The notes under the pieces: generated by a model
Seen by the model: only the letters and a program-made list of their open reading frames with translations
What the model was told of the DNA's origin: nothing
The model's database searches: none
Position numbers and translations under genes: made by a program
Assembly: GCF_016433145.1 (NCBI RefSeq)
Contig: NC_058135.1
Span: forward strand, 274,053,009 to 274,117,008
Reading direction: 5' to 3'
DNA: 64,000 nt
DNA from: Gracilinanus agilis
Taxonomy: Eukaryota
In this document: in pieces, positions 1 through 64,000 of the stretch
Numbering within the stretch: the stretch's first letter is position 1
How the letters are laid out: each line of letters starts with the position of its first letter

Positions 1-260
1 GCCTGATACTCTTTCCACTGTGTTACTTAGTTGACTCCAGATGAGTTAATGAATTTTTCCTGAAATTCTGTTGTATGCACTTTGTATCTATTTCATGCCT
101 CTCTTTATGTGTGTATATATTGTTTACCTAAGATAGAAAGGAAGATTATTAAGAACAGAGAGGATTTCATTGTTTTATTTATATCCATTGAGACATAAAT
201 ACAGAGTTCTTGGCATAAAACAGGTCATGACTAATAATATATAAATGCTTGTTAAATAAT
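1..260 (+). mobile_element. L2 LINE 3' end relic
   Basis: Degenerate L2 terminus (...tccattgagacataaatacagagttcttggcataaaacagg...ataaatgcttgttaaat) resembling the recalled L2 3' consensus. Confidence 0.45.
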
Positions 261-486
261 TGATAACTTTAAAACTTTTATTGGATTTTTTTAGTTGAAT
301 CACTTTATAATAATCTTTTCCTTTAATGAACTATCCTTTATGATGAAAAGAATCAATTAGGAGGAGGAAGAGGAAGAATAGGAGAACTACTAGAATAGGA
401 CAATATATCCATATATGTACGCATATATACATATAGACAGTTATGTACATATATGCAATTATGTCTGTGTATCCTGATAATGGTTG

Positions 487-496
487 ATATAGATAG

Positions 497-567
<71 letters not shown>
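487..567. repeat. compound microsatellite (GATA)n(GA)n
   Basis: Directly visible; it produces the spurious SLSLSL ORF 331..699. Confidence 0.95.
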
Positions 568-570
<3 letters not shown>

Positions 571-1619
571 CGAGGGGGAGAAAAAGAAACTCTTTCCTCC
601 ATTAGAATAGAATCTCTTAGGATAGGCATTATTTTTCATTTTTCTCTGTACTTTCAGTACTTGGAAAACTTCCTGGCATAATAAGCATTTTATAAACACT
701 TGGTTGAATGATTGATTAATCTAGTCTAATTCCATCTTTACTGCCAAAATACATTTATTACAAATGCAAAAATTCTTGGTTATGGATCTAGAAATCAATA
801 CATACATTTCAAACCATGTTTATTATGTCATATTATCACGCCATCCTATGAGTCTACTGACTTAAAAATTCATATCTTAGGCTACCAATGAACTTACCAG
901 GTTTTATTTTTTCCCTATGGCCTTACCTATTCTAGCAAGAAATCTTTCATAAACCTGTCCACATCTTTCCTTTACAAGAGTTTACAAGAGATAGTAAGCA
1001 TTGATAAAATTAAAAAAGAATATGTCAAAAATCATAGAAGGATTGTTTTTTTGAAAATATGAATTGACCACCATTTTGTTGTAGGTAGCACTATGAACTA
1101 CAGATTAAATTTTAGGCATATCTTGATATTTTTCTTCTGTCATTCATATTGATCAAATAAGCAAAAATAACATTTTTCTGAATGAACAAAAAACAGACAT
1201 ATTCAGAATGCTGAATAACTCACTGGAAAATATTTATAACTTAGTGAAAGCTATGAAATATGAAGTGGCATTATAAATATATTTTAGATCCATTGTTTGT
1301 ATAGTTCACCTTCAGGTAAAATAAATCTATCCTACTTCTTTTTCTATTCTTCATTTGCAATGTTCAATTTCCCAACTCTGTGCCTTTATACTATCTGAAT
1401 ACACACACACAAACATATATAATGTATCTCTTTTTTTCTTTCATTTTTGGTGTGTGGGTCTATTTCTTTGTTTATTAATGTCTGTGTCTCCCGATAGAAT
1501 AGAAGCTCCTTGAGAACAGGCACAATTTTTGATGTTCTTTGAATCTCTGGTATAAAGAAAGCTTCCTCAATCAGTAAACAGTTAATAAACCAGTTTTTGA
1601 ATATTGATTGATCTAGTTT

Positions 1620-2095
1620 TTTGTTGTTGTTCAGTTCTTTAGTCATGTCCACATCTTTATAACCCCATGAACCATAGCACAACAGGCCCTTTTATCCTTC
1701 AGTATCTCTAGATACATGTTAGTTGTTTTCTTAAGACTATGACATCTTAAGACATCTCATCCTCTACTGCCCCCCTCTCCTTTTGCCATCAGTCTCTCCC
1801 AACATCACATTTTTTTTTCCTATGAGTCTTGTCTTCTTATGTGACCAAGGTATTTAGTCTTCAACTGTAGTATTAGGGTCTGAAATTAATTGAAGTTTTG
1901 ACTGATTTGATCTCTTTGGTCTCCAAAGGAATCTCAAAAGTTTTCTCTAGCAGGACAATTTGAAGTCATTGATTCTGTAACACTCAGCTATCCTTATGTC
2001 CCAGCTCTTGTTTTCATACACTATCACTGGGAAAGCAAAACATAACAAAAACAAACAAACAAAAATGTAGCTTTAACTCTATGGACCTTGTCTTA
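1620..2095 (-). mobile_element. BovB-like RTE LINE 3' fragment (old, degraded)
   Basis: Colinear with the recalled BovB/ART2A 3' region: gttcagttctttagtcatgtcc...catctcatcctctactgccccctctccttttgcc...gatttgatctctttggtctccaaaggaatctcaaaagttttctc...atagctttaactctatggacctt. Confidence 0.75.
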
Positions 2096-2708
2096 GTTCC
2101 ATTCCATCATTTATAGGATGAGGAAAATTTAGATTAAATAACTTGTTCAGTTTACTGAGGCTATATTGGAACACAGGTATCCTGGCCGTAAAGCTAACAC
2201 TCTCTCCCTCATACCATATTCCTTCTATACTTAATCCAATGCCATTCTCTTTATTGGTATAAATGTATGCAATATATTTCTAGGGTAAGGGTTATCAGCC
2301 CTTTATGATACTTCTCTTTAAGGCAGAGCAGTTTCATACTGAAAGAGGAAGAGAAAATGATTTTATATAAGGAGAAAGTAGTTAAATCAACTGGCAAGAA
2401 TATACAATATTATCTCACTCATAGATGACTAAATTGATATTGGAAAAGAGAAAGAAAAGTACTGACATCTGGGGAAATTAAGGATCAGGTATGAACCCTT
2501 ATTTCCATATTTGTAAAATGAGAGTAATAGCCATTTTGCTATTCATATCATGGGGCATCTGTGAGGAAAGTATTGTAAAAATGTTTAAAAATATACACGA
2601 GTTATAATTTTGCCTATAAATCATAAAGCTCAACCATTTATTTTATCATCTCACATTTCATGTAACTTTCAAAAGACATTTTGTTTAAAATTTATTATTT
2701 TGTGAAAT

Positions 2709-3638
2709 TCATTTCTCATTTGAAGACATACTTTTTTCCCAGAGTTTCCTCATGGCATTTTTCACCTCTGCATTTCTCAGTGTATAGATCAGGGGATGTA
2801 ACATGGGGGCTACCAGAGTATAAAATACTGTCACAGCTTTATCTATGGGTAGAATTACCACAGGCCTCAAGTACACAAATATACAAGGCACAAAAAATAG
2901 GATAACAACAGTGATGTGAGACACACAAGTCGAGAGGGCTTTGCGTCTGCTTTCCCGACTGTGAGTTTTCAAAGAATTAAAGATGACAGCATAGGAAGCC
3001 ATCAATAGGAGAAAGTTTAAAAGACAGATGAGGCCACTATTTGCTGCAACAAAGAGGCCAAGATTATGGGTGTCCATGCAGACAAGTTTGAGTAAAGGGT
3101 TCAAATCACACATGAAGTGATCTATGACATTGGGCCCACAGAATGGCAACCAGACTGTGAAGAGAAGCTGTATTATTGCATGGAGAAAGCCTCCAGCCCA
3201 TGCTACCCCCACAAGGAGACCACAGAGCCTCTGGCTCATGATTGTAGTATAGTGCAGAGGCTTGCAGATGGCTACATAACGGTCATAGGCCATGACTGTT
3301 AGCAAGATGATCTCAGCACCACCAAAGAAATGTTCTGCAAAGAGTTGAGTCATACATCCATTAAAAGATATGATTTTCTTTTCATATAATGAGTCAACTA
3401 TCAGTTTGGGGGCCATGGAAGAAGAACAAAGACCATCTATTATGGACAGGAAAGACAGAAAGAAGTACATGGGAGAGTTCAGAGCTTGGCTGGTTGTGAC
3501 AGTAACAATAATAAGCAAGTTACCCACCAAAGTTACCAAGTAAATTAGTAAGAACACCACAAATATAATTTTCTGCATCTCTGGATTCTGTGTGAGGCCC
3601 AGGAGAATGAATTCAGTCACATTGTTTCCATTCTCCAT
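2709..3638 (-). CDS. olfactory receptor, family 4 subfamily C (intact 309 aa; NPxxY altered to HPLIY)
   Basis: Intact ORF with OR motifs [52 protein letters not shown]. Confidence 0.96.
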
Positions 3639-3889
3639 CTATATTGTTGAAATAAAATGGGAGAAAGGGGATGGGGAGCTGCTTTACCTGCAAAGAAGAT
3701 CACAGAATTGTAAGGGGTTGTCCAAAAATTCTGATCAGATGATCAACCTACCTCTTTTTGAAAATTTTGAAACTCCTCCAGTGATTCATTTGTTCAAAAA
3801 TTCAATTTGTATTTCTTTAAAATATTCTTTTTTTCACATCACCATGCTGGAACTAGACATTTGACAAGCTTTCATGTTTTATTGGTTAC

Positions 3890-4005
3890 CTATTTGAGCA
3901 TTCCATCGCCTTGCTGGTAGACAGGCCCTGGAATTCTGGGCTGTCAGAGGAAGTAGGGGTCTCAAAAGATTATTGATGAGAATCTTTCTGGGACCTTGAC
4001 TTTTT
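3890..4005 (-). other. candidate non-coding 5'UTR exon of the OR at 2709-3638
   Basis: Minus strand: acceptor tttttacttacAG at 4006-4007 and donor aaatag|GTaacc at 3888-3889; splice-signal inference only. Confidence 0.3.
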
Positions 4006-5634
4006 CTGTAAGTAAAAATGACACTAATGATTCTGAGAATCAACCCATCCTTTCTGTTATCCATCTAAGATAACTTTTTTCTTTAAAATATTTGTAATCA
4101 ACAATCTTATTAAACAACATTTTCAGGGGGAGCTATGGACCTCTAACTATTCTAATTATAAATTATAAAATCACAATTTAGAAGTTCCTCTGTTCCAGAA
4201 ATGCCCAAATGAGAAACATATATACTTTACATATGAGAAAACTGAGGACAAAAGATTTTAAAGGTTTTATGATGGCATTGCATGTATCCAGTGAGTGGTA
4301 GAGCTCAGATTTAAATTCAAATCCTTTAACTCTAAAGCCAACCCTCTTCCAACTTCACCACAATTCATGTTCTTTCTATCATCCAATAGCACTGCCTTTT
4401 AAAATTCTGATGTTTAATGATCCTTTTTCAGTTTGTCTATCCTCCTTTTCTCCCCCCTGTAGTCCACCTCCTTTGGATCTTCATAGCTTCTCTTCTAAGT
4501 ACTGGGAACTTTTTCTCAGTACATTGTTCTATCTGTTGAATCCTTTAATCTTCTGATATTATTCAATTTTGAGCATTATTTTAAAGGGTTCTCTCCAAAT
4601 GTATATGTGTGTATCTATCTAGCTCTCTCTATATATAAATATTTTCATCTACATATCAATATCTACATATCTCTATCACTCTATCTATATATCTCTATTT
4701 TCATATTTACCCAATGTCCTAAGCTGATTTTTGTTATGTAAATTCTGAACTCACACTTTAAGGAAATAATCCTTGATGATAAGAGGAAACTTTATTCACA
4801 CAAGCTGCCCATGATGAATAATGCTATCTAATAGCTGACTCATCTCTAACCTACAGAGTGGCCCAGGATTTAGAGCCTATTCTGCCTAATTATAGGTATA
4901 TCAAAGCACATAGATAAAGCAGTGTTTCTATGAAATTCAGGAATGCATCAACAACCCAGTGAGAGAATAGCATTTTAAGATAAAGAGTTTAATGATAATA
5001 AGTTCTGTGGATAACAAAGAAATAGTCAACTAGTATAAATAGAAATACTGCTAAAAAACTTACCTTGATTCTATTTTAAAATGATGACACCCATCAATGG
5101 AGAATTTTCCATGATATTATTTTTGTGTAATAGGAACCTTCTGTTTTGAAAGATATAATGATGGACTTAGGAGAGAATGTCAGGATGACACAACTATCAA
5201 TCAGCCATTGTTTTCTTATGATCAAAGGACTTACTGTTGGAAGGAACAAAAGAAATTTTCTAGATATTTTTTATGATTGGACAAAATGAGGAACAGAGAT
5301 AATTATTTTCCTCATTTCATGCAGGTCAGACTCAGAATTTGAACATGTCTACTGATTATAAATCCAGTACTATTTCTATACTATGAAAGCTAGAACACTA
5401 AGTTCTTTCCCTCAGTAACTACAGCTGTAGAAAAACCTAGAGCAATAAGGAGAGATCATTAATCTTCTCCATTATTTGACTTTGTGATCTAAAGAAAAGT
5501 GATAGACTCTGGACTTGGACTTTCTCCAAGTGGCTCCCTTTTATCCATATATGTATCCTCTGATCCTGTTCTTAAATAGTCAATGAGAAGACAATTTCTC
5601 CCAAGTCAACAATGTGACTTAAAGAAAATCTCAA

Positions 5635-5790
5635 AGTTCAGGAACTATTTTTTATAACTATTGCTCTACCCTCAGAGGAATTAATTATCTCTCATATTTA
5701 GGAGATCTTATTTAGTCGATGTGTTTGGTAACACCTGCATTTTTGTATAATTGGCTACTTGTTTTGTATTTGGAATCCAATCCGTGCCCA
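5635..5790 (-). promoter_or_regulatory. candidate OR promoter block for gene 2709-3638 (homeodomain + O/E-like site + TATA-like)
   Basis: ctcagaggaattaattatc (5671-5689) is identical to 58385-58403, flanks align over ~150 bp, TATAAAA lies downstream on the minus strand; ~2 kb upstream of the ATG. Confidence 0.65.
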
Positions 5791-6779
5791 TTAATTTGTA
5801 AGTTCCTAGCTCACTAAGAATGCTGAATCCAATATGAAAAAGAAATAGAATGAGTCACATCATTCTATAGTCTTTTCATGGTAACTAAGTTCACAAAGGA
5901 TTTGTCATATCAGTTTTCCATATTTTTTGTAAATTTATCGGGTTTTTGAATATTCAGTTTTGTCCCTAACTTTTTGTAGCCTAAAACCATGTCTCCTGGA
6001 CTACTGAGTCATCCTAAAACTTCTCTCACTTCTTGATGCCTGTATGAGATAGCTTACCAGTCTTGTACCCTGATTACATTATAATATTCATCCACCAGGC
6101 CTGTCCTCACTCTCCCATTAAAGTGCTCCTTATGTATCCTTTATTATGTGAAGGTATAGAGGTCATCCTCCCCTCATTATTTTCCATCCTTTTTGTTGCT
6201 TTTCTATACATTAAAACCATGACACTACACTGGAACTTTAATTATCCTTTCCCCTATTCTTCTACAGAGATTACATACAGAACTTTCTGAAAGCAACTCA
6301 TAAACACCCAAACTATTTGTTTATTCTGGAGATACATTTGTCCATTTTAATAATAGGATGTTAGTTAATAGTGATCTCCTAAGACTCTGGAAACTGAAAA
6401 TCAAATAGCCTTGGGGTTGCCAATAGTATCCAGAAGCTAGTATCACTTCAACAATCAACATTAGAAAACTGGATTACATCCCTCTCTTAGTCTATGGCTT
6501 GATAAAATAATGGGCTCTGACTACTTGAAATCTAAGGTCCTTTTCATCTCTTGTAGTGTATGATCCATATTTCTTTCCAGTTCTACTTTATTGTTCTATT
6601 CTTTATTATCACATAGATTTCCATAAATCTGTTCACCTATTTTCATAAAAAAGATAACTTTGTGTAATGTATTTAATTACATCTCAATCACTACCTAAAT
6701 GAATCACTAGAATAATATAAAAACATGGAAATCTTTGGCTTGGTTGAAATGACACTCAGAGTTAGGGACTATGCAGAAT

Positions 6780-8640
6780 TATTTTAGAAGGGAGAGGAAT
6801 TAATTGAAATAGTCAAGTAGCAAGATAATATAATAATGTTGCACGTGATTTTAAGAGCCAGAACAAGGGATTTGGTCATGGAATAAGAATTAAAGTTTTG
6901 TGAGTAGCACGAAAATATGACAAAATCGAAATGGGAATCCGAAAGTGAGGCAATATTAGTTTTTGTTCAAGAAAATAATATTTTTATAGTGTAATAAGAT
7001 CACGCTGGCAACTATCAACTTGGAAAAATAGATCTTTCTATTAATAATAGTAACTCTAACCATTTGAAGTTTGAGAGAGATTGTGTTGTTCAGTTGTTTT
7101 CAGTCCTGTCTAATTCATTATGACCCCATTTGGTGTTTTCTTGGTAAATATAATGGAGGCTTTAGCAATTATATAAATTAGAGGTGATGAAAACTTCAAC
7201 TAATGTGTTGGTCATCTAAACAGTGAGAATGAGAATGTTGCAAGAATTAGGTGGGTAGAAAATATACCTTTTTATGTGAAGTAATATTGGAGGATAACAT
7301 CATATCCCCTTTGAATGAAATTGTAGGTTTAGAAGAGGGTAGATAAGTTCTGTTTTGGATATTTTAGGAAGTTTTTGAGACATCCAGATTAGAAAGATAA
7401 AGAGGCAATTGGTGATATGGAACTGAAGATCAGAGAAGAGTGTGTATTGTGGAAAAGTCCTAGAGGATGTTAGATATTACAACCCACCTAGGAACTCCCA
7501 AGGCCAGTGAAGCACAAAACCCTTGGTTTATGTAAATTGAAGTTTATTAAAAAAAAAAAAAAGAATAAAAAGAACTGGTAGGCATGACTCTAAATCTATC
7601 CAAGCTAATTCCACTCAACTTTCTAATTCTCTTTGGAAAGGAGAGCCTTCCTTTCTTTTATAGGCCCTGCTTAATCCTCTCTATGCTATCTAAGAAATCC
7701 CAGAATGCTATCTGACTTAATCTAACTTAATACCAATAATTAATAGGAAAGAGAGGTAAAAAACAAACAAACAAAAAACCTCTGGGTTTGGCTGCTGTAC
7801 TAAACAACTCAAAGTTATAGGTGGAAAGCTTTGAATTACCTTAGCCAATAGGAATTCTGCTAGTTGGATCACTGCCAGATGAAGACTAGTCTCAGGGAAA
7901 TTAGTTTCTTCCAACAATACTCTCTATCTGGATGTCAAAGAGTTTTGCCATAAAATTCCTGACTTTCCAAGGAGAATCTCTTAGTACAAAACTCCTCCTT
8001 CAGCTTAATGGGAATTGTAGGCAGAGACAAAATCTCCCTCCAGCTTGGTCAAAATCCAAGAAGGAAGTGAAATTCAGTTATTTCTAGTTGTAGACCCACA
8101 ATTCCTTTCTACCCAGAATCCTTTCCCAGGGCTTCTCTCAAAATCCCCTTTCTTCAACTAACCTTAGAAATTAGACTATCCCTAACTCATTCCTACAAGA
8201 GAATTTGTATAGTTATCCAAATATGTCATTTTAAGATATGAAGAGCACATAATTGCTGATATAATCATCAAAAAATGCAGAAAAAAATGGAAAAGGACAT
8301 TAAACAGATCTTATATGAATACCTAAATTTAGGTGGCATGTTATGGAGGCAGTCAAAAACAAAAGACAGAGGAGTAAAACAAAATGAACCAAAGGGGAGA
8401 AATGTCATGAAAATTAAGAGATCAGAAAATATACAGGAGGATGGCATTGTCAAAAAAGTCAAATGCTGCTAAGAGATCAAGAAGGATGAGAAACGAGAAA
8501 CAACCATCAGATTTGACAACTGGAGATCAAAAGAAACATTGATAATTGTAGTTTTTGTGGATTTATTACGTCAGATGCCAAATTTCAAAAAATTTGGGAG
8601 GTAATGAGAGTTGAAGAAGTGGAGACAATGAATGTAGATA
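6780..8640 (-). mobile_element. L2 LINE relic interrupted by a solo LTR
   Basis: Purine-rich L2 antisense motifs (gtcaaatgctgctaagagatcaagaaggatgag, catcagatttgacaactggagatc) on both sides of the LTR. Confidence 0.6.
7468..8197 (-). mobile_element. solo ERV LTR
   Basis: TGTTAG...CCTACA termini, near-perfect 6-bp TSD agagga (7462-7467)/agagaa (8198-8203), AATAAA on the minus strand. Confidence 0.7.
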
Positions 8641-9551
8641 GATATTTTTGGTAGTAACAACTATAAATTATAAATTTTCTCCACATTAAAAATATTTAAC
8701 ACTTATTATTTTGAGAACAAAATACAAACAATTCTGTCTGACATTTTAAATCTTCCACATACTAGCCTACATTTAACATTGTTCATTGTAATATTTTTTC
8801 TTAAAACACTTTTCATGTTTGCTTTCACATAACAAGCATGTTTTTCTTAGTGTATGGCCTTCAGCCTCAAAACTCTGTCTTCAATTACATGCATTATGCC
8901 CAATATTTTGAATTCCACTTGATTCTTACCTCCTCTGACTTTTTAAATGCCAAGTTTCCATCATTTTCAGTTTTCTACATTACATTTGCTTTAATTCTCC
9001 TATCTAAATTTTCTAGGTTTCATTCATTCTTGAAATGTTTTTGTATTAATATTTATGAATCTTGTCCTTATTGATCAATGTACATGTTATAGGTCAGGAT
9101 TTTACCATTTTTTTTCCTTTACAACATCAGCCAGAGTACCTGATAGTGTGTGTGTATATGTATGTTTGTGTGTGTGTTCCATTAATATATGGAATTTTTG
9201 TTTTGTAGAGAAAGAGGGTTTTGGATTTTTCTCTTTATTAATATAGATGGTGTCATTTTGAACTAAACTTCAAGTATGGAACAAATAGGCAGTTACATAT
9301 ATCCTCAAAGGACTTAATTGCTGGTGGTGGTAATAACAAGGAATGAATAGGTTTGATGATATTACATAAGAAAAATCAATAATGGTTGGCAACCTTATTG
9401 GATTTTGATAAAGAGAAACAATGATATAGCAAATGTTTTAAGTCTGGGAAATGAGGAGAATGGTATCAGGGGAAGGCACAAGATGGTGAGAATGTTTAGA
9501 CATATTAAGTTTGAACTGATAGTGGGATACTAAAATAAAGGTGTCTAGCAG

Positions 9552-9573
9552 TATATATATATATATATATCTA

Positions 9574-9615
<42 letters not shown>

Positions 9616-9619
9616 TATA
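9552..9619. repeat. (TA)n microsatellite at the RTE 3' end
   Basis: Directly visible; abuts the RTE 3' terminus. Confidence 0.9.
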
Positions 9620-11721
9620 TTATTCCTGTTGACTCCTTAGGAGCATAGGGCCGCAACCATCTCATGCCAGCGGACTCTGTTCTGGGCAACTTCCCCCAGC
9701 TGAGCCCATGTCATTCCGACTGTTTTTGTTTCATTTTCGGCAGATCTTCGCCAGGTCTGTTTTGGTCTTCCGACTTTCCTCCTCCCTGGTGGATTCCAGC
9801 TCAGTGCTTGTCTGCCTACGTTGTCTTCCAGTTTTCGTAGCATATGTCCTATCCATCTCCACTTATATTTCTTTATGTCCTGACTAATGGGATACTGGAT
9901 TGTTCTTTCCCAAAGACCAGCATTGGAGATCTTTTCAGGCCATCTGATGTTCAAGATGTAGTGTAGACATCTGTTAACAAAGACCTGGAGTTTATTGGTG
10001 TTAGCGCTCCTCACTCTCCAGCTTTCTGATCCATATAGAAGGACGGCCTTTACATTGGTATTGAAGATTCGGAGCTTAGTGAGGAGGGACAGTGCTTTGG
10101 AGATCCAGACAGACCATAAGGTGTTAAATGCCTGTCTGGCTTTGTTGATTTGGTTTCTGATGTCCTCATCTGCTCTGCCATCCTTACTGACTATGCTACC
10201 CAAATAGGTGAAGTGGTCCGTCTCCTTGATGTTTTCTCCCTGTAGTTGGATTGGCAGGTCCTGTCTGCTGTTGACTGTGATCACCTGGTCTTCTTCTTGT
10301 TGATCTTCAGACCTGTCTTCTCTGCTTCTTCAGAGAGTCGTGCAAGTTTGGCTTGCGCATCCTGCTGCTTGTGAGAAAGGAGACAGATGTCATCTGCGAA
10401 GTCAAGGTCCTCAAGCTGTTTGGTATGAGTCCATTGAATGCCCGTATTGTTGTCCTTGGTAATTCTTCTCATGGTCCAATCTATGACCATCAAGAAGATA
10501 AGGGGCGAAAGCATGCAGCCTTGCTTCACTCTGGTCTTCACTGTGAAGGGAGCCGTCAGTTTCCCATTGTGGATGACCTGGCAGGTAAAGTCTTCGTATA
10601 ACCGCTGGATGATGTTGATGAGCTTCGGGGGAATCCCGTAATGCTGCATCAATCTCCAGATGATGTTCCTGTCCACGCTGTCAAATGCCTTCTCGAAATC
10701 CACGAAAGCCATGTAGAGGGGGGACTGCCATTCGATGGACTGTTCGATGATGATTCTTAGGGTGACGATATGGTCGGTGCACGATCTGTGCTGACGAAAC
10801 CCTGCTTTTTCTATTCTCAGTTTCCTGTCCAAGGCCTCCTTCAGTCTTTCTATGATTACTCTGGTCAGGATTTTGCTGGGAGCGGATAGAAGCATGATTC
10901 CTCGCCAGTTGCTGCATTGGGATAGGTCACCTTTCTTGGGTAGCTTCACTAGGTAGCCTAGTTTCCAGTCTGTCAGGACTTGTTCCTGTTCCCAGATCTT
11001 CTGTAGGAGGGGTTGTAGCATCTCCGCTGACATTTCTGGGTCTGCCTTGAGTGCCTCAGGGGGGATGCTGTCTGGACCTGCAGCCTTACCATTTTTCATG
11101 GTCTTGATGGCTTTGATGATCTCAACTTTGGTAGGTGGGCCCATGTTCACCTGAAGCAGTTCGGTGGCTGGTGGTATGTCCGGAACAGTTGGTGGAGGCG
11201 GTCAGTTCAGGATTTCTTCGAAATGTTCTGCCCATCGGGCTCTCTGCCCTGCATTGCTTGTTATTGTCTTGCCAGTCTTGTCCTTCACTGGCTTGCTAGG
11301 GTTGTAATTCTTTCCCAATAGAGTTCTTGTTATTTCGTATAGCCTCTTCATGTTCCCCTGCCCAGCTGCTATTTCTGCTTCTTCGGTCATATCGTGAATC
11401 AACCGTCTCTTGTCATATCTTGTGCTCTTCTTGACTTGATGGTTAATTTCCCAGTACTGTGTTCAAAGTTCTTCTTTCTCCTGTTGATCTTGGCATTAGC
11501 TGATCTTCTGTTTCAAATCTCTTCTCTGTTGTATCTTGCCCCATGTCTCTTGTGTTAACCATTCCTTGCGCTTTCTCTCTCTCTTTCTCAGGACTTCTGC
11601 GCAGGTGGTCTTCCAGGTCTGCTGGAGTTTGGTCCAGTGGTTTTCAACTGTTTCTCCCGTGAGTCCTGTCAAGGCCACGAACCTGTTCTTGATTTCGCAA
11701 TCGAATGCTTCTTTTTCCTCT
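9620..11721 (-). mobile_element. 5'-truncated RTE-clade LINE (SR3-like), relatively young
   Basis: RT motifs GFRQHRSCTD, YMAFVDFEKAFDS, VKQGCMLSP, LDFADD; RTE C-terminal LLYGSESW and KWRWIGH; very short 3'UTR; possible degenerate TSD ctagcag (9545-9551)/ctggtag (11722-11728); visibly GC/CpG-richer than flanks. Confidence 0.93.
9637..11720 (-). pseudogene. disrupted RTE reverse transcriptase ORF
   Basis: ORF pieces 11496..11678, 11202..11402 and 10281..11150 share one frame, broken by TAA 11496-11498, TGA 11463-11465 and TGA 11202-11204; a ~1-nt frameshift near 10287 leads into 9637..10284. Confidence 0.9.
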
Positions 11722-12249
11722 CTGGTAGTTGTTGATATGTTATTGTAGCTTAGGGATCATTCGTAGTAGATGAGTTGAACTTAGACATTCAATAATATAC
11801 AACTCTAGTTTTATGAATAGTTACATATGCCAATCTATTCCAAGTAAATTCATTGTATGGCAAATAGATCATTTATATCTTCAAATAATGAATTCCTTCC
11901 ATGGGAAAATAAATTTATTCCATTAGTTATTTGGATTTCTGATTATATCCCCAGACAACTTCACTGTTATGGATCTCCTTATCCTACTAGGTAACATATA
12001 ACTTGAAACTCACATTTGAATGGAGGGAGGAGCAAAGACATCCTCCACAAACTTCCATTTAAGCAAAGAACTCAGACAATTCCTGACTTCATTTCCCAAT
12101 GGGCTGTACTCCTTTGCAATTCTCAATTACTTCTCTAAAAATTTTATCATCCTGAAACCTGGCAACAGGCTTGTTTGTCACACCTCATTGGTTCCCTTTG
12201 CCTCCATAATTTAAGGGAATATTATAGAGGTCCTTCTCAAATATTCATC

Positions 12250-12498
12250 TGAAGAATGCACTCAAGTCAGTCATTTATTCATGTCTAATTCAGTTTCATT
12301 CTATCTGACTTTTCCACCAAACAACCATACTGGATACCTCTTCCCCCAACAAAAGCACATTTCAACTTCCTTATGTATGTTTTATTCTCCTGGTGAATGG
12401 TAAACTCCTTGAGGGCAGAGATTATGTTACTTTTTTAATATTTAATTCTCCAAAACTTAGCACAGTGTTTGGCATAAAGTGGGTTATTAATACATTTT
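12250..12498 (+). mobile_element. L2 3' end relic
   Basis: aaactccttgagggcagagattatg...aacttagcacagtgtttggcataaagtgggttattaatacatt matches the recalled L2 terminus. Confidence 0.6.
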
Positions 12499-12513
12499 AA
12501 AACTGTAGCTATT

Positions 12514-12567
12514 GGGCAGCTGGGTGGCTCAGTGGATTGAGAACCAGGCCTAGAGATGGGAGGTCCT
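12514..12567 (+). mobile_element. tRNA-derived marsupial SINE head (A box only), 5' part of a chimeric retrocopy
   Basis: gggcagctgggtggctcagtggattgagaaccaggcctagagatgggaggtcct closely matches the first 54 nt of the full SINE at 44852-45060 and stops just before the B box. Confidence 0.9.
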
Positions 12568-13238
12568 TTTCTTAAAGTGTTCATTCCATCGCTGTTCATC
12601 TCTCATGTTTTGGCTTTGGGACTAGGCATCTATATTGGAAAACGACTGAGCTCCCCGTCGGCTAGCACCTACTGAGGGAGAGGAGAGCCCTGGACGTGCG
12701 CGTGCCCTGTGAAGTGCTGTCCCTGTCACGTTAGTGTATTTGAACTTGAGACCATTCTAAGCATGCCCCAGCCCAAGATCTCTTTTTACCTAGCCACGTT
12801 CCAGCTCCTCTTGGGACTCAGTATTTTATTCGAACTCTTGGGAGGCATTTTCATGACCTCATGCCCTTTTTGGCCTGTAGACCCTCAGAGTTTCCTCACA
12901 GAGTTTACCAATGTCTAGAAATTTTCGGAGTCTTCTTTTCGACGCAGATGCCAACAGCAAGTGATTTTTCCGCAGCCTTCTTTGTCTCCTTCTTTTCCAT
13001 CCCAACTGAGTTAGAGCTTCAGCCTTCCCATAGAAATGCTGCCTGCTCTAGGACAGCAGTCATCACTCTTTTAAAAAAGAAGGCAGGCTAGCAAGTATCC
13101 TATCAAACTCTGATTTTTCAAGATAAAGACAAGCTCTCCATAAGCTCACAATTTATAGTTATAAAAAAAAAAAAGAAAAAGATACATGAGAAAAAGTAGT
13201 CTGTGGCAATAAAAAATATCTCAAACCAAAAAAAAAAA
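12568..13238 (+). pseudogene. BNIP3L: 5'-truncated processed pseudogene of BNIP3L/NIX (C-terminal TM coding region + 3'UTR + polyA)
   Basis: 12568-12675 translates [35 protein letters not shown], matching the recalled BNIP3L C-terminus; AATAAA 13208-13213; A-tail 13228-13238; 15-bp TSD aaaactgtagctatt at 12499-12513 and 13235-13249. Confidence 0.93.
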
Positions 13239-14519
13239 CTGTAGCTATTACTTTTATTCTTAGGTAGATTGTAATATTCAAAATAATACCAATGAAAAGG
13301 AAGAAAAAACATTGAACTCTGCAATTTATGAAGGCACTAGTAAATTTTAGCATCTATTAAGTAATTAGTCTGTCTATACTATTTCAGATTAAATAGGTAT
13401 GGGAGACAATGGTGGAATAAAAGAAACTGTTGCAATGGTCTAAGAATGGGAATTTTATTGATAGAATGAAATTCTTAGCTCTGATTGTCAGGGATCAGAA
13501 CTCTTAATTTAGACTATACCTATATGTGTATGCATGTGTATATGTGCATGGGTCTATATATACCATATATTGTGATATAAAATATACACATGCCCAAACA
13601 TATATTTTAATGCACATATAATATATACATGCATAATAATATAAATGCATATACATATTTGCACATATATGACTATGTTTGATTTTTTCAAAGTAGAAAG
13701 TCTACTAGGAAGCCTGATCAGATAAGAAAATAGTATTGAAAATATGATGAGTAATTTTCCTTGTGTGGTGGCTATTTATAACAGTTTGGGAATTTGAGTG
13801 TTGTGTCCTTGGTCTTGATACATAACTGCTTAGTGGTATTAAGAGGTCTCCTCTGTGGCCTCGAACTGTTTTCCTATTACAACCACAGAGAGGAGGAGGG
13901 TTCATTTATACAATATCAGCAATTGAATGTAAATTAGAAGTAAACTTTCCCAAATTTTCATAACAGCTAATATTACTAAGGCAATGAGGGCCTCTATGGA
14001 GATTGGTCTTTCCATATGCAAAATTTACCTTTTTTTTAAGGAATGGTGATTAAATGGGAGGAAGAGAGAGAAAGAAGAGAATTCCTACCCTTTATAAAGC
14101 ACTGCCCTAAAATCTAAGCATGCATATTTAAAAGAAAAGATAGTCTACCTCAAGGAAATTATATTCTATTGGAGGAAACCACACACAAAGAGAACAGTGC
14201 AATAAAAGGCACTTTATTCTTCAAAGTAACAAGGATAGTCAGTGGAATCCTAGAGTAGTAAGCTTATAGGTACCATCAAGGAACAGTGATAGAACTTACT
14301 TGATCAAGGTTCCAGAACTGCAGAGTGGGGGTTGATAAGAAGGTTGAGAGGAATGATAGGACATAACAAGGAAATTGAGCCCACATATAAAGTTGTGAAG
14401 CATCCAAATACTTGGTAATCAAAAATTGTATAAATAATCATTAAAGAAATAATTATTTTATTCCCCTTAGATGGCCCAGAGGATACAATGTTGTGCCTTG
14501 AGTCAGGAATTCCTATCTT

Positions 14520-14715
14520 CAAGAATGAATTCTAGACCCAGACAGCTGAATGAGTTGGACATGTGACCTAACCCAGTCTGACACAGCTTTCTCATTTGTA
14601 AAAATCAAACTGAAGAAGAAATTGATAAACTACTCAATTACTCCATTATCTTTGACAAGCAAACCTCAATTAAGTCACAAAGAGTCAGACATGATTAAAC
14701 AACAAGAACAACGAA
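14520..14715 (+). mobile_element. MAR1-type CORE SINE (MIR core + BovB-derived tail)
   Basis: Core tgtgacctaacccagtc...ctcatttgtaaaa plus tail gtcacaaagagtcagacatgattaaacaac. Confidence 0.6.
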
Positions 14716-14843
14716 ATAATCACAGTCACATATGTGCCTTCCTCCATATAGTATTTACACAAAGAATCAATTTCATTTACAAGAATGTCATATGTTCAGT
14801 TCTAAAAGTGGTCCTGAGTCATATGTTGTTTCTTCATAGTAGA

Positions 14844-15773
14844 TTATTTGTTACTCCAGGCAAATCTTTGACTCCATAACTTCCTCATGGCACTTTTTAC
14901 CTCTGCATTTCTCAGAGTGTAGATCAATGGGTTTAACATGGGGGTTATCATGGTGTAAAATACAGCCATAGCTTTGTCAATGGGAAAGGTAGTCATGGGA
15001 CGAAGATAGACAAAAATACAGGGAATGAAGAATAAGACAACCACAGTAATGTGGGACAGACATGTAGAGAGGGCTTTTTGCCTCCCTTCTGAACCATGTG
15101 TTTTCAGGGAGTAAAAGATGACAATGTAGGAGGAAATTAGCATGGTGAATATTAGCACACACATTACCCCACTGTTTGCAGCAATAAAGAGAGCAAAGGG
15201 GTGAGTATCAATACAGGCGAGTTTCAGCAATGGGAAAAAATCACAAATAAAATGGTCCATAACATTGGGACCACAGAAGGGCAACCAAAATACCGACACG
15301 ATCTGTATTGTGGCATGAAGAAAGCCCCCCAGCCATGCCAGCCCCACCAGTATACCACACAAATGTTGGTTCATGATGGTCATATAGTGCAGAGGTTTGC
15401 AGATGGCCACATAGCGGTCATAGGCCATCACCGTGAGCAGGATGATCTCAGCGCCACCAAAGAAATGTTCTGCAAAGAGCTGAGTCATGCACCCATTGAA
15501 AGAGATGGATTTTCTCACCGAGAGTGAGTCAATTATCATTTTGGGGGCCATAGTGGATGAACAGCAGCCATCTATGAAGGACAAATAGGACAGGAAATAG
15601 TACATGGGTGAGCCTAGAGCCTTGCTTGTGGTGATAGTGATGATAATTAGCAAGTTGCCTGCCAGTGTTGCCAAGTAGATGAGCAAAAACACCACAAATA
15701 TAATTTTCTGCATCTTTAGATTCTCTGTGAGTCCCAGGAGAATGAATTCAGTCACATTATTAATTCCCTCCAT
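14844..15773 (-). CDS. olfactory receptor, family 4 subfamily C (intact 309 aa)
   Basis: Intact ORF with [36 protein letters not shown]. Confidence 0.96.
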
Positions 15774-16349
15774 CTATACACAGGAGTAAAAAAATACATA
15801 TGTTCAAGTATATTTACATGAAATGACAATAGCAATGATTGGTAGTGCTTTTAAATTTAATAAACTACGTATTTCATATCTTCCCAGGGGGAACATCATT
15901 TTAAATATTGAGAAATAAAAGAGATAAGTGAAAAGATAAAAGACTCATTCCTGCTTCTCATTAGTGGCTTTCTGAACAAAAATGATACTGAGTCTAATCC
16001 ATACATCTGCCTCCATAATCCTTATCTTCAGCCCTTGCTCCTAGACATCTCATTCATTTTCTTGAGTCATGGACAGAAACTATATCTATAAGTTCCTCCA
16101 GTAAACAACATTTTAGTAACACCTGGCAGAAACATCTAGCAAGAACATGAGCATAAGGCATGTATTTTCCTGTTCTTGTCAAAGATAGGTATACATTAAA
16201 TTTTGAGGGTATGTACTCTGCCACTTACATAAATTATTCCAATCCTATTATAAAGCACACATCCACACTCTACATGAATCAATCAACATATATTGTAATT
16301 AGGTCATAGAATTAGAAATGTGTAAAATGAACTCAGAGCCTGTCTAAAG

Positions 16350-17000
16350 TCTAGGAATTCCAATGAGGAAATTATTTTCAAGTCAATTTTGAGTACAGCA
16401 AGAAGCATCGAACACTTTTTTCCTGGTGCCATGTTTAAAATCTTTTCAATAAGATATCACTTTAAATATTGGAAAACACTAATCAAGTCTCCATTATTCT
16501 TTTTACTGGGTCAAACATCCTCATGACTTGGCCCAGGCCTTATTAGCTCCAAGATATTTGTCTCTTGATCTTTGCTGAATTCTTCCACATTTTTCGCTAA
16601 TCTTTCTAATATATTCCCCACAATTAATGACAGTTCTCCAGAAATGTCACTGCTGGCTCATAGTGTGACAAGCCTAATACCTTCTAATTCTAGATGCTAT
16701 ATGTCTCTAAATTGGGGCTAATATTTCATCCAATTTCTTTAATGCTATATCATCTAACTAATGTATATTAAAGCTGAAGTTCATTAAAACTGATAAGTAT
16801 TTTCACATTATCTAGCTGAATCTTCTCCACCTTGTACTTGTGGAATTTATTGTGTAACCTAAGTCTAAGACACCATGTTTTTTCTTTAATATATATTTTT
16901 CACATTATTATTACATCTCTAAATAAAAATGTCTGTTGATGACAAACTCATTTAATGTGAGGATTAATTTTTAAAGAGTCCTACATATTAGCAATCTTTT
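16350..17000 (-). mobile_element. L3/CR1 LINE relic
   Basis: Degenerate CR1 antisense signature (atacCttctaattctagatgctatatgtctc...aagctgaagttcattaaaac...atcttctccaccttgtacttgtgga). Confidence 0.55.
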
Positions 17001-18249
17001 TTAAAAATTTGAATCAATATATGCATCTTTTATCCTTCATCCACTGGTTTTAGTTGTGCCATCAATGGCTAAGCAGAGAGTTTCAGAGGCAGCCTAATGA
17101 AATAGAAAGAACATTGGATTAAACAAGGAAATTCTAGAATTCTTATTTATTATTCATCTGATCTCAAGCAAGTTAGTTAACCTTTCTGGGTCTTAACTTC
17201 CTCTTCTAGAAAAAAGAGAGCTATACTAGACAACATCTAAATTCATTTGCAGCTTGGATCTTCTGACCTCAATTCTTCTAAGAGATAGTCTCTCTGCTTA
17301 CAAATCCTTTTGTTAAGAGCAATGGTTGTGGAGGCACAACTTTACTACTTGTCATTTCTGAGTTGTGTGTAGCATAAGGCATTTCAACTATTTTGTCCCC
17401 AAAATTCATTGATCTGATCAACTGAACTTTGCTTAGGCCCATGAACACATAGTTGAATGCCTGGGAAATTAGTGGGATTCAGGAATCAAGAAAACTTCAC
17501 ATCCTGGAACATGAGAGAAGTGTGAGAAACAGGGAGGAAATGAACATAAAATTGATAATATACATAAACACAATTAGTCAAGATAACAGTTTAGATTTAA
17601 TTTACTGCAAGCTCAGTATGTGTCAAAAGGTGACTTTTTGAGGAAAATTGTTATACTTCCTGATCTCTGAAGCTGCTAGATCCTCAACCCACTCTTCAAA
17701 ATGAACAAACCAACCACCAATTCTTTAAATTAATTTAAAATGACTTATCCAAGGCAATTACAACTTGAATTCTGAACTTGGAGTCATTAAGACCTGAATT
17801 CAAATCCTATAAAAGACACTTATTAGCTTGTTACCTTAAGTAAATCACTTAATTTCTTTCCTCCTTAATTTTTATGTTTGTAAAGCTGGGATAATAACAA
17901 CAACTGCCACACAGAGTAGTTATATCAAATGAAATAACATATATAAAACCATTTTGCAAACTTAAAGCACTACATAAATAATATACATTTATGCATTATA
18001 AGAATGATGTATATCTTTATATGTTTACACACAGACATTCACCCATCCTTATAAATATGTATGAGTATATGACAATAATACATACCTATATGTGTACTGC
18101 ATTAACATGTATTATATTGTATGTATATTATATGTTTGGATGTATATGCATGTGTTTATATAAGTGAACTTATGAGCACATATATATACTTCCATGTGAG
18201 TATATATAGATGCATGTAAGTAAATGTGTTTAAGAATATATAGTTCATA

Positions 18250-18500
18250 TGCTGTTTCTGTTCTTTTGCTTTTCAGTCCTGTCCACTTTGTGACATTATT
18301 TGAGGCTTTCTTTTAGAAGACAGTGGAATTGTATGCCATTTCTTTCACCAGCTTATTTGAGAAATAAGGAAACTGAGGCAAAAATGACTTAGTGCCATGC
18401 CAGGGGTCAAAAGTCTAGTAAACATCCGCATTCAGAATTGAATTCAGGAAGCTGTATCTTCCTTACTGCAAGCCCAGCACTCTCTCCATTCTACCACATA
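18250..18500 (-). mobile_element. MAR1-type CORE SINE
   Basis: ttcagtcctgtccactttgtgacattattt...gaggaaactgaggcaa...agtgccatgccaggggtca. Confidence 0.55.
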
Positions 18501-18739
18501 GCTGACTTTAGAGTGTATTTTTATATGACTATACATAAGTGTATGAATGAGTATGTGTGTATACATGCATACATGTATGAATGTACATATAGTCTCCCTT
18601 AAAATAATGTTCTTCAAGAAAGTCAATATAATATTTTTTCATAATATTACCAGCAACAAGCATATTGCTGGTAAATAAGAGAAGAAGCTCTTAATAAATG
18701 CTTGTTGATTGCTTGACTGAATGGTGATAGACTGCATTA

Positions 18740-19200
18740 AAAGAAAACTAGTGTGCAGAATGATAGAAATGACTCTACAGCTATACTCAGTCATAGCAAG
18801 ATGATATATGATTCATTTTCTTTGGTTCTGGGAATCGCATTTTAGAAAGAACGTAGTGGATCTATAAAGTGTCCAAGGCCCAGGAAAACATGACTGGATT
18901 ATAAAAGTCATTCAGATACTAGTATATGGAAAGTAGTTAAAGATACTGGTGTGTTCAACATGAATAAGAAGAGACTTCAGGGTAGGTGAAGAGAAAGTTT
19001 GATTTCTTCAGATGTTTAAATGTTTTAATATAGAAAGAGGAACAAATATTATGTTGGACAAAAAATAAAGAATGAGAAATAATAGGCTGAAGTTTCATTA
19101 AAATATGTTTAGCTTGGTGGTAAGGCACAATAGTCAACATTTTGAACTACATAAAAGTAGAATGGCCTACCTGGGGAAGTTTCCCTTTCATCAGGAAAAA
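18740..19200 (+). mobile_element. L3/CR1 LINE 3' relic
   Basis: tggttctgggaatcgcattttagaaag...aataggctgaagtttcatt...gaatggcctacctggggaagtttccc. Confidence 0.55.
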
Positions 19201-19214
19201 TAAATCCACTGCAC

Positions 19215-19890
19215 TGATATAGGGAATTTAGATAAAGTCAAATAAGTCAAAAGTCTCCAAGTCAAGGTAGAAAGTTAGATTTTATTGGAAGAGGGCCATA
19301 TCTTCCAAAAAAATGATCTCTTGCACATATTACATAGTTAGACCCCAGCAAGAAACAATTCAAAGAAGCACAGATCTGGCTTATATACTAGTACAGTAAT
19401 AAAATGAATATTTCCATACAAGGTGCATGACATATCTCCATACAAGGTTTGGACTTATATCACAAGACATCATATAGAACTTCTTAGGATACAGTTACCA
19501 AACAACAAAGCTTATTGATTAGTTCATTTAGGAAAGCCCATATTAGTCTAAAGTGAAATCACCAGGCAATGCCCTTATTTAGAAAATAATGATGACCTTT
19601 ACCTAAGACTCATCTGATCTGGAGGGGGAAGGATGTTACTTATGGTTATTTCCAAAAAGGGAAGGGTGTAGATATTTCCACCATACCTGGACATGAGAAT
19701 CAGATGGTCAGTATCTTAGGCTAAAGGGAAATGCAAACTTAGGGAGGGAAAGGAAACCTGCTTAGAAGCAGTTTTATGCTTTAGTTAGAAGTCCTTATAA
19801 AATCATGAATTCTCCTGATTGTAATTAAGATTATGATGGAATTATACTAATTGTTTTAGAATCACAATTCTGATTATCTTAAACCTATCA
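19215..19890 (-). mobile_element. solo ERV LTR
   Basis: TGATATAGG...CCTATCA inverted termini, tttatt (minus-strand AATAAA), LTR-like composition; TSD not resolved. Confidence 0.5.
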
Positions 19891-20382
19891 CTATCACTAA
19901 AATCCAGTCAAGTATAAGGGGGTAGGGGGTCTATCTTTTCAATGGGATCTTTAATAACTATTTAAATAATTTTGTGGTAGATTTTTGAAGAGTCTTTTGT
20001 TCAGTTATTGGTTAGACTAAATGATCTGTAAAATCCTTGAAAACTCTTAGATTTTGTGAGTAGTTCATTGTCATTTACAATCAGCTACCCTAATAATCTC
20101 TTAAAGAAATGTTTAAAAAATCCCTAAACCACTATTGTTGGTTTAGTCGTACAGCCACACTCCTAAATTTTGATGATTTCTCTCAAGAATTCATAACTAC
20201 ACTGAGATTTTTATATCCTTTCAATTTCCCCAAATTTATACTTGAATATGAGCTCATTCCTCTTGCTTTGTAGATTTGGTTTGGAGAGAGATATGAATTC
20301 CAACATATACCTTATTATCTGTCATTCTGAATATGTACTATGCAACATCATTTTCTGATAAGAAAATGGAGAGCAAATTGAG

Positions 20383-20909
20383 TGACAACCAATAGTTTGG
20401 AATTTGGAACTTTACCCAGATGCCATGATACAAGAGACAAAAGACAGTTGATGCCAACACTATAAAAAGGCATGAGCTGAAGCAAACAGTCTCTCAGGGG
20501 TGGCTGGGTGGGTAGGCTAAACAACCTTCTTGAGTTACTTGTATCCTGCTTAATTGATTACCATATTATTAACTACTGAATAGAGCTGTGAGATATATAC
20601 CAATTACCTGATTATTAAGAAGAATATCATCAAGCCTCAGTCCATCTGGTCAAGGACAAGGTGCCCGACCTGACTAGGGCCAGAGAGGAGAGGCACCTCA
20701 CCAGTCAACTAACACAACCTGATTATCTCTATCATCTATATTCTAAAATAGATTCCCAACACCTCATTCCTCAACCTTGATCCTTCCCCTGAGTTTATTT
20801 TAGTTAAATTCTTAAAACTCATTTAGGCAAAGGCTGATTTTATCCTAAAGATCAGTTTAATATTCTGGCATCTAAGGGGAAAGAGAATATTTTAGCTAAA
20901 CCACAGTCA
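20383..20909 (+). mobile_element. solo ERV LTR
   Basis: TGAC...GTCA termini, TATAAAA near 20461, LTR-like composition; TSD not resolved. Confidence 0.45.
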
Positions 20910-23409
20910 ACCTTGTTATCCATTTATCATTAACATTTATCTAATCAACCCTAATATATGTCTATCAACTCAAGCCCAGAACAATCAGACAGAGAAGCTG
21001 TGTGACTCTATTCATAGTTTCTCACTGGATTATTTAGTTCTGAGCACTGTAGGTGGAAACTGGTGTTTGGCTGAGATGCAATCAGTTTGGAAACTAGTGT
21101 TCACTTTCTCAAAGTTGGTATTCATTTAGGCTTCCCATCCTTTTTCAGCTTAGGTCCTTAAACCATCTGAGGACCTTGGGTCATCTCTTTATCAGAACCA
21201 ATCCAGAAGCACCATACCGCCCATAACAGGTACTTCAACTTTCTTAAAAACAACACACATTAATAAATGTTAAAAAAAAATTAATAAATGTTAAAAAAAA
21301 CACACAGACATCAATAAAACGTCACTAGCAAGGCATTATTCCAAAGTGATAAGAAGCTGACCTCGAAATAAGGAAAAACTGACTTTAATCCTTCTGTAGA
21401 TTGGGAATGAGACCATGACAAGTGATTTTACCTCTTAGCTTTCCATATAACTCTCTAAATCTACAAGTGGAAGAACAGATTGTGAGATTCTTCTCTAAGT
21501 GTACCTTATACCATTGGAATCACTGAAGATCCAAACTAATAATTAAAAATTATTAAAATATACAATTATATCTATATATCAATGCCTACACCTATACTTA
21601 ACTATTAAAAGCATAATAATAAGTTAATCATGAGGATGAAATGATATGATATTTATAAAGCATATTATGGATTGAAAACCCATTATATATGTAAGATGCA
21701 AATTTTTAAAAATTTATTCTTGAAAATAAATGTTGAAATATACCTTCAAGACTCTGAGATTTTAGTAGAGATATAGGACTTTATGATCAAGGGACTGAGA
21801 GACAAGTGAAGATGACTTACTCATAGAAATATTCATTTAGTGCTATAAAGAAATTTAGAGGGCATTTAATGTTTCCTCATTTTATAAATGAGGTAGTTCC
21901 AGTCACAAAAAGGAAAATTACTTATCAAATATATCACAATAGTAAATGTTATAATCTGATGATTTTTGAAACCTGGACTCTCCAGCTCCAAATTCAATAA
22001 CATTCTCACTGTGCCAGTATCCATTTTCATCATTTTTTAATTTAAAAAAAGATTAAGAGATTTAGGTGATTCTCTAAAGGTTACACACTAATAGGTGTGC
22101 TAAACTCAACTGAAGATTAACTACCATCAATAGCAGTAACCAAAGTTTCTTACAGTAAAGAATGGCTTTCCATCTTTAATAGTTTTTAAATGAAAGAGAT
22201 GAAGATTTAAAAAATAATATCCTGATCACCATATTTTCTAGTAAGGTCATGAGTGTTTATCATTACTTGACAAATATCAGAGAGGATTAAGGGTTAAACT
22301 TGGAATCAGAAGACACAGGTTCAAATTCACTTCAGACACTGATTAAATGTGGGACTCTTGAAAAACACCCAAGACTTAGTTTCATTATCTGTAGAGTGGG
22401 GATAATAATATTTATTCCACTCATTTGACAAGATTATTATGAAGAATTTTCTTTATAAATATCTAAAAATAAGAATTTCCTACTATTATGAGATACTTTA
22501 ATACTATGGAGATTGCAGTGGACTGGTCATAGGGTATTCACTGACAGATTATAGATATTCTAGTATTTATGCCCTGTTACTGCATGCTATGAATCATAGG
22601 TGGTTGTGCTGTTTTAAAGATGGAAATAATATTTTTTTGTTTAAATCAGGATGTATGCAGCTATGGCCACAGATGCTATCACAAAATTTTAATGTAGTAA
22701 ATGAATAAAAATTGAATGCCTTATAAGAAGTTAAACATATTAAATCCATGTCTCTATGAGAATACTACAGATTTAAGTGACAGTTATGAAGTATGAGATG
22801 ATTTTATACACAAAGAAGCAATCCTATAATGGGTGAAATCTACCCAATATTACCATACTAATTAATATTGGAGATAAAATTTCAATCTAGGCCTTCAGGA
22901 TTCAGTTCCCCACTCTCCTTGTAACTCTTATATTTTAGGGCATCTACTCTTTGGAGGTAGACTTTTCCAGGACTTATTGAAAAAAATCACTGACAGGATC
23001 TAAATTCAAAAGTCACAAGTCAAAGATCAAACATAACATAAATGCTCAGAAAAAAAAAAAAAGGATCATCATTTTAAGAGAAGAGGAAGAAATGAATCAG
23101 GACTACAAGTACAGTGAAAAATTACCTGGATAAGACAGTTCTACTTGAGGCAAATTTCTTTCCAGAACTAATTTTTCAAAATTGCTATGTCAAGACTTGA
23201 GGATTTGTTTTTGTTCCCAATACACAATTTCTTTCCTCTTTCATTCTGGTTTGTCACCAGAAACAGAATTGAGTTCAATGTTAAGTGATGTCATTAGTGA
23301 GGCTCCTTCCCTCTGACATTAGCTCCTAAAATGTGCTTCTGAAACCTTTCAGAATTGTCTTCTGAACTATTCTCACTCTGAAGGCAAAGAAAGCTTTCTT
23401 TTATGCTGG

Positions 23410-23640
23410 CTTCATTCAAAGAACTGACCTCTTAGCATCTCTGAGGATTTCTAATTGGTCCTGGTAGAAGGATCTGCCAAAGTAGCAGTAAAATTGATTT
23501 AACTTCTACAAACTTCTTTTTTTTCAGACAGGTGGATGGGATGAGCAGATGAAGGTATCCAATGAGGAATTGTGTTGGGCTGTGGGCCACCCTAATCAAG
23601 ATTAGTGGCTGAACTCTGGCTAAGATTAGGTGGCAATCAG
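23410..23640 (-). promoter_or_regulatory. candidate OR promoter block for gene 14844-15773
   Basis: Aligns with 33541-33790: ctgaggatttcTAATTGgtcctggtagaagg, gattagtggct (23600-23610) and ctaagattaggtggca (23620-23635). Confidence 0.65.
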
Positions 23641-23870
23641 TGTTGAGAATTAATGCATAAAGAATTTTTTTAAAAATAGAAAATATTACCTGAACTTGTG
23701 CAAAGAAAAGTAAAGTCAGGAAAACAGTGTATATAATGACCACAAAATTTTCAAGAAAGCATCACTTAATTTCAATTCAATTAAGATTAATTATAGTAGT
23801 CATTTTGGCTGCAAAAAAGCTGATGATAATTTTCATATATATGTATGTATGTATGTATACATGCATCTGT

Positions 23871-24125
23871 AGGGCATCTAGGTTCACACAGTTGTTAGAG
23901 CTCCTGACTTAGTAAAACTCATCTTCTTGAATTAAAATCCAGCCTCAGACACTTATTAGTTGTGTGACCCTGAGCAAGTCACTTAACCCCGTTTGCCTTT
24001 TTTCCTCATCCATGTAATGAGCTAGAGAAGGAAATGGTAAACTTCTCTGATATTTTTGCCAAAAAATAAAACAAAAAAAATGACTCACAAAGAGTCAGAT
24101 GTGACTGAGAACTACTCAATAAAAA
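23871..24125 (+). mobile_element. MAR1-type CORE SINE
   Basis: tRNA-like head, core agttgtgtgaccctgagcaagtcacttaacc, BovB-like tail gagaaggaaatggtaaac...cacaaagagtcagatgtgactgag. Confidence 0.75.
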
Positions 24126-24222
24126 TATGCAAACATGTGAATATGTTTATGTGCATAAATAACACCAGTGATCATTTTTGGTAGCAATTTCCAGGGTTTC
24201 TTTTTTTTTTAGAGACCAATTT

Positions 24223-24411
24223 AGGGAGGATTTAGGTAGCTCAATGGATAGAAAGTCAGGTCATGTATTCCAAGCTGGTCTCAGTCACTTCCGAATTGTG
24301 TGATCCTGGGCAAATCACTTAATCCCTATTGACTAGCCTTTACCACTCTTCTGCCTTGCAACTGATACTTAATATTGATTTAAGACAGATGGTAAGAGTT
24401 TATAAAAATAA
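24223..24411 (+). mobile_element. older opossum-type CORE SINE
   Basis: ggtagctcaatggatag...tgtgtgatcctgggcaaatcacttaa...ctagcctttaccactcttctgcctt. Confidence 0.7.
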
Positions 24412-24419
24412 ATCTACAA

Positions 24420-25558
24420 CAGTAATGGTGAATCTATGGCATGACTGCCAAAGATGGTACACAGAGCCCTTTCTGTGGGCACTGATAACCCTCCTCACCT
24501 CTGCCAACCCCCAGAGTTCATTACTAGAAAGGCAAAGAAACTTGGGGAGAGCTGCTCCCTTCCCCCTCTTCATGTCCCTGAAGACATTTTTTCACATCAT
24601 CCTTCCCTCTGCCCAGCAGCCCAATGGGAGCTCACAGAGGGTAAAGTGGGTCACTCACAGGCAGCAGAGCTGAAGGGCAGTGGAACACTCCCCTGTCCCT
24701 CTCTATACTCTGCTAACTAGGAAAAACACAGAACCATTAAGATGGTCAGAAAAAACAAATCTTTAATCAGGTTAGAAGCAAGTTCTTAATATTCAGCCAC
24801 CAGACAGAGTCAAGGGCTTAAAATCCACACAGAGCCAAGGGCTTTTGAATTCTGGAAACATTATCTCTGAAAGAATGCACCACCAAATATGATCCTCTGA
24901 AGAGGAACAGAATTTGCGGGTCTCATATACATTTTGGGGGAACAAAGGGCAGGGAAGAATGATTGACTAGCTCTATACTACATACAAGGAAAGGAGGAGC
25001 CCAGGGATTGACTGACAGGAAGAGGCTGATGCTTTTCACTAGCTACAAAAAAATGTTTCCAGCCAGGGGCTGGACTACCTGGTTAATGTAGATAAACTTT
25101 TAAAACAAAAAAGAAAGGATACCTAAGGCTTGATTGACTACTAATCTCATCTAACCTGAGATCATTTTGTACCTCAAAGTCTATTGTTCAGTTCAGTGAT
25201 GGTGTCAGGCAGATCAGTTGAGTCAGTCAGGTGCTTTCCCCCAAAGCAATTTCCTAAAGGACAAGGGGCAAACTTGGGATCTCCAGAAATTGATTTGACA
25301 ACTCACAGAAGACATTCCTCACTTCACCCACCCCTCTGCTCAGCAGTCCAATTGGAGAGCTTTCTCTCTCCCCTTTGTAGGATGAGGGGGAAGCAGGATA
25401 TGACCGGCACTCGGTGAGGGAGGCATGGTACAGCATGTGGTCTCTTTGTGGGGTGGGCACAACTCTTGGTGGCTTGTGGGGGGGAGAGCTCGGCACATCT
25501 TCTAGTGGCTGGGAGGGAGGGGCCTGGCACTCTATCTCTAAAAGTTTTTCTATCACTG
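24420..25558. mobile_element. non-autonomous hAT DNA transposon carrying a nested LTR
   Basis: Left end CAGTAATGGTGAATCT; right end reads CAGTGATAGAAAAACT on the minus strand; flanks atctacaa/gtctagag resemble the NTCTAGAN hAT target site. Confidence 0.65.
24681..25190 (-). mobile_element. solo LTR nested in the hAT element (same family as 39581-40075)
   Basis: TGGAAC...GTTCA termini; colinear similarity to the reverse complement of 39581-40075. Confidence 0.7.
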
Positions 25559-26929
25559 GTCTAGAGCATAGTTGCAAAATTAGGGGACATGATAGATACA
25601 AAATATGGCACTTTAAGAATAGGGCCAGGAGTAACAAAGTATAATATAAACTAAGACTGTAGAAAAAGAAAGGAAAATGAAAAGATTTTTCTCTACATTA
25701 GCTATATTGGGAAAATGTACTCAAAATGGTGTGGAGTGGACTTTGGGGGGGGGGGAGTTTGCTCACTCTAATGAGCATATAAGAGAGTTTAATAAGATGC
25801 TGGAGGTTGTGTCTTTAGAAAAAAACAGTAGGAAGTGAGGAATGGGGAAAAGGGGATGAAGGCGGAGAGGAAGGGAAGGAAAAGGGATTCTGCCCACAAA
25901 AGGTGCTTTCTTGGGGCAAAAATGTCCACTCTCTATGTGTAAGCACAGACTTTTGTAATAATATTGATGCAAGATTCTTTTCCTTTCCTCTGTCCTTTCC
26001 TGAGGAAAGGGAGGGGCTGTGTGATATTTCAAATCTTGAGCATGTGATTTTCAATAATGCATATCCCTAAAGACCCCCATAATCAAAAAATCCATGACTG
26101 TCATGCAATTTTTAGCCTGGGACAGTAGAGTTATATTTGAAACACCCTGTTTGTTCATTCCTTCTTCAGCTTATCTTGTCCCTCTTCCTAGAGCTGGCAT
26201 CTTTCCAAGGATATAGATAAATTTTTCTCAAGATTTTTGAAAATGGTCATGAAAACTAAAAACTTTATGAGGGGGTAACAGCTTTATTCTAAGGAATAGT
26301 AATACTAAGAGTATTGAAAACTGGGGTGGCAAGCCAAATGCTACTCTGAGAATTACACACTGAATCTCAACTCATGCCAAACCAATCAATCAATCAAAGA
26401 TTAATTATTTATTAAACACTTATTGAGTATCAGGTACTTTGCTAGTTACAAATAATCCAAAGACAAAAAAGAACCAGTCCTTAGTCTAAAGAAATTCATA
26501 TCGATTAGGAGAAACAATGGGGATATAAATGAGCATATATAAGTATATGAAAAGAATGTACACATTTTGTGTGTATGTAGTTAAATGTGTGCATGTATTG
26601 TAGGTGATAAGAATAGGAGATACAAGAGGGGGGAAATACACAACATTTATAAAATGCTTCCCTGGAGGTGTTATTTGAGTAGCATTTTAAAGAAATAGAA
26701 TCTTAAATGACAAATTTATTGTGGAAATACATTTTAGTCAAAGGGAACATGTGCAAAGGCATGGGAATGAGATACGGAGTTTTACTCCAGAGGAACGGAA
26801 AGAAGACTGAATGTTAGATAAAAAGATTGTAAAATTAGATTGTTTTCCCCAATTATATATAAAAAAGGAACAAAGAAGAAGAAAGGATGTGAAATATAAC
26901 ATGTTTGGGTCAGAATTCAAATTTAATCT

Positions 26930-27560
26930 ATTATCTCTCTGAAGGCAGATAACATTTTTCATTGTCTCTGGAATTGTCTTAGATCACTCTATGGCTGAGA
27001 ATAACTAGGTCCTTCATATTTTCTCATAAAAATAATTCTGTTACTGTGCACAATGTTCTGGTTTTGCTCACTTCACTTTGTATCACTTCATGTAAATCTT
27101 TTCAGGTATTTCCAGAATCATCCTGTTTATCATTTCTTATAGCACAATAGAATTCAATTACAATCATATACTACAACTTTTTGAGCCATTCTCCAATTGA
27201 TGGACAACTCTTTCATATCAAATTCTTTGCCATCAGAAAAAGAGCTGCATAAAATATTTTATACAAATAGGTCACTTCCCTTTATTTATTTAGAACTAGT
27301 AGTGACCTTGGTGGGTCAAAGGATATACAAATTTTAGAACCTTTCGGGCATAGTTCCAAATTGCTTTCCAAAATGGTTGGATTAGTTCACAACTTCACTA
27401 ACAGCTCATTAGACTCCCAATTTTCCTACATCCTTTCCAAAATTTATCATTTTTTTCTCTTTTCTCAGACTATTCTGATAGGTGTGAATTAATGCTTCAA
27501 GGTTGTTTTAATTTGCTTTTCTCCAATCAAGACTGTAAATCAAGAGTTCTTACTTTTTTT
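26930..27560 (-). mobile_element. L1 ORF2 3' fragment
   Basis: ctggttttgctcacttcactttgtatc...gccattctccaattgatggac...ccaaattgctttccaaaatggttgg. Confidence 0.8.
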
Positions 27561-28234
27561 CAGGCAATGGATTTCTATAGGAGTGTTGGGGAAGCTTATA
27601 ACCACAGCCAAAATGTTTTAGGATAAAATAAAAAATACTTATGATTAGGGAAAAAACCAATTGTGTGTAGGGAAGGGAAAAAATAATCATTTATTAAGTT
27701 TTTTGTATGAGCCCAGCTATTGTATTAAGTATTTTGCATAGTTTATCTCACTTAATATTTACAAAACCCTGGCAATTATGTATTATAATAATCTTCATTT
27801 TACAACTGAGGAAACTGAATTGGAAAGAACTTTAAGCAAATTGTCTGTGAAACAGAGCTAATAAGTGTCTGAAGCTAGTTTTGAATTCAGGATTTCCTAA
27901 CTCCAGGCTCTATGCTCTATCCACTGCATCCTTTATCTGCCTCTATTTGTATAGACATGATGTAATTTTCTACCTGTTTAAAAAGGTATTTTGAAATCTA
28001 ATGTTGGACTTCATTTTAATAAATCTGGATCTTGATGCTTTGACATTGTACAAATACCGAATGTGTATTAAACTTATCGACAATGTATCCATTATTCCTG
28101 CTACATGATCAGTTCACTTACTCTTATGACGTTCTTTTAGTTGCTTCTTTTTCTCAGGAATTCACTGCTAATAAGTTTCAGTCCTCTCATGTTTAGAATT
28201 TGTCTATTGCCTTTGGATTCCCACAACTTTTAAA

Positions 28235-28570
28235 ATTAAATTATATTAATTAGAAAAATTAATTTATTTATTTAAATATTTTCCCATGGTTACATGATTC
28301 ACACTCTTTCCCTCCCCTCTTTCCTTCTCCCTCCCACAGCTGATAAGCAATTCCACTGGGTTATACATGTATCATTGTTCCAAACCTATGTCCATATTAT
28401 TCATATTTACAATAAAATGATCATTTAAAGTCAAAATCCCCAATTTTATATTCATTAAATCATGTGATCAGTCACATATTTTTCTACTGCATTTCTATTT
28501 CTACAGTTCTTTCTCTAGATATGGATAACATTCTTTCTCATATGTCCCTACGGATTGTCCTGGATGCTTG
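28235..28570 (-). mobile_element. L1 3'UTR fragment
   Basis: aatattttcccatggttacatgattc...gcaattccactgggttatacatgtatcatt, typical of opossum L1 3' ends. Confidence 0.75.
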
Positions 28571-29072
28571 TAGTATAGACAAAATCTCCTAATGAATAGG
28601 GAGAGAACGGACCTTGAGTTGAGAATACCTGAGTTCATGTCCTGCCTCTGACATACAAATATGATCTGATTGTGGACAATTCACTTAATGTCTCAATGTC
28701 CCTATACAATTCTCTAGAACTATAAGTTTCAGAGAATGGTGCAAATCTCTATTGGTATAGCATTTTTCATTTCTGTAAGTTCCCCATACCACTGACATCA
28801 GAATTCTAAGCAAAAACAAATATCACATCAACCTAACAGTTGGACATTTTGATTTAGATTTCTTGCAAATGATTAAACTCAACTATAGACAAACTTTGGG
28901 TTTACTATTTTTCCTATAAATCAATTTGATCATTGTTTTCATACTGTGGTGACAGAATCTTTCCTATCTTCTTTGAAAACTTCCTATTCAGATTATGTAG
29001 GATTTACATTTTTACTAGATGATGTTCAAAGAATATGTATAATATATTGTTCTTTAAAAATGAATAAGTGAA

Positions 29073-29249
29073 GGGGCAGCTGGGTAGCTCAGTGGAGTGA
29101 GAGTCAGGCCTAGAGACAGGAGGTCCTAGGTTCAAACCCGGCCTCAGCCACTTCCCAGCTGTGTGACCCTGGGCAAGTCACTTGACCCCCATTGCCTACC
29201 CTTACCAATCTTCCATCTATGAGACAATACACCGAAGTACAAGGGTTAA
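29073..29249 (+). mobile_element. young opossum-type tRNA/CORE SINE
   Basis: Intact A and B boxes, CpGs retained, 17-bp TSD aaaaatgaataagtgaa (29056-29072 / 29250-29266). Confidence 0.95.
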
Positions 29250-29846
29250 AAAAATGAATAAGTGAAAAGATTTTATTTATGTGAAAAAAGAAAAGCCCAA
29301 TTTTTACTCTGGTAGAAGACTGGACTAGATGATGTCTAGAATTCCTACTACCTCTCAGATTCTGTGCTTTTGGATTCTGAAAAAAAACCTCACTTTTCAG
29401 CACCAAGGACAGGGCATGAAGAAAAAGAAACTGAAAAAGAGTTCCCAAAGGGAAATGATAATCCAAACTGCTTATATTTTATCTGCATCACTCACTTATA
29501 TTATTATTTCCTCTGTTTGATAAAGAATCTGTATCTATTTGACATCAGTCTTTTCTAATAAAGAAATTTGGTGCCAGAAATTGTTGGATATGAAATTTAA
29601 TTAGGCACAAATTCATGTAATAGTTGTTCTGCCTCCAGTCTATCCTTGAAATGACTCATTTTATAAAGTTAACTCATAAGATTTCTGAGGATTCATATCC
29701 TAACTACTAGTCAGAGTGATAAAAAATAAACAAATCATGTCCCATTTGTCCCTTCAGATCTCTAATGAGTAGCTATAGGGAACAGTATTTGAGCTTTCTT
29801 AAAATGTAGTGCTCATCTTATTTCCCATACAACACTTCATAGAAAA

Positions 29847-30776
29847 TTATTTCTTACATGAGGCAATTCTTTGACTCCATAAATTCCTCATGGCAGCCTT
29901 TACTTCTTTATTCCTCAAAGTGTAGATTAAGGGGTTTAACATGGGGGTTATCATTGAATAAAAAACTGTGATAGCCTTATCAATGGGGAAGATAGTCATT
30001 GGCCGGAGATATACAAATATACAAGGAATAAAGAATAACAGGACTACTGTGATATGGGAGACACAGGTGGAGAGGGCTTTGAGCCTCCCCTCCTGACTAT
30101 GAGATTTCAGGGAAGTCAATATGACTACATAGGAAGCTATCAAGAGGAGAAAGTTTAAAAGGCAGATGAACCCACTATTGGCTGCAACAAACAGACCCAG
30201 GGTATGAGTATCCATGCAAGCAAGATTGAGCAGAGGGAATAAGTCACACATGAAGTGATCTATAACATTAGGGCCACAGAAGGGGAGCCAGATTGTGATG
30301 ATAAGCTGTATTGTTGCATGTAGAAAGCCCCCAGCCCAAGCTACCCCCACTAGAAGGCTACAGAGCTTCTGGCTCATAATCATTGTATAGTGCAAAGGCT
30401 TGCAAATTGCCACATAGCGGTCATAAGCCATGACTGTGAGCAGGATGATCTCAGTGCCACCAAAAAAGTGTTCTGCAAAGAGTTGGGTCATGCACCCATT
30501 GAAGGAGATTGTTTTCTTCTCAAAGAGTGAGTCAATTATCATTTTGGGGGCCAAGGAAGATGAACAACAGCCATCTAGGAAAGACAAGTAGGACAGAAAG
30601 TAGTACATGGGGGAATCCAGAGCCTGACTATAGGCAATAGTGATGATAATGAGCAGGTTGCCTCCCAGTGTTGCCAAGTAGATGAGCAAAAACACCACAA
30701 ATATGATTTTCTGCATCTCTGGATTCTGTGTGAGGCCCAGGAGAATGAATTCAGTCACATTGTTTACACTCCTCAT
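29847..30776 (-). CDS. olfactory receptor, family 4 subfamily C (intact 309 aa)
   Basis: Intact ORF with [36 protein letters not shown]. Confidence 0.96.
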
Positions 30777-31499
30777 CTATATACATATATGTGAGAAATA
30801 AACTGGTTAGAGTTAATTCACTTTAAAAGAATAATTATAATTAGACACATAGAATTTCATATGCAAATATCTTTTTAAATATTCTCAGGTAAATCCAGTT
30901 TTGTAGATAGTAAAAGAAACAGAAAGGAAGGTGAAGTTGCTTTCATTCTTTCAATGAATGAGTCACTACACCCTGGTTCAAAGAGATCTAATCTAAGAGT
31001 ATCTATGATCCTTGTCATCAGCTCTTGTTCTTATACTGGTTTTTCCTTTTTCTGGCTGAGCTCTTGTGAATAAGATTTTTTTTCCAGAAACATTCAGCAG
31101 ACATATGACCTTGGGACACTTATGTTTCTCTTTTCAGAGGCAATAATGTACTAAATTTACAAGTCAGAGTACATTAGAACTATATAAAATAAAAGCTCTC
31201 ACTTATGACGTTATTCTGTCATTCTCTCTCTCTCTTTCTGTCTCTCTCTCCTCTCTTATCTCTCTGTCTCCATCTCTTTTCTATCTGCCTCTCTTTCACA
31301 CACATATACACACAGATACATACAATATCCTGTAACCAGAGATATGGCAAGATATCAAAAGCATACAATCTCAGTGTTGTAAGAATTTCAGAATATGTTT
31401 ATTTTAATCATTCTCCTCACTTTCATCCACCTTCCAAAGTTACTTATCTATGACATATATGATAATTGTATTCTCTGTGTCTGTATGAGACAGAATTAC

Positions 31500-32050
31500 T
31501 AAATTCAAATGCAACTAATTCCATTTTAGGATGATTCTAATCTTTAGGATATTTTAAAAATATGTTCTGCTTACATTTTCCTTTTTAAAATGTGATCCTT
31601 CTTTGTTAAAAAATACTAATTTATTATTCATATAAACTCCTTGAAAACCTAATAAATGTTATTTTCCTCAGTGTAAAGGCTTCCACTTTCTTCAAATAAT
31701 TCTAATATAATATGATCCAGAGGGCCTTCAACTCCAGCCCTCTTCCTGTGGTTTTCTTCATTTCACCCATATTTTCTAAAATGTGATGTCCAAAATAAAA
31801 TTCAATTCTTTAGATTGAGTTTCAATTTCAGCATATGATGTCAGGAATATTATCTTCTAAGCCTGGATTCTATGACCTTGCTTATTGCTAAAATTGCTTT
31901 TTCTTTCTCAGTGGTTAAAATTACTGTTGGCTCATATTTCATTTGGATCCACCAAGCCCTGACATCTTAAATTTTTTTTCTCCACATAGACTGTTATTTA
32001 TTTAAATCTCCCTCATCTTATGTTTATGGAGGTTATTTGTTAAACATAAT
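31500..32050 (-). mobile_element. L3/CR1 LINE relic
   Basis: ttctaaaatgtgatgtccaaaataaaattcaattc...attatcttctaagcctggattctatg...ctgttggctcatatt...ccctcatcttatgtttatgg. Confidence 0.55.
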
Positions 32051-33540
32051 TATAAGAAACTGAAAATATCCTAAATATATTCTTACAAGAAAAAAAGAGA
32101 TACTTATGCATCAAGATGTCCAGTGATGAATAAGATAATATCTATAAATGTAAAATATTATAGTTTCTGATAGTTATAGTCCTTGAGACAATTTTACTTA
32201 CAGAGTCCAGAAAGGATGATTTTTAACATTTTGATCCTATATCTATTCTTTGGGATCAAGGAAAAAACGATAGGAGTCATTAAGGAGGATAAAAAATGAA
32301 TTTATTTTTAAAGACAGTGAACCTCAGCTTGAAACTGAGTCTATATTTTCCAACCTGATTACTTAGTGCAAGTTTCTTAATCATTTTGTACCCTATCTAC
32401 ACTTCTATAAAACAAGAAAGTTTAGTAAGAATACTACAAATATCCTCTGTTAAATCTAAATATAATTATTATCAAATTATTTTTTCTATTCTACTTTTAA
32501 CAAGCACCAAATAATGAGAACACTTCTTTACACAAATTAGAATAAAAGGTGATTGTATATTAAATTGCTGAATTTAATTATGCATAGTTTATTTTGATTT
32601 TTGAATATGTAAATTCCATGCATACATTTATTTTAATGATCTTAATTCTTAATTTCTACATGTACTTGTCTTTGTTTCTTTTGAATCTTCCAGTTCTCTT
32701 CTATTCATTTTGCATTACATAATGATCCTTCTTTTCTTTATTTTCATTTTATAAACCTATTAATAGCCTTTTCTCTCCTCCCTCCCTCATTGTGTAAAAT
32801 ATTCAAAATCACCTTCACAAATATGCATGTTTGTGGAAGAAAACTGTGTCACTGAATATATTCCATCTTCCAAACCTTTAAACACTTGTTGCTCCAGTCT
32901 GGATAGCTGTTTATCAATGAAAATTTTCATTTCCATGTTGTATCCCAAATATGCCAAAATGATAAGCCAATTCAATCATTTTGTCCCCAATAGGTTGAAT
33001 GTGCACCTTGGTTTGTTTCATTGAATTTCCTCAATATAGTTGCTTATTTTATTTTGTTTTCCCTTCACACTTTGATCTCCTCTGTCTCTGTCTGTCTGTC
33101 TGTCTGTCTGTCTTTTTCTCATTACTTCTGAAAGTATCTTTCTTATACAAAAATTCTAGAAAAAATCAACACTTAAACAGCACAAAATCTGAGATGAAAT
33201 TAGAGTTCCATTCTATGAATACAAAATACATATTTCAAACTATAAAAGTTATAAAAAATCAAGCTTACGGGTACCATGAAAATAGCAGTGACCTAAAAAT
33301 TCTTGCATTACACACCCCCTCCTGAAGTCAGTTCCTCAAAGGGAGTTTCTTGTACTGCCCATATCCAGAAGATTCCTTCCTTTTTCATTAATCTGTATTC
33401 AGAAGTAAGAGACAAATAAAATATAAGGTCTTGGTATCACTGGGAAATGAGTTTTGGAGAATAGTTCTGCTAGGGAAAATTCCCATTCCATCCTTTTCAA
33501 CTCTTTTTCCATTCACTGTAATAGGAGATTTAATGTGAAT

Positions 33541-33790
33541 TTCATTCAGTGTTGAGACTTGATGACGTATTGATCTTTTATCTCTTTTGAGGATTAATAA
33601 TTAGTCCTGTTAGGAAGGTGTGCCAAATACTGGTTCAAATATTTTAACCAATTAAAATCAGTTATTTTGTAATGAAATAGGTTGAATTTTAGGGTCATGG
33701 AGTTTTGTTAAGTCTGGTCTATAGAAACCCATTGAATTAGATAGGATTAGTGGCTAAACCTTGCTTGCCTAAGATTAGGTGGCATACAAT
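33541..33790 (-). promoter_or_regulatory. candidate OR promoter block for gene 29847-30776
   Basis: tttgaggattaaTAATTAgtcctgttaggaagg, gattagtggct (33745-33755) and ctaagattaggtggca (33769-33784) align with 23410-23640. Confidence 0.65.
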
Positions 33791-34559
33791 GAGTAAAATT
33801 AGGATACAATGTAATCAGAGAAAAATGAAAAATGTGTACAAACATGTGCAGAGCAAAACAGGTGCTCATTTCAACAATATAAATGACAACAAAATTTCAA
33901 ATAACAGTGTACTAATAATGACATCTGTGAATAGCATTATTGACAATTAACAAATCAGGAAACATCTGTTTCCTCCTAGAGTGGTAGGAGATCATGGTTC
34001 TTGAAAATCATATCTTCTTACTCCTTCTTCCTGTTTATCATAAGGAATAGTTCACTAAAAGAGAATATTATTTGGAGTGACTGCTAAAAAAAACAAACTC
34101 CTGATAAAGGTTTTTGAAGTCATTAACTAATCAATCAACAAGTACTTATGAAGTGCCTACAATATGCCAAGAACTTTCCACCATTGTTTCAGTGAATTTA
34201 AATAAAACAATAAACTTGCCTCTTCTCAAGAAGTTTATTTCCTAGCTTTTTAGATGATATATACACATAGAGGTATGGAACACTTATGAAACTATCAAAA
34301 ATAATATTTTTAGGAAATATACATGTATCTAGGGCAGTCAAGGAGGCTTTATGTAGGACAAAATATTTAAGGTGATTATTGAAGAATATTAAAAATTGGA
34401 AGGAGTACAATTCAAGGATAATCAAGCTATACAAAAAGGTACAAAATTAGGACATATGGCTCCATGTGTAGGGAAACATAGAAGGATAATCAAAATGACT
34501 TGAAGCCTATAGAAGAAGAATTATTATATAATAAAGTTTGGAAATCAGAAATAACAGGT

Positions 34560-35635
34560 AGTTAGTATTGTTTTAATTTTAATTTTGTTTTTTATCAAAT
34601 TTCCCCAACTATATATATGTAGACACAATTTTAATAATAATTTTCTGATATTATAAGATCCATGTTCTTTCCTTTCCTACATCTTCTTTATATGTACTAT
34701 CATGCAATAAATATTTCCATGCTCTTCTTGTTGTTAAAGAATACACATATCATGTATATAAGAATTAAAACTTATGAAGGAAATAAGTGAAAATGGTAGG
34801 CTCAATTTTATTCCATCATAATCATATACCACAACTTGTTCAGTATTCCACAAATTGATGGACATCACTTCCATTTTCAAAATTCTTTGCCACCACAAAA
34901 ATAGCTGCTATAAATATTTTTATACAACTAGATCAATTCCCCCTATTTAAAATATCTTTGGGATATAGGCCAATTATGGTGATAATTCTGAGTCAAGGGT
35001 TAAGTACAGTTTCATGGTCCTTTGGTCATGATTCCAAATTGCTCTCCAGAATGGATATATGAGTTCATAACTCATATATTAGTGTTCTGATTTTGCCAAT
35101 ATTTATCTTGTACTGCTCAATATTTATCATTTTCTTTTCCTTTTTTGACATATTAGCCAGTCTGATAAGTATGAAGTAGTATCTCAAAGTTATTTTAATT
35201 TGCATTTCTTCAATTAATAGTTATTTTGATTATCTTTTCATGTGACTAAAATAGGTTTAATTTATCAATCCTAGAAATTCCTGTTCATATCCTTTGAGAA
35301 TTTACAAATTGGGAAATGATTATGTTCATATAAATTTGACTCATTTGACTAAATATGTGAGAAATGAAGTCTTTGTTAAGACACTTGTTAAAACATTCCC
35401 AGATTTTGTTCCATTCTAATCTTGATTACATTTGTTTTGTTTGAAGCAGAAACTTTTAAATTTAGTACAGTCAGTTATCTATTTTATATCTGGTAATATT
35501 CTCTGTTTCTTGTTTGGTCATAAGTTCTTTTCTCTTCCATAGATCTAACAAGCAAATGATTTCATGCTCCCCTAATTTGTTTATGGTATCACTCTTTATT
35601 TTTAAGTCATGAATCCATTTTTACTTTATCTTGAT
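34560..35635 (-). mobile_element. L1 3' fragment
   Basis: attctttgccaccacaaaaatagctgctataaatatt...ccaaattgctctccagaatgg...aaattcctgttcatatcctttga. Confidence 0.8.
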
Positions 35636-35869
35636 GGCAATGAAGATGATTGAGAAATGAATTGTCATGCTCAGTCTTGCAGTACAGCAAACTCATTTTG
35701 CTTCTGAAGAATGAATTAGAGTAGAATGATACTTGAGCCTAGGAAACTAAGTATTAGGGCACAGTAATATAACTGAAAGGTGATCCCATGTGGATGAGAT
35801 ACACACAGAATCATGTAACATTTGAAAACACATAAAATAGAAATATTGTAATGTGTATAAAGCTTAGTT

Positions 35870-36350
35870 TAAAATTAGTCTATTTGTGACATAAGAAATA
35901 ATGAAGATGATCACAAAAAATCTGGAAAGATGAATTCATGCAAAGTGAATGTTGTACACAGCAATAAAGTATGATAATCAATTATGAATCACTTAATTAC
36001 TACCAGAAATACAAGGATATGGGACAACTCCAAGGGATTCATAGTGAAAAAGACTATCCACTGCTATAGAAGAAATTGTCAAAGTATGAATGTAGATTAA
36101 AGTGTGACATGCTTTATTTTATTTCTACATGAATTTTTCTCAAATGTAAATAATATGTGTCTTCTTTCACAACTTGGTAGCCATGTAAATATATACTGTA
36201 TAACATATGTACAACCTATACCATATTAACTGCTATTTTGGGGAAAGAGCAGAGAATGGAGCAAGTGAGCAAAAATGGATAAAAAAATGTCAGAAAATCA
36301 TTATTGAAAATTATACTATATAATCTAGAAAAGAAATGAATAATTAAAAA
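35870..36350 (+). mobile_element. L1 3' fragment
   Basis: tctggaaagatgaattcatgcaaagtgaa...gactatccactgctatagaagaaattg. Confidence 0.7.
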
Positions 36351-36554
36351 TAAAATGAGATTAGTGAGGAAAGCTAAGGACAAATTGTTATTTTTATTTT
36401 TGCCATTATTGTTTTTATTAAGATAATGAAGGACAATATCTGAACTTTGGGAGAATTATATGGCAACTAATAGTGGAGATTATGTAAAGATCCCTATTTT
36501 TATTTTCTTGCTTTCTATGCCAAGGGTAGGGGTGTCAGATTGAAAAATAGAGTA

Positions 36555-37404
36555 GACTTAGGGTTTAAGATGGCTACAGAGAAGAAGCAGGGCAACTTTC
36601 TCTCCTAACCAACAATATAGCATACCTCCAAAGGACAAAAAAACAAATCCAGATGAAAGAAGGGACCCCACAATAGGGTGCAGTATCAAAGGTATGTGGG
36701 ATTTGGGCACTTCCATGCTATAAGGTGGGGGGGAATAGCTCCCATCAAAATAAGAGCTAATCAACCCTCCCTCACCCCACCCATAGTACCAGAGACAGAG
36801 GCTGCGCAATAGAGTTAGAGTGAGCAGGAGCACAAAATCTAGCTCCTTGGCAGCTAACTGGCACCACTAGGAGCTTGCCCCTGAGAACAGCAAGACCTGA
36901 GAAACCAGGAGGCTGGGGAGCTCAGACCTTGGACACTGGAGTGGGGCTGAGAGAAGCAGCATCAGCTTGCTGAAACTCATGGGAAAACCTCATGTGGAGG
37001 AGCAAGTGTGGGCCAATTTCCAGGCTCTGGGCAGCCGGCTAAAACCATGGACCCTGAAAACAGCTAGACCAGAGACCCCAGGAGGCTGCGGAGAGCAGAC
37101 CTTGGGCACAGGAGTGAGGCTGAGTGGGGCAACAGACAGCAAATGCCTAGCAGATAGTGGAAGCCAAGAGACTCACAAAGTAGCCTCAAGCAAAAACTGC
37201 TCCCTAACTTCATACAAAGAGACTTGGCTTGCCTTACTCAGACTTCTGACTGAGAAAGCATAATGATGCCAAGCAAGACCCAAGAAATAAACAAGAAGGC
37301 CAAGAAAAAAGTTCTAACACGTGATAACTTCGGCACAGAAAAAACCCAGAAAACAGAGAACAAACAATTAAAAACATCTAAACCTTCCCCCCCCAAAAAA
37401 AAAT
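36555..37404 (+). mobile_element. L1 5'UTR + start of ORF1 only, flanked by a TSD
   Basis: Opossum-type L1 5' end (ttaagatggctacagag...), duplicated internal monomer (~36900 and ~37075), ORF1-like start at 37263 (MMPSKTQEINKKAKKKVLTRDNF...), 12-bp TSD aaaaatagagta 36543-36554 / 37405-37416. Confidence 0.75.
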
Positions 37405-37689
37405 AAAAATAGAGTAACTATGGCTAATAAGAATTTTAAATATATATATTCTCCAATTACATATAAAAACAAATTTTAAATATTAATTTAAAATTGAGTT
37501 CCAAATTCTGACCCTTTTTTCTAACCTTCCTATGCCAGTAGCTTTCATCCTTCCCTGAGACAATAAACAATGTGATATTAATTTTCTATGTGCAATTATG
37601 TAAAACATTTTTCCATTTTAGTTATTTGGGGAAGAGATATTAAACAAACAGAAAATAAGGTGAAATGTAGTATATTTTGGTCCTCACTA

Positions 37690-39580
37690 TAATGGAGAAA
37701 ACCAGGGGAGTTAAACTAAAATATTATTTTTGGGCTCAGTGGGGTGTGAGGGAGACAGGAATGACAGAAGGCAGGACCAAAGTAGGGAGACTGGGTTTAA
37801 CTACTAAGAAGTGGCAGTTAGGCCTGTCACCCTGCACCACCTTCTTTCATGGTATTTTATTCCTAACATTTCCTGGAAGTATACAAGAGTTAAAGGAATT
37901 AAAATAATAGTCAATTGTACCTCTCAGTAGTGAGAATAGGCTCAGAAAAAATCAAATCCATAGCTTAAGAATCACAAAGCACATAATTTGCTCCCCAGCA
38001 TGAGAAAAGCAAACTTTCCCCCTCCCCAAATACTAGATGTCCTGCCAAGAAAATTACTGATATAAGAGTTTTGTGAGATAATACATTATTCTATACAAAA
38101 CTGGGTCATGCATCAGTATGTTGAATTGACATGTTACCTGTGTTTTAATATCCCATAGAAAATTCTGTTCAAAGCCACCTAGGTAATCTAAATCCATTGT
38201 CTCCATCTTTTAAATAATTACTAACCATTGTCTCTACAAAAGGCTTACTTAGTCCCTTGGTCTACAACATTTTCTCTATAAAGTATGTACCCCCAAATCA
38301 TTAAACTTTTCACCACCCAGCAAGAGAATGTCTGCATGTCTGATCTGTCAGTCTGGTGGTTCGACCCTCCTGTAATCCCAGAATCATTTTTTTATCCCAG
38401 TTCATTGATCCACAAGTAATTTGTTGAGCAGAACTCAACAGTTAATATGAGTAAAATGTCTAATCCATTTGAGCATACTTATGGTTGTTAAATAAGTTAT
38501 AAAAAGTTAATTAAAATGTTTTCAGATCCTTAGCATATCAGTCCACTGTAGTGGGATGTGAGAATGTTGAAGTTATAAGAAGTTAGAATTATTTTAATTT
38601 TTGAAATAAATTTTTAATTTTTAGAACATGTGAATTTAATTTAGAAAATTGTTTTGGGACTTAAATTGCTCTGCAAGCATTCTTAGCATTGTTTGGGGTT
38701 TTATAATAGGATATTTAATTAGAACTTCACTTAGTATTAGCTGGTATTTTTATTTATTTTTCCATAAATGGTGAGTGAACAGGTTTATAAACCTTCATAA
38801 ACCTATGATGTGGATTTTATTTTTGTTTTTATATTTCTATAATTTAGTTTGTATCTATTTATAATGTTGCTTTTTTATTAGATTACTTTGTTAAGGTAAG
38901 ACAAATCTTTTCTGATCAAGTATATAGCTTAGGTATATTTGTTATTGGCTTAAATATTTTTACTATAAATAATAAGACATTGTTAAAAACTAGCTAATGA
39001 GGTTACTTTGAATGTTGATCTAAGCACCAGTGTCAAGTAACATGTAGGGATTGATAACATGTAAAGCAGACCAAAATTAACAGGATATTCTGGTCCTAGA
39101 TATAATAGCAAGCAAATTGTAAGTGAGCCAATCAGTTCCTATTGGAGAAAGTGATTATATATTTTCATATTTTCTCTTCTAGCAATGATGCTATTCTGAG
39201 AACTTGTTTATTTGGTACCTACATCAGGACCCACCAAATTTGAAAGACTGAGAAACTTTGGGAAATGGGGTAGTCTTTCTTTGTAAATATCTTGCCAAAG
39301 GTAGAGTGTCTTCCTTTCTGACCAAACTGTCAATGCACCACTGCATCTGGGGAGTGCCCTAAGAATGTCATTTGTTCATACTTATGCCCCATTTTTTCTA
39401 TCCTTAGTAAAAGGGTCAAACTTTCTTGGGCATGCACGTTCTTTTTCCTTTTGTGTGATCAACAGTAATTGGCCTTGCCCACAACGGGAATGTGTCAACT
39501 GGGTTTTTGGGAACCCCAAATTTTCCCTTGTCCCCTGAGAACTTGCTCCAAGGGAAGTACCAGATTGACCCATTTCAGAC
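37690..39580. mobile_element. probable ERV/LTR-element relic, unassigned
   Basis: LTR-like composition, PPT-like tttggggaggggg on the minus strand near 38015, adjoins the LTR at 39581; no gag/pol/env motif recognised. Confidence 0.3.
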
Positions 39581-40075
39581 TGAACAATAGACCTTAAAGT
39601 ACTTAATGATCCCAGGTTAGGTAGTAGGACTAGTAGACATGAACAAATATTAAGTACCCTTCTTTTATTTGAAGTTTTCCCCAATGTATCAAAGTTTTCT
39701 CTCAGGTAGCCCAGCCCTTGGATGGACTCCTTCTTTAGTATCATTGTAAAGCATCAGTCTCTCCCTGATAATCCTGTCTTGCACTTCTAATTTCTTTGTA
39801 ACCATTGCAAAGCTAATCAATCATACTTCCCTATCCTTATTTCCTCAAAAGGTATATAATTCTGGGAGTTTTATTGTTCTCTGGAGAATCATCTGATTAT
39901 TCTCTCAGAGATACTATTCCCAGAGTCCCAGGACCCTTGACTCCATGTGGTTTTTAGGCACTTGACTCTGTGTGGTGGCCAAATATTAAGCACTATCACT
40001 TTCCTGATTGAAGACTGGGTTTTACTGACTACTTTAGTCATTCTGTGTTTTTTTTCCAAGTAGACACTATTCACA
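39581..40075 (+). mobile_element. ERV LTR (same family as 24681-25190)
   Basis: TGAACAATAG...TTCACA termini, TATA-like ggtatataatt near 39852, colinear with the reverse complement of 24681-25190. Confidence 0.7.
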
Positions 40076-40229
40076 TCTATATAAATAATTAATTATAATG
40101 AGCAGTAGAATTATAGGAGAAATGTCTTGTCTGAGTTCATGTGATATGTAACTGTTTTCAAATATACAGTTTCCACAATGCCAAAATTATGGAAATAAAA
40201 ACATAGGTTTTATTATTATGTTCAAGTAC

Positions 40230-42530
40230 AAGTTCATACCTCAGGGAAAATCTGAATAATCATGAAAATTTCATTAATGTTTCTCATAGGTAACATTACA
40301 TCAGAATAACTCATACATATGTAGTTGTACCTCAGAAATTTTTATTTGATTTCTCCAATTAATAGTTTTTATATGAATAAAATAATTGTATTTTCTTCAT
40401 CTGAGAAGTGCCTATACATATTTTATGACCTTTTATCACTTGGAATTGCCTTGTATTCTTATAAATTTGAATCCGTTTTCCATATACTTGAGAAATATGA
40501 CCCTCAGAGATATTTGTCATAAAATTTCCCCCAAATTTCTGTTTCCCTTTTTTTGAGGTGGAAATTGAGGGGACCTTGAAAATTCCAAAGTTCACTCTCT
40601 TTAACTACCATTAAACAATATGACCAGGGAAATCCATAATTTAAAATATAATGCTTTATTGAGAGAGAGAAATGTAGGGGAACTATCTCAAGTCATTGAC
40701 TTAAGACGACTGCCGCCAAAAATTTAGAGAGAGAGAAAGAGAGAGAGAGAGACAGAGAAAGAGAGAGAGAGAGAAATAGCCATGTTTTCCTCAGACTTAC
40801 CAAAGTCCAGCCTCACTTACTGACTTATAGACAAAATCTTCCTAAAAAAAGTTCCTCTAGGTTTACAGAGACACTCCCAACTTACTGGAAGATATAATAG
40901 AGTTAACATTTCAAGAGGTTGTACACATTCAAGCAAATTAACATATTCAAGAAATTGGAGAATAACTTTACAGTAGGATGTGATGATCAGTCAAGCCACT
41001 GAACTTGACTTCCTGGAAGAAACTTCAATAGCTACAATACAATACAAAGCATTGGTACTTCAGGGTATAAGAACAGTCCAGTCTGGGACTCTTGCCTCAG
41101 ACAAATTCCCAAACTCACTTAAAGCTTTAAAGTCTTCGTAAGGATGGGAATGGGGACCAGCTTTTACTAAATTTGGCAATATTGATAATTATTAATAACG
41201 AGAATTAAACACTAATTTCTCATTCCACACATATTCTTTTACTAAAACTTTTTAAATGTACTGTATTCAAAGTTACCTATTTTGTATCTTATGGTATTTG
41301 CTATGTTTTATTTGGTCTTAAATCCTTCCCTTTTGACAGGTTTGATAGGTATACTATTTTATGATCCCCTAATTTGTTCATTTTATTCCCCTTTATTTCT
41401 AAAGGATCCATCCACATTGACTTTATCTTTATATATATATATGTGTATATATATATATATATATAGTGTGAATTGTTGGTCTGTGCCTAATTTCTACTAT
41501 TTTGTTTTCTAGTTTTCCCCAGCAGTTTTTGTGAAATAATGGATTTTTCTTTCAGAAGTTTGTATCTTTGAGTTGTAGTGTATTTTTACATTAAATTTTT
41601 ATGTAATTAACTATTGTGTGTTAAGTATCTAATATATTCCATTGATCCACTCTTTCTCAGAGAATACTTGATTGTTCTGATGCACTTTATAATGCAGTCT
41701 GAGATCAGGCACAAAACTAGGCCAACTTCCTACATTTTTTCCCTTAATTCCCCTGATATTTTTACCCCTTGGCCCTTCCAGATAAATTTTGTTATTATTA
41801 TTTCATCACTCCAAGAAATAATTTATGAGTAGTTTGATTACTATGTCACTGAATAGGTAAGTTAATTTAGGTGAAATTGTTATTTTATTATATTGGTTTG
41901 ACCTACACATGAACAATTAATGTTTTCCCCCCAATTATTTACATTTGATTTTATTTCTATGAATTCATTTATAGTTGTGTTCACATAGTTCCTGAGTTCA
42001 TCTTGGCAGGAAAATTCCAAGTATTTTGTATTATATAAATTTTGAATTATATCGATCTATCTCTTGCTGTTGGACTTATTTGTTAGTATGAAGAAATGCT
42101 GATGATAAATCAGTGGGTTTATTTTATATTCTGCAACTCTGCTAAAATTGTCAATTGGTTCAATTAGTTCTTTGGTTGATCTTTAGCATTCTTTAAGTCT
42201 ACCATCATGCAATTTGCAAAGAGTGTTAGCTTTATTTCCTCATAATTGTATTCTAATTACTTCAATTTCTTCTTTTCCTCTTATTGCTATAGCTATTATT
42301 TCTAGAATAATATTTAACAGTAGTAGTGAAAATGGCTATCCTTGTTTCATTCCTGATGTTATTGAGAAGGCTTCTAGCTTGTCCCCATTGCAGATAATGC
42401 TTGTTGATGGTTTTAGTTAGGTGTTATTTATCATTTTATGAAAAGTTCTATTCATTCAAATGTTCTCTAATGTTTTAATGGGATTGTCAAAAGTTTTTCT
42501 TGCATCCTCTGAGATAACCATATGGTTTCT
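40230..42530 (-). mobile_element. L1 ORF2 fragment interrupted by an LTR
   Basis: gcagtctgagatcaggcac...tctaccatcatgcaatttgcaaagag...ccttgtttcattcctgat..., antisense L1 ORF2 signature. Confidence 0.75.
40559..41227 (-). mobile_element. solo LTR nested in L1
   Basis: TGGAA...TTCCA inverted termini, gctttattg (minus-strand AATAAA), internal (GA)n; TSD not resolved. Confidence 0.55.
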
Positions 42531-42849
42531 ATGTGACTTAGCCTTTTTTACTTTCTTTATTATTATTGGTGTTTGTGTTTGCATTTTACAACCTGGCTAA
42601 TATGGAAAGGTTTTGCATGATTTTATATGTGTCAAGGATGGGGGAAGGAAGAGAGTAAGAGAAAGAGAATCCAAAACATTAAATTTTAAGAAAGCAACAA
42701 CAAACAAAGGTTAATTTTGTTGCTTATGTATAATTAAAACTTTTTAAATAGCCAACATAGATTTTACATCAATTTTCTCACCACTGCAATGATGCTGTGT
42801 GAAGCTGTCTTCACACAGGACTCCCTATCCTTGGAAAAACTCAATGGGA

Positions 42850-43060
42850 TTAGTCTTTATGGAAACTTTCATTCCATGGCCTTGAAGGCAAAGGTTGTAA
42901 ACCCCAAAGGCAGGGAAAAGAACCAACTAGACAGACATATTGTTACACAAACAAATCACCTAAATCCCACTTCGGTTTCCAAGGCAAAGCCCTTCAAAAA
43001 CCATTGGTAATTAAGTCTTCTGAGAATGAAGTCTGAGGCATGGGAATAGGTCAGTAACCT
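42850..43060 (+). promoter_or_regulatory. candidate OR promoter block for gene 47264-48193
   Basis: ggTAATTAagtcttctgagaatgaagtctgaggcatgggaataggtcagtaacc aligns with the reverse complement of 58350-58403; similarity extends ~150 bp upstream; same strand as the gene. Confidence 0.65.
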
Positions 43061-43669
43061 TTGTTAGGATCCTATTTAAATATTTTGGAAACAAAGAAGA
43101 AATCATTATGGCAGTTTTTCTGTGTGGGTTGTTTAAGTGGTGGAATGGTCTGAAACACTATTTGGACTCATTTCTGCTCTAGGTTTTATATGCTTTTCTG
43201 TGTTCACAGGAGAATATCACTGTGACTCCTGGAATTCACTGTTTTCCTGATGCCAGATTGAATCCATGACTTTCTGAGAACAGAATTTTTGTTCCTCTGC
43301 TGTTGGGGGAAGTTTAACACCTGTATTATTTTGATCGAAACTATTGCTTTTCTTATTATTCTGAACTGTTGACTCAAAGTGGGTTAAACCTATTATCTTA
43401 GAAGATACTTATTGTGGAAGGCTTCATTGCAAACATCAATAATTGAATATACTTTTATTAACTAGAGTTATTTAGTGACTTATCTGCACTCTTGAATATA
43501 CTGCAAACTATCTTCATCCAAATTAACAACAAATGTAAGTTTTTCACCTTATCATATTTTAAATTTAGTTCATAATACACTGTTACTTGTCCATTATATT
43601 TTATGAGATATAATTTTGTTAGTTGCCTAACCTTTTTTTTTGTAAAAGATTTTACCATATTACATGAGA

Positions 43670-43890
43670 AAATTGAGGCAACGTGGTGAAGGACATAAAG
43701 GGCCAGATCTGGATTCATAAAAACTTATGTTCAAGGTCTGCCTTTGTCATATGACCTATGAAAATGGACAAATCGCCTAATCCCAGTCAGATCTTTAGCA
43801 CTCTAAATTTCATATATGTAAATTTGCATTGGTGAAGGGATTTCTTTCTTTAAGAAATACTAAATGAATGAAATCATAGGTCAACACTAA
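43670..43890 (+). mobile_element. MIR
   Basis: gtggtgaaggacataaagggcc...gttcaaggtctgcctttgtcatatgacc...aaatgaatgaaatcatagg. Confidence 0.55.
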
Positions 43891-44851
43891 CAACAATAAA
43901 TTTCACAGAAATGTATTTATCTCTGTTTTATTCAAATGCAATCAACCAGTCTGGGGTTATGGGTTCTGAGCTTCAAAAACATCATGTAGACATCACTATA
44001 TTGAGATAGAAACAAAGGAAGCTCCAACAAAACAGAGGTTTCCAATGAAGCAACTTCCCTGAGAGTTAAATATTTTGGATTTTTTAATCCAGTTCTCTTT
44101 TTCTAAGGCTAATAGAAGGTTGATTTTAATAGCTAGTAAGTAAAAGATATTAGGAAGAAAATAAAGAAAACCTTTATCTGAACTTTGTTCCTTGAAAGTC
44201 ATTTAAAACTTAATATATTCATATTTATTCCCATTTTAGCTGCACTATAAATCACAGTGGCAAGAATATTTATACCTTTTAAACATGTCCAAAGATTTCA
44301 AGAAAAAAAGGATTAAAAAGTGGTTATAACAGTAAAAATATTGGAATGGATGCATATGTAATGGATCCATAAAATGGATGTATTGATTTCAGACACCTAA
44401 CTGGCACAGTGTATAGAGCATAGAGTCTAAAGTCAAGGGGAACAAATGGAGCTTGATTCTACCTTTACAGACTATGTGCCACGGGATGTTATTTAACCCT
44501 CTATTCCCCAGTTTCCTTATCTGAAAAATGGGTATAAGGAATATTCCCTAGATCCCAGGTTTGCTGTGTTTGCCAAATGACTTAACATTTATAAAATGCA
44601 TTGCTAACCTGAAAGCATTATGTAAAATTTAGCTATTATTGCTATAGTTCTGAGTTCTTTTGTGTAGTTCCTTGAGCATAATTGAATTATATGCAGTGTT
44701 GCATTTTCCTAGATAATAGAAACAAGAGTTATTCTTTTGGACTATAGTTTTAAAGTAGAAATACAAATAAAGATAAGTAAATCCCAAAAAAAGATTCTTA
44801 TATAAATAAATACAATGTGCTGTCAGTATATCATCAAGAATAATGGCTTTT

Positions 44852-45060
44852 GGGGCAGCTGGGTGGCTCAGTGGATTGAGAGCCAGGCCCAGAGATGGGG
44901 TGTCCTGGGTTCAAATTTGGCCTTGGATGCTTCCCAGCTGTGTGACCCTGGGCAAGTTACTTAAGCTCCATTGCCCAGCCCTCACTGCTCTTCTACCTTG
45001 GAACCAATATTCAGTATTAATTCTAAGGTGGAAGATAAGGATTTAAAAAAAAAAGGAAAA
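44852..45060 (+). mobile_element. opossum-type CORE SINE (intermediate age)
   Basis: Full head with A and B boxes, core, A-tail; TSD aagaataatgg(a)cttt 44836-44850 / 45061-45076. Confidence 0.9.
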
Positions 45061-47263
45061 AAGAATAATGGACTTTTCTTTTTGAACATGACTTCATGGT
45101 CTCTTTTCCTGTTTTTAACATGAACCAGAGCACAAAAGACTAAGAGAAAGAGGTGATTCCTCCATGCATGCCACCCTGGTCAGGTCATAATTAAATTTTC
45201 CTTTTCTCATTTTCAGAGTTGAGAAAGCATAATGAAAATATGGAGGTTGTATAGAGGAAGGTATTCAAAATAGAAAAAAGGACTAGAGACAATTTCTTGT
45301 GAAAGTGGATTACATTGCATTTTAATCTTTAAAAGTACCTAATATAAACAAGGTGATGTACTAAGATGTAAAACAGAAAAGTCTAAAATGAAACTATTTC
45401 TACTCTAAAACTCACATTTTATTGGATTAATATAACTTATTATATTATATATTTTATAATGCACATATCACACAAGAATATTTGAGGAAGAAAAATAACA
45501 AATGAAGGTTTGAAGGTGAGCATCACAACAGAGTCAATGTTTGAGTTTAGTCTTGAAGAAAGACAAGGCTTCTTAATGGAAATGAAGATGGAGGGCACTG
45601 CTATCAAAACTAATAGTTTTAGTTCATGGAAGTAGGCATTTTCTAGAAAGTGTTAATAGTTTAATTGGACAGGAACAAAGAGTTCATAAAATGAAGCACT
45701 GAAATTGTCAGTAAAGGTAGTTATTTGCCAAACTGCCGAGATCATTTATCTAAGTAAAGGAGGGAAGAAAGAGGCAAGGTAAATGAAGAACGAAGGAAAG
45801 ACAAAGAAGAAAAGAAAACACAGGAGAAGAAAACCAGCTACAGTATCAAGACTGCTTGGGAGGAGTAGGAGGAAAATGCCTTTACAGAACACATCATTCT
45901 TGAAATTTCAGTCCTAGGTTTTCTAACATGCTAAATATGTCTTCAGAAATGGACAAACAGGCTATAAAAATAAAATGTTTTGGAAAGGATATAAGTACTA
46001 TTGTATGAATGAGGGATAAATGAAGCTCATTCTAACTGGGCTTAGATTATGTAATTAGAATCAATGAGTGTAAATTATGTGCAGGTACATTTTCTTTCAC
46101 AATGAGAAGGTAATAGTGAAAAATTCTGACAAATTACAAAAATAATGTGATATTTTAGGGCCTGCTATTTTGCCAATTTGAGAGTGGATGATTCCTTGAG
46201 CTAGAAGACTTCAGATGTCTGTCAACAAGTTCAAGATGTTTAGGTGAGAAAAATGATGCAGTATTTATGTTAACATTTCATTGTTCTATGTGTCCAGAAG
46301 TGGGAGCAAAGATAATAAATATTAATATGTTGCCTATTATATGTCAGATACTTTACCAGGTACATTTTATCCAATATTTCTTTTGATCTCACAAAAATCC
46401 TTCAGGGTAGGTAATATTATCTTCCTCATTTTTAAGATGAGGGAACTAAATCAAACTGAATTAAAAAATTAAGTCAAACAGCAAGTTTAAATGTTTGAAT
46501 CTGTATTTGCCTCAGGTCTTCCTTACTCCATGTCTAGTATTATATCTATTGCACTACCAACTGCTGTGTACAGTCAGATAAAAATTTCAATTAAAATCAG
46601 GAAAAATTATGGATTTGCATAGGTTAGAACTTCTTTCCCTTAAAGACCAGTGACTGCAGCGCATGTCAGCAATCCATGTTACATTCCAAAAGTATTCTAC
46701 TGTTAAGCTTAGGGAACACATTGTCTTATGAAATACTATAGCAGAAACATGCAATTTTTATACACTTCTAAAAGATCATCTGGTACCAATTTGGATTGTT
46801 AGACCACATTCTTCAACCCCCCAGGTGAAATCAGTAGAGATATCATTATCATCCCTATAGTCTTTTACATGACAGAAGGGGGAAAAGATCTATAAGTAAT
46901 TTCTTTTTTGAAAATTTGCTAACCCATAGATCAAATTCCATTCACTCAGAAAAAAAATTGGACAATATTTCTCTTCATTTAAAATGGCCTTCACTTTGAA
47001 AATGAAAGCGATTTCCCTGTAGGGCTCCCTGTTTTAGAATAGGATGACTATTATCTTTAGGAAGAAAGACTGGAATAGGTATTTAGAAGGTGTAAAGTCA
47101 CAATCACTTGAAAAAGTTTTTAAAAAAAGGATAGTAAATGATCATTTATTCTCAATGACATGCTTATACTTGTATATTTGATTATTTAATCACTGTATAT
47201 TTATTCAATTTTCTTTGTAGATAATGTGCATCTCTTGATACGTTTTTCCTTCACGTTACATAG

Positions 47264-48193
47264 ATGGAGAAAGGGAGGAATGTGACAGAATTCATCCTAT
47301 TGGGACTTACACAGAATATGAAGATGCAGAAAATAATATTTGCATTGTTTCTGGTCTTATACATGATAACATTGGCAGGCAATGTTCTCATTATTGTGAC
47401 CATCACCAACAGTCAAGCTCTAAGCTCCCCCATGTATTTTTTCTTGGCTCACTTGTCTTTCATAGATACAATCTATTCCTCTTCCTCAGCACCTAAACTG
47501 ATCATGGACTCTCTACAAGAAAAGAAAACAATCTCCTTTAATTGGTGTATGACCCAAGTCTATGCAGAGCACATCTTTGGTGCTACTGAGATCATCTTAC
47601 TTACAGTGATGGCCTATGATAGATATGTTGCCATCTGTAAACCACTCCACTATACCACAATTATGAATAGTAAGTTGTGTGGCATCCTTGTGGGGGTAGC
47701 TTGGACAGGGGGCTTTCTCCATGCAACAATCCAGATTCTTTTTACAATCTGGTTGCCTTTCTGTGGACCCAACATCATAGATCACTTCATGTGTGATTTG
47801 TACCCTTTGCTTAATCTTGTCTGCATGGACACCCACACCCTTGGTCTATTTGTGGCAGCTAACAGTGGCTTCATCTGTCTGTTCAACTTCCTCTTATTGA
47901 TGATCTCCTATGTTGTCATTCTACGCTCCCTGAAGAATCATAGTCTAGAGGGGAGACGCAAAGCCCTCTCCACCTGTGTCTCTCATATCACTGTGGTAAT
48001 CTTGTTTTTTTTGCCTTGCATATTTGTGTACCTGAGGCCTGTGACTACCCTTCCTGTAGATAAAGCTGTGGCTGTCTTTTATACTATGGTAGCCCCTATG
48101 TTAAACCCTTTAATCTACACACTAAGGAACACAGAGGTGAAAAATGCCATGAGGAAACTCTGGAAAAGGAAAGTTAATTTAGGTGATAAGTAA
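47264..48193 (+). CDS. OR4C12: olfactory receptor OR4C12-like (intact 309 aa)
   Basis: Intact ORF; [25 protein letters not shown] and [13 protein letters not shown] match the recalled human OR4C12 closely; orthology not tested. Confidence 0.9.
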
Positions 48194-49559
48194 ATACATC
48201 ACCAAGACAATATCCTTATTAATATTAATATACATAAACTGAAAGCAAAGTATTGAATAGGTCTGTAACAAGTGATCATTGTCCTAGAAAAATGAGATTT
48301 AAAGAACATTTTCAGGACTTAATATTTTAACAAGGTATAGATAACTGAGTTTAGCAACTATTTAGTTAGGAAAATGGTGATTGAGATATAACAGCTTTTA
48401 TCTCTCAATTTCCCCAAATTCCTAGGTTGAGTTTTTCCCCAACCCATCTAGATCTCTCTCGATCCCTACTCACTTATCTAGCAGACTCCCTTTCAGAAGC
48501 CCCAACACGGCCACAGTTCTCTTCTGACCAAAGGTCACTTCCTTCTGGATCTTTCTCCATGCATGGACATTGATTATACAATACATTTGGAGAAAAATCC
48601 ATTGCATTTTAACAAGTTGATTTGAAGACATTGGTGGCTGCTTTCCCCAGATAGAAATTTTTGAAACTTAATGCAGTTACCAAAATTGATCATTTCATGT
48701 CTTGTTTATGAATTTTTTAATTACTTATTTATTCTGTCAAACTCATGGGGGAGGGACAATATAATATTTTAAAGAATAAAAGGAATTAATTGTATCTACT
48801 TTACCACATTTATCTCTTTAGTGTAGTTGGTAAGCATTAGCTTATTTACAAAGGCTACTTGATTTTTTTCTCATTTTATCAATATAGCAGACTATTATAT
48901 AAATCTAAAGTTGAATTACCTACCTCATCTCACTTCATACAGAGCTAGAGAGAAAGAACAAATATCTTTTCTCTAACTTCATAGGATGAAGAAATATTAA
49001 GTTAGCCATATGTTATAATCTTAGAATTAATCAGTTAAAATTCTTCATTTTACCAGTCAAGTGCAGATACTTGTCAGAGTCACATAGTTAATGATTATTC
49101 TTCCTGACTGGAGATCCAGTCCCCACTCTTTACATATACCTATCTTTAAATGATTTACTGAAGGTTGCAACAAGCCTTTTGTGAAAATAGTTCTTTACTT
49201 TTGATGATAGAATTATGCTTATCACAAATTCTTATAAATATAAAATACTGTGAGTCTTTTATCAGAATATAGTATAGACTGTAGTAGAAAGCATGTTGAA
49301 TAAATTGATACAAGTGCAAATAATACTGGTATTTGGAGTTTCAGAGCAATCTTAGATCCACTTTTTAATGACTTTGCATGTAAATGAAGTCACAAGGAGT
49401 GATTATTCAGATAATTCTCTGAAATTCATCACTTTCGATACCATAGAGTCACTGAATTGAAATTGAAGATTTTCGATTTCAGTGAATTGAATATTTTGCT
49501 GAGACCTCAGAGACCAGAGACCAACAATTCTAACCAATATCAAATCCATAAAAATTCCT

Positions 49560-49870
49560 TCAAAACACTCGCCCCAGTAAATGATCAGTCAGTTTTTCCC
49601 AGGTTAGGATAAGCCTATTATATAGCAAGGCAGCCCAGTCTCTTAGTCTCTTTCTGATAACTCCATTTGGTAGTTAGGTTTTCCTTCCATTGAGCTAAAA
49701 TCTGCAAATTTTACCCATTTTCCCATGTGACCAAATTGATTTAATTTTCTAAAAGCACATATTTAGGAAAGTAATTGCTTTAGACAATTGTCACTTAAAA
49801 CTATTCATGTCTTCTTTGCTCAAGGTCACAAATTTTCAGTTTTTTCAACCCTTGTTGGTATGGCTTGCCA
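49560..49870 (-). mobile_element. L3/CR1 relic
   Basis: gcaaggcagccc...tagttaggttttccttccattgagctaaaatctgc...attcatgtcttctttgctcaagg. Confidence 0.5.
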
Positions 49871-51594
49871 TCTTGAGAAAATGTGCATAATATTAACCAA
49901 ACATGAAAAAGATGATTGTAGTTTCAATATACATAGAAGTAAAGTAAACGTACTTACCTACATTTAGTGAGCAGTTTTATTTTCCTCTCTACCCCATCCA
50001 AATAACTGCATTCTATTATTTAAGTAAAGGTTTTATTCTTCAAAGAAGAGAACTTAAAATGTTTTGTAGAACCCTTACCTCCAGTTTTCAATTAGAAATA
50101 TATGTAATATAAAAAGTGATGACACTAAATAACTTAAAGTTAAAAGCAAATGAGAAGAAAAATATTGGAAGAATATAATAAATTAACAATAAATCTGACT
50201 TGTAGCAAGATGCTATAGGGGAGAAGAATTTAACAGAGAATCAAGGAAATGAAAATCAATTACCACATGTAACTAAAAGATCCATACATTGTTCCCATAA
50301 AAACATAAATCTGGATCATCCAAAGAGCAATTAGATGCTCTCTGAGGAATAAAGATGAAGATACATAAGTGCCATTATGCCAGGAGTCACTCAGAGAAAT
50401 AGGGTCTTTATCAGGGTCCCATCAAGATCAATACAGATGGCAAAGCCCTGTGCTGATTCTTATGGCCTGAAAATCAGGCCATAGGATGGATGGTTCACTC
50501 AATCTGACCCCTCTCTGTGAATCCCCTCTGATCAACATGTTTTATTATTGAAACTATTATAATCTAGATTTTTAGTATAGCTTCAAGTCCTATAGAAAGT
50601 CCCTAAGTACCCTATAGTAAACCAGCATTTAATGAGTTAATGACCATTTCCCTCAGCCTAGAATAGCAGAAAATAGCAGAAGATGCTTGTATCTTTTTCT
50701 CCCTGCTTCAGACGTTCCAAGGACACTGCATGGCAGGTCCAAGCAAATTCCATTTTCACTTTAGTACCTTCCCACACTGAGTTATACCCCACAATCTTTA
50801 ACATACTTTTTGAAATATGGGAAGCTTTTACTAAAATAAAACAGATAAAGTAAGGCTTGTCCTTTAACCTTGAACACTGTCTCTTCTGGGTATAATCTAC
50901 ATGAGAAAAAAATTGTGTGCTATATGCCAACTGTGTTGTAATTCTTATAACCTTGAGTTTCTATGCAGCTGAAATTTCAAATGTACTTTGTAGAAAAAAC
51001 TGCTCTTGGAGAAAATGTATAAAATAAAGCACAAGCTCAGGGGCTGGTGGAACAGTCATGAGATAACGTGTTAAACTGATGGTTCCCAGTTTTTGCTTCA
51101 TTCTTTCTCACCTAAACTGTACACCTTTTCAGACCCCTAGAGTTGCTGGCTAGCTTCCAGCACCATTAGGTGAGAAACAATCTTACATGTGTCAGAAGAA
51201 AAAGAATTAAGAAATAATAACAAACATTTACCCCTTAAATATGACTAGATCAACTATTTTTTAACCTTCTGATGACAACAAAAGAAAATTTTGATGTTGA
51301 TGAGTGGTATATATGCAGACTATGAAAGAGAGCTTCCAAGGATAGGTCAAAGTTGATGACAGGTTCCCACTTTGGGTGATTAACATGAACATAGTATCAT
51401 CAGAAAAATCTAGAAAGAATTGCTAAGGATTACAAAATTTAGGTAAAATAACAGACTTCAGGGCAAAAGTATTTTCATTATGGTTACTAAACAAAAGTAA
51501 AGGGTTGAAAAGGAAGACATATGTCCAAAGTGATTAAGTGGCTAAGGAATCATATATGAATGTATAAGAAAGAGGAATATCTACATGCCAGTAA

Positions 51595-51810
51595 GCCTAT
51601 GAGTTCCAGATTGCTGCACTGCATTGGACTAAGTACTCATATATCTACAATAAGTCTAGAGACAAGATGGCAAGTTGGGGATCAGGAGACCACCAGACAG
51701 TGAATAGGTAGTCCAGTTCATGAATGGAGATAGGCCAAATATCCCATGCCTATCGGTAGCGGGATTGGGTCCATGAGTCACTGTTCCATCCTGGGTGAGA
51801 CCCAGCCTCC
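51595..51810 (+). ncRNA. degenerate 7SL (SRP) RNA retropseudogene
   Basis: Colinear with the 3' two-thirds of recalled 7SL: gagttc...ggagaccaccag...gtgaa...atggagataggccaaatatcccatgcctatcggtagcgggattgg...cactgttccatcctggg...gagacccagcctc. Confidence 0.55.
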
Positions 51811-54800
51811 AATAAGTAAACTAGAAAATGAAGATAAATGCACGAGTGAAAGAAAGAATTAAAATATATGAATGAATGAATATATGATTAGTGTATAATT
51901 AGTTGTTAAATAAATAATATGGTTTCTGAAAATTAAATGTCTTTCATCTAAGACTCCTTCCTCTCTCTGCCTCCACCATGCCTTTTATCTTATTGTGCTG
52001 TGTTAAGACATTGAATCCAGGACAACATTCTGTAGTGAACTTGTTCAAAGTTTTCTATCCCTTGCCATTCTGGTAGAGAAGTAGAGTTCTTTTTTACAGC
52101 CACATGTGCAATGCATTATAGGTACCTCCTTTCTCAAAGAGTTTAGGTTTTAATTCACATGCTTTGACTTTCTTACTGATCTCATACTTAGTATTCCCAA
52201 TATGCATGTTAACATGCCCAGGGAAATATTATCCAAGTTCACTGGTTTATTATGATGTCCTACAATAAACTCATAAACTCAGACATGTTATTCATTCTTC
52301 CACCTCCATCATTTTAAATCCCCTTTCTGCTAATAATATCCTAGTCTTTTGCCTTTTCATATGCCTCAACTCTTCTAAACCTATATTTTAATCTTATTAC
52401 TATATCTACAACATAATTTCTTAATTGCTGTGGTTCTGTTTGTGTGGGGTGCATGTTTGTGTGTGTCTGTGTGTGTATGTATATATGATAGACCTCCTTC
52501 TCCTTTAGAGTCTAGTGAACTCTGTGCCACTTCATTTCAGAGTACTTTAAGGGCACCAAACATATCAAATTATGATGAAAACCAAATTATGCTGAAATGT
52601 ATTAATGAAAATATTCAACAAACAGATTTCAGAGCCCATGTTAAGAATATATCTTCTAATCTTTATCCTCCATGTTCTTATAGTTCATTGATCCTTGTTT
52701 GGCATTGATTTTCACTCCTCAGAACCTTGATGCTGTGAATATATGGACTATTTGGGAGAGTACCCTCCATGAACTCTGAGAATTCTATTCCCATAACTAC
52801 TGTTAGTACTGAAACATATATGAATTGTCTTTCATGTCATAGCACTCTAAAGACATTCTACTTTTGGATGTTATATGAATTGAAATAAGTATTTGCACCT
52901 TTGAGGAGTGGGAAAGAGATTGAATTTGAAGACTCCGAGAAATCCATCACATCTTCTCTGGCTTGGTTATGTTACATTTATGACAGTCATGTCACATTTT
53001 GCAGACATTCATTTCTGTAACATGTGAGCAATGCCTTTTTCAGAGCCTTGTTGCAGGGATAGATAGAGGCCCAAACCCTATGGATGCATTTCTTCATTAT
53101 ATTAAGTAGTTATGCAAGCCATTTATGAAGATACAGTTGAAATAATCAATGGAAGCTTCAGAAGTAATCCCTTTTCATTTATTAATTATTTCATATTTAC
53201 TTTAAGGCAGGAAAAATGTTATAAGATTTTTAATTTCCATGCTGACTCAACTCCAGGAAATTAAGAGATTGAAAAATGGTCTACAAGTAGAAAGGGAGAT
53301 TAAATTATAAATGTTGTAGCATTTTATACAGGTCCTTAATTCCTCTTAATTTTTTCATATATTTATTAATCAAATTAAACTCTCTCATCATGTCTTTGAG
53401 CTTTAATTGACTGATATAATTCATAGTAAATGATTGCAGTGTAGATGGGTGTTATAACCATGAATGACAAGGGATGGATTTGATAGATACTCTTTTGGTT
53501 TATGTTCATTTTATCTAGTCATATTTAACATTGAGGAAATAAACATGCCTCGTTATTATTAAGAAACTAATTTTGACCTTTAAAATCCTCTGAAAAGGCC
53601 TCTGCAATCTTCAGGAATCTTAAGACCACATTTTGAAAGCAGAAAAATTGATAGATGTCCAGAAAATGAATAGCAAATACAAAAAAGCCAGTCTTTTATT
53701 TATATAGAAAAGTTGTGCCAGATAAATCTTAATCATATATGAATTTATATAAATTGTAAAGATATAGATTAATACAAAATTTATATAGATATGGATATAG
53801 AGATTAATATATGCATTTTCTTGAATTTCTAAATGATCAATATATGGTGTGCCCAGCTTTTATCAGTATATTTGAAAAAGACTTTTCATTTCTTCTTTGT
53901 AAACAGGATGGAGAAGCCGAACAAATATAGTTTAACTGATTGGATGGATTTGGAGTCCATTAAACCATATTCAAAGAATAATGTTTACAATATAGAAAGT
54001 GGAGTTTGGAAATGTGACCCAGAGATATGTTTGTGACTATTTGAATCTGCACATTACTCTCCTTCCCACATTCTACATTCTAAAATATGCCACCTTGCTG
54101 ACAGTCACATATCTCAATCCATCTCCTTTGCTATTCCTGCATCCCATGCCTGTAAGATAACCTCTTCTTTTCTCCACTTACATGAATTCCTAGCAAACTT
54201 AAGTTTAAATCAAGTGCTATCTATTACAAGAGAACTGATGTGATTTCCCATATGCACTCAATGTATAGTGTTTCCTCCAAAACTATTTATTGTTGATTTT
54301 GTATCTCCTTTGTTTTTCCTCTACATATATTACAAGCTTTACAAGGAAACTTTTTTTGCCTATGTATATCTCACATATAGCATTGTGTCAGTCAATAAGC
54401 ATTTACTGAGTACTAACTGTGAACTGGGCATGGCACACAATGCCTGTTCACAGAGTAAGGACAAACAAAACTATTGTGAAATTTAATTAAACTTTTTAAT
54501 GATAGGCAATACTGAACTAGCAGTTTATTCCTGGGGGAAGGGGAGACCTGATGCTTACTTAATTCATATATGTATACAATCAGAAATTAAGGGGAAAATG
54601 AGATCTCTTTGTAGGTCCTACAATTTTCTCATCTCTCCTCTTTTCTCCATTCATTGGCTGCAGTAAAAAAAACAGTTTGGGAAAAAAAAAAACTAACCAC
54701 ATAGTACCCAATAGGGAGCCCTTGTAAGTATTTCAAGAAATTATATAAGAAAAACTCTAAATGTAGACACAATGAACATAATTTGCCAATTTCTTTTTTT

Positions 54801-54912
54801 TAAATCCTTGAATTTTTCCTTCACTCATCAAAAGAATAATTATTTTTCATGTATTCCCTTCCACCCCTTCACCCCTGACTTTGAATCTGGTATTTTCATT
54901 AGGAACCCATTA

Positions 54913-55839
54913 TTAGCTAGCAATAGTATCATTCCAGCTACATAACTTCCTGATGGCATTTTTCATTTGGGTATTTCTCAGTGTGTAAATTAAAGGGTTT
55001 AACATGGGGGTAATAATTGTGTAGAAGACTGCAACAGCTTTATCAATGGGAAAGGTTGTTGCAGGCCTCATATAGACAAAAATACAAGGAACAAAAAATA
55101 GAACAACTACAGTGATGTGGGAACCACAGGTGGAAAGGGCCTTGCGTCTCCCCTCCACACTGTGAGTCTTCAGAGAGGACAGAATGACAACATAGGAGAC
55201 CATCAACAGGAGGAAGTTTAAGAAGCAAATGAAACCACTGTTGGCTGCAACAAATAAACCAAGGGTATGAGTGTCAGTGCAGGCAAGAGTGAGCAAAGGA
55301 TTTAAGTCACACATAAAATGATCTATGACATTGGGACCACAAAAGGGTAATTGGCTCAGGAAGAGCATCTGTATAGTTGCATGGAGTAAACCTCCTATCC
55401 AGACCACACCAACCAAGATGCCACGTACCCGCCAATTCATGATGGTCATGTAGTGCAGAGGCTTGCAAATTGCCACATAGCGGTCATAGGCCATTACAGT
55501 GAGTAGGATGCCCTCAGCACCTCCAAAGAAATGTTCACCAAACACTTGTGTCATACAACCATTGAAGAAAATGGTTTTCTTTTCATAAAGTGAGTCTATA
55601 ATGAGTTTAGGTGTATTAACAGAGGAATAACAGGCATCTATAAAGGACAAGTAGGCAAGGAAAAAGTACATAGGGGAACCCAGGGTTGGACTAATGTTGA
55701 TGGTGATGACAATAAGTATGTTACCTACCATTGTAATGGCATAGATTATAAAAAACACAACAAAAACAATTTTTTGCATCTTTGGATTCTCTGTTAGCCC
55801 CAGTAGAATGAATTCAGTTACATTTTTTCCATTATCCAT
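54913..55839 (-). CDS. OR4C46: olfactory receptor OR4C46/OR4C13-like (intact 308 aa)
   Basis: Intact ORF; [29 protein letters not shown] and [11 protein letters not shown] match the recalled human OR4C46/OR4C13; exact orthologue uncertain. Confidence 0.88.
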
Positions 55840-55880
55840 TTATTCCATATGAATGTTGAATTCAAGCAAGAGTTTTTTGT

Positions 55881-55905
55881 CTGCAAAGAAAGAAAGTTTT
55901 CAGTA
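55881..55905 (-). other. 3' splice acceptor of the 5'UTR intron of the OR at 54913-55839
   Basis: Minus strand cttactgaaaactttctttctttgcAG, 41 nt before the ATG. Confidence 0.55.
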
Positions 55906-56219
55906 AGGGAACTTTATATTGATCAACCTCTCCTCTAGAAAGAAAATGTCAAAAGAGGGTTGGTCTGATATCCAAGAAGACTACATTGATATCTCAATGG
56001 TCTCCCAGTACTGAGTCAACTTTAAGTAGGCAATTTATACCCTTTGAATCTCTTCATCCTTATATGCAAAATGGAATAGAGAAGAGACACATGGTATAAT
56101 TCCTTGAACAGAGGATTTGAGCCTAAGGAGAGTAAGTTCAAATCCTTCTCAGATTAGTAGGATGCTCCTACTAATAATTATAATAAATTGTAGTAGCTAG
56201 CATTTATAAAGTACTTGTA

Positions 56220-56470
56220 AAGAAGTATATATTAGTTTATGATTAGACAACTGTCATTGTCTTCAAAGTGTTTTACATATGCCATCCCATTTCATTCTCA
56301 CAACAACCCTTAGAAATAGAAGCTACTCTTCTACTCATTTTAGAGATGAGAAAATTGAAGCTAAATGAGGTTGTTATTTTCCCAGAGTAACACAGGTAAG
56401 ATGTTTCTGAAGAAGTATTTGAACTCATATGTTTTGAATTTTAAGTCTCATTATTTTCACTGCACCACCT
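56220..56470 (-). mobile_element. MIR
   Basis: cccatttcattctcacaacaaccc...cattttagagatgagaaaattgaagct...gtatttgaactc. Confidence 0.65.
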
Positions 56471-57970
56471 CATTGTCTTACTCTGGCCATGCCATTTAAC
56501 TTTTCTTTACCCTAATTTCCTTGTCTGAAAATGGTGGGAAGTATTGGTCTTCACCCTCTATGGTATCTTCTATCATGAAGTCTATGACTTCATGATATGA
56601 TTATATATACTCCCTCCTTAGGCACCTTAAAGAGCTATTTTTTCAATGTTTACATCAATTTAATAATATAGACATTTCAATAATTATTCAAATCATTCAA
56701 TCAGATTTCTCCTTCTATTTATATAGTCATGATATATTGCTATTTCCTACTTGATAATATACTTAGATATGTTGAGGTGCATTGACTTTTGAAATACAAA
56801 GAACAAACAAAAATTCTTTATCTTTATCTTACAATGGAGTATCCCTAAAGAACCCTGAATAGGTTGAGATTTTTATCATTTACTTTGATTTTCAAAATCT
56901 ATTAGCAAATGACACAACAAGGAGGGATAGATAATACTGATAATACTATAGTAACAATCAGTGTTCAATGAGTTCTTGACATGCTAAATATAAAGACAAC
57001 TTTTAGAAAGATATAAGGAAAGAAAAATAAATTCTAAAGTTCCATGGCTTTAACAATGTTTTCACCATGACAAACTGATAAGGTTTAGTTAGTTAAGACA
57101 TTTATTTCTTCTCACTGATTTATATTAAAAAATGATTTTTAAAAATTTTTTTAATTTACTTTCCCTATGGCACAAAAGTATGAATGGTAGGATGTTAATT
57201 TGGTTCACTGACTTCTTAGATCTGATGTCAGGGTAGGGAAAGTCCTCACAGTTAAAACAATTAGATTCTAAGGGATGAAAATCTACAGTTTACACAGCTA
57301 TTTTATTGTCCTCTATTTTATCCAACATTTTATATTTTATTATGACTTTTGTGCTATCTATAGGTATATGTTATAAATATTTTAAATTTTTTAATTATTA
57401 CAACTTTAAAATTACTCTTTAAAGGCACTGTGGTCTAATGTAAGAGTTAGAAGACCCCTCTTGGAAGCGCTAAATCTGTCTCTGTTACCTTTGGTAACTG
57501 ATGCCTTTCTCGTTCCTTCATTTCCTTTCCCTATTAAATCTTATTTCTATTACCATATAAATGGTATTACCATATATATTAATTATATATATTAAACTAT
57601 ATTATATATAATATTATATCAATATATGTTTAATACCCCCAATACAATACATATATTTACTAAAACCTTTTCTTAACTACCTCCCCATCTTGAGACTCTT
57701 TCAAATGCTATTATTTTCATTTCATGGAGGAGTCAAATGTGGCTTTGGAAAATTAAATTAGGTAAAAAATGAAATATCCTGACAGTGATAGTAGAGTATT
57801 TTCTTATTACATCATTATTTTCCATGCTTGCTTCTAGGCTTGTTTTAAGAATCTAGTGTTATACTGCAGATTAAATCCCATTAAAACCATGAACTAAATT
57901 GTAAGGAATTATGAAATGTATAAATCAGACTAAGTATTAGCCCCACTGGAGTTTGGTGGGTGGGGTCAGA

Positions 57971-57979
57971 ACTTACCTC
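57971..57979 (-). other. candidate splice donor of the first non-coding exon of the OR at 54913-55839
   Basis: Minus strand GAG|GTAAGT, a consensus donor between promoter block and CDS. Confidence 0.4.
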
Positions 57980-58349
57980 AGTCCTATTTACAGATACAGA
58001 CAAATAATTTTTCATGTATTCAAGAGAATTCTCATTTTCATGATGATGTTTTTATTGCGTAGGAAGATGTTGGCAGACTGGTTCAAATACTGACTTGGTG
58101 CTTTATGGAAGGTTTTTCAGCATCATTTCTTCCAGGATCTCCGTTGTCCTGTATCTAAGAAAACTGAACCTTATTTAGTAATATATTCTCTAACAAACAA
58201 AGCACATAGATACTAAGGAAGACACCTTGATTCTATGCCTGCCTTCATGAAATAAAAGGAATAAATGACTCTAAATGACCATCTATTTTTATACCTCAAT
58301 TCCCTTTACCTAACCTTTGAGAAATATGTCTAAATAGGATCTTGTATAG

Positions 58350-58560
58350 GTTCAGGGACCTATTTTCATACCCAGAGCTGTGTTCTCAGAGGAATTAATT
58401 ATCAACAGTGTTAGAAATATTTTGATGCAGAAGACCTATTATTTGGGGAATGTGTTTTTGAAACAATGTACACATAACTGGTTCCTTCATCTCTGTATAC
58501 TGGAGTCTTCATTTGTCTGCCCTGCAAGTAAGATAATGGAATATGCCAAGTAGGACAAAG
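58350..58560 (-). promoter_or_regulatory. candidate OR promoter block for gene 54913-55839
   Basis: gTTCTCagAGGAAT (O/E-like) overlapping TAATTA at 58396-58401; aligns with 5635-5790 and, in reverse complement, with 42850-43060. Confidence 0.65.
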
Positions 58561-59066
58561 CCTCCTACATTTTGAACCTGTCTCACTAAAGATTCAATGG
58601 TCTACATGAAGGGCAGAATCAGGGAATGTTATACTGAATGCAAATGCCTGATGTACAGTCCTCACTTGCTAAATGGGCATCCATTACTGTAGAACTTCAG
58701 TTAATTTCATCCTTATTTTTTCAACCCATCTCATTTTTGTCAGTAGAGAAGTTGTAAAAAGCTAGCAGGCAGAGATTATAACTGATAATTAAATTATTAT
58801 GACTTTTTCTATTATAGATATATATAGATATAAATGTAAGATATTTTACTATGAGGACTTGGATGAAACAAGGGAAAATAGAAATATCAAGATTTTGTTT
58901 TTTTTTACCTTTTTTAATCTTGATCCTCAGTTAATACTTGCTATTTCAGAGCATCACTGAAATCACATGGATCTTCCAGTTCAAATCAGATGAATATTTT
59001 CAAATCAGAAATTTACATTCACTCTATGATGATTTGTACCATTCTCTTTAGTTTGATCATCTAACT

Positions 59067-59260
59067 CAGTTATTCCCAAAGTGGGCACGACTGCCCCCCT
59101 AGTGGGTGCTGCAGTGACACAGGGAGGCAGTGATGGTCACAGGTGCATTTATCTTTCCCATTAATTGCTAGTAAAATTAAAAAAAAAATTTCCAGGGGCT
59201 CTAAGTAATATTTTTTTTCTGGAAAGGAGGCGGTAGGCCAAAAAAGTTTGGGAGCCACTG
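59067..59260. mobile_element. hAT-type MITE (194 bp)
   Basis: TIRs CAGTTATTCCCAAA / TTTGGGAGCCACTG; 8-bp TSD degenerate. Confidence 0.7.
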
Positions 59261-59796
59261 ATACAGCCAGGGGAAAATTATAGCCAAGGAAATATATTGC
59301 TCAAAAAATAAGTGTTCAAAAAGTATAAAAAGGCATCATTAAGATGAAATCCAAATCTGAACTATCAATAATAATATGAAAAATGGTCAAAATAACTTAC
59401 AACTAGATAAATTCAAATTAAAATAAGTCTGATGTTCTACCTTATAGCAATAATATTGACAAAGATAAAAAAAAGGATAAATGACAAATGCTGGAATAGC
59501 TATGTAAAATTAGCATATTAATACATTGTTGTTGGAATTATCAATTGATCCAGTTATTCAGGCAAGCAATTTCAAACCATGACATACAAGTTATTGAACT
59601 GTGTATATTATCTGATTCAATAATACTAATAATAGATCTATACTCAAAAAGAGAGGAAAGGACCCATATGTATTTACAGATATATACATACACACACAAT
59701 GTATATTCTATATATTATCTATACACAAAATGTGTATACTATCTATGCATGTGTTTCTATATACATAATATATATACTGTCTGTATATACACACAC

Positions 59797-59827
<31 letters not shown>

Positions 59828-59862
59828 TATACACATATGCATACACACACACACACTCCTTT

Positions 59863-60671
59863 TGTTGTAATGTGAAAGGGAATTCTTGGTTCTCTTTGAG
59901 TTTACACTTGTGAAAAGAGAATCCTTTGTTCTCTTTGCCTAGTTGGAGATAAAATTTTGACAATAACTTAGGTACCCCTACTTAGCACCTCACTAGATTT
60001 TGAGGACAAGATTAGCTCTTTTTTATCTCAACACAAGCTTGAACTAGGTGGAGGAGCTCACAAACCACTTAGTGACTTCATAGCTTACTTGATGCTAGGT
60101 GAGAAGCCTGCAAGATACTTAGAGAGCTCCACCTTTTCCCCCAAACTCAAACAGCCAGAAATGTAAGAGTTCACACACTCAGAAAGGTGTGAATCCAAAG
60201 GTGACAACTCAGACAATTTGGAAACTGTTGTTGGCCCCCATGAAAAGGGGAAGGGAGGGGAAACCACCATTACAGCCATGAAGATCCCTGAGCAGGGAGT
60301 CTGTTGAAGTTGACTCTAGTGAAGGGAGCCTAGTAGAGAGTGAACTCCAAGAAGGAAGTTGGCTTCAAGAAGAGTGTTGGCTCCAAGAAGATAATCAGCC
60401 ACAAGAGTCACCTTCAGCTCCAGTCATTGTCTTGACCTGCCTCTTGGAGGGAACTTGATTGAATGGATAACTGATTTTCCCTTCCCGTCTTCTGGAGATA
60501 GTTTAATTTTGATTGAACGTTAACAAGTCCTTGCTGAACCAAGCACTGGAACAATATTTAGTTTGATATGTTAATGTCTTTTCTATCCTTTTATATTTCA
60601 CTCTTTTCACCTCTTTCATGAATAAAAGATTCATAATTTCCATAAATTTAGCCAAACCATTCATTTTAACA
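59863..60671 (+). mobile_element. solo ERV LTR
   Basis: TG...CA termini, AATAAA near 60621, LTR-like composition; weak 4-bp TSD cttt/ctta. Confidence 0.55.
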
Positions 60672-60899
60672 CTTACAGTAAGCAATGAAGTTGAAGGAAT
60701 GCTATCATATGGGGAATAGCCAATAAAATTATGGTTTAGGAATATAACTATGTTATAGAAATATAATGAAAAGGATAGTTTGCACTACAAATTTATGCTA
60801 CATAATTTCAACTGAATTCTCACTGCTTCAAGGTATCTTATCCCTTATATATACCCTCTATACCCTCTCCATTCTATACCTTCTCCACTCCCCACAGAA

Positions 60900-61360
60900 A
60901 TTCTTCCAAAATTTTCACTCTTCAATCCTCACATGCCTCTCTCTCCCCCTGCCCAACTTTTTCAGCTGATAACTTATTTAAAAGGAAAAAAAGTAAAATT
61001 CTTCACCTTGAATTTCTTCTCTTCCTCATCTCCTATTACTTGGATGACCTCTGTGACTTTCTCTTCCATCATTTGTGTTTCACATGATGAAATAGTCTTA
61101 ATTCTTACCCAAGCTAAGATATGCATTCGTGCAAGTTATGTCATTCCATCCAGTCTTTTGAACATTGTCCTTTTCTTGATTCCCATTTTTTAACTTATTT
61201 TTAATGTCTCCCTCTCTACTTGCTCATTTTCAACTACCTACAAATACAACCATGTCTCCTTTATCCCAAAAATCTCTCACTTTATCTTCCCAGACTTGCT
61301 AACTATCTCATCTGCACTTTCTTTCTAAACTATTGGAAAAGGCTATCTAAAATATGTAAT
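60900..61360 (+). mobile_element. L2 relic
   Basis: Pyrimidine-rich L2 sense signature (ttcttacccaagctaa...atgtctccctctctact...aactacctacaaatacaaccatgtctcc). Confidence 0.55.
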
Positions 61361-61419
61361 TTTGATGATATTAAATTTTAAAGTTTTAGTACAAATAAAA
61401 CAAATGAAACCAAGATTAG

Positions 61420-62270
61420 AAGAAAGCAGGAAGCTAGGGATTTTTTTCTATTTTTGTAGCAGGTGTCTTTGATAAATGACTAAATTATTAAGTATATGGA
61501 GAGCTCAGTGTTATTTATATAAAAACGTCTTTCTACCATTGATATGTGGTCAAAGTATATGAACGAGCTGTTTTTAATAAAGAAATCAAAGTCATATATA
61601 GTTATATAAAATTCTTTAAATCACTTTTGATTATAGAAATGCAAGTTAAAACAACTCTGAGATACCAACTCATACCTATCAGATTGGCTAATATGAGAAA
61701 AAAAAAAGAAAATGATGAATTTTGGAGGGGATACATGAAAATTGAGTCACTGATATATTGTTGGTGAAAATGAGATCTGATCTAACCATTCTGGAGAGCA
61801 ATTTGCAGCCCTGTTCAAAGAAATCTAAAACTGTCTAAACCCTTTGATCCATCAATATCTTGCTTGGTCTGTATCCCAAAAAGACAAAAAAGGCAAAAGG
61901 ATCTATTTGTATAAAACATTTATTCCATTTATTTTTGTGATATAAAAGAATTGTAATTTGTGAGGTTGTCCATCATTTAGGGAATGGTTGAATACATTCT
62001 GGTATAAAAATAACAAGCAGGATGGTTTCAGAAAAATCTGGAAAGACTTAAATGAACTGATACAAAGTGAAGTGATCAGAACCAGAAGAACATTGAACTC
62101 TATGATAACAATATTTGTTGATATATAATTGTAGAAGACCTAGTTATTTTCAGCAATGCAGTCATCCAAGGCAATACCAGACTCATGATGAAAAAATGCC
62201 ATCTGTATTACCCTCTGAGAAAGAAATGGTGAAATCTGAATGAACCCTGAGGCATATAATGTTTCATTTT
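61420..62270 (+). mobile_element. L1 ORF2 3' end/3'UTR fragment
   Basis: gaaatgcaagttaaaacaactctgagataccaactcatacctatcagattggc (EMQVKTTLRYQLIPIRLA), the L1 ORF2 C-terminal motif. Confidence 0.85.
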
Positions 62271-62389
62271 TCTTCCTTCTTTCCTTCCTTCCTTTCTTCC
62301 TTTTTCCCTTCCTTCCTTCCGTCCTTCCTTCCTTCCTGCCTTCTGTGATAATTTGATTAAGTCTACACTGCCCATCTTTAGATTTAATC

Positions 62390-62966
62390 ACCAAAGGTGA
62401 GAGTACCTTCCAATTCTGGGAGGTCCTAACCCAAGTGTGCTAGAGTGAGTAACCAATCAGAATTGAGGCACCTCCTATGCTTTCTATGAGAAAGTGTCTG
62501 TTGTGATTAGACATGTAGGTTAGGGGAAGGCACTGGAAGTGATGCATACATGACCCCTTTAATAGAGGGAGTTGAGTGAATGAGGCTGCTGCTGGTTTGG
62601 TGAAGGGGACCTGAGGGAGCTTTGCTGGTTTGTGACCTAGACTGTTCCATCTGGTGAGTTTAAAGACTGAATCTTCCTGAACTTCTATTAAGAAACTTCC
62701 ATTTATAGACTCTGTGAATGAAGTTTGCTCCCTTCACCTCCATGCCTCAGGCCCTTTAACCCTTGGGTGAGGGTTAAGATCTACTTGGATTAATTAGCGA
62801 GATAGATTCTTATTTTCTTCCTCTCTCTCTTCTCTCATGTAAATAAACTTCCATAAAAGTCCATTTTGATTTGAGATTATTCTTAATTGAGGATTGATAA
62901 TAGTTCAATCCTCTGGTGACCATCTTTAATATACTGAACCCATAAAACCCCTTTTTCACCCTTACA
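62390..62966 (+). mobile_element. solo ERV LTR
   Basis: CCAAT motif, AATAAA near 62843, 3' end CCCTTACA; 5' end degraded. Confidence 0.55.
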
Positions 62967-62986
62967 CTACCTTCTTGTCTTCCTTT

Positions 62987-63178
62987 TTTTTTTTTTTTTT
63001 TTTGACCCTTAACTTCGGTGTATTGTCTCATAGGTGGAAGAGTGGTAAGGGTGGGCAATAGGGGTCAAGTGACTTGCCCAGGGTCACACAGCTGGGAAGT
63101 GGCTGAGGCCGGGTTTGAACCTAGGACCTCCTGTCTCTAGGCCTGACTCTCACTCCACTGAGCTACCCAGCTGTCCCC
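62987..63178 (-). mobile_element. young opossum-type tRNA/CORE SINE
   Basis: Nearly identical to 29073-29249, long poly(A), 16-bp TSD cttcttgtcttccttt 62971-62986 / 63179-63194. Confidence 0.95.
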
Positions 63179-63499
63179 CTTCTTGTCTTCCTTTATCTCT
63201 TTCTCTTTCTCTCTCTCTTTCTTCCTTCTTCCTTCTTTCTTTCTTTTTTTCTTTCTTTCTTTCTCTCATTCTTTCTTTTTTCACCTGAAGTCTCTTCTAC
63301 TAAATAATTAATATGGAAAAATATTTTACATGATTACACATGCTGAATCTATACCAAAGTTCCTACCAATTCAGAGAGGTGTAATGCCAGGAAGGGAGTA
63401 AATGGGTCAGATCTAAAGAGAGAATTAGGAACTCAAAACTTTAAAAAATGTTTGTTAAACAATTGTGTTTATATATAATAAGGAAAAATAAAATATTAC

Positions 63500-63751
63500 C
63501 AGAGGTACCTTGACACACAAGTATAATTTGTTCCATGATTAAGCTTGAAGCTCAATTTGCTCTTATGTCAAATCCTCAACGATTCCTTAATCTCACTTGT
63601 ACTGTTAAGTCATCAAACTTGGGCTCCTCCCAGGGGCAGAAGCTCATGATTCAAATATCTGCTCATGGCTTAAAGCAAAAAAATCTTAGCATGATTGCTC
63701 ATATTTCAAATTGCTCGTGATTTAAGGTGCTTGTATATCAAGGTACCACTG
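63500..63751. mobile_element. Tc1/mariner (Tigger-like) MITE
   Basis: TIRs CAGAGGTACCTTGA / TCAAGGTACCACTG followed by TA. Confidence 0.75.
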
Positions 63752-63779
63752 TATTTAAAAAATTCAAATATAATCTTAA

Positions 63780-64000
63780 CTTCTACAGAAAGTCTTCCAT
63801 AAACTCTCTTAATTCCAGTTTTCCTCACTTTTAATTATTTCATTTTTATTCTGTTTGTAGCTTGCCTTTTATATATTCGTTTGTGTATTGTCTCCCCCCC
63901 CAGTAAATTTTAAACACTTTGAGAACAAGGGTTTTCTTTTATCTCTTTTAATATTCCAATCACTTAGCATAGTGACTTGTACATAGTATGTCCTTAATAA
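63780..64000 (+). mobile_element. L2 3' end relic
   Basis: cttagcatagtgacttgtacatagtatgtccttaataa terminus. Confidence 0.6.

Follow-up and report, generated by a model that had tools for sequence, protein, structure and literature searches.

Gene-linked upstream blocks with neighbouring homeodomain and O/E-like sites as candidate promoters of OR4C olfactory receptor genes in Gracilinanus agilis

The OR4C genes of the window

The window, a stretch of 64 kb of Gracilinanus agilis DNA analysed here in its whole length, contains five intact, single-exon olfactory receptor (OR) genes, which are referred to as g1 to g5 in the order of their position. The genes g1 (2709-3638, 309 aa), g2 (14844-15773, ATG at 15773), g3 (29847-30776, ATG at 30776) and g5 (54913-55839, 308 aa) lie on the minus strand, and g4 (47264-48193, 309 aa) lies on the plus strand. 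The Pfam family 7tm_4 was matched by all five (E 1e-41 to 1e-48). The gene g5 is the OR4C46 orthologue. Its protein shares 92-94% identity with OR4C46-like receptors of Australian marsupials, 89-90% with those of opossums, 82-86% with placental OR4C46 and 84% with a platypus receptor. We noticed that this unusually conserved receptor is yet just 73-74% identical to its neighbours g1-g4. In an ML tree, g5 was nested among OR4C46 of platypus, placentals and marsupials (support of this clade 100/99). The other four genes formed a separate clade, also with a support of 100/99 and with the topology (g4,(g1,(g2,g3))).

Candidate splice acceptors are found at or near the start codons. The ATG of g1-g4 is preceded by a pyrimidine-rich tract with (T/C)ATAG at its end, flush with the start codon (3639-3640, 15774-15775 and 30777-30778 on the minus strand; 47262-47263 on the plus strand), and from its sequence this is likely a splice acceptor. 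The candidate acceptor reads TATAG in g1 (3639-3640, minus) and CATAG in g4 (47262-47263, plus), in both cases abutting the ATG. For g5 the candidate is ...ctttgcag, 41 nt before the ATG (AG at 55881-55882, minus). An acceptor-like site of the form ttt(g/c)(c/t)ag, located ~41-45 nt upstream of the ATG, is common to g1, g4 and g5. Candidate acceptors in these positions imply an upstream non-coding exon.

The region between g1 and g2 harbours two long ORFs (215 and 289 aa; 9637-11150, minus strand), which are reverse-transcriptase-like and correspond to an RTE LINE.

Homologous blocks upstream of g1, g4 and g5

A block of DNA, here called type A, recurs upstream of g1, g4 and g5. Its homology was analysed by leave-one-out searches with nhmmer, in which a profile built from two copies was searched on both strands of the 64 kb. 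The profile of g4 and g5 recovered the block of g1 at 5621-5732 (minus, E 1.2e-4), that of g1 and g5 the block of g4 at 42919-43085 (plus, E 4.8e-10), and that of g1 and g4 the block of g5 at 58322-58494 (minus, E 2.1e-15). With all three profiles the third copy was the sole non-training match at E <= 0.1 in the 64 kb; the profile of g1 and g4 also gave a chance-level match at 9299-9328 (E 0.7).

Comparison of the gene-oriented upstream DNA by blastn revealed 68% identity over 150 bp between g4 and g5 (42939-43086 vs 58467-58323, E 7e-12) and 76% over 54 bp between g1 and g5 (5689-5636 vs 58403-58350, E 7.5e-6). Pairwise blastn of the upstream regions of g1 and g4 found nothing. Against 300 first-order Markov nulls, the matches g4-g5 and g1-g5 reached z-scores of 12.1 and 6.3, respectively, and 0 of 300 nulls reached either of them; the pair g1-g4 was not significant against these nulls. 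In g1 the solid part comprises ~110 bp (5621-5732) and not the whole of 5635-5790 as given in the earlier note.

All three blocks are located upstream of the coding exon in the orientation of their gene and at an intron-like distance. From TAATTA to the ATG we measured 2049 bp for g1, 4256 bp for g4 and 2562 bp for g5, in agreement with the claimed distances of 2.0, 4.2 and 2.5 kb and with the claimed orientation. Between the block and the coding exon of these genes, blastn yielded simple repeats only and the remainder was unalignable, as had been reported for the intervening DNA. Positions 57123-57163, within the presumed intron of g5, were masked as N in later scans and comparisons of the window. 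The type A blocks are homologous, gene-linked and gene-oriented.

A further collinear match between the upstream regions of g4 and g5 (40260-40529, plus; 61448-61729, minus) was considered as a second regulatory block and rejected, with additional copies at 35120-35399 (plus), 27436-27536 (plus) and 59308-59459 (minus). This dispersed repeat family is AT-rich and ~280 bp long, and its copies near g4 and g5 are collinear with the type A blocks.

At the centre of interest within the type A block is a short core. In g1 it reads GATAATTAATTCCTCTGAGGG (5669-5689, minus) and consists of a LIM-homeodomain site, TAATTAAT, followed after 2 bp by an O/E-like site, TCCTCTGAGG. The 19-mer ctcagaggaattaattatc is indeed identical at 5671-5689 and at 58385-58403, the latter being the core of g5 (GATAATTAATTCCTCTGAG, minus). 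The core of g4, GGTAATTAAGTCTTCTGAG (43006-43024, plus), is the reverse-complement copy that had been noticed near this gene; it is identical to the g1/g5 core at 16 of 19 positions and thus carries 3 differences from the 19-mer. Read in gene orientation, the cores are TAATTA-AT-TCCTCTGAGA in g1 and g5 and TAATTA-AG-TCTTCTGAGA in g4, and the core with its 2-bp spacing can be written as TAATTAATTCCTCTGAG. A TAATTA overlapping an O/E-like motif had been proposed; both sites are present, and they are spaced 2 bp apart in type A.

The two sites were compared with the homeodomain and O/E consensus strings of Young 2011 (PMC3247239). The homeodomain site (TAATTAAT in g1 and g5, TAATTAAG in g4) fits the V$LHXF core ttAATTaat. 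The O/E-like site, TCCTCTGAGAA, has one mismatch to the V$NOLF consensus TCCCyngrgar and two to TCCCNNGGGA, both counted on consensus strings and not as a matrix score.

The TATA-like element claimed for the g1 copy was also found: TATAAAAAA occupies 5648-5656 on the minus strand (5656-5648 in gene orientation), 31 nt downstream of the start of TAATTA. The positions aligned to it are weaker or degenerate, TATGAAAAT in g5 and CATGGGAAT in g4, so that a canonical TATA box is present in g1 only. As the TATA box of g1, TATAAAAAA would place the transcription start site (TSS) near 5625.

Conservation of the core and its occurrence at all five genes

At fourfold-degenerate sites, g1, g4 and g5 are 41-50% identical to one another, corresponding to Jukes-Cantor distances of 0.8-1.2 changes per site. 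These sites are near saturation, and neutral DNA of the three genes should therefore be unalignable. The type A blocks are 68-76% identical, compared to the 41-50% at the fourfold sites of the same genes. Conservation among the three copies is unevenly distributed: invariant columns amount to 16 of 20 on the core TGATAATTAATTCCTCTGAG, to 6-9 of 20 over the 60-70 bp on its flanks and to 3-4 of 20 outside the block. Such uneven conservation with its peak at the core is characteristic of purifying selection acting on a putative binding-site core. Judged from its sequence, the type A block is a real, constrained and gene-linked candidate cis-regulatory block. Since g5 belongs to the mammal-wide OR4C46 clade and g1-g4 form a separate one, the block is common to both sides of an old gene split. 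It is probably older than the living mammals, assuming that the root of the tree lies outside the OR4C46 clade.

The genes g2 and g3 have a different block in common, here called type B (23425-23750 vs 33571-33897, minus; 61% identity over 341 bp, E 2e-13). In g2 its core consists of CAATTA, 4 nt and TCCTCAGAG (23439-23457, minus), 7.7 kb upstream of the ATG at 15773. The core of g3 is degenerate, with TAATTA, 4 nt and TCCTCAAAA (33585-33603, minus), 2.8 kb upstream of the ATG at 30776, and aligns with that of g2. Besides this shared core, the type B block also holds two conserved GCCAC(C)TAATCT repeats.

Both strands of the 64 kb were then scanned with a pattern based solely on the type A cores (YAATTA, up to 6 nt, TC[CT]TC[AT]GAG). 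It matched four times, at the three type A cores and at the type B core of g2. The mean number of matches in the nulls was 0.04, and 0 of 200 nulls reached four. When the last three letters of the pattern were relaxed, a change made post hoc after the g3 site had been seen, only the g3 site was added. Each gene thereby has exactly one core site and all five sites are gene-oriented, at 2.0 (g1), 7.7 (g2), 2.8 (g3), 4.3 (g4) and 2.6 kb (g5) upstream. Outside the core, no homology of type A to type B could be detected, also at the profile level. The claim that all five genes have such a block stands at the level of the motif, type B having the same arrangement of a homeodomain site and TCCTC(A/T)GAG, but to speak of one homologous block is an overstatement, as the flanks of the two types are not detectably homologous. 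In the simplest history, both sites were retained in the ancestor of g2 and g3, and the sequence flanking them either diverged or was replaced.

Candidate promoters and alternative explanations

We consider it reasonably likely, with a probability of roughly 65%, that three class II OR genes of the OR4C subfamily have their conserved proximal promoters in the type A blocks, each separated from the single coding exon by an intron of 2-4 kb. Under this reading, Lhx2 (or Emx2) would bind the homeodomain site and an Ebf/Olf factor the adjacent O/E-like site in the neuron that chooses the gene. Transcription would start ~50-200 bp downstream of the core, with a putative TATA box 31 nt downstream in g1 and weaker A/T-rich elements in g4 and g5, and splicing would join a short non-coding exon to the acceptor next to the ATG. 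As the cluster grew by tandem duplication, the module would have been copied along with each gene, and it would be older than the divergence between OR4C46 and the remaining OR4C genes. In the lineage of g2 and g3, the flanks would have been replaced or have diverged beyond recognition (type B), with the pair of homeodomain and O/E-like sites retained.

The arrangement resembles what has been described in mouse. Mouse OR promoters are AT-rich, with a conserved O/E site less than 200 bp from the TSS in 78%, and homeodomain sites and TATA boxes are overrepresented in them (PMC3247239). The activity of the M71 promoter needs both the homeodomain and the O/E sites, and a promoter fragment of ~300 bp can drive expression resembling that of an OR (reviewed in PMC12547500). 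The AT-rich promoters of mouse class II ORs (M71/Olfr151, MOR23; Young 2011, Clowney 2011, Plessy 2012) are located upstream of a non-coding first exon. The blocks are like them in having conserved O/E-like and homeodomain (Lhx2/Emx2) sites kilobases away from the coding exon, and sometimes a TATA element. They differ from them in the 2-bp gap between the sites, in the O/E variant TCCT...GAGA and in that the module is common to paralogues that probably split before crown mammals; moreover, the position of the TSS is only a predicted one here. The proposal of the earlier note that these are unannotated promoters is partly supported: homologous, constrained and gene-linked blocks carry a LIM-homeodomain site beside an O/E-like site, as known OR promoters do, which is consistent with a promoter function.

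Several further features of the blocks were examined. Mean GC content was 0.38-0.41 at -180 to 0 and at +150 to +300, compared to 0.34 for the window, a weak rise in the direction of the bump expected at OR TSSs. Splice donors were scored with a consensus matrix, and a conserved strong donor after the block was not found: the best candidates were located 425 nt downstream in g5 and 624 nt downstream in g1, and in g4 no donor scored above 3.1. The type A blocks gave no match in Rfam. Among the mouse OR promoters bound by Lhx2/Ebf, which are listed by coordinates, none could be tied to the OR4C family.

The strongest alternative, which we nevertheless regard as unlikely, is that the blocks act as gene-proximal enhancers similar to the Greek Islands, with the true TSS elsewhere between block and coding exon. 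Here, Lhx2 and Ebf would cooperate in binding the neighbouring sites and would hold the element open within heterochromatin. The distance of just 2 bp between the homeodomain and O/E-like sites of type A fits such a function: side-by-side composites of these sites are reported to be enriched in mouse enhancers and not in promoters (PMC5608512, PMC12547500), and in the Greek Island composite the two motifs are 1 bp apart (PMC11643329). As in this composite (Monahan 2017, PMC5608512), the O/E site is degenerate and has the homeodomain site immediately on its 5' side and on the same strand; order and orientation are the same in the Sfaktiria probe, TAATTG-A-TCTCCAAGGA, and in TAATTA-AT-TCCTCTGAGA. 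That a conserved donor and a conserved TATA element are both absent among the blocks of g1, g4 and g5 also speaks for an enhancer. The spacing is, however, wider than the 1 bp of Sfaktiria, namely 2 bp in type A (+1) and 4 bp in type B (+3), and a 2-bp insertion impaired EMSA competition for a synthetic Lhx2-Ebf fusion, a result obtained with the fusion protein and not with the native proteins. As illustrated by the P element, promoter and enhancer sequence may look alike (PMC12547500), so that the motif alone is indecisive. Greek Islands are intergenic elements, few per cluster and acting on many ORs, with ~63 of them for more than 1000 mouse ORs (PMC5608512). In the window, there is one element per gene for five genes, each gene-oriented and at an intron-like distance, which fits a promoter better than a cluster-level enhancer.

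It is very improbable that the blocks derive from an ancient interspersed repeat of which pieces happened to land, or were exapted, upstream of three ORs. Repeats do produce such matches in this DNA, since the nearby collinear match between g4 and g5 (40260-40529 vs 61448-61729) turned out to be a dispersed repeat. This real repeat was recognised with five copies in mixed orientation by the same method, which therefore detects real repeats here and did not class the type A block as one. Within the 64-kb window, the type A block has three copies only, all of them OR-linked and gene-oriented; they are 68-76% alike, without closer copies in the window. Furthermore, their conservation peaks at the transcription-factor core rather than being even, and the same core recurs in the otherwise unrelated type B blocks. 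Least probable of all is that the blocks represent a functionless neutral relic of the duplication unit or the product of gene conversion between the upstream regions: tandem duplicates share upstream DNA by descent and gene conversion is known among clustered ORs, but with synonymous sites near saturation and the rest of the introns unalignable a neutral relic should have vanished, and a conversion confined to ~150 bp, kilobases from the coding exons and centred on the homeodomain and O/E core in three genes, is unlikely and, given the 68-76% identity, would itself be old.

The more interesting property of the blocks is the tight juxtaposition of homeodomain and O/E-like sites, kept in five paralogues across a split that probably predates the living mammals. 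If they are promoters, they would offer a natural test of whether motif spacing truly separates OR enhancers from promoters, as is held in mouse. A far-reaching version, which we consider unlikely, is that the promoters of OR4C genes, the deeply conserved OR4C46 among them, themselves contain an Lhx2/Ebf site pair juxtaposed as in Greek Islands, and that this pair has been preserved since before monotremes and therians separated. In that case OR4C promoters could bind both factors cooperatively without a distant enhancer and would form a 'self-sufficient' family of OR promoters, and the division between promoters and enhancers drawn from mouse data would be blurred. Most likely, the blocks are otherwise an ordinary, well-kept example of the known type of OR promoter. 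As OR TSSs are poorly annotated outside mouse and human, they also provide a concrete place to seek the first exons of marsupial OR4C genes.

Finally, a weak match to the core, CAATTAAGTCCTTTGAG, with 3 mismatches was observed at 9304-9320 (minus), 5.7 kb upstream of g1 and in the orientation of this gene. By chance alone ~0.7 matches of this kind would be expected, and its profile E-values are 0.1-0.7; it is located 300 bp from the RTE LINE. This match may have arisen by chance or may be a decayed extra promoter.

What the first reader, a model, noticed from the sequence alone, without database searches (positions are those of the whole stretch)
12499..13249. Single-event chimeric retrocopy: marsupial SINE head fused to the BNIP3L (NIX) mRNA 3' end
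Seen: one perfect 15-bp TSD (aaaactgtagctatt, 12499-12513 and 13235-13249) encloses a 54-nt SINE 5' end joined directly to 35 intact codons of the BNIP3L TM C-terminus, the stop codon, ~550 nt of 3'UTR, AATAAA and a poly(A). The SINE breaks just before its B box. Many CpGs survive, so the insertion looks fairly young. Established: L1 template switching produces U6/5S/7SL-mRNA chimeras in eutherians. Inference: L1 RT switched from BNIP3L mRNA to a SINE RNA during TPRT. A SINE-mRNA chimera in a marsupial may be undescribed; it may be one of a family, and it retains an A box only.
Basis: partly seen in the sequence, partly recalled or inferred. Interest (0 to 1): 0.75.

Follow-up and report, generated by a model that had tools for sequence, protein, structure and literature searches.

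The report
SINE head joined to BNIP3L retrocopy
A small opossum's genome holds a dead, intron-less copy of the tail end of the mitophagy gene BNIP3L, joined to the first 54 bases of a common jumping element; it is a neat but ordinary by-product of LINE-1 activity, and one event or two cannot be told apart from this locus.

Summary
A perfect 15-bp direct repeat (12499-12513 and 13235-13249) sits on a TTTT/AAAA LINE-1 nick site. It encloses 54 nt of an L1-dependent tRNA-type SINE head and 35 BNIP3L codons. Then come the stop codon, 552 nt of 3'UTR, AATAAA and a short A-tail.

New here: the BNIP3L part is spliced. It holds the last 59 nt of exon 5 joined to exon 6, and the ~1.75 kb intron seen in dasyurid loci is absent. 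The break lies mid-exon with no splice signals, so splicing did not make the junction. No microhomology is visible at the junction.

The 'single event' reading is not proven. A second route gives the same picture: an ordinary SINE insertion makes the repeat, and a later BNIP3L retrocopy primes on the SINE's A-tail and deletes SINE nt 55 to its end. Rough rates from primate data put the two routes at similar odds (0.45 versus 0.40).

The didelphid assemblies gave no DNA.

Chimeric retrocopies are a known class. The scan has noted other chimeric retrocopies in this genome, but not this one. No function is shown.

The parts
12499..12513 (+). 5' copy of the 15-bp target-site duplication AAAACTGTAGCTATT. 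It is preceded by CATTTT, so the bottom-strand nick site is TTTT/AAAA.
12514..12567 (+). First 54 nt of an L1-dependent tRNA-type CORE-SINE (SINE1_Mdo-like). It contains the A box TGGCTCAGTGG and ends at ...GGTCCT just before the B box. It starts one G short of the GGGG start of other copies.
12568..12626 (+). Last 59 nt of BNIP3L exon 5. In dasyurid locus L007 this is 21108-21166 of exon 5 (21017-21166), so the break is at nt 92 of a 150-nt exon.
12627..13227 (+). BNIP3L exon 6: the last codons, stop TGA at 12673-12675, and 552 nt of 3'UTR up to a proximal poly(A) site. About 81-83% identical to dasyurid exon 6.
12556..12675 (+). 39-codon ORF. An ATG inside the SINE head is in frame with the 35 BNIP3L codons (MGGP plus the transmembrane tail). 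No sign of expression was obtained.
13208..13213 (+). AATAAA poly(A) signal, 14 nt before the end of the mRNA-derived sequence. It is conserved in the dasyurid genes, where the transcript contig L010 reads through it.
13228..13234 (+). Short A-tail of 7 A, running into the AAAA of the 3' repeat copy.
13235..13249 (+). 3' copy of the 15-bp target-site duplication.

Best explanation
Shown: LINE-1 machinery reverse-transcribed a spliced BNIP3L mRNA that was polyadenylated at the proximal site, priming at a TTTT/AAAA nick. The copy reaches back only to nt 92 of exon 5. There it is joined, in the same orientation and with no overlap, to nt 1-54 of an L1-dependent SINE. One 15-bp repeat flanks the whole.

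Inferred, and favoured only narrowly: both parts entered in one event as a chimeric cDNA. One way is that ORF2p reached a broken 5' end of the BNIP3L RNA and jumped onto a 3'-truncated SINE RNA, copying it to its 5' end. The other way is that the two RNA fragments were ligated before reverse transcription. Within the single-event reading I put these at roughly 60:40.

The product is a dead-on-arrival pseudogene fragment with no demonstrated function.
For: - The perfect 15-bp repeat flanks both parts exactly and lies on an L1 endonuclease consensus.
- There is no A-tail and no second repeat between the parts.
- The SINE part begins at the SINE RNA's own 5' end, within 1 nt. That is expected if reverse transcriptase ran to the end of a pol III transcript.
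- The BNIP3L part is processed: the ~1755-nt intron 5 of the dasyurid loci is absent.
- The junction is mid-exon and has no GT/AG, so splicing did not make it.
- The junction is blunt, with 0 nt of microhomology, which fits end-to-end template jumping or ligation.
- SINE1-type elements are L1-mobilised and recently active in didelphids (PMC2910653; PMC4408412).
- U6-L1 chimeras exist in opossum (PMC4476161).
- Bipartite chimeras that include mRNAs and transposable elements are an established class (PMC2104539).
- 3'-truncated small RNAs joined to other cellular RNAs are described (PMC6789731).
Against: - The repeat does not discriminate. A full-length SINE inserted earlier would carry the same repeat (see the first rival).
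- In the human catalogue of 113 Alu/L1 chimeras, most Alu parts are full length, whereas here the SINE is cut at nt 54. That needs a SINE RNA fragment or an internal landing.
- Arrival of both parts at the same time was not tested. The orthologous loci and the reads were unreachable.
- The A-tail is only 7 nt long.
Confidence: 0.45

Rival explanations
1. Two events. First, a normal full-length SINE insertion created the 15-bp repeat. Later, L1 nicked the T-tract opposite that SINE's A-tail (TTTT/AA at the body/tail border) and reverse-transcribed a BNIP3L mRNA from there. The 5' end of the cDNA was then joined upstream at SINE nt 54, deleting SINE nt 55 to its end (~135 bp). That is an insertion-mediated target-site deletion and makes no new repeat. 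The same orientation of the two parts follows automatically.
For: - It predicts exactly the observed order: repeat, SINE 1-54, BNIP3L, A-run, repeat.
- It explains without extra assumptions why the SINE is cut at an arbitrary internal point and lacks its tail.
- Full-length SINEs with A-tails and 11-17-bp repeats are common in this window.
- L1 and Alu insertion-mediated deletions are documented: 50 L1 events and 33 Alu events in human and chimpanzee, against 1,835 L1 and 5,530 Alu human-specific insertions (PMC3543922).
- My rough product is: landing in a SINE tail, a few per cent, times deletion, about 1-2%, times an endpoint inside the SINE. That gives about 1e-4 to 3e-4 per retrocopy. It is the same order as, or above, the rate of truncated-SINE chimeras implied by the human catalogue. 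This estimate is inference.
Against: - There is no microhomology at the 5' junction, although 5'-truncated L1-type insertions joined by end-joining often show some (my knowledge).
- The combined old and new A-tail would be only 7 nt.
- No intermediate SINE-only allele has been seen, but none could be looked for.
Confidence: 0.4
2. Retrocopy of a pre-existing chimeric transcript. That could be a cis- or trans-spliced SINE-BNIP3L RNA, or a daughter copy of an older master chimera transcribed from the SINE head.
For: - Law and Burns propose trans-splicing for some mRNA/L1 chimeras.
- The dasyurid parent sequence has a pyrimidine tract followed by CAG two bases upstream of the break.
Against: - The break is 2 nt past that CAG and in the middle of exon 5.
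- The SINE side continues with GG or AG, not GT.
- The head lacks a B box.
- The junction itself is TTTT, a pol III stop, so a pol III transcript from the head could not include the BNIP3L part. AATAAA-dependent polyadenylation is a pol II feature (my knowledge).
- No second copy is known. The genome could not be searched.
Confidence: 0.07
3. Simple nested insertions without deletion: either a SINE inserted into a BNIP3L retrocopy, or a BNIP3L retrocopy inserted into a SINE with its own repeat.
For: Nested insertions are the commonest way two retroposons come to lie side by side.
Against: - The SINE fragment has no A-tail and no repeat of its own.
- No SINE remainder follows the A-run. The sequence after 13249 is unique flank.
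- The repeat is non-SINE sequence lying outside both parts.
Confidence: 0.02

Closest known systems
Bipartite chimeric retrogenes made by L1 (Buzdin/Gogvadze type; U6/L1, U3/L1, 5S/L1, Alu/L1 and mRNA-containing chimeras)
   Same: - Two unrelated transcripts are fused head-to-tail in the same orientation.
- There is one poly(A) at the 3' end and one 10-20-bp repeat around both parts, at an L1 endonuclease site.
- The 3' part is 5'-truncated.
- The 5' part starts at its own 5' end.
(PMC2104539)
   Different: - The 5' partner here is a marsupial tRNA-type SINE cut at nt 54, not a full-length snRNA or Alu.
- The 3' partner is a cellular mRNA, not L1.
- Because the 5' partner is itself a retroposon with its own repeat and A-tail, a two-step origin cannot be excluded. 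For U6 or 5S partners it can.
RtcB-ligated U6/L1 chimeric RNAs (Moldovan et al. 2019, PMC6789731)
   Same: It offers a route to a chimeric RNA before reverse transcription. The paper notes that 3'-truncated small RNAs joined to other cellular RNAs could arise by endonuclease cleavage plus ligation.
   Different: Nothing here shows a 2',3'-cyclic phosphate end or any chimeric RNA. The BNIP3L side is cut after a purine (GAA|UUU), which does not fit a pyrimidine-specific RNase. That last point rests on my knowledge.
L1/Alu insertion-mediated deletions (Han et al. 2005 and Callinan et al. 2005, as summarised in PMC3543922)
   Same: A retroposed cDNA replaces target DNA and leaves no repeat of its own. 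This would explain the loss of SINE nt 55 to its end.
   Different: The ancestral allele needed to show a deletion is not available. Here the deleted DNA would lie wholly inside an older SINE, so the older repeat mimics a single-event signature.
Ordinary 5'-truncated processed pseudogene of BNIP3L
   Same: Intron loss, use of an AATAAA poly(A) site, an A-tail, a target-site duplication and 5' truncation.
   Different: It carries 54 nt of foreign SINE sequence at its 5' end.

Membership tests
L1-mediated processed pseudogene (retrocopy) | Introns of the parent gene are absent | tested here: met
   Window 12568-12626 matches the end of exon 5 and 12626/7-13227 matches exon 6 in three dasyurid BNIP3L loci. 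The ~1755-nt intron (L007 21167-22921) is missing.
L1-mediated processed pseudogene (retrocopy) | Ends at an mRNA poly(A) site with an A-tail | tested here: met
   AATAAA at 13208-13213, mRNA-derived sequence ending at 13227, then A7. The same signal is conserved in the dasyurid genes.
L1-mediated processed pseudogene (retrocopy) | Target-site duplication of about 7-20 bp at a TTTT/AA-type nick site | tested here: met
   Perfect 15-bp repeat, with bottom-strand TTTT/AAAA. Under the two-event rival this repeat belongs to the SINE, not to the retrocopy.
Single-event bipartite chimeric retrogene | Two unrelated transcripts fused directly, in the same orientation, with no A-tail between them and one repeat around both | tested here: met
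Single-event bipartite chimeric retrogene | Both parts arrived at the locus at the same time (presence or absence at orthologous sites) | not testable with these tools
The didelphid assemblies returned no DNA.
Single-event bipartite chimeric retrogene | Insertion into a pre-existing element is excluded | tested here: inconclusive
   Simple nesting is excluded. Insertion into the A-tail of an older SINE with deletion of its body is not excluded.
L1-dependent tRNA-type CORE-SINE (SINE1_Mdo-like) | Homology to the SINE from its 5' end, with an A box | tested here: met
   The 54 nt are 87-93% identical to three full-length copies in the window, and the A box TGGCTCAGTGG is present. The name SINE1_Mdo rests on published descriptions and my memory of the consensus, not on a library match.
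L1-dependent tRNA-type CORE-SINE (SINE1_Mdo-like) | B box, CORE domain and own A-tail, that is, a complete and potentially mobile unit | tested here: not met
   The fragment stops before the GGTTCAAA box and has no CORE domain or tail. It is a fragment, not a SINE copy in its own right.
BNIP3 family (Pfam PF06553) | Score above the curated cut-off | tested here: met
   43.8 bits against a cut-off of 26, covering profile positions 151-183 of 184, which is the C-terminal transmembrane part only. 35/35 identical to didelphid BNIP3L.
L1 insertion-mediated deletion | Target DNA present in the ancestral allele is missing at the insertion | not testable with these tools
   No ancestral or orthologous allele could be obtained.

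The most novel reading that the evidence does not exclude
The 54-nt SINE head would be a discrete, processed 5' fragment of SINE RNA, cut at the start of the T-arm like a tRNA fragment. In the didelphid germline it would be recurrently joined, by ligation or by ORF2p template jumping, to broken mRNAs. The genome would then hold a dispersed set of 'SINE 1-54 plus mRNA 3' end' chimeras, each with its own repeat. This would be a SINE counterpart of U6/L1 chimeras and a possible first step towards new SINE families. A side possibility is that the 39-codon ORF (ATG from the SINE plus the BNIP3L transmembrane dimerisation tail) is expressed as a micro-protein.
Probability: 0.08. Interest if true: 0.6.

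Novelty: new member of a known kind. Interest (0 to 1): 0.3.

Why it matters
If it was one event, it extends L1-made chimeric retrocopies to a marsupial SINE as the 5' partner. It would also show that fragments of SINE RNA can be captured, which bears on how new composite retroposons arise.

The more general point concerns method. When the 5' partner of a supposed chimera is itself a retroposon, an enclosing target-site duplication is not proof of a single event. Only the timing of arrival at orthologous loci can prove that.

For the host, the locus is most likely a neutral pseudogene fragment in an olfactory-receptor cluster.

Tried and rejected
**Reads.** The look-up of sequencing runs listed 20 runs. 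The word shares (0.56, 0.32, 0.22, 0.16) therefore stay uninterpreted. A local script that scanned the window file for SINE heads printed a line running into 12601-12614. Nothing from it was sent to a search.

**Parent gene of this genome.** P0068, P0170 and the neighbouring OR protein were located in GCA_016433145.1 or GCA_027887165.1, but no DNA was served because the files are too large. So I have no nucleotide divergence, no age and no orthologous site.

**Didelphid transcripts.** I looked for them through a 76-codon ORF in the 3'UTR. The exact look-up was blank and the word search was blank. A search with residues 1-140 of P0068, a part not encoded in the window, gave no didelphid transcript contig. 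L011 is from an unnamed marsupial and only 86% identical, so it is uninformative.

**Folding.** Folds of the SINE head and of the full heads were no better than shuffles (z -0.5, -1.2 and +0.3). There is no structural clue to the nt-54 break. ARAGORN finds no tRNA there.

**Readings rejected.**
- Splicing: the break is mid-exon, there is no GT on the SINE side, and the CAG lies 2 nt away.
- Twin priming: the two parts have the same orientation.
- Simple nesting: there is no SINE tail, no SINE remainder and no inner repeat.
- A pol III-driven new SINE family: there is no B box, and TTTT stands at the junction.

**Paper not held.** Buzdin et al. 2003 (NAR) could not be fetched. What I say about it comes through PMC2104539 and memory.

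**CpG comparison.** The comparison with other marsupial UTRs shows that several CpGs are private to the retrocopy lineage and still intact. Without the parent sequence this does not give a date.

Full report
**1. What is there**

A perfect 15-bp direct repeat, AAAACTGTAGCTATT, stands at 12499-12513 and 13235-13249. At local base composition the chance of that 15-mer recurring at a set position is about 3.5e-9. The whole 64-kb window holds only two 15-mer direct pairs 300-2000 bp apart.

The upstream flank reads CATTTT|AAAACTG. The bottom strand is therefore TTTT/AAAA, the LINE-1 endonuclease consensus (the consensus is established knowledge).

Between the repeats lie, in order:
- 54 nt of a SINE 5' end (12514-12567)
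- 35 codons and a stop codon (12568-12675)
- 552 nt of non-coding sequence
- AATAAA (13208-13213)
- seven A's (13228-13234)

**2. The SINE part**

The same head occurs at the start of three full-length SINE copies in the window, at about 44853(+), 29074(+) and 63176(-). Each copy has a CORE-like body, an A-tail and an 11-17-bp repeat of its own, which is the mark of L1 mobilisation.

The alignment shows the chimera matching them from GGGCAGC, one G short of their GGGG start, through ...GGAGGTCCT. It then departs exactly where they continue with (G/A)GGTTCAAA, the B box. The A box TGGCTCAGTGG is kept.

The head is 93% identical to the 44853 copy and 87-89% to the other two. Those two are 97% identical to each other and represent a younger subfamily.

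Published work describes SINE1_Mdo and SINE1a_Mdo as tRNA-headed CORE-SINEs. They are specific to the opossum lineage, L1-mobilised and recently active (PMC2910653; PMC4408412; PMC4476161). I could not match the head to a repeat library, so the family name is an attribution from those descriptions.

**3. The BNIP3L part**

The 35 codons hit Pfam BNIP3 at 43.8 bits against a cut-off of 26. They are identical in all 35 residues to the C-terminus of BNIP3L isoform X2 (P0068).

P0068 is encoded in assembly GCA_016433145.1. The olfactory-receptor gene at 14847-15773(-) of this window is found in that same assembly and nowhere else. The window therefore comes from that genome, and the retrocopy's reading frame is identical to that genome's own BNIP3L protein. 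From memory this assembly is the agile gracile opossum.

- Window 12568-12626 matches the last 59 nt of exon 5 (97% identity).
- Window 12626/7-13227 matches exon 6 (81-83% identity).

The 1,755-nt intron between those exons in L007 is absent from the window. The copy was therefore made from spliced mRNA.

It ends 14 nt after an AATAAA that is conserved in the dasyurid genes. The devil transcript reads through that site, so the template was a proximal-site isoform.

**4. The junction**

In L007, exon 5 runs 21017-21166 and the copy starts at 21108, which is nt 92 of 150. The dasyurid parent reads ...TTTTCTCTGCAGAA|TTTCTTAAAG.

In this genome the protein has Ser-Ala-Glu-Phe at that point. The base before TTT must therefore be A or G, not the T found at 12567, so that T belongs to the SINE (...GGTCCT). 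The SINE's next base is G or A, while BNIP3L's first base is T. There is no microhomology on either side.

A pyrimidine tract followed by CAG lies 2 nt upstream of the break in the parent. The break is not at that CAG, and the SINE side has no GT. Cis- or trans-splicing did not make this junction.

Both parts have the same orientation, which excludes twin priming.

No A-tail or repeat separates the parts, and no SINE remainder follows 13249. This excludes plain nesting in either order.

**5. One event or two**

It is not proof, because the 5' partner is itself a retroposon.

A normal full-length SINE insertion would have produced this very repeat and left an A-tail abutting its 3' copy. The T-tract opposite such a tail is a good L1 priming site. 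A BNIP3L mRNA reverse-transcribed from there would sit in the SINE's orientation. If its 5' end were joined upstream at SINE nt 54, with loss of the ~135 bp between, the result would be indistinguishable from what is seen.

Insertion-mediated deletions are documented: 50 for L1 and 33 for Alu in human and chimpanzee, against 1,835 L1 and 5,530 Alu human-specific insertions (PMC3543922).

Single-event SINE chimeras are also documented. There are 113 Alu/L1 chimeras in the human genome, but most carry full-length Alu (Law and Burns). That work separates sequential from contemporaneous arrival only by multi-species alignment.

My order-of-magnitude products put both routes near 1e-4 per retrocopy. 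This is inference from primate numbers.

The blunt junction and the very short total A-run lean slightly towards one event. The arbitrary internal SINE breakpoint leans slightly towards two. I therefore give 0.45 to a single chimeric cDNA and 0.40 to the two-step route.

**6. If it was one event**

Template jumping by ORF2p and RNA ligation before reverse transcription both remain open. RNA ligation is shown for U6/L1, and its authors suggest it for 3'-truncated small RNAs joined to other RNAs (PMC6789731). Both routes need two broken RNAs.

Folding gave no clue to why the SINE would end at nt 54.

**7. Age and function**

The BNIP3L part keeps 14 CpG (o/e 0.46) in flanks with o/e 0.04-0.21. 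Its 35 codons are intact. Several CpGs not shared with other marsupial UTRs are still present. 'Fairly young' is reasonable but unquantified.

An ATG in the SINE head is in frame, giving a 39-codon ORF that encodes the transmembrane tail. There is no evidence of transcription.

The head has no B box, and the junction is TTTT, a pol III stop (my knowledge). The unit is therefore unlikely to propagate.

**8. What could not be done**

The exon-junction result rests, which came earlier. It went to no search.

Attempts to reach didelphid BNIP3L transcripts through UTR ORFs or the N-terminal part of P0068 were blank.

- Intron loss: confirmed.

**9. Comparison and verdict**

This is a real and cleanly preserved structure. 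It belongs to known kinds: a processed pseudogene that is either a bipartite chimeric retrocopy or an insertion-with-deletion into a SINE.

Other chimeric retrocopies have been noted by this scan in the same genome (s1-190010 and others; I did not check them). None has this structure.

A marsupial SINE-mRNA chimera may not have been described specifically, but it would be an expected member of the class. Interest is modest.

Noticed in passing
window 29074-29255 (+) and 63176-62990 (-): Two full-length SINE copies are 97% identical to each other, each with its own repeat and A-tail. They look like a young, recently active subfamily, distinct from the subfamily of the chimera's head and of the copy at 44853 (about 80% identity between the subfamilies).
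   Followed up: partly
window 9637-11150 (-): Two adjoining long ORFs (215 and 289 codons) lie 1.3 kb upstream of the insertion, in the stretch that another first-stage note (s1-196756) calls a CpG-rich RTE LINE. RTE elements do not make poly(A)-primed insertions with 15-bp repeats, so this element is not the likely mobiliser of the BNIP3L copy.
   Followed up: no
window 2709-3638 (-) and 14844-15773 (-): Two intact 309-codon olfactory-receptor ORFs (7tm_4) flank the insertion, which sits 1.6 kb beyond the stop codon of the second. The second protein placed the window in assembly GCA_016433145.1.
   Followed up: partly
L007 21090-21107 (dasyurid BNIP3L exon 5): Just upstream of the retrocopy's breakpoint the parent exon reads TTTTCTCTGCAG, a pyrimidine tract plus CAG that looks like a cryptic 3' splice site and also contains CUGCAG. 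The break is 2 nt past it, so I see no link, but it may be worth a look if other BNIP3L retrocopies break here.
   Followed up: no
window 12564-12571: The fusion creates TCCTTTTC, a run of four T exactly at the junction. For a pol III transcript starting at the SINE head this would act as a terminator after about 57 nt.
   Followed up: no
L010 1280-1487 versus window 13200-13234: The devil BNIP3L transcript contig reads through the AATAAA at which the opossum retrocopy ends. Marsupial BNIP3L therefore has at least a proximal and a distal poly(A) site.
   Followed up: no
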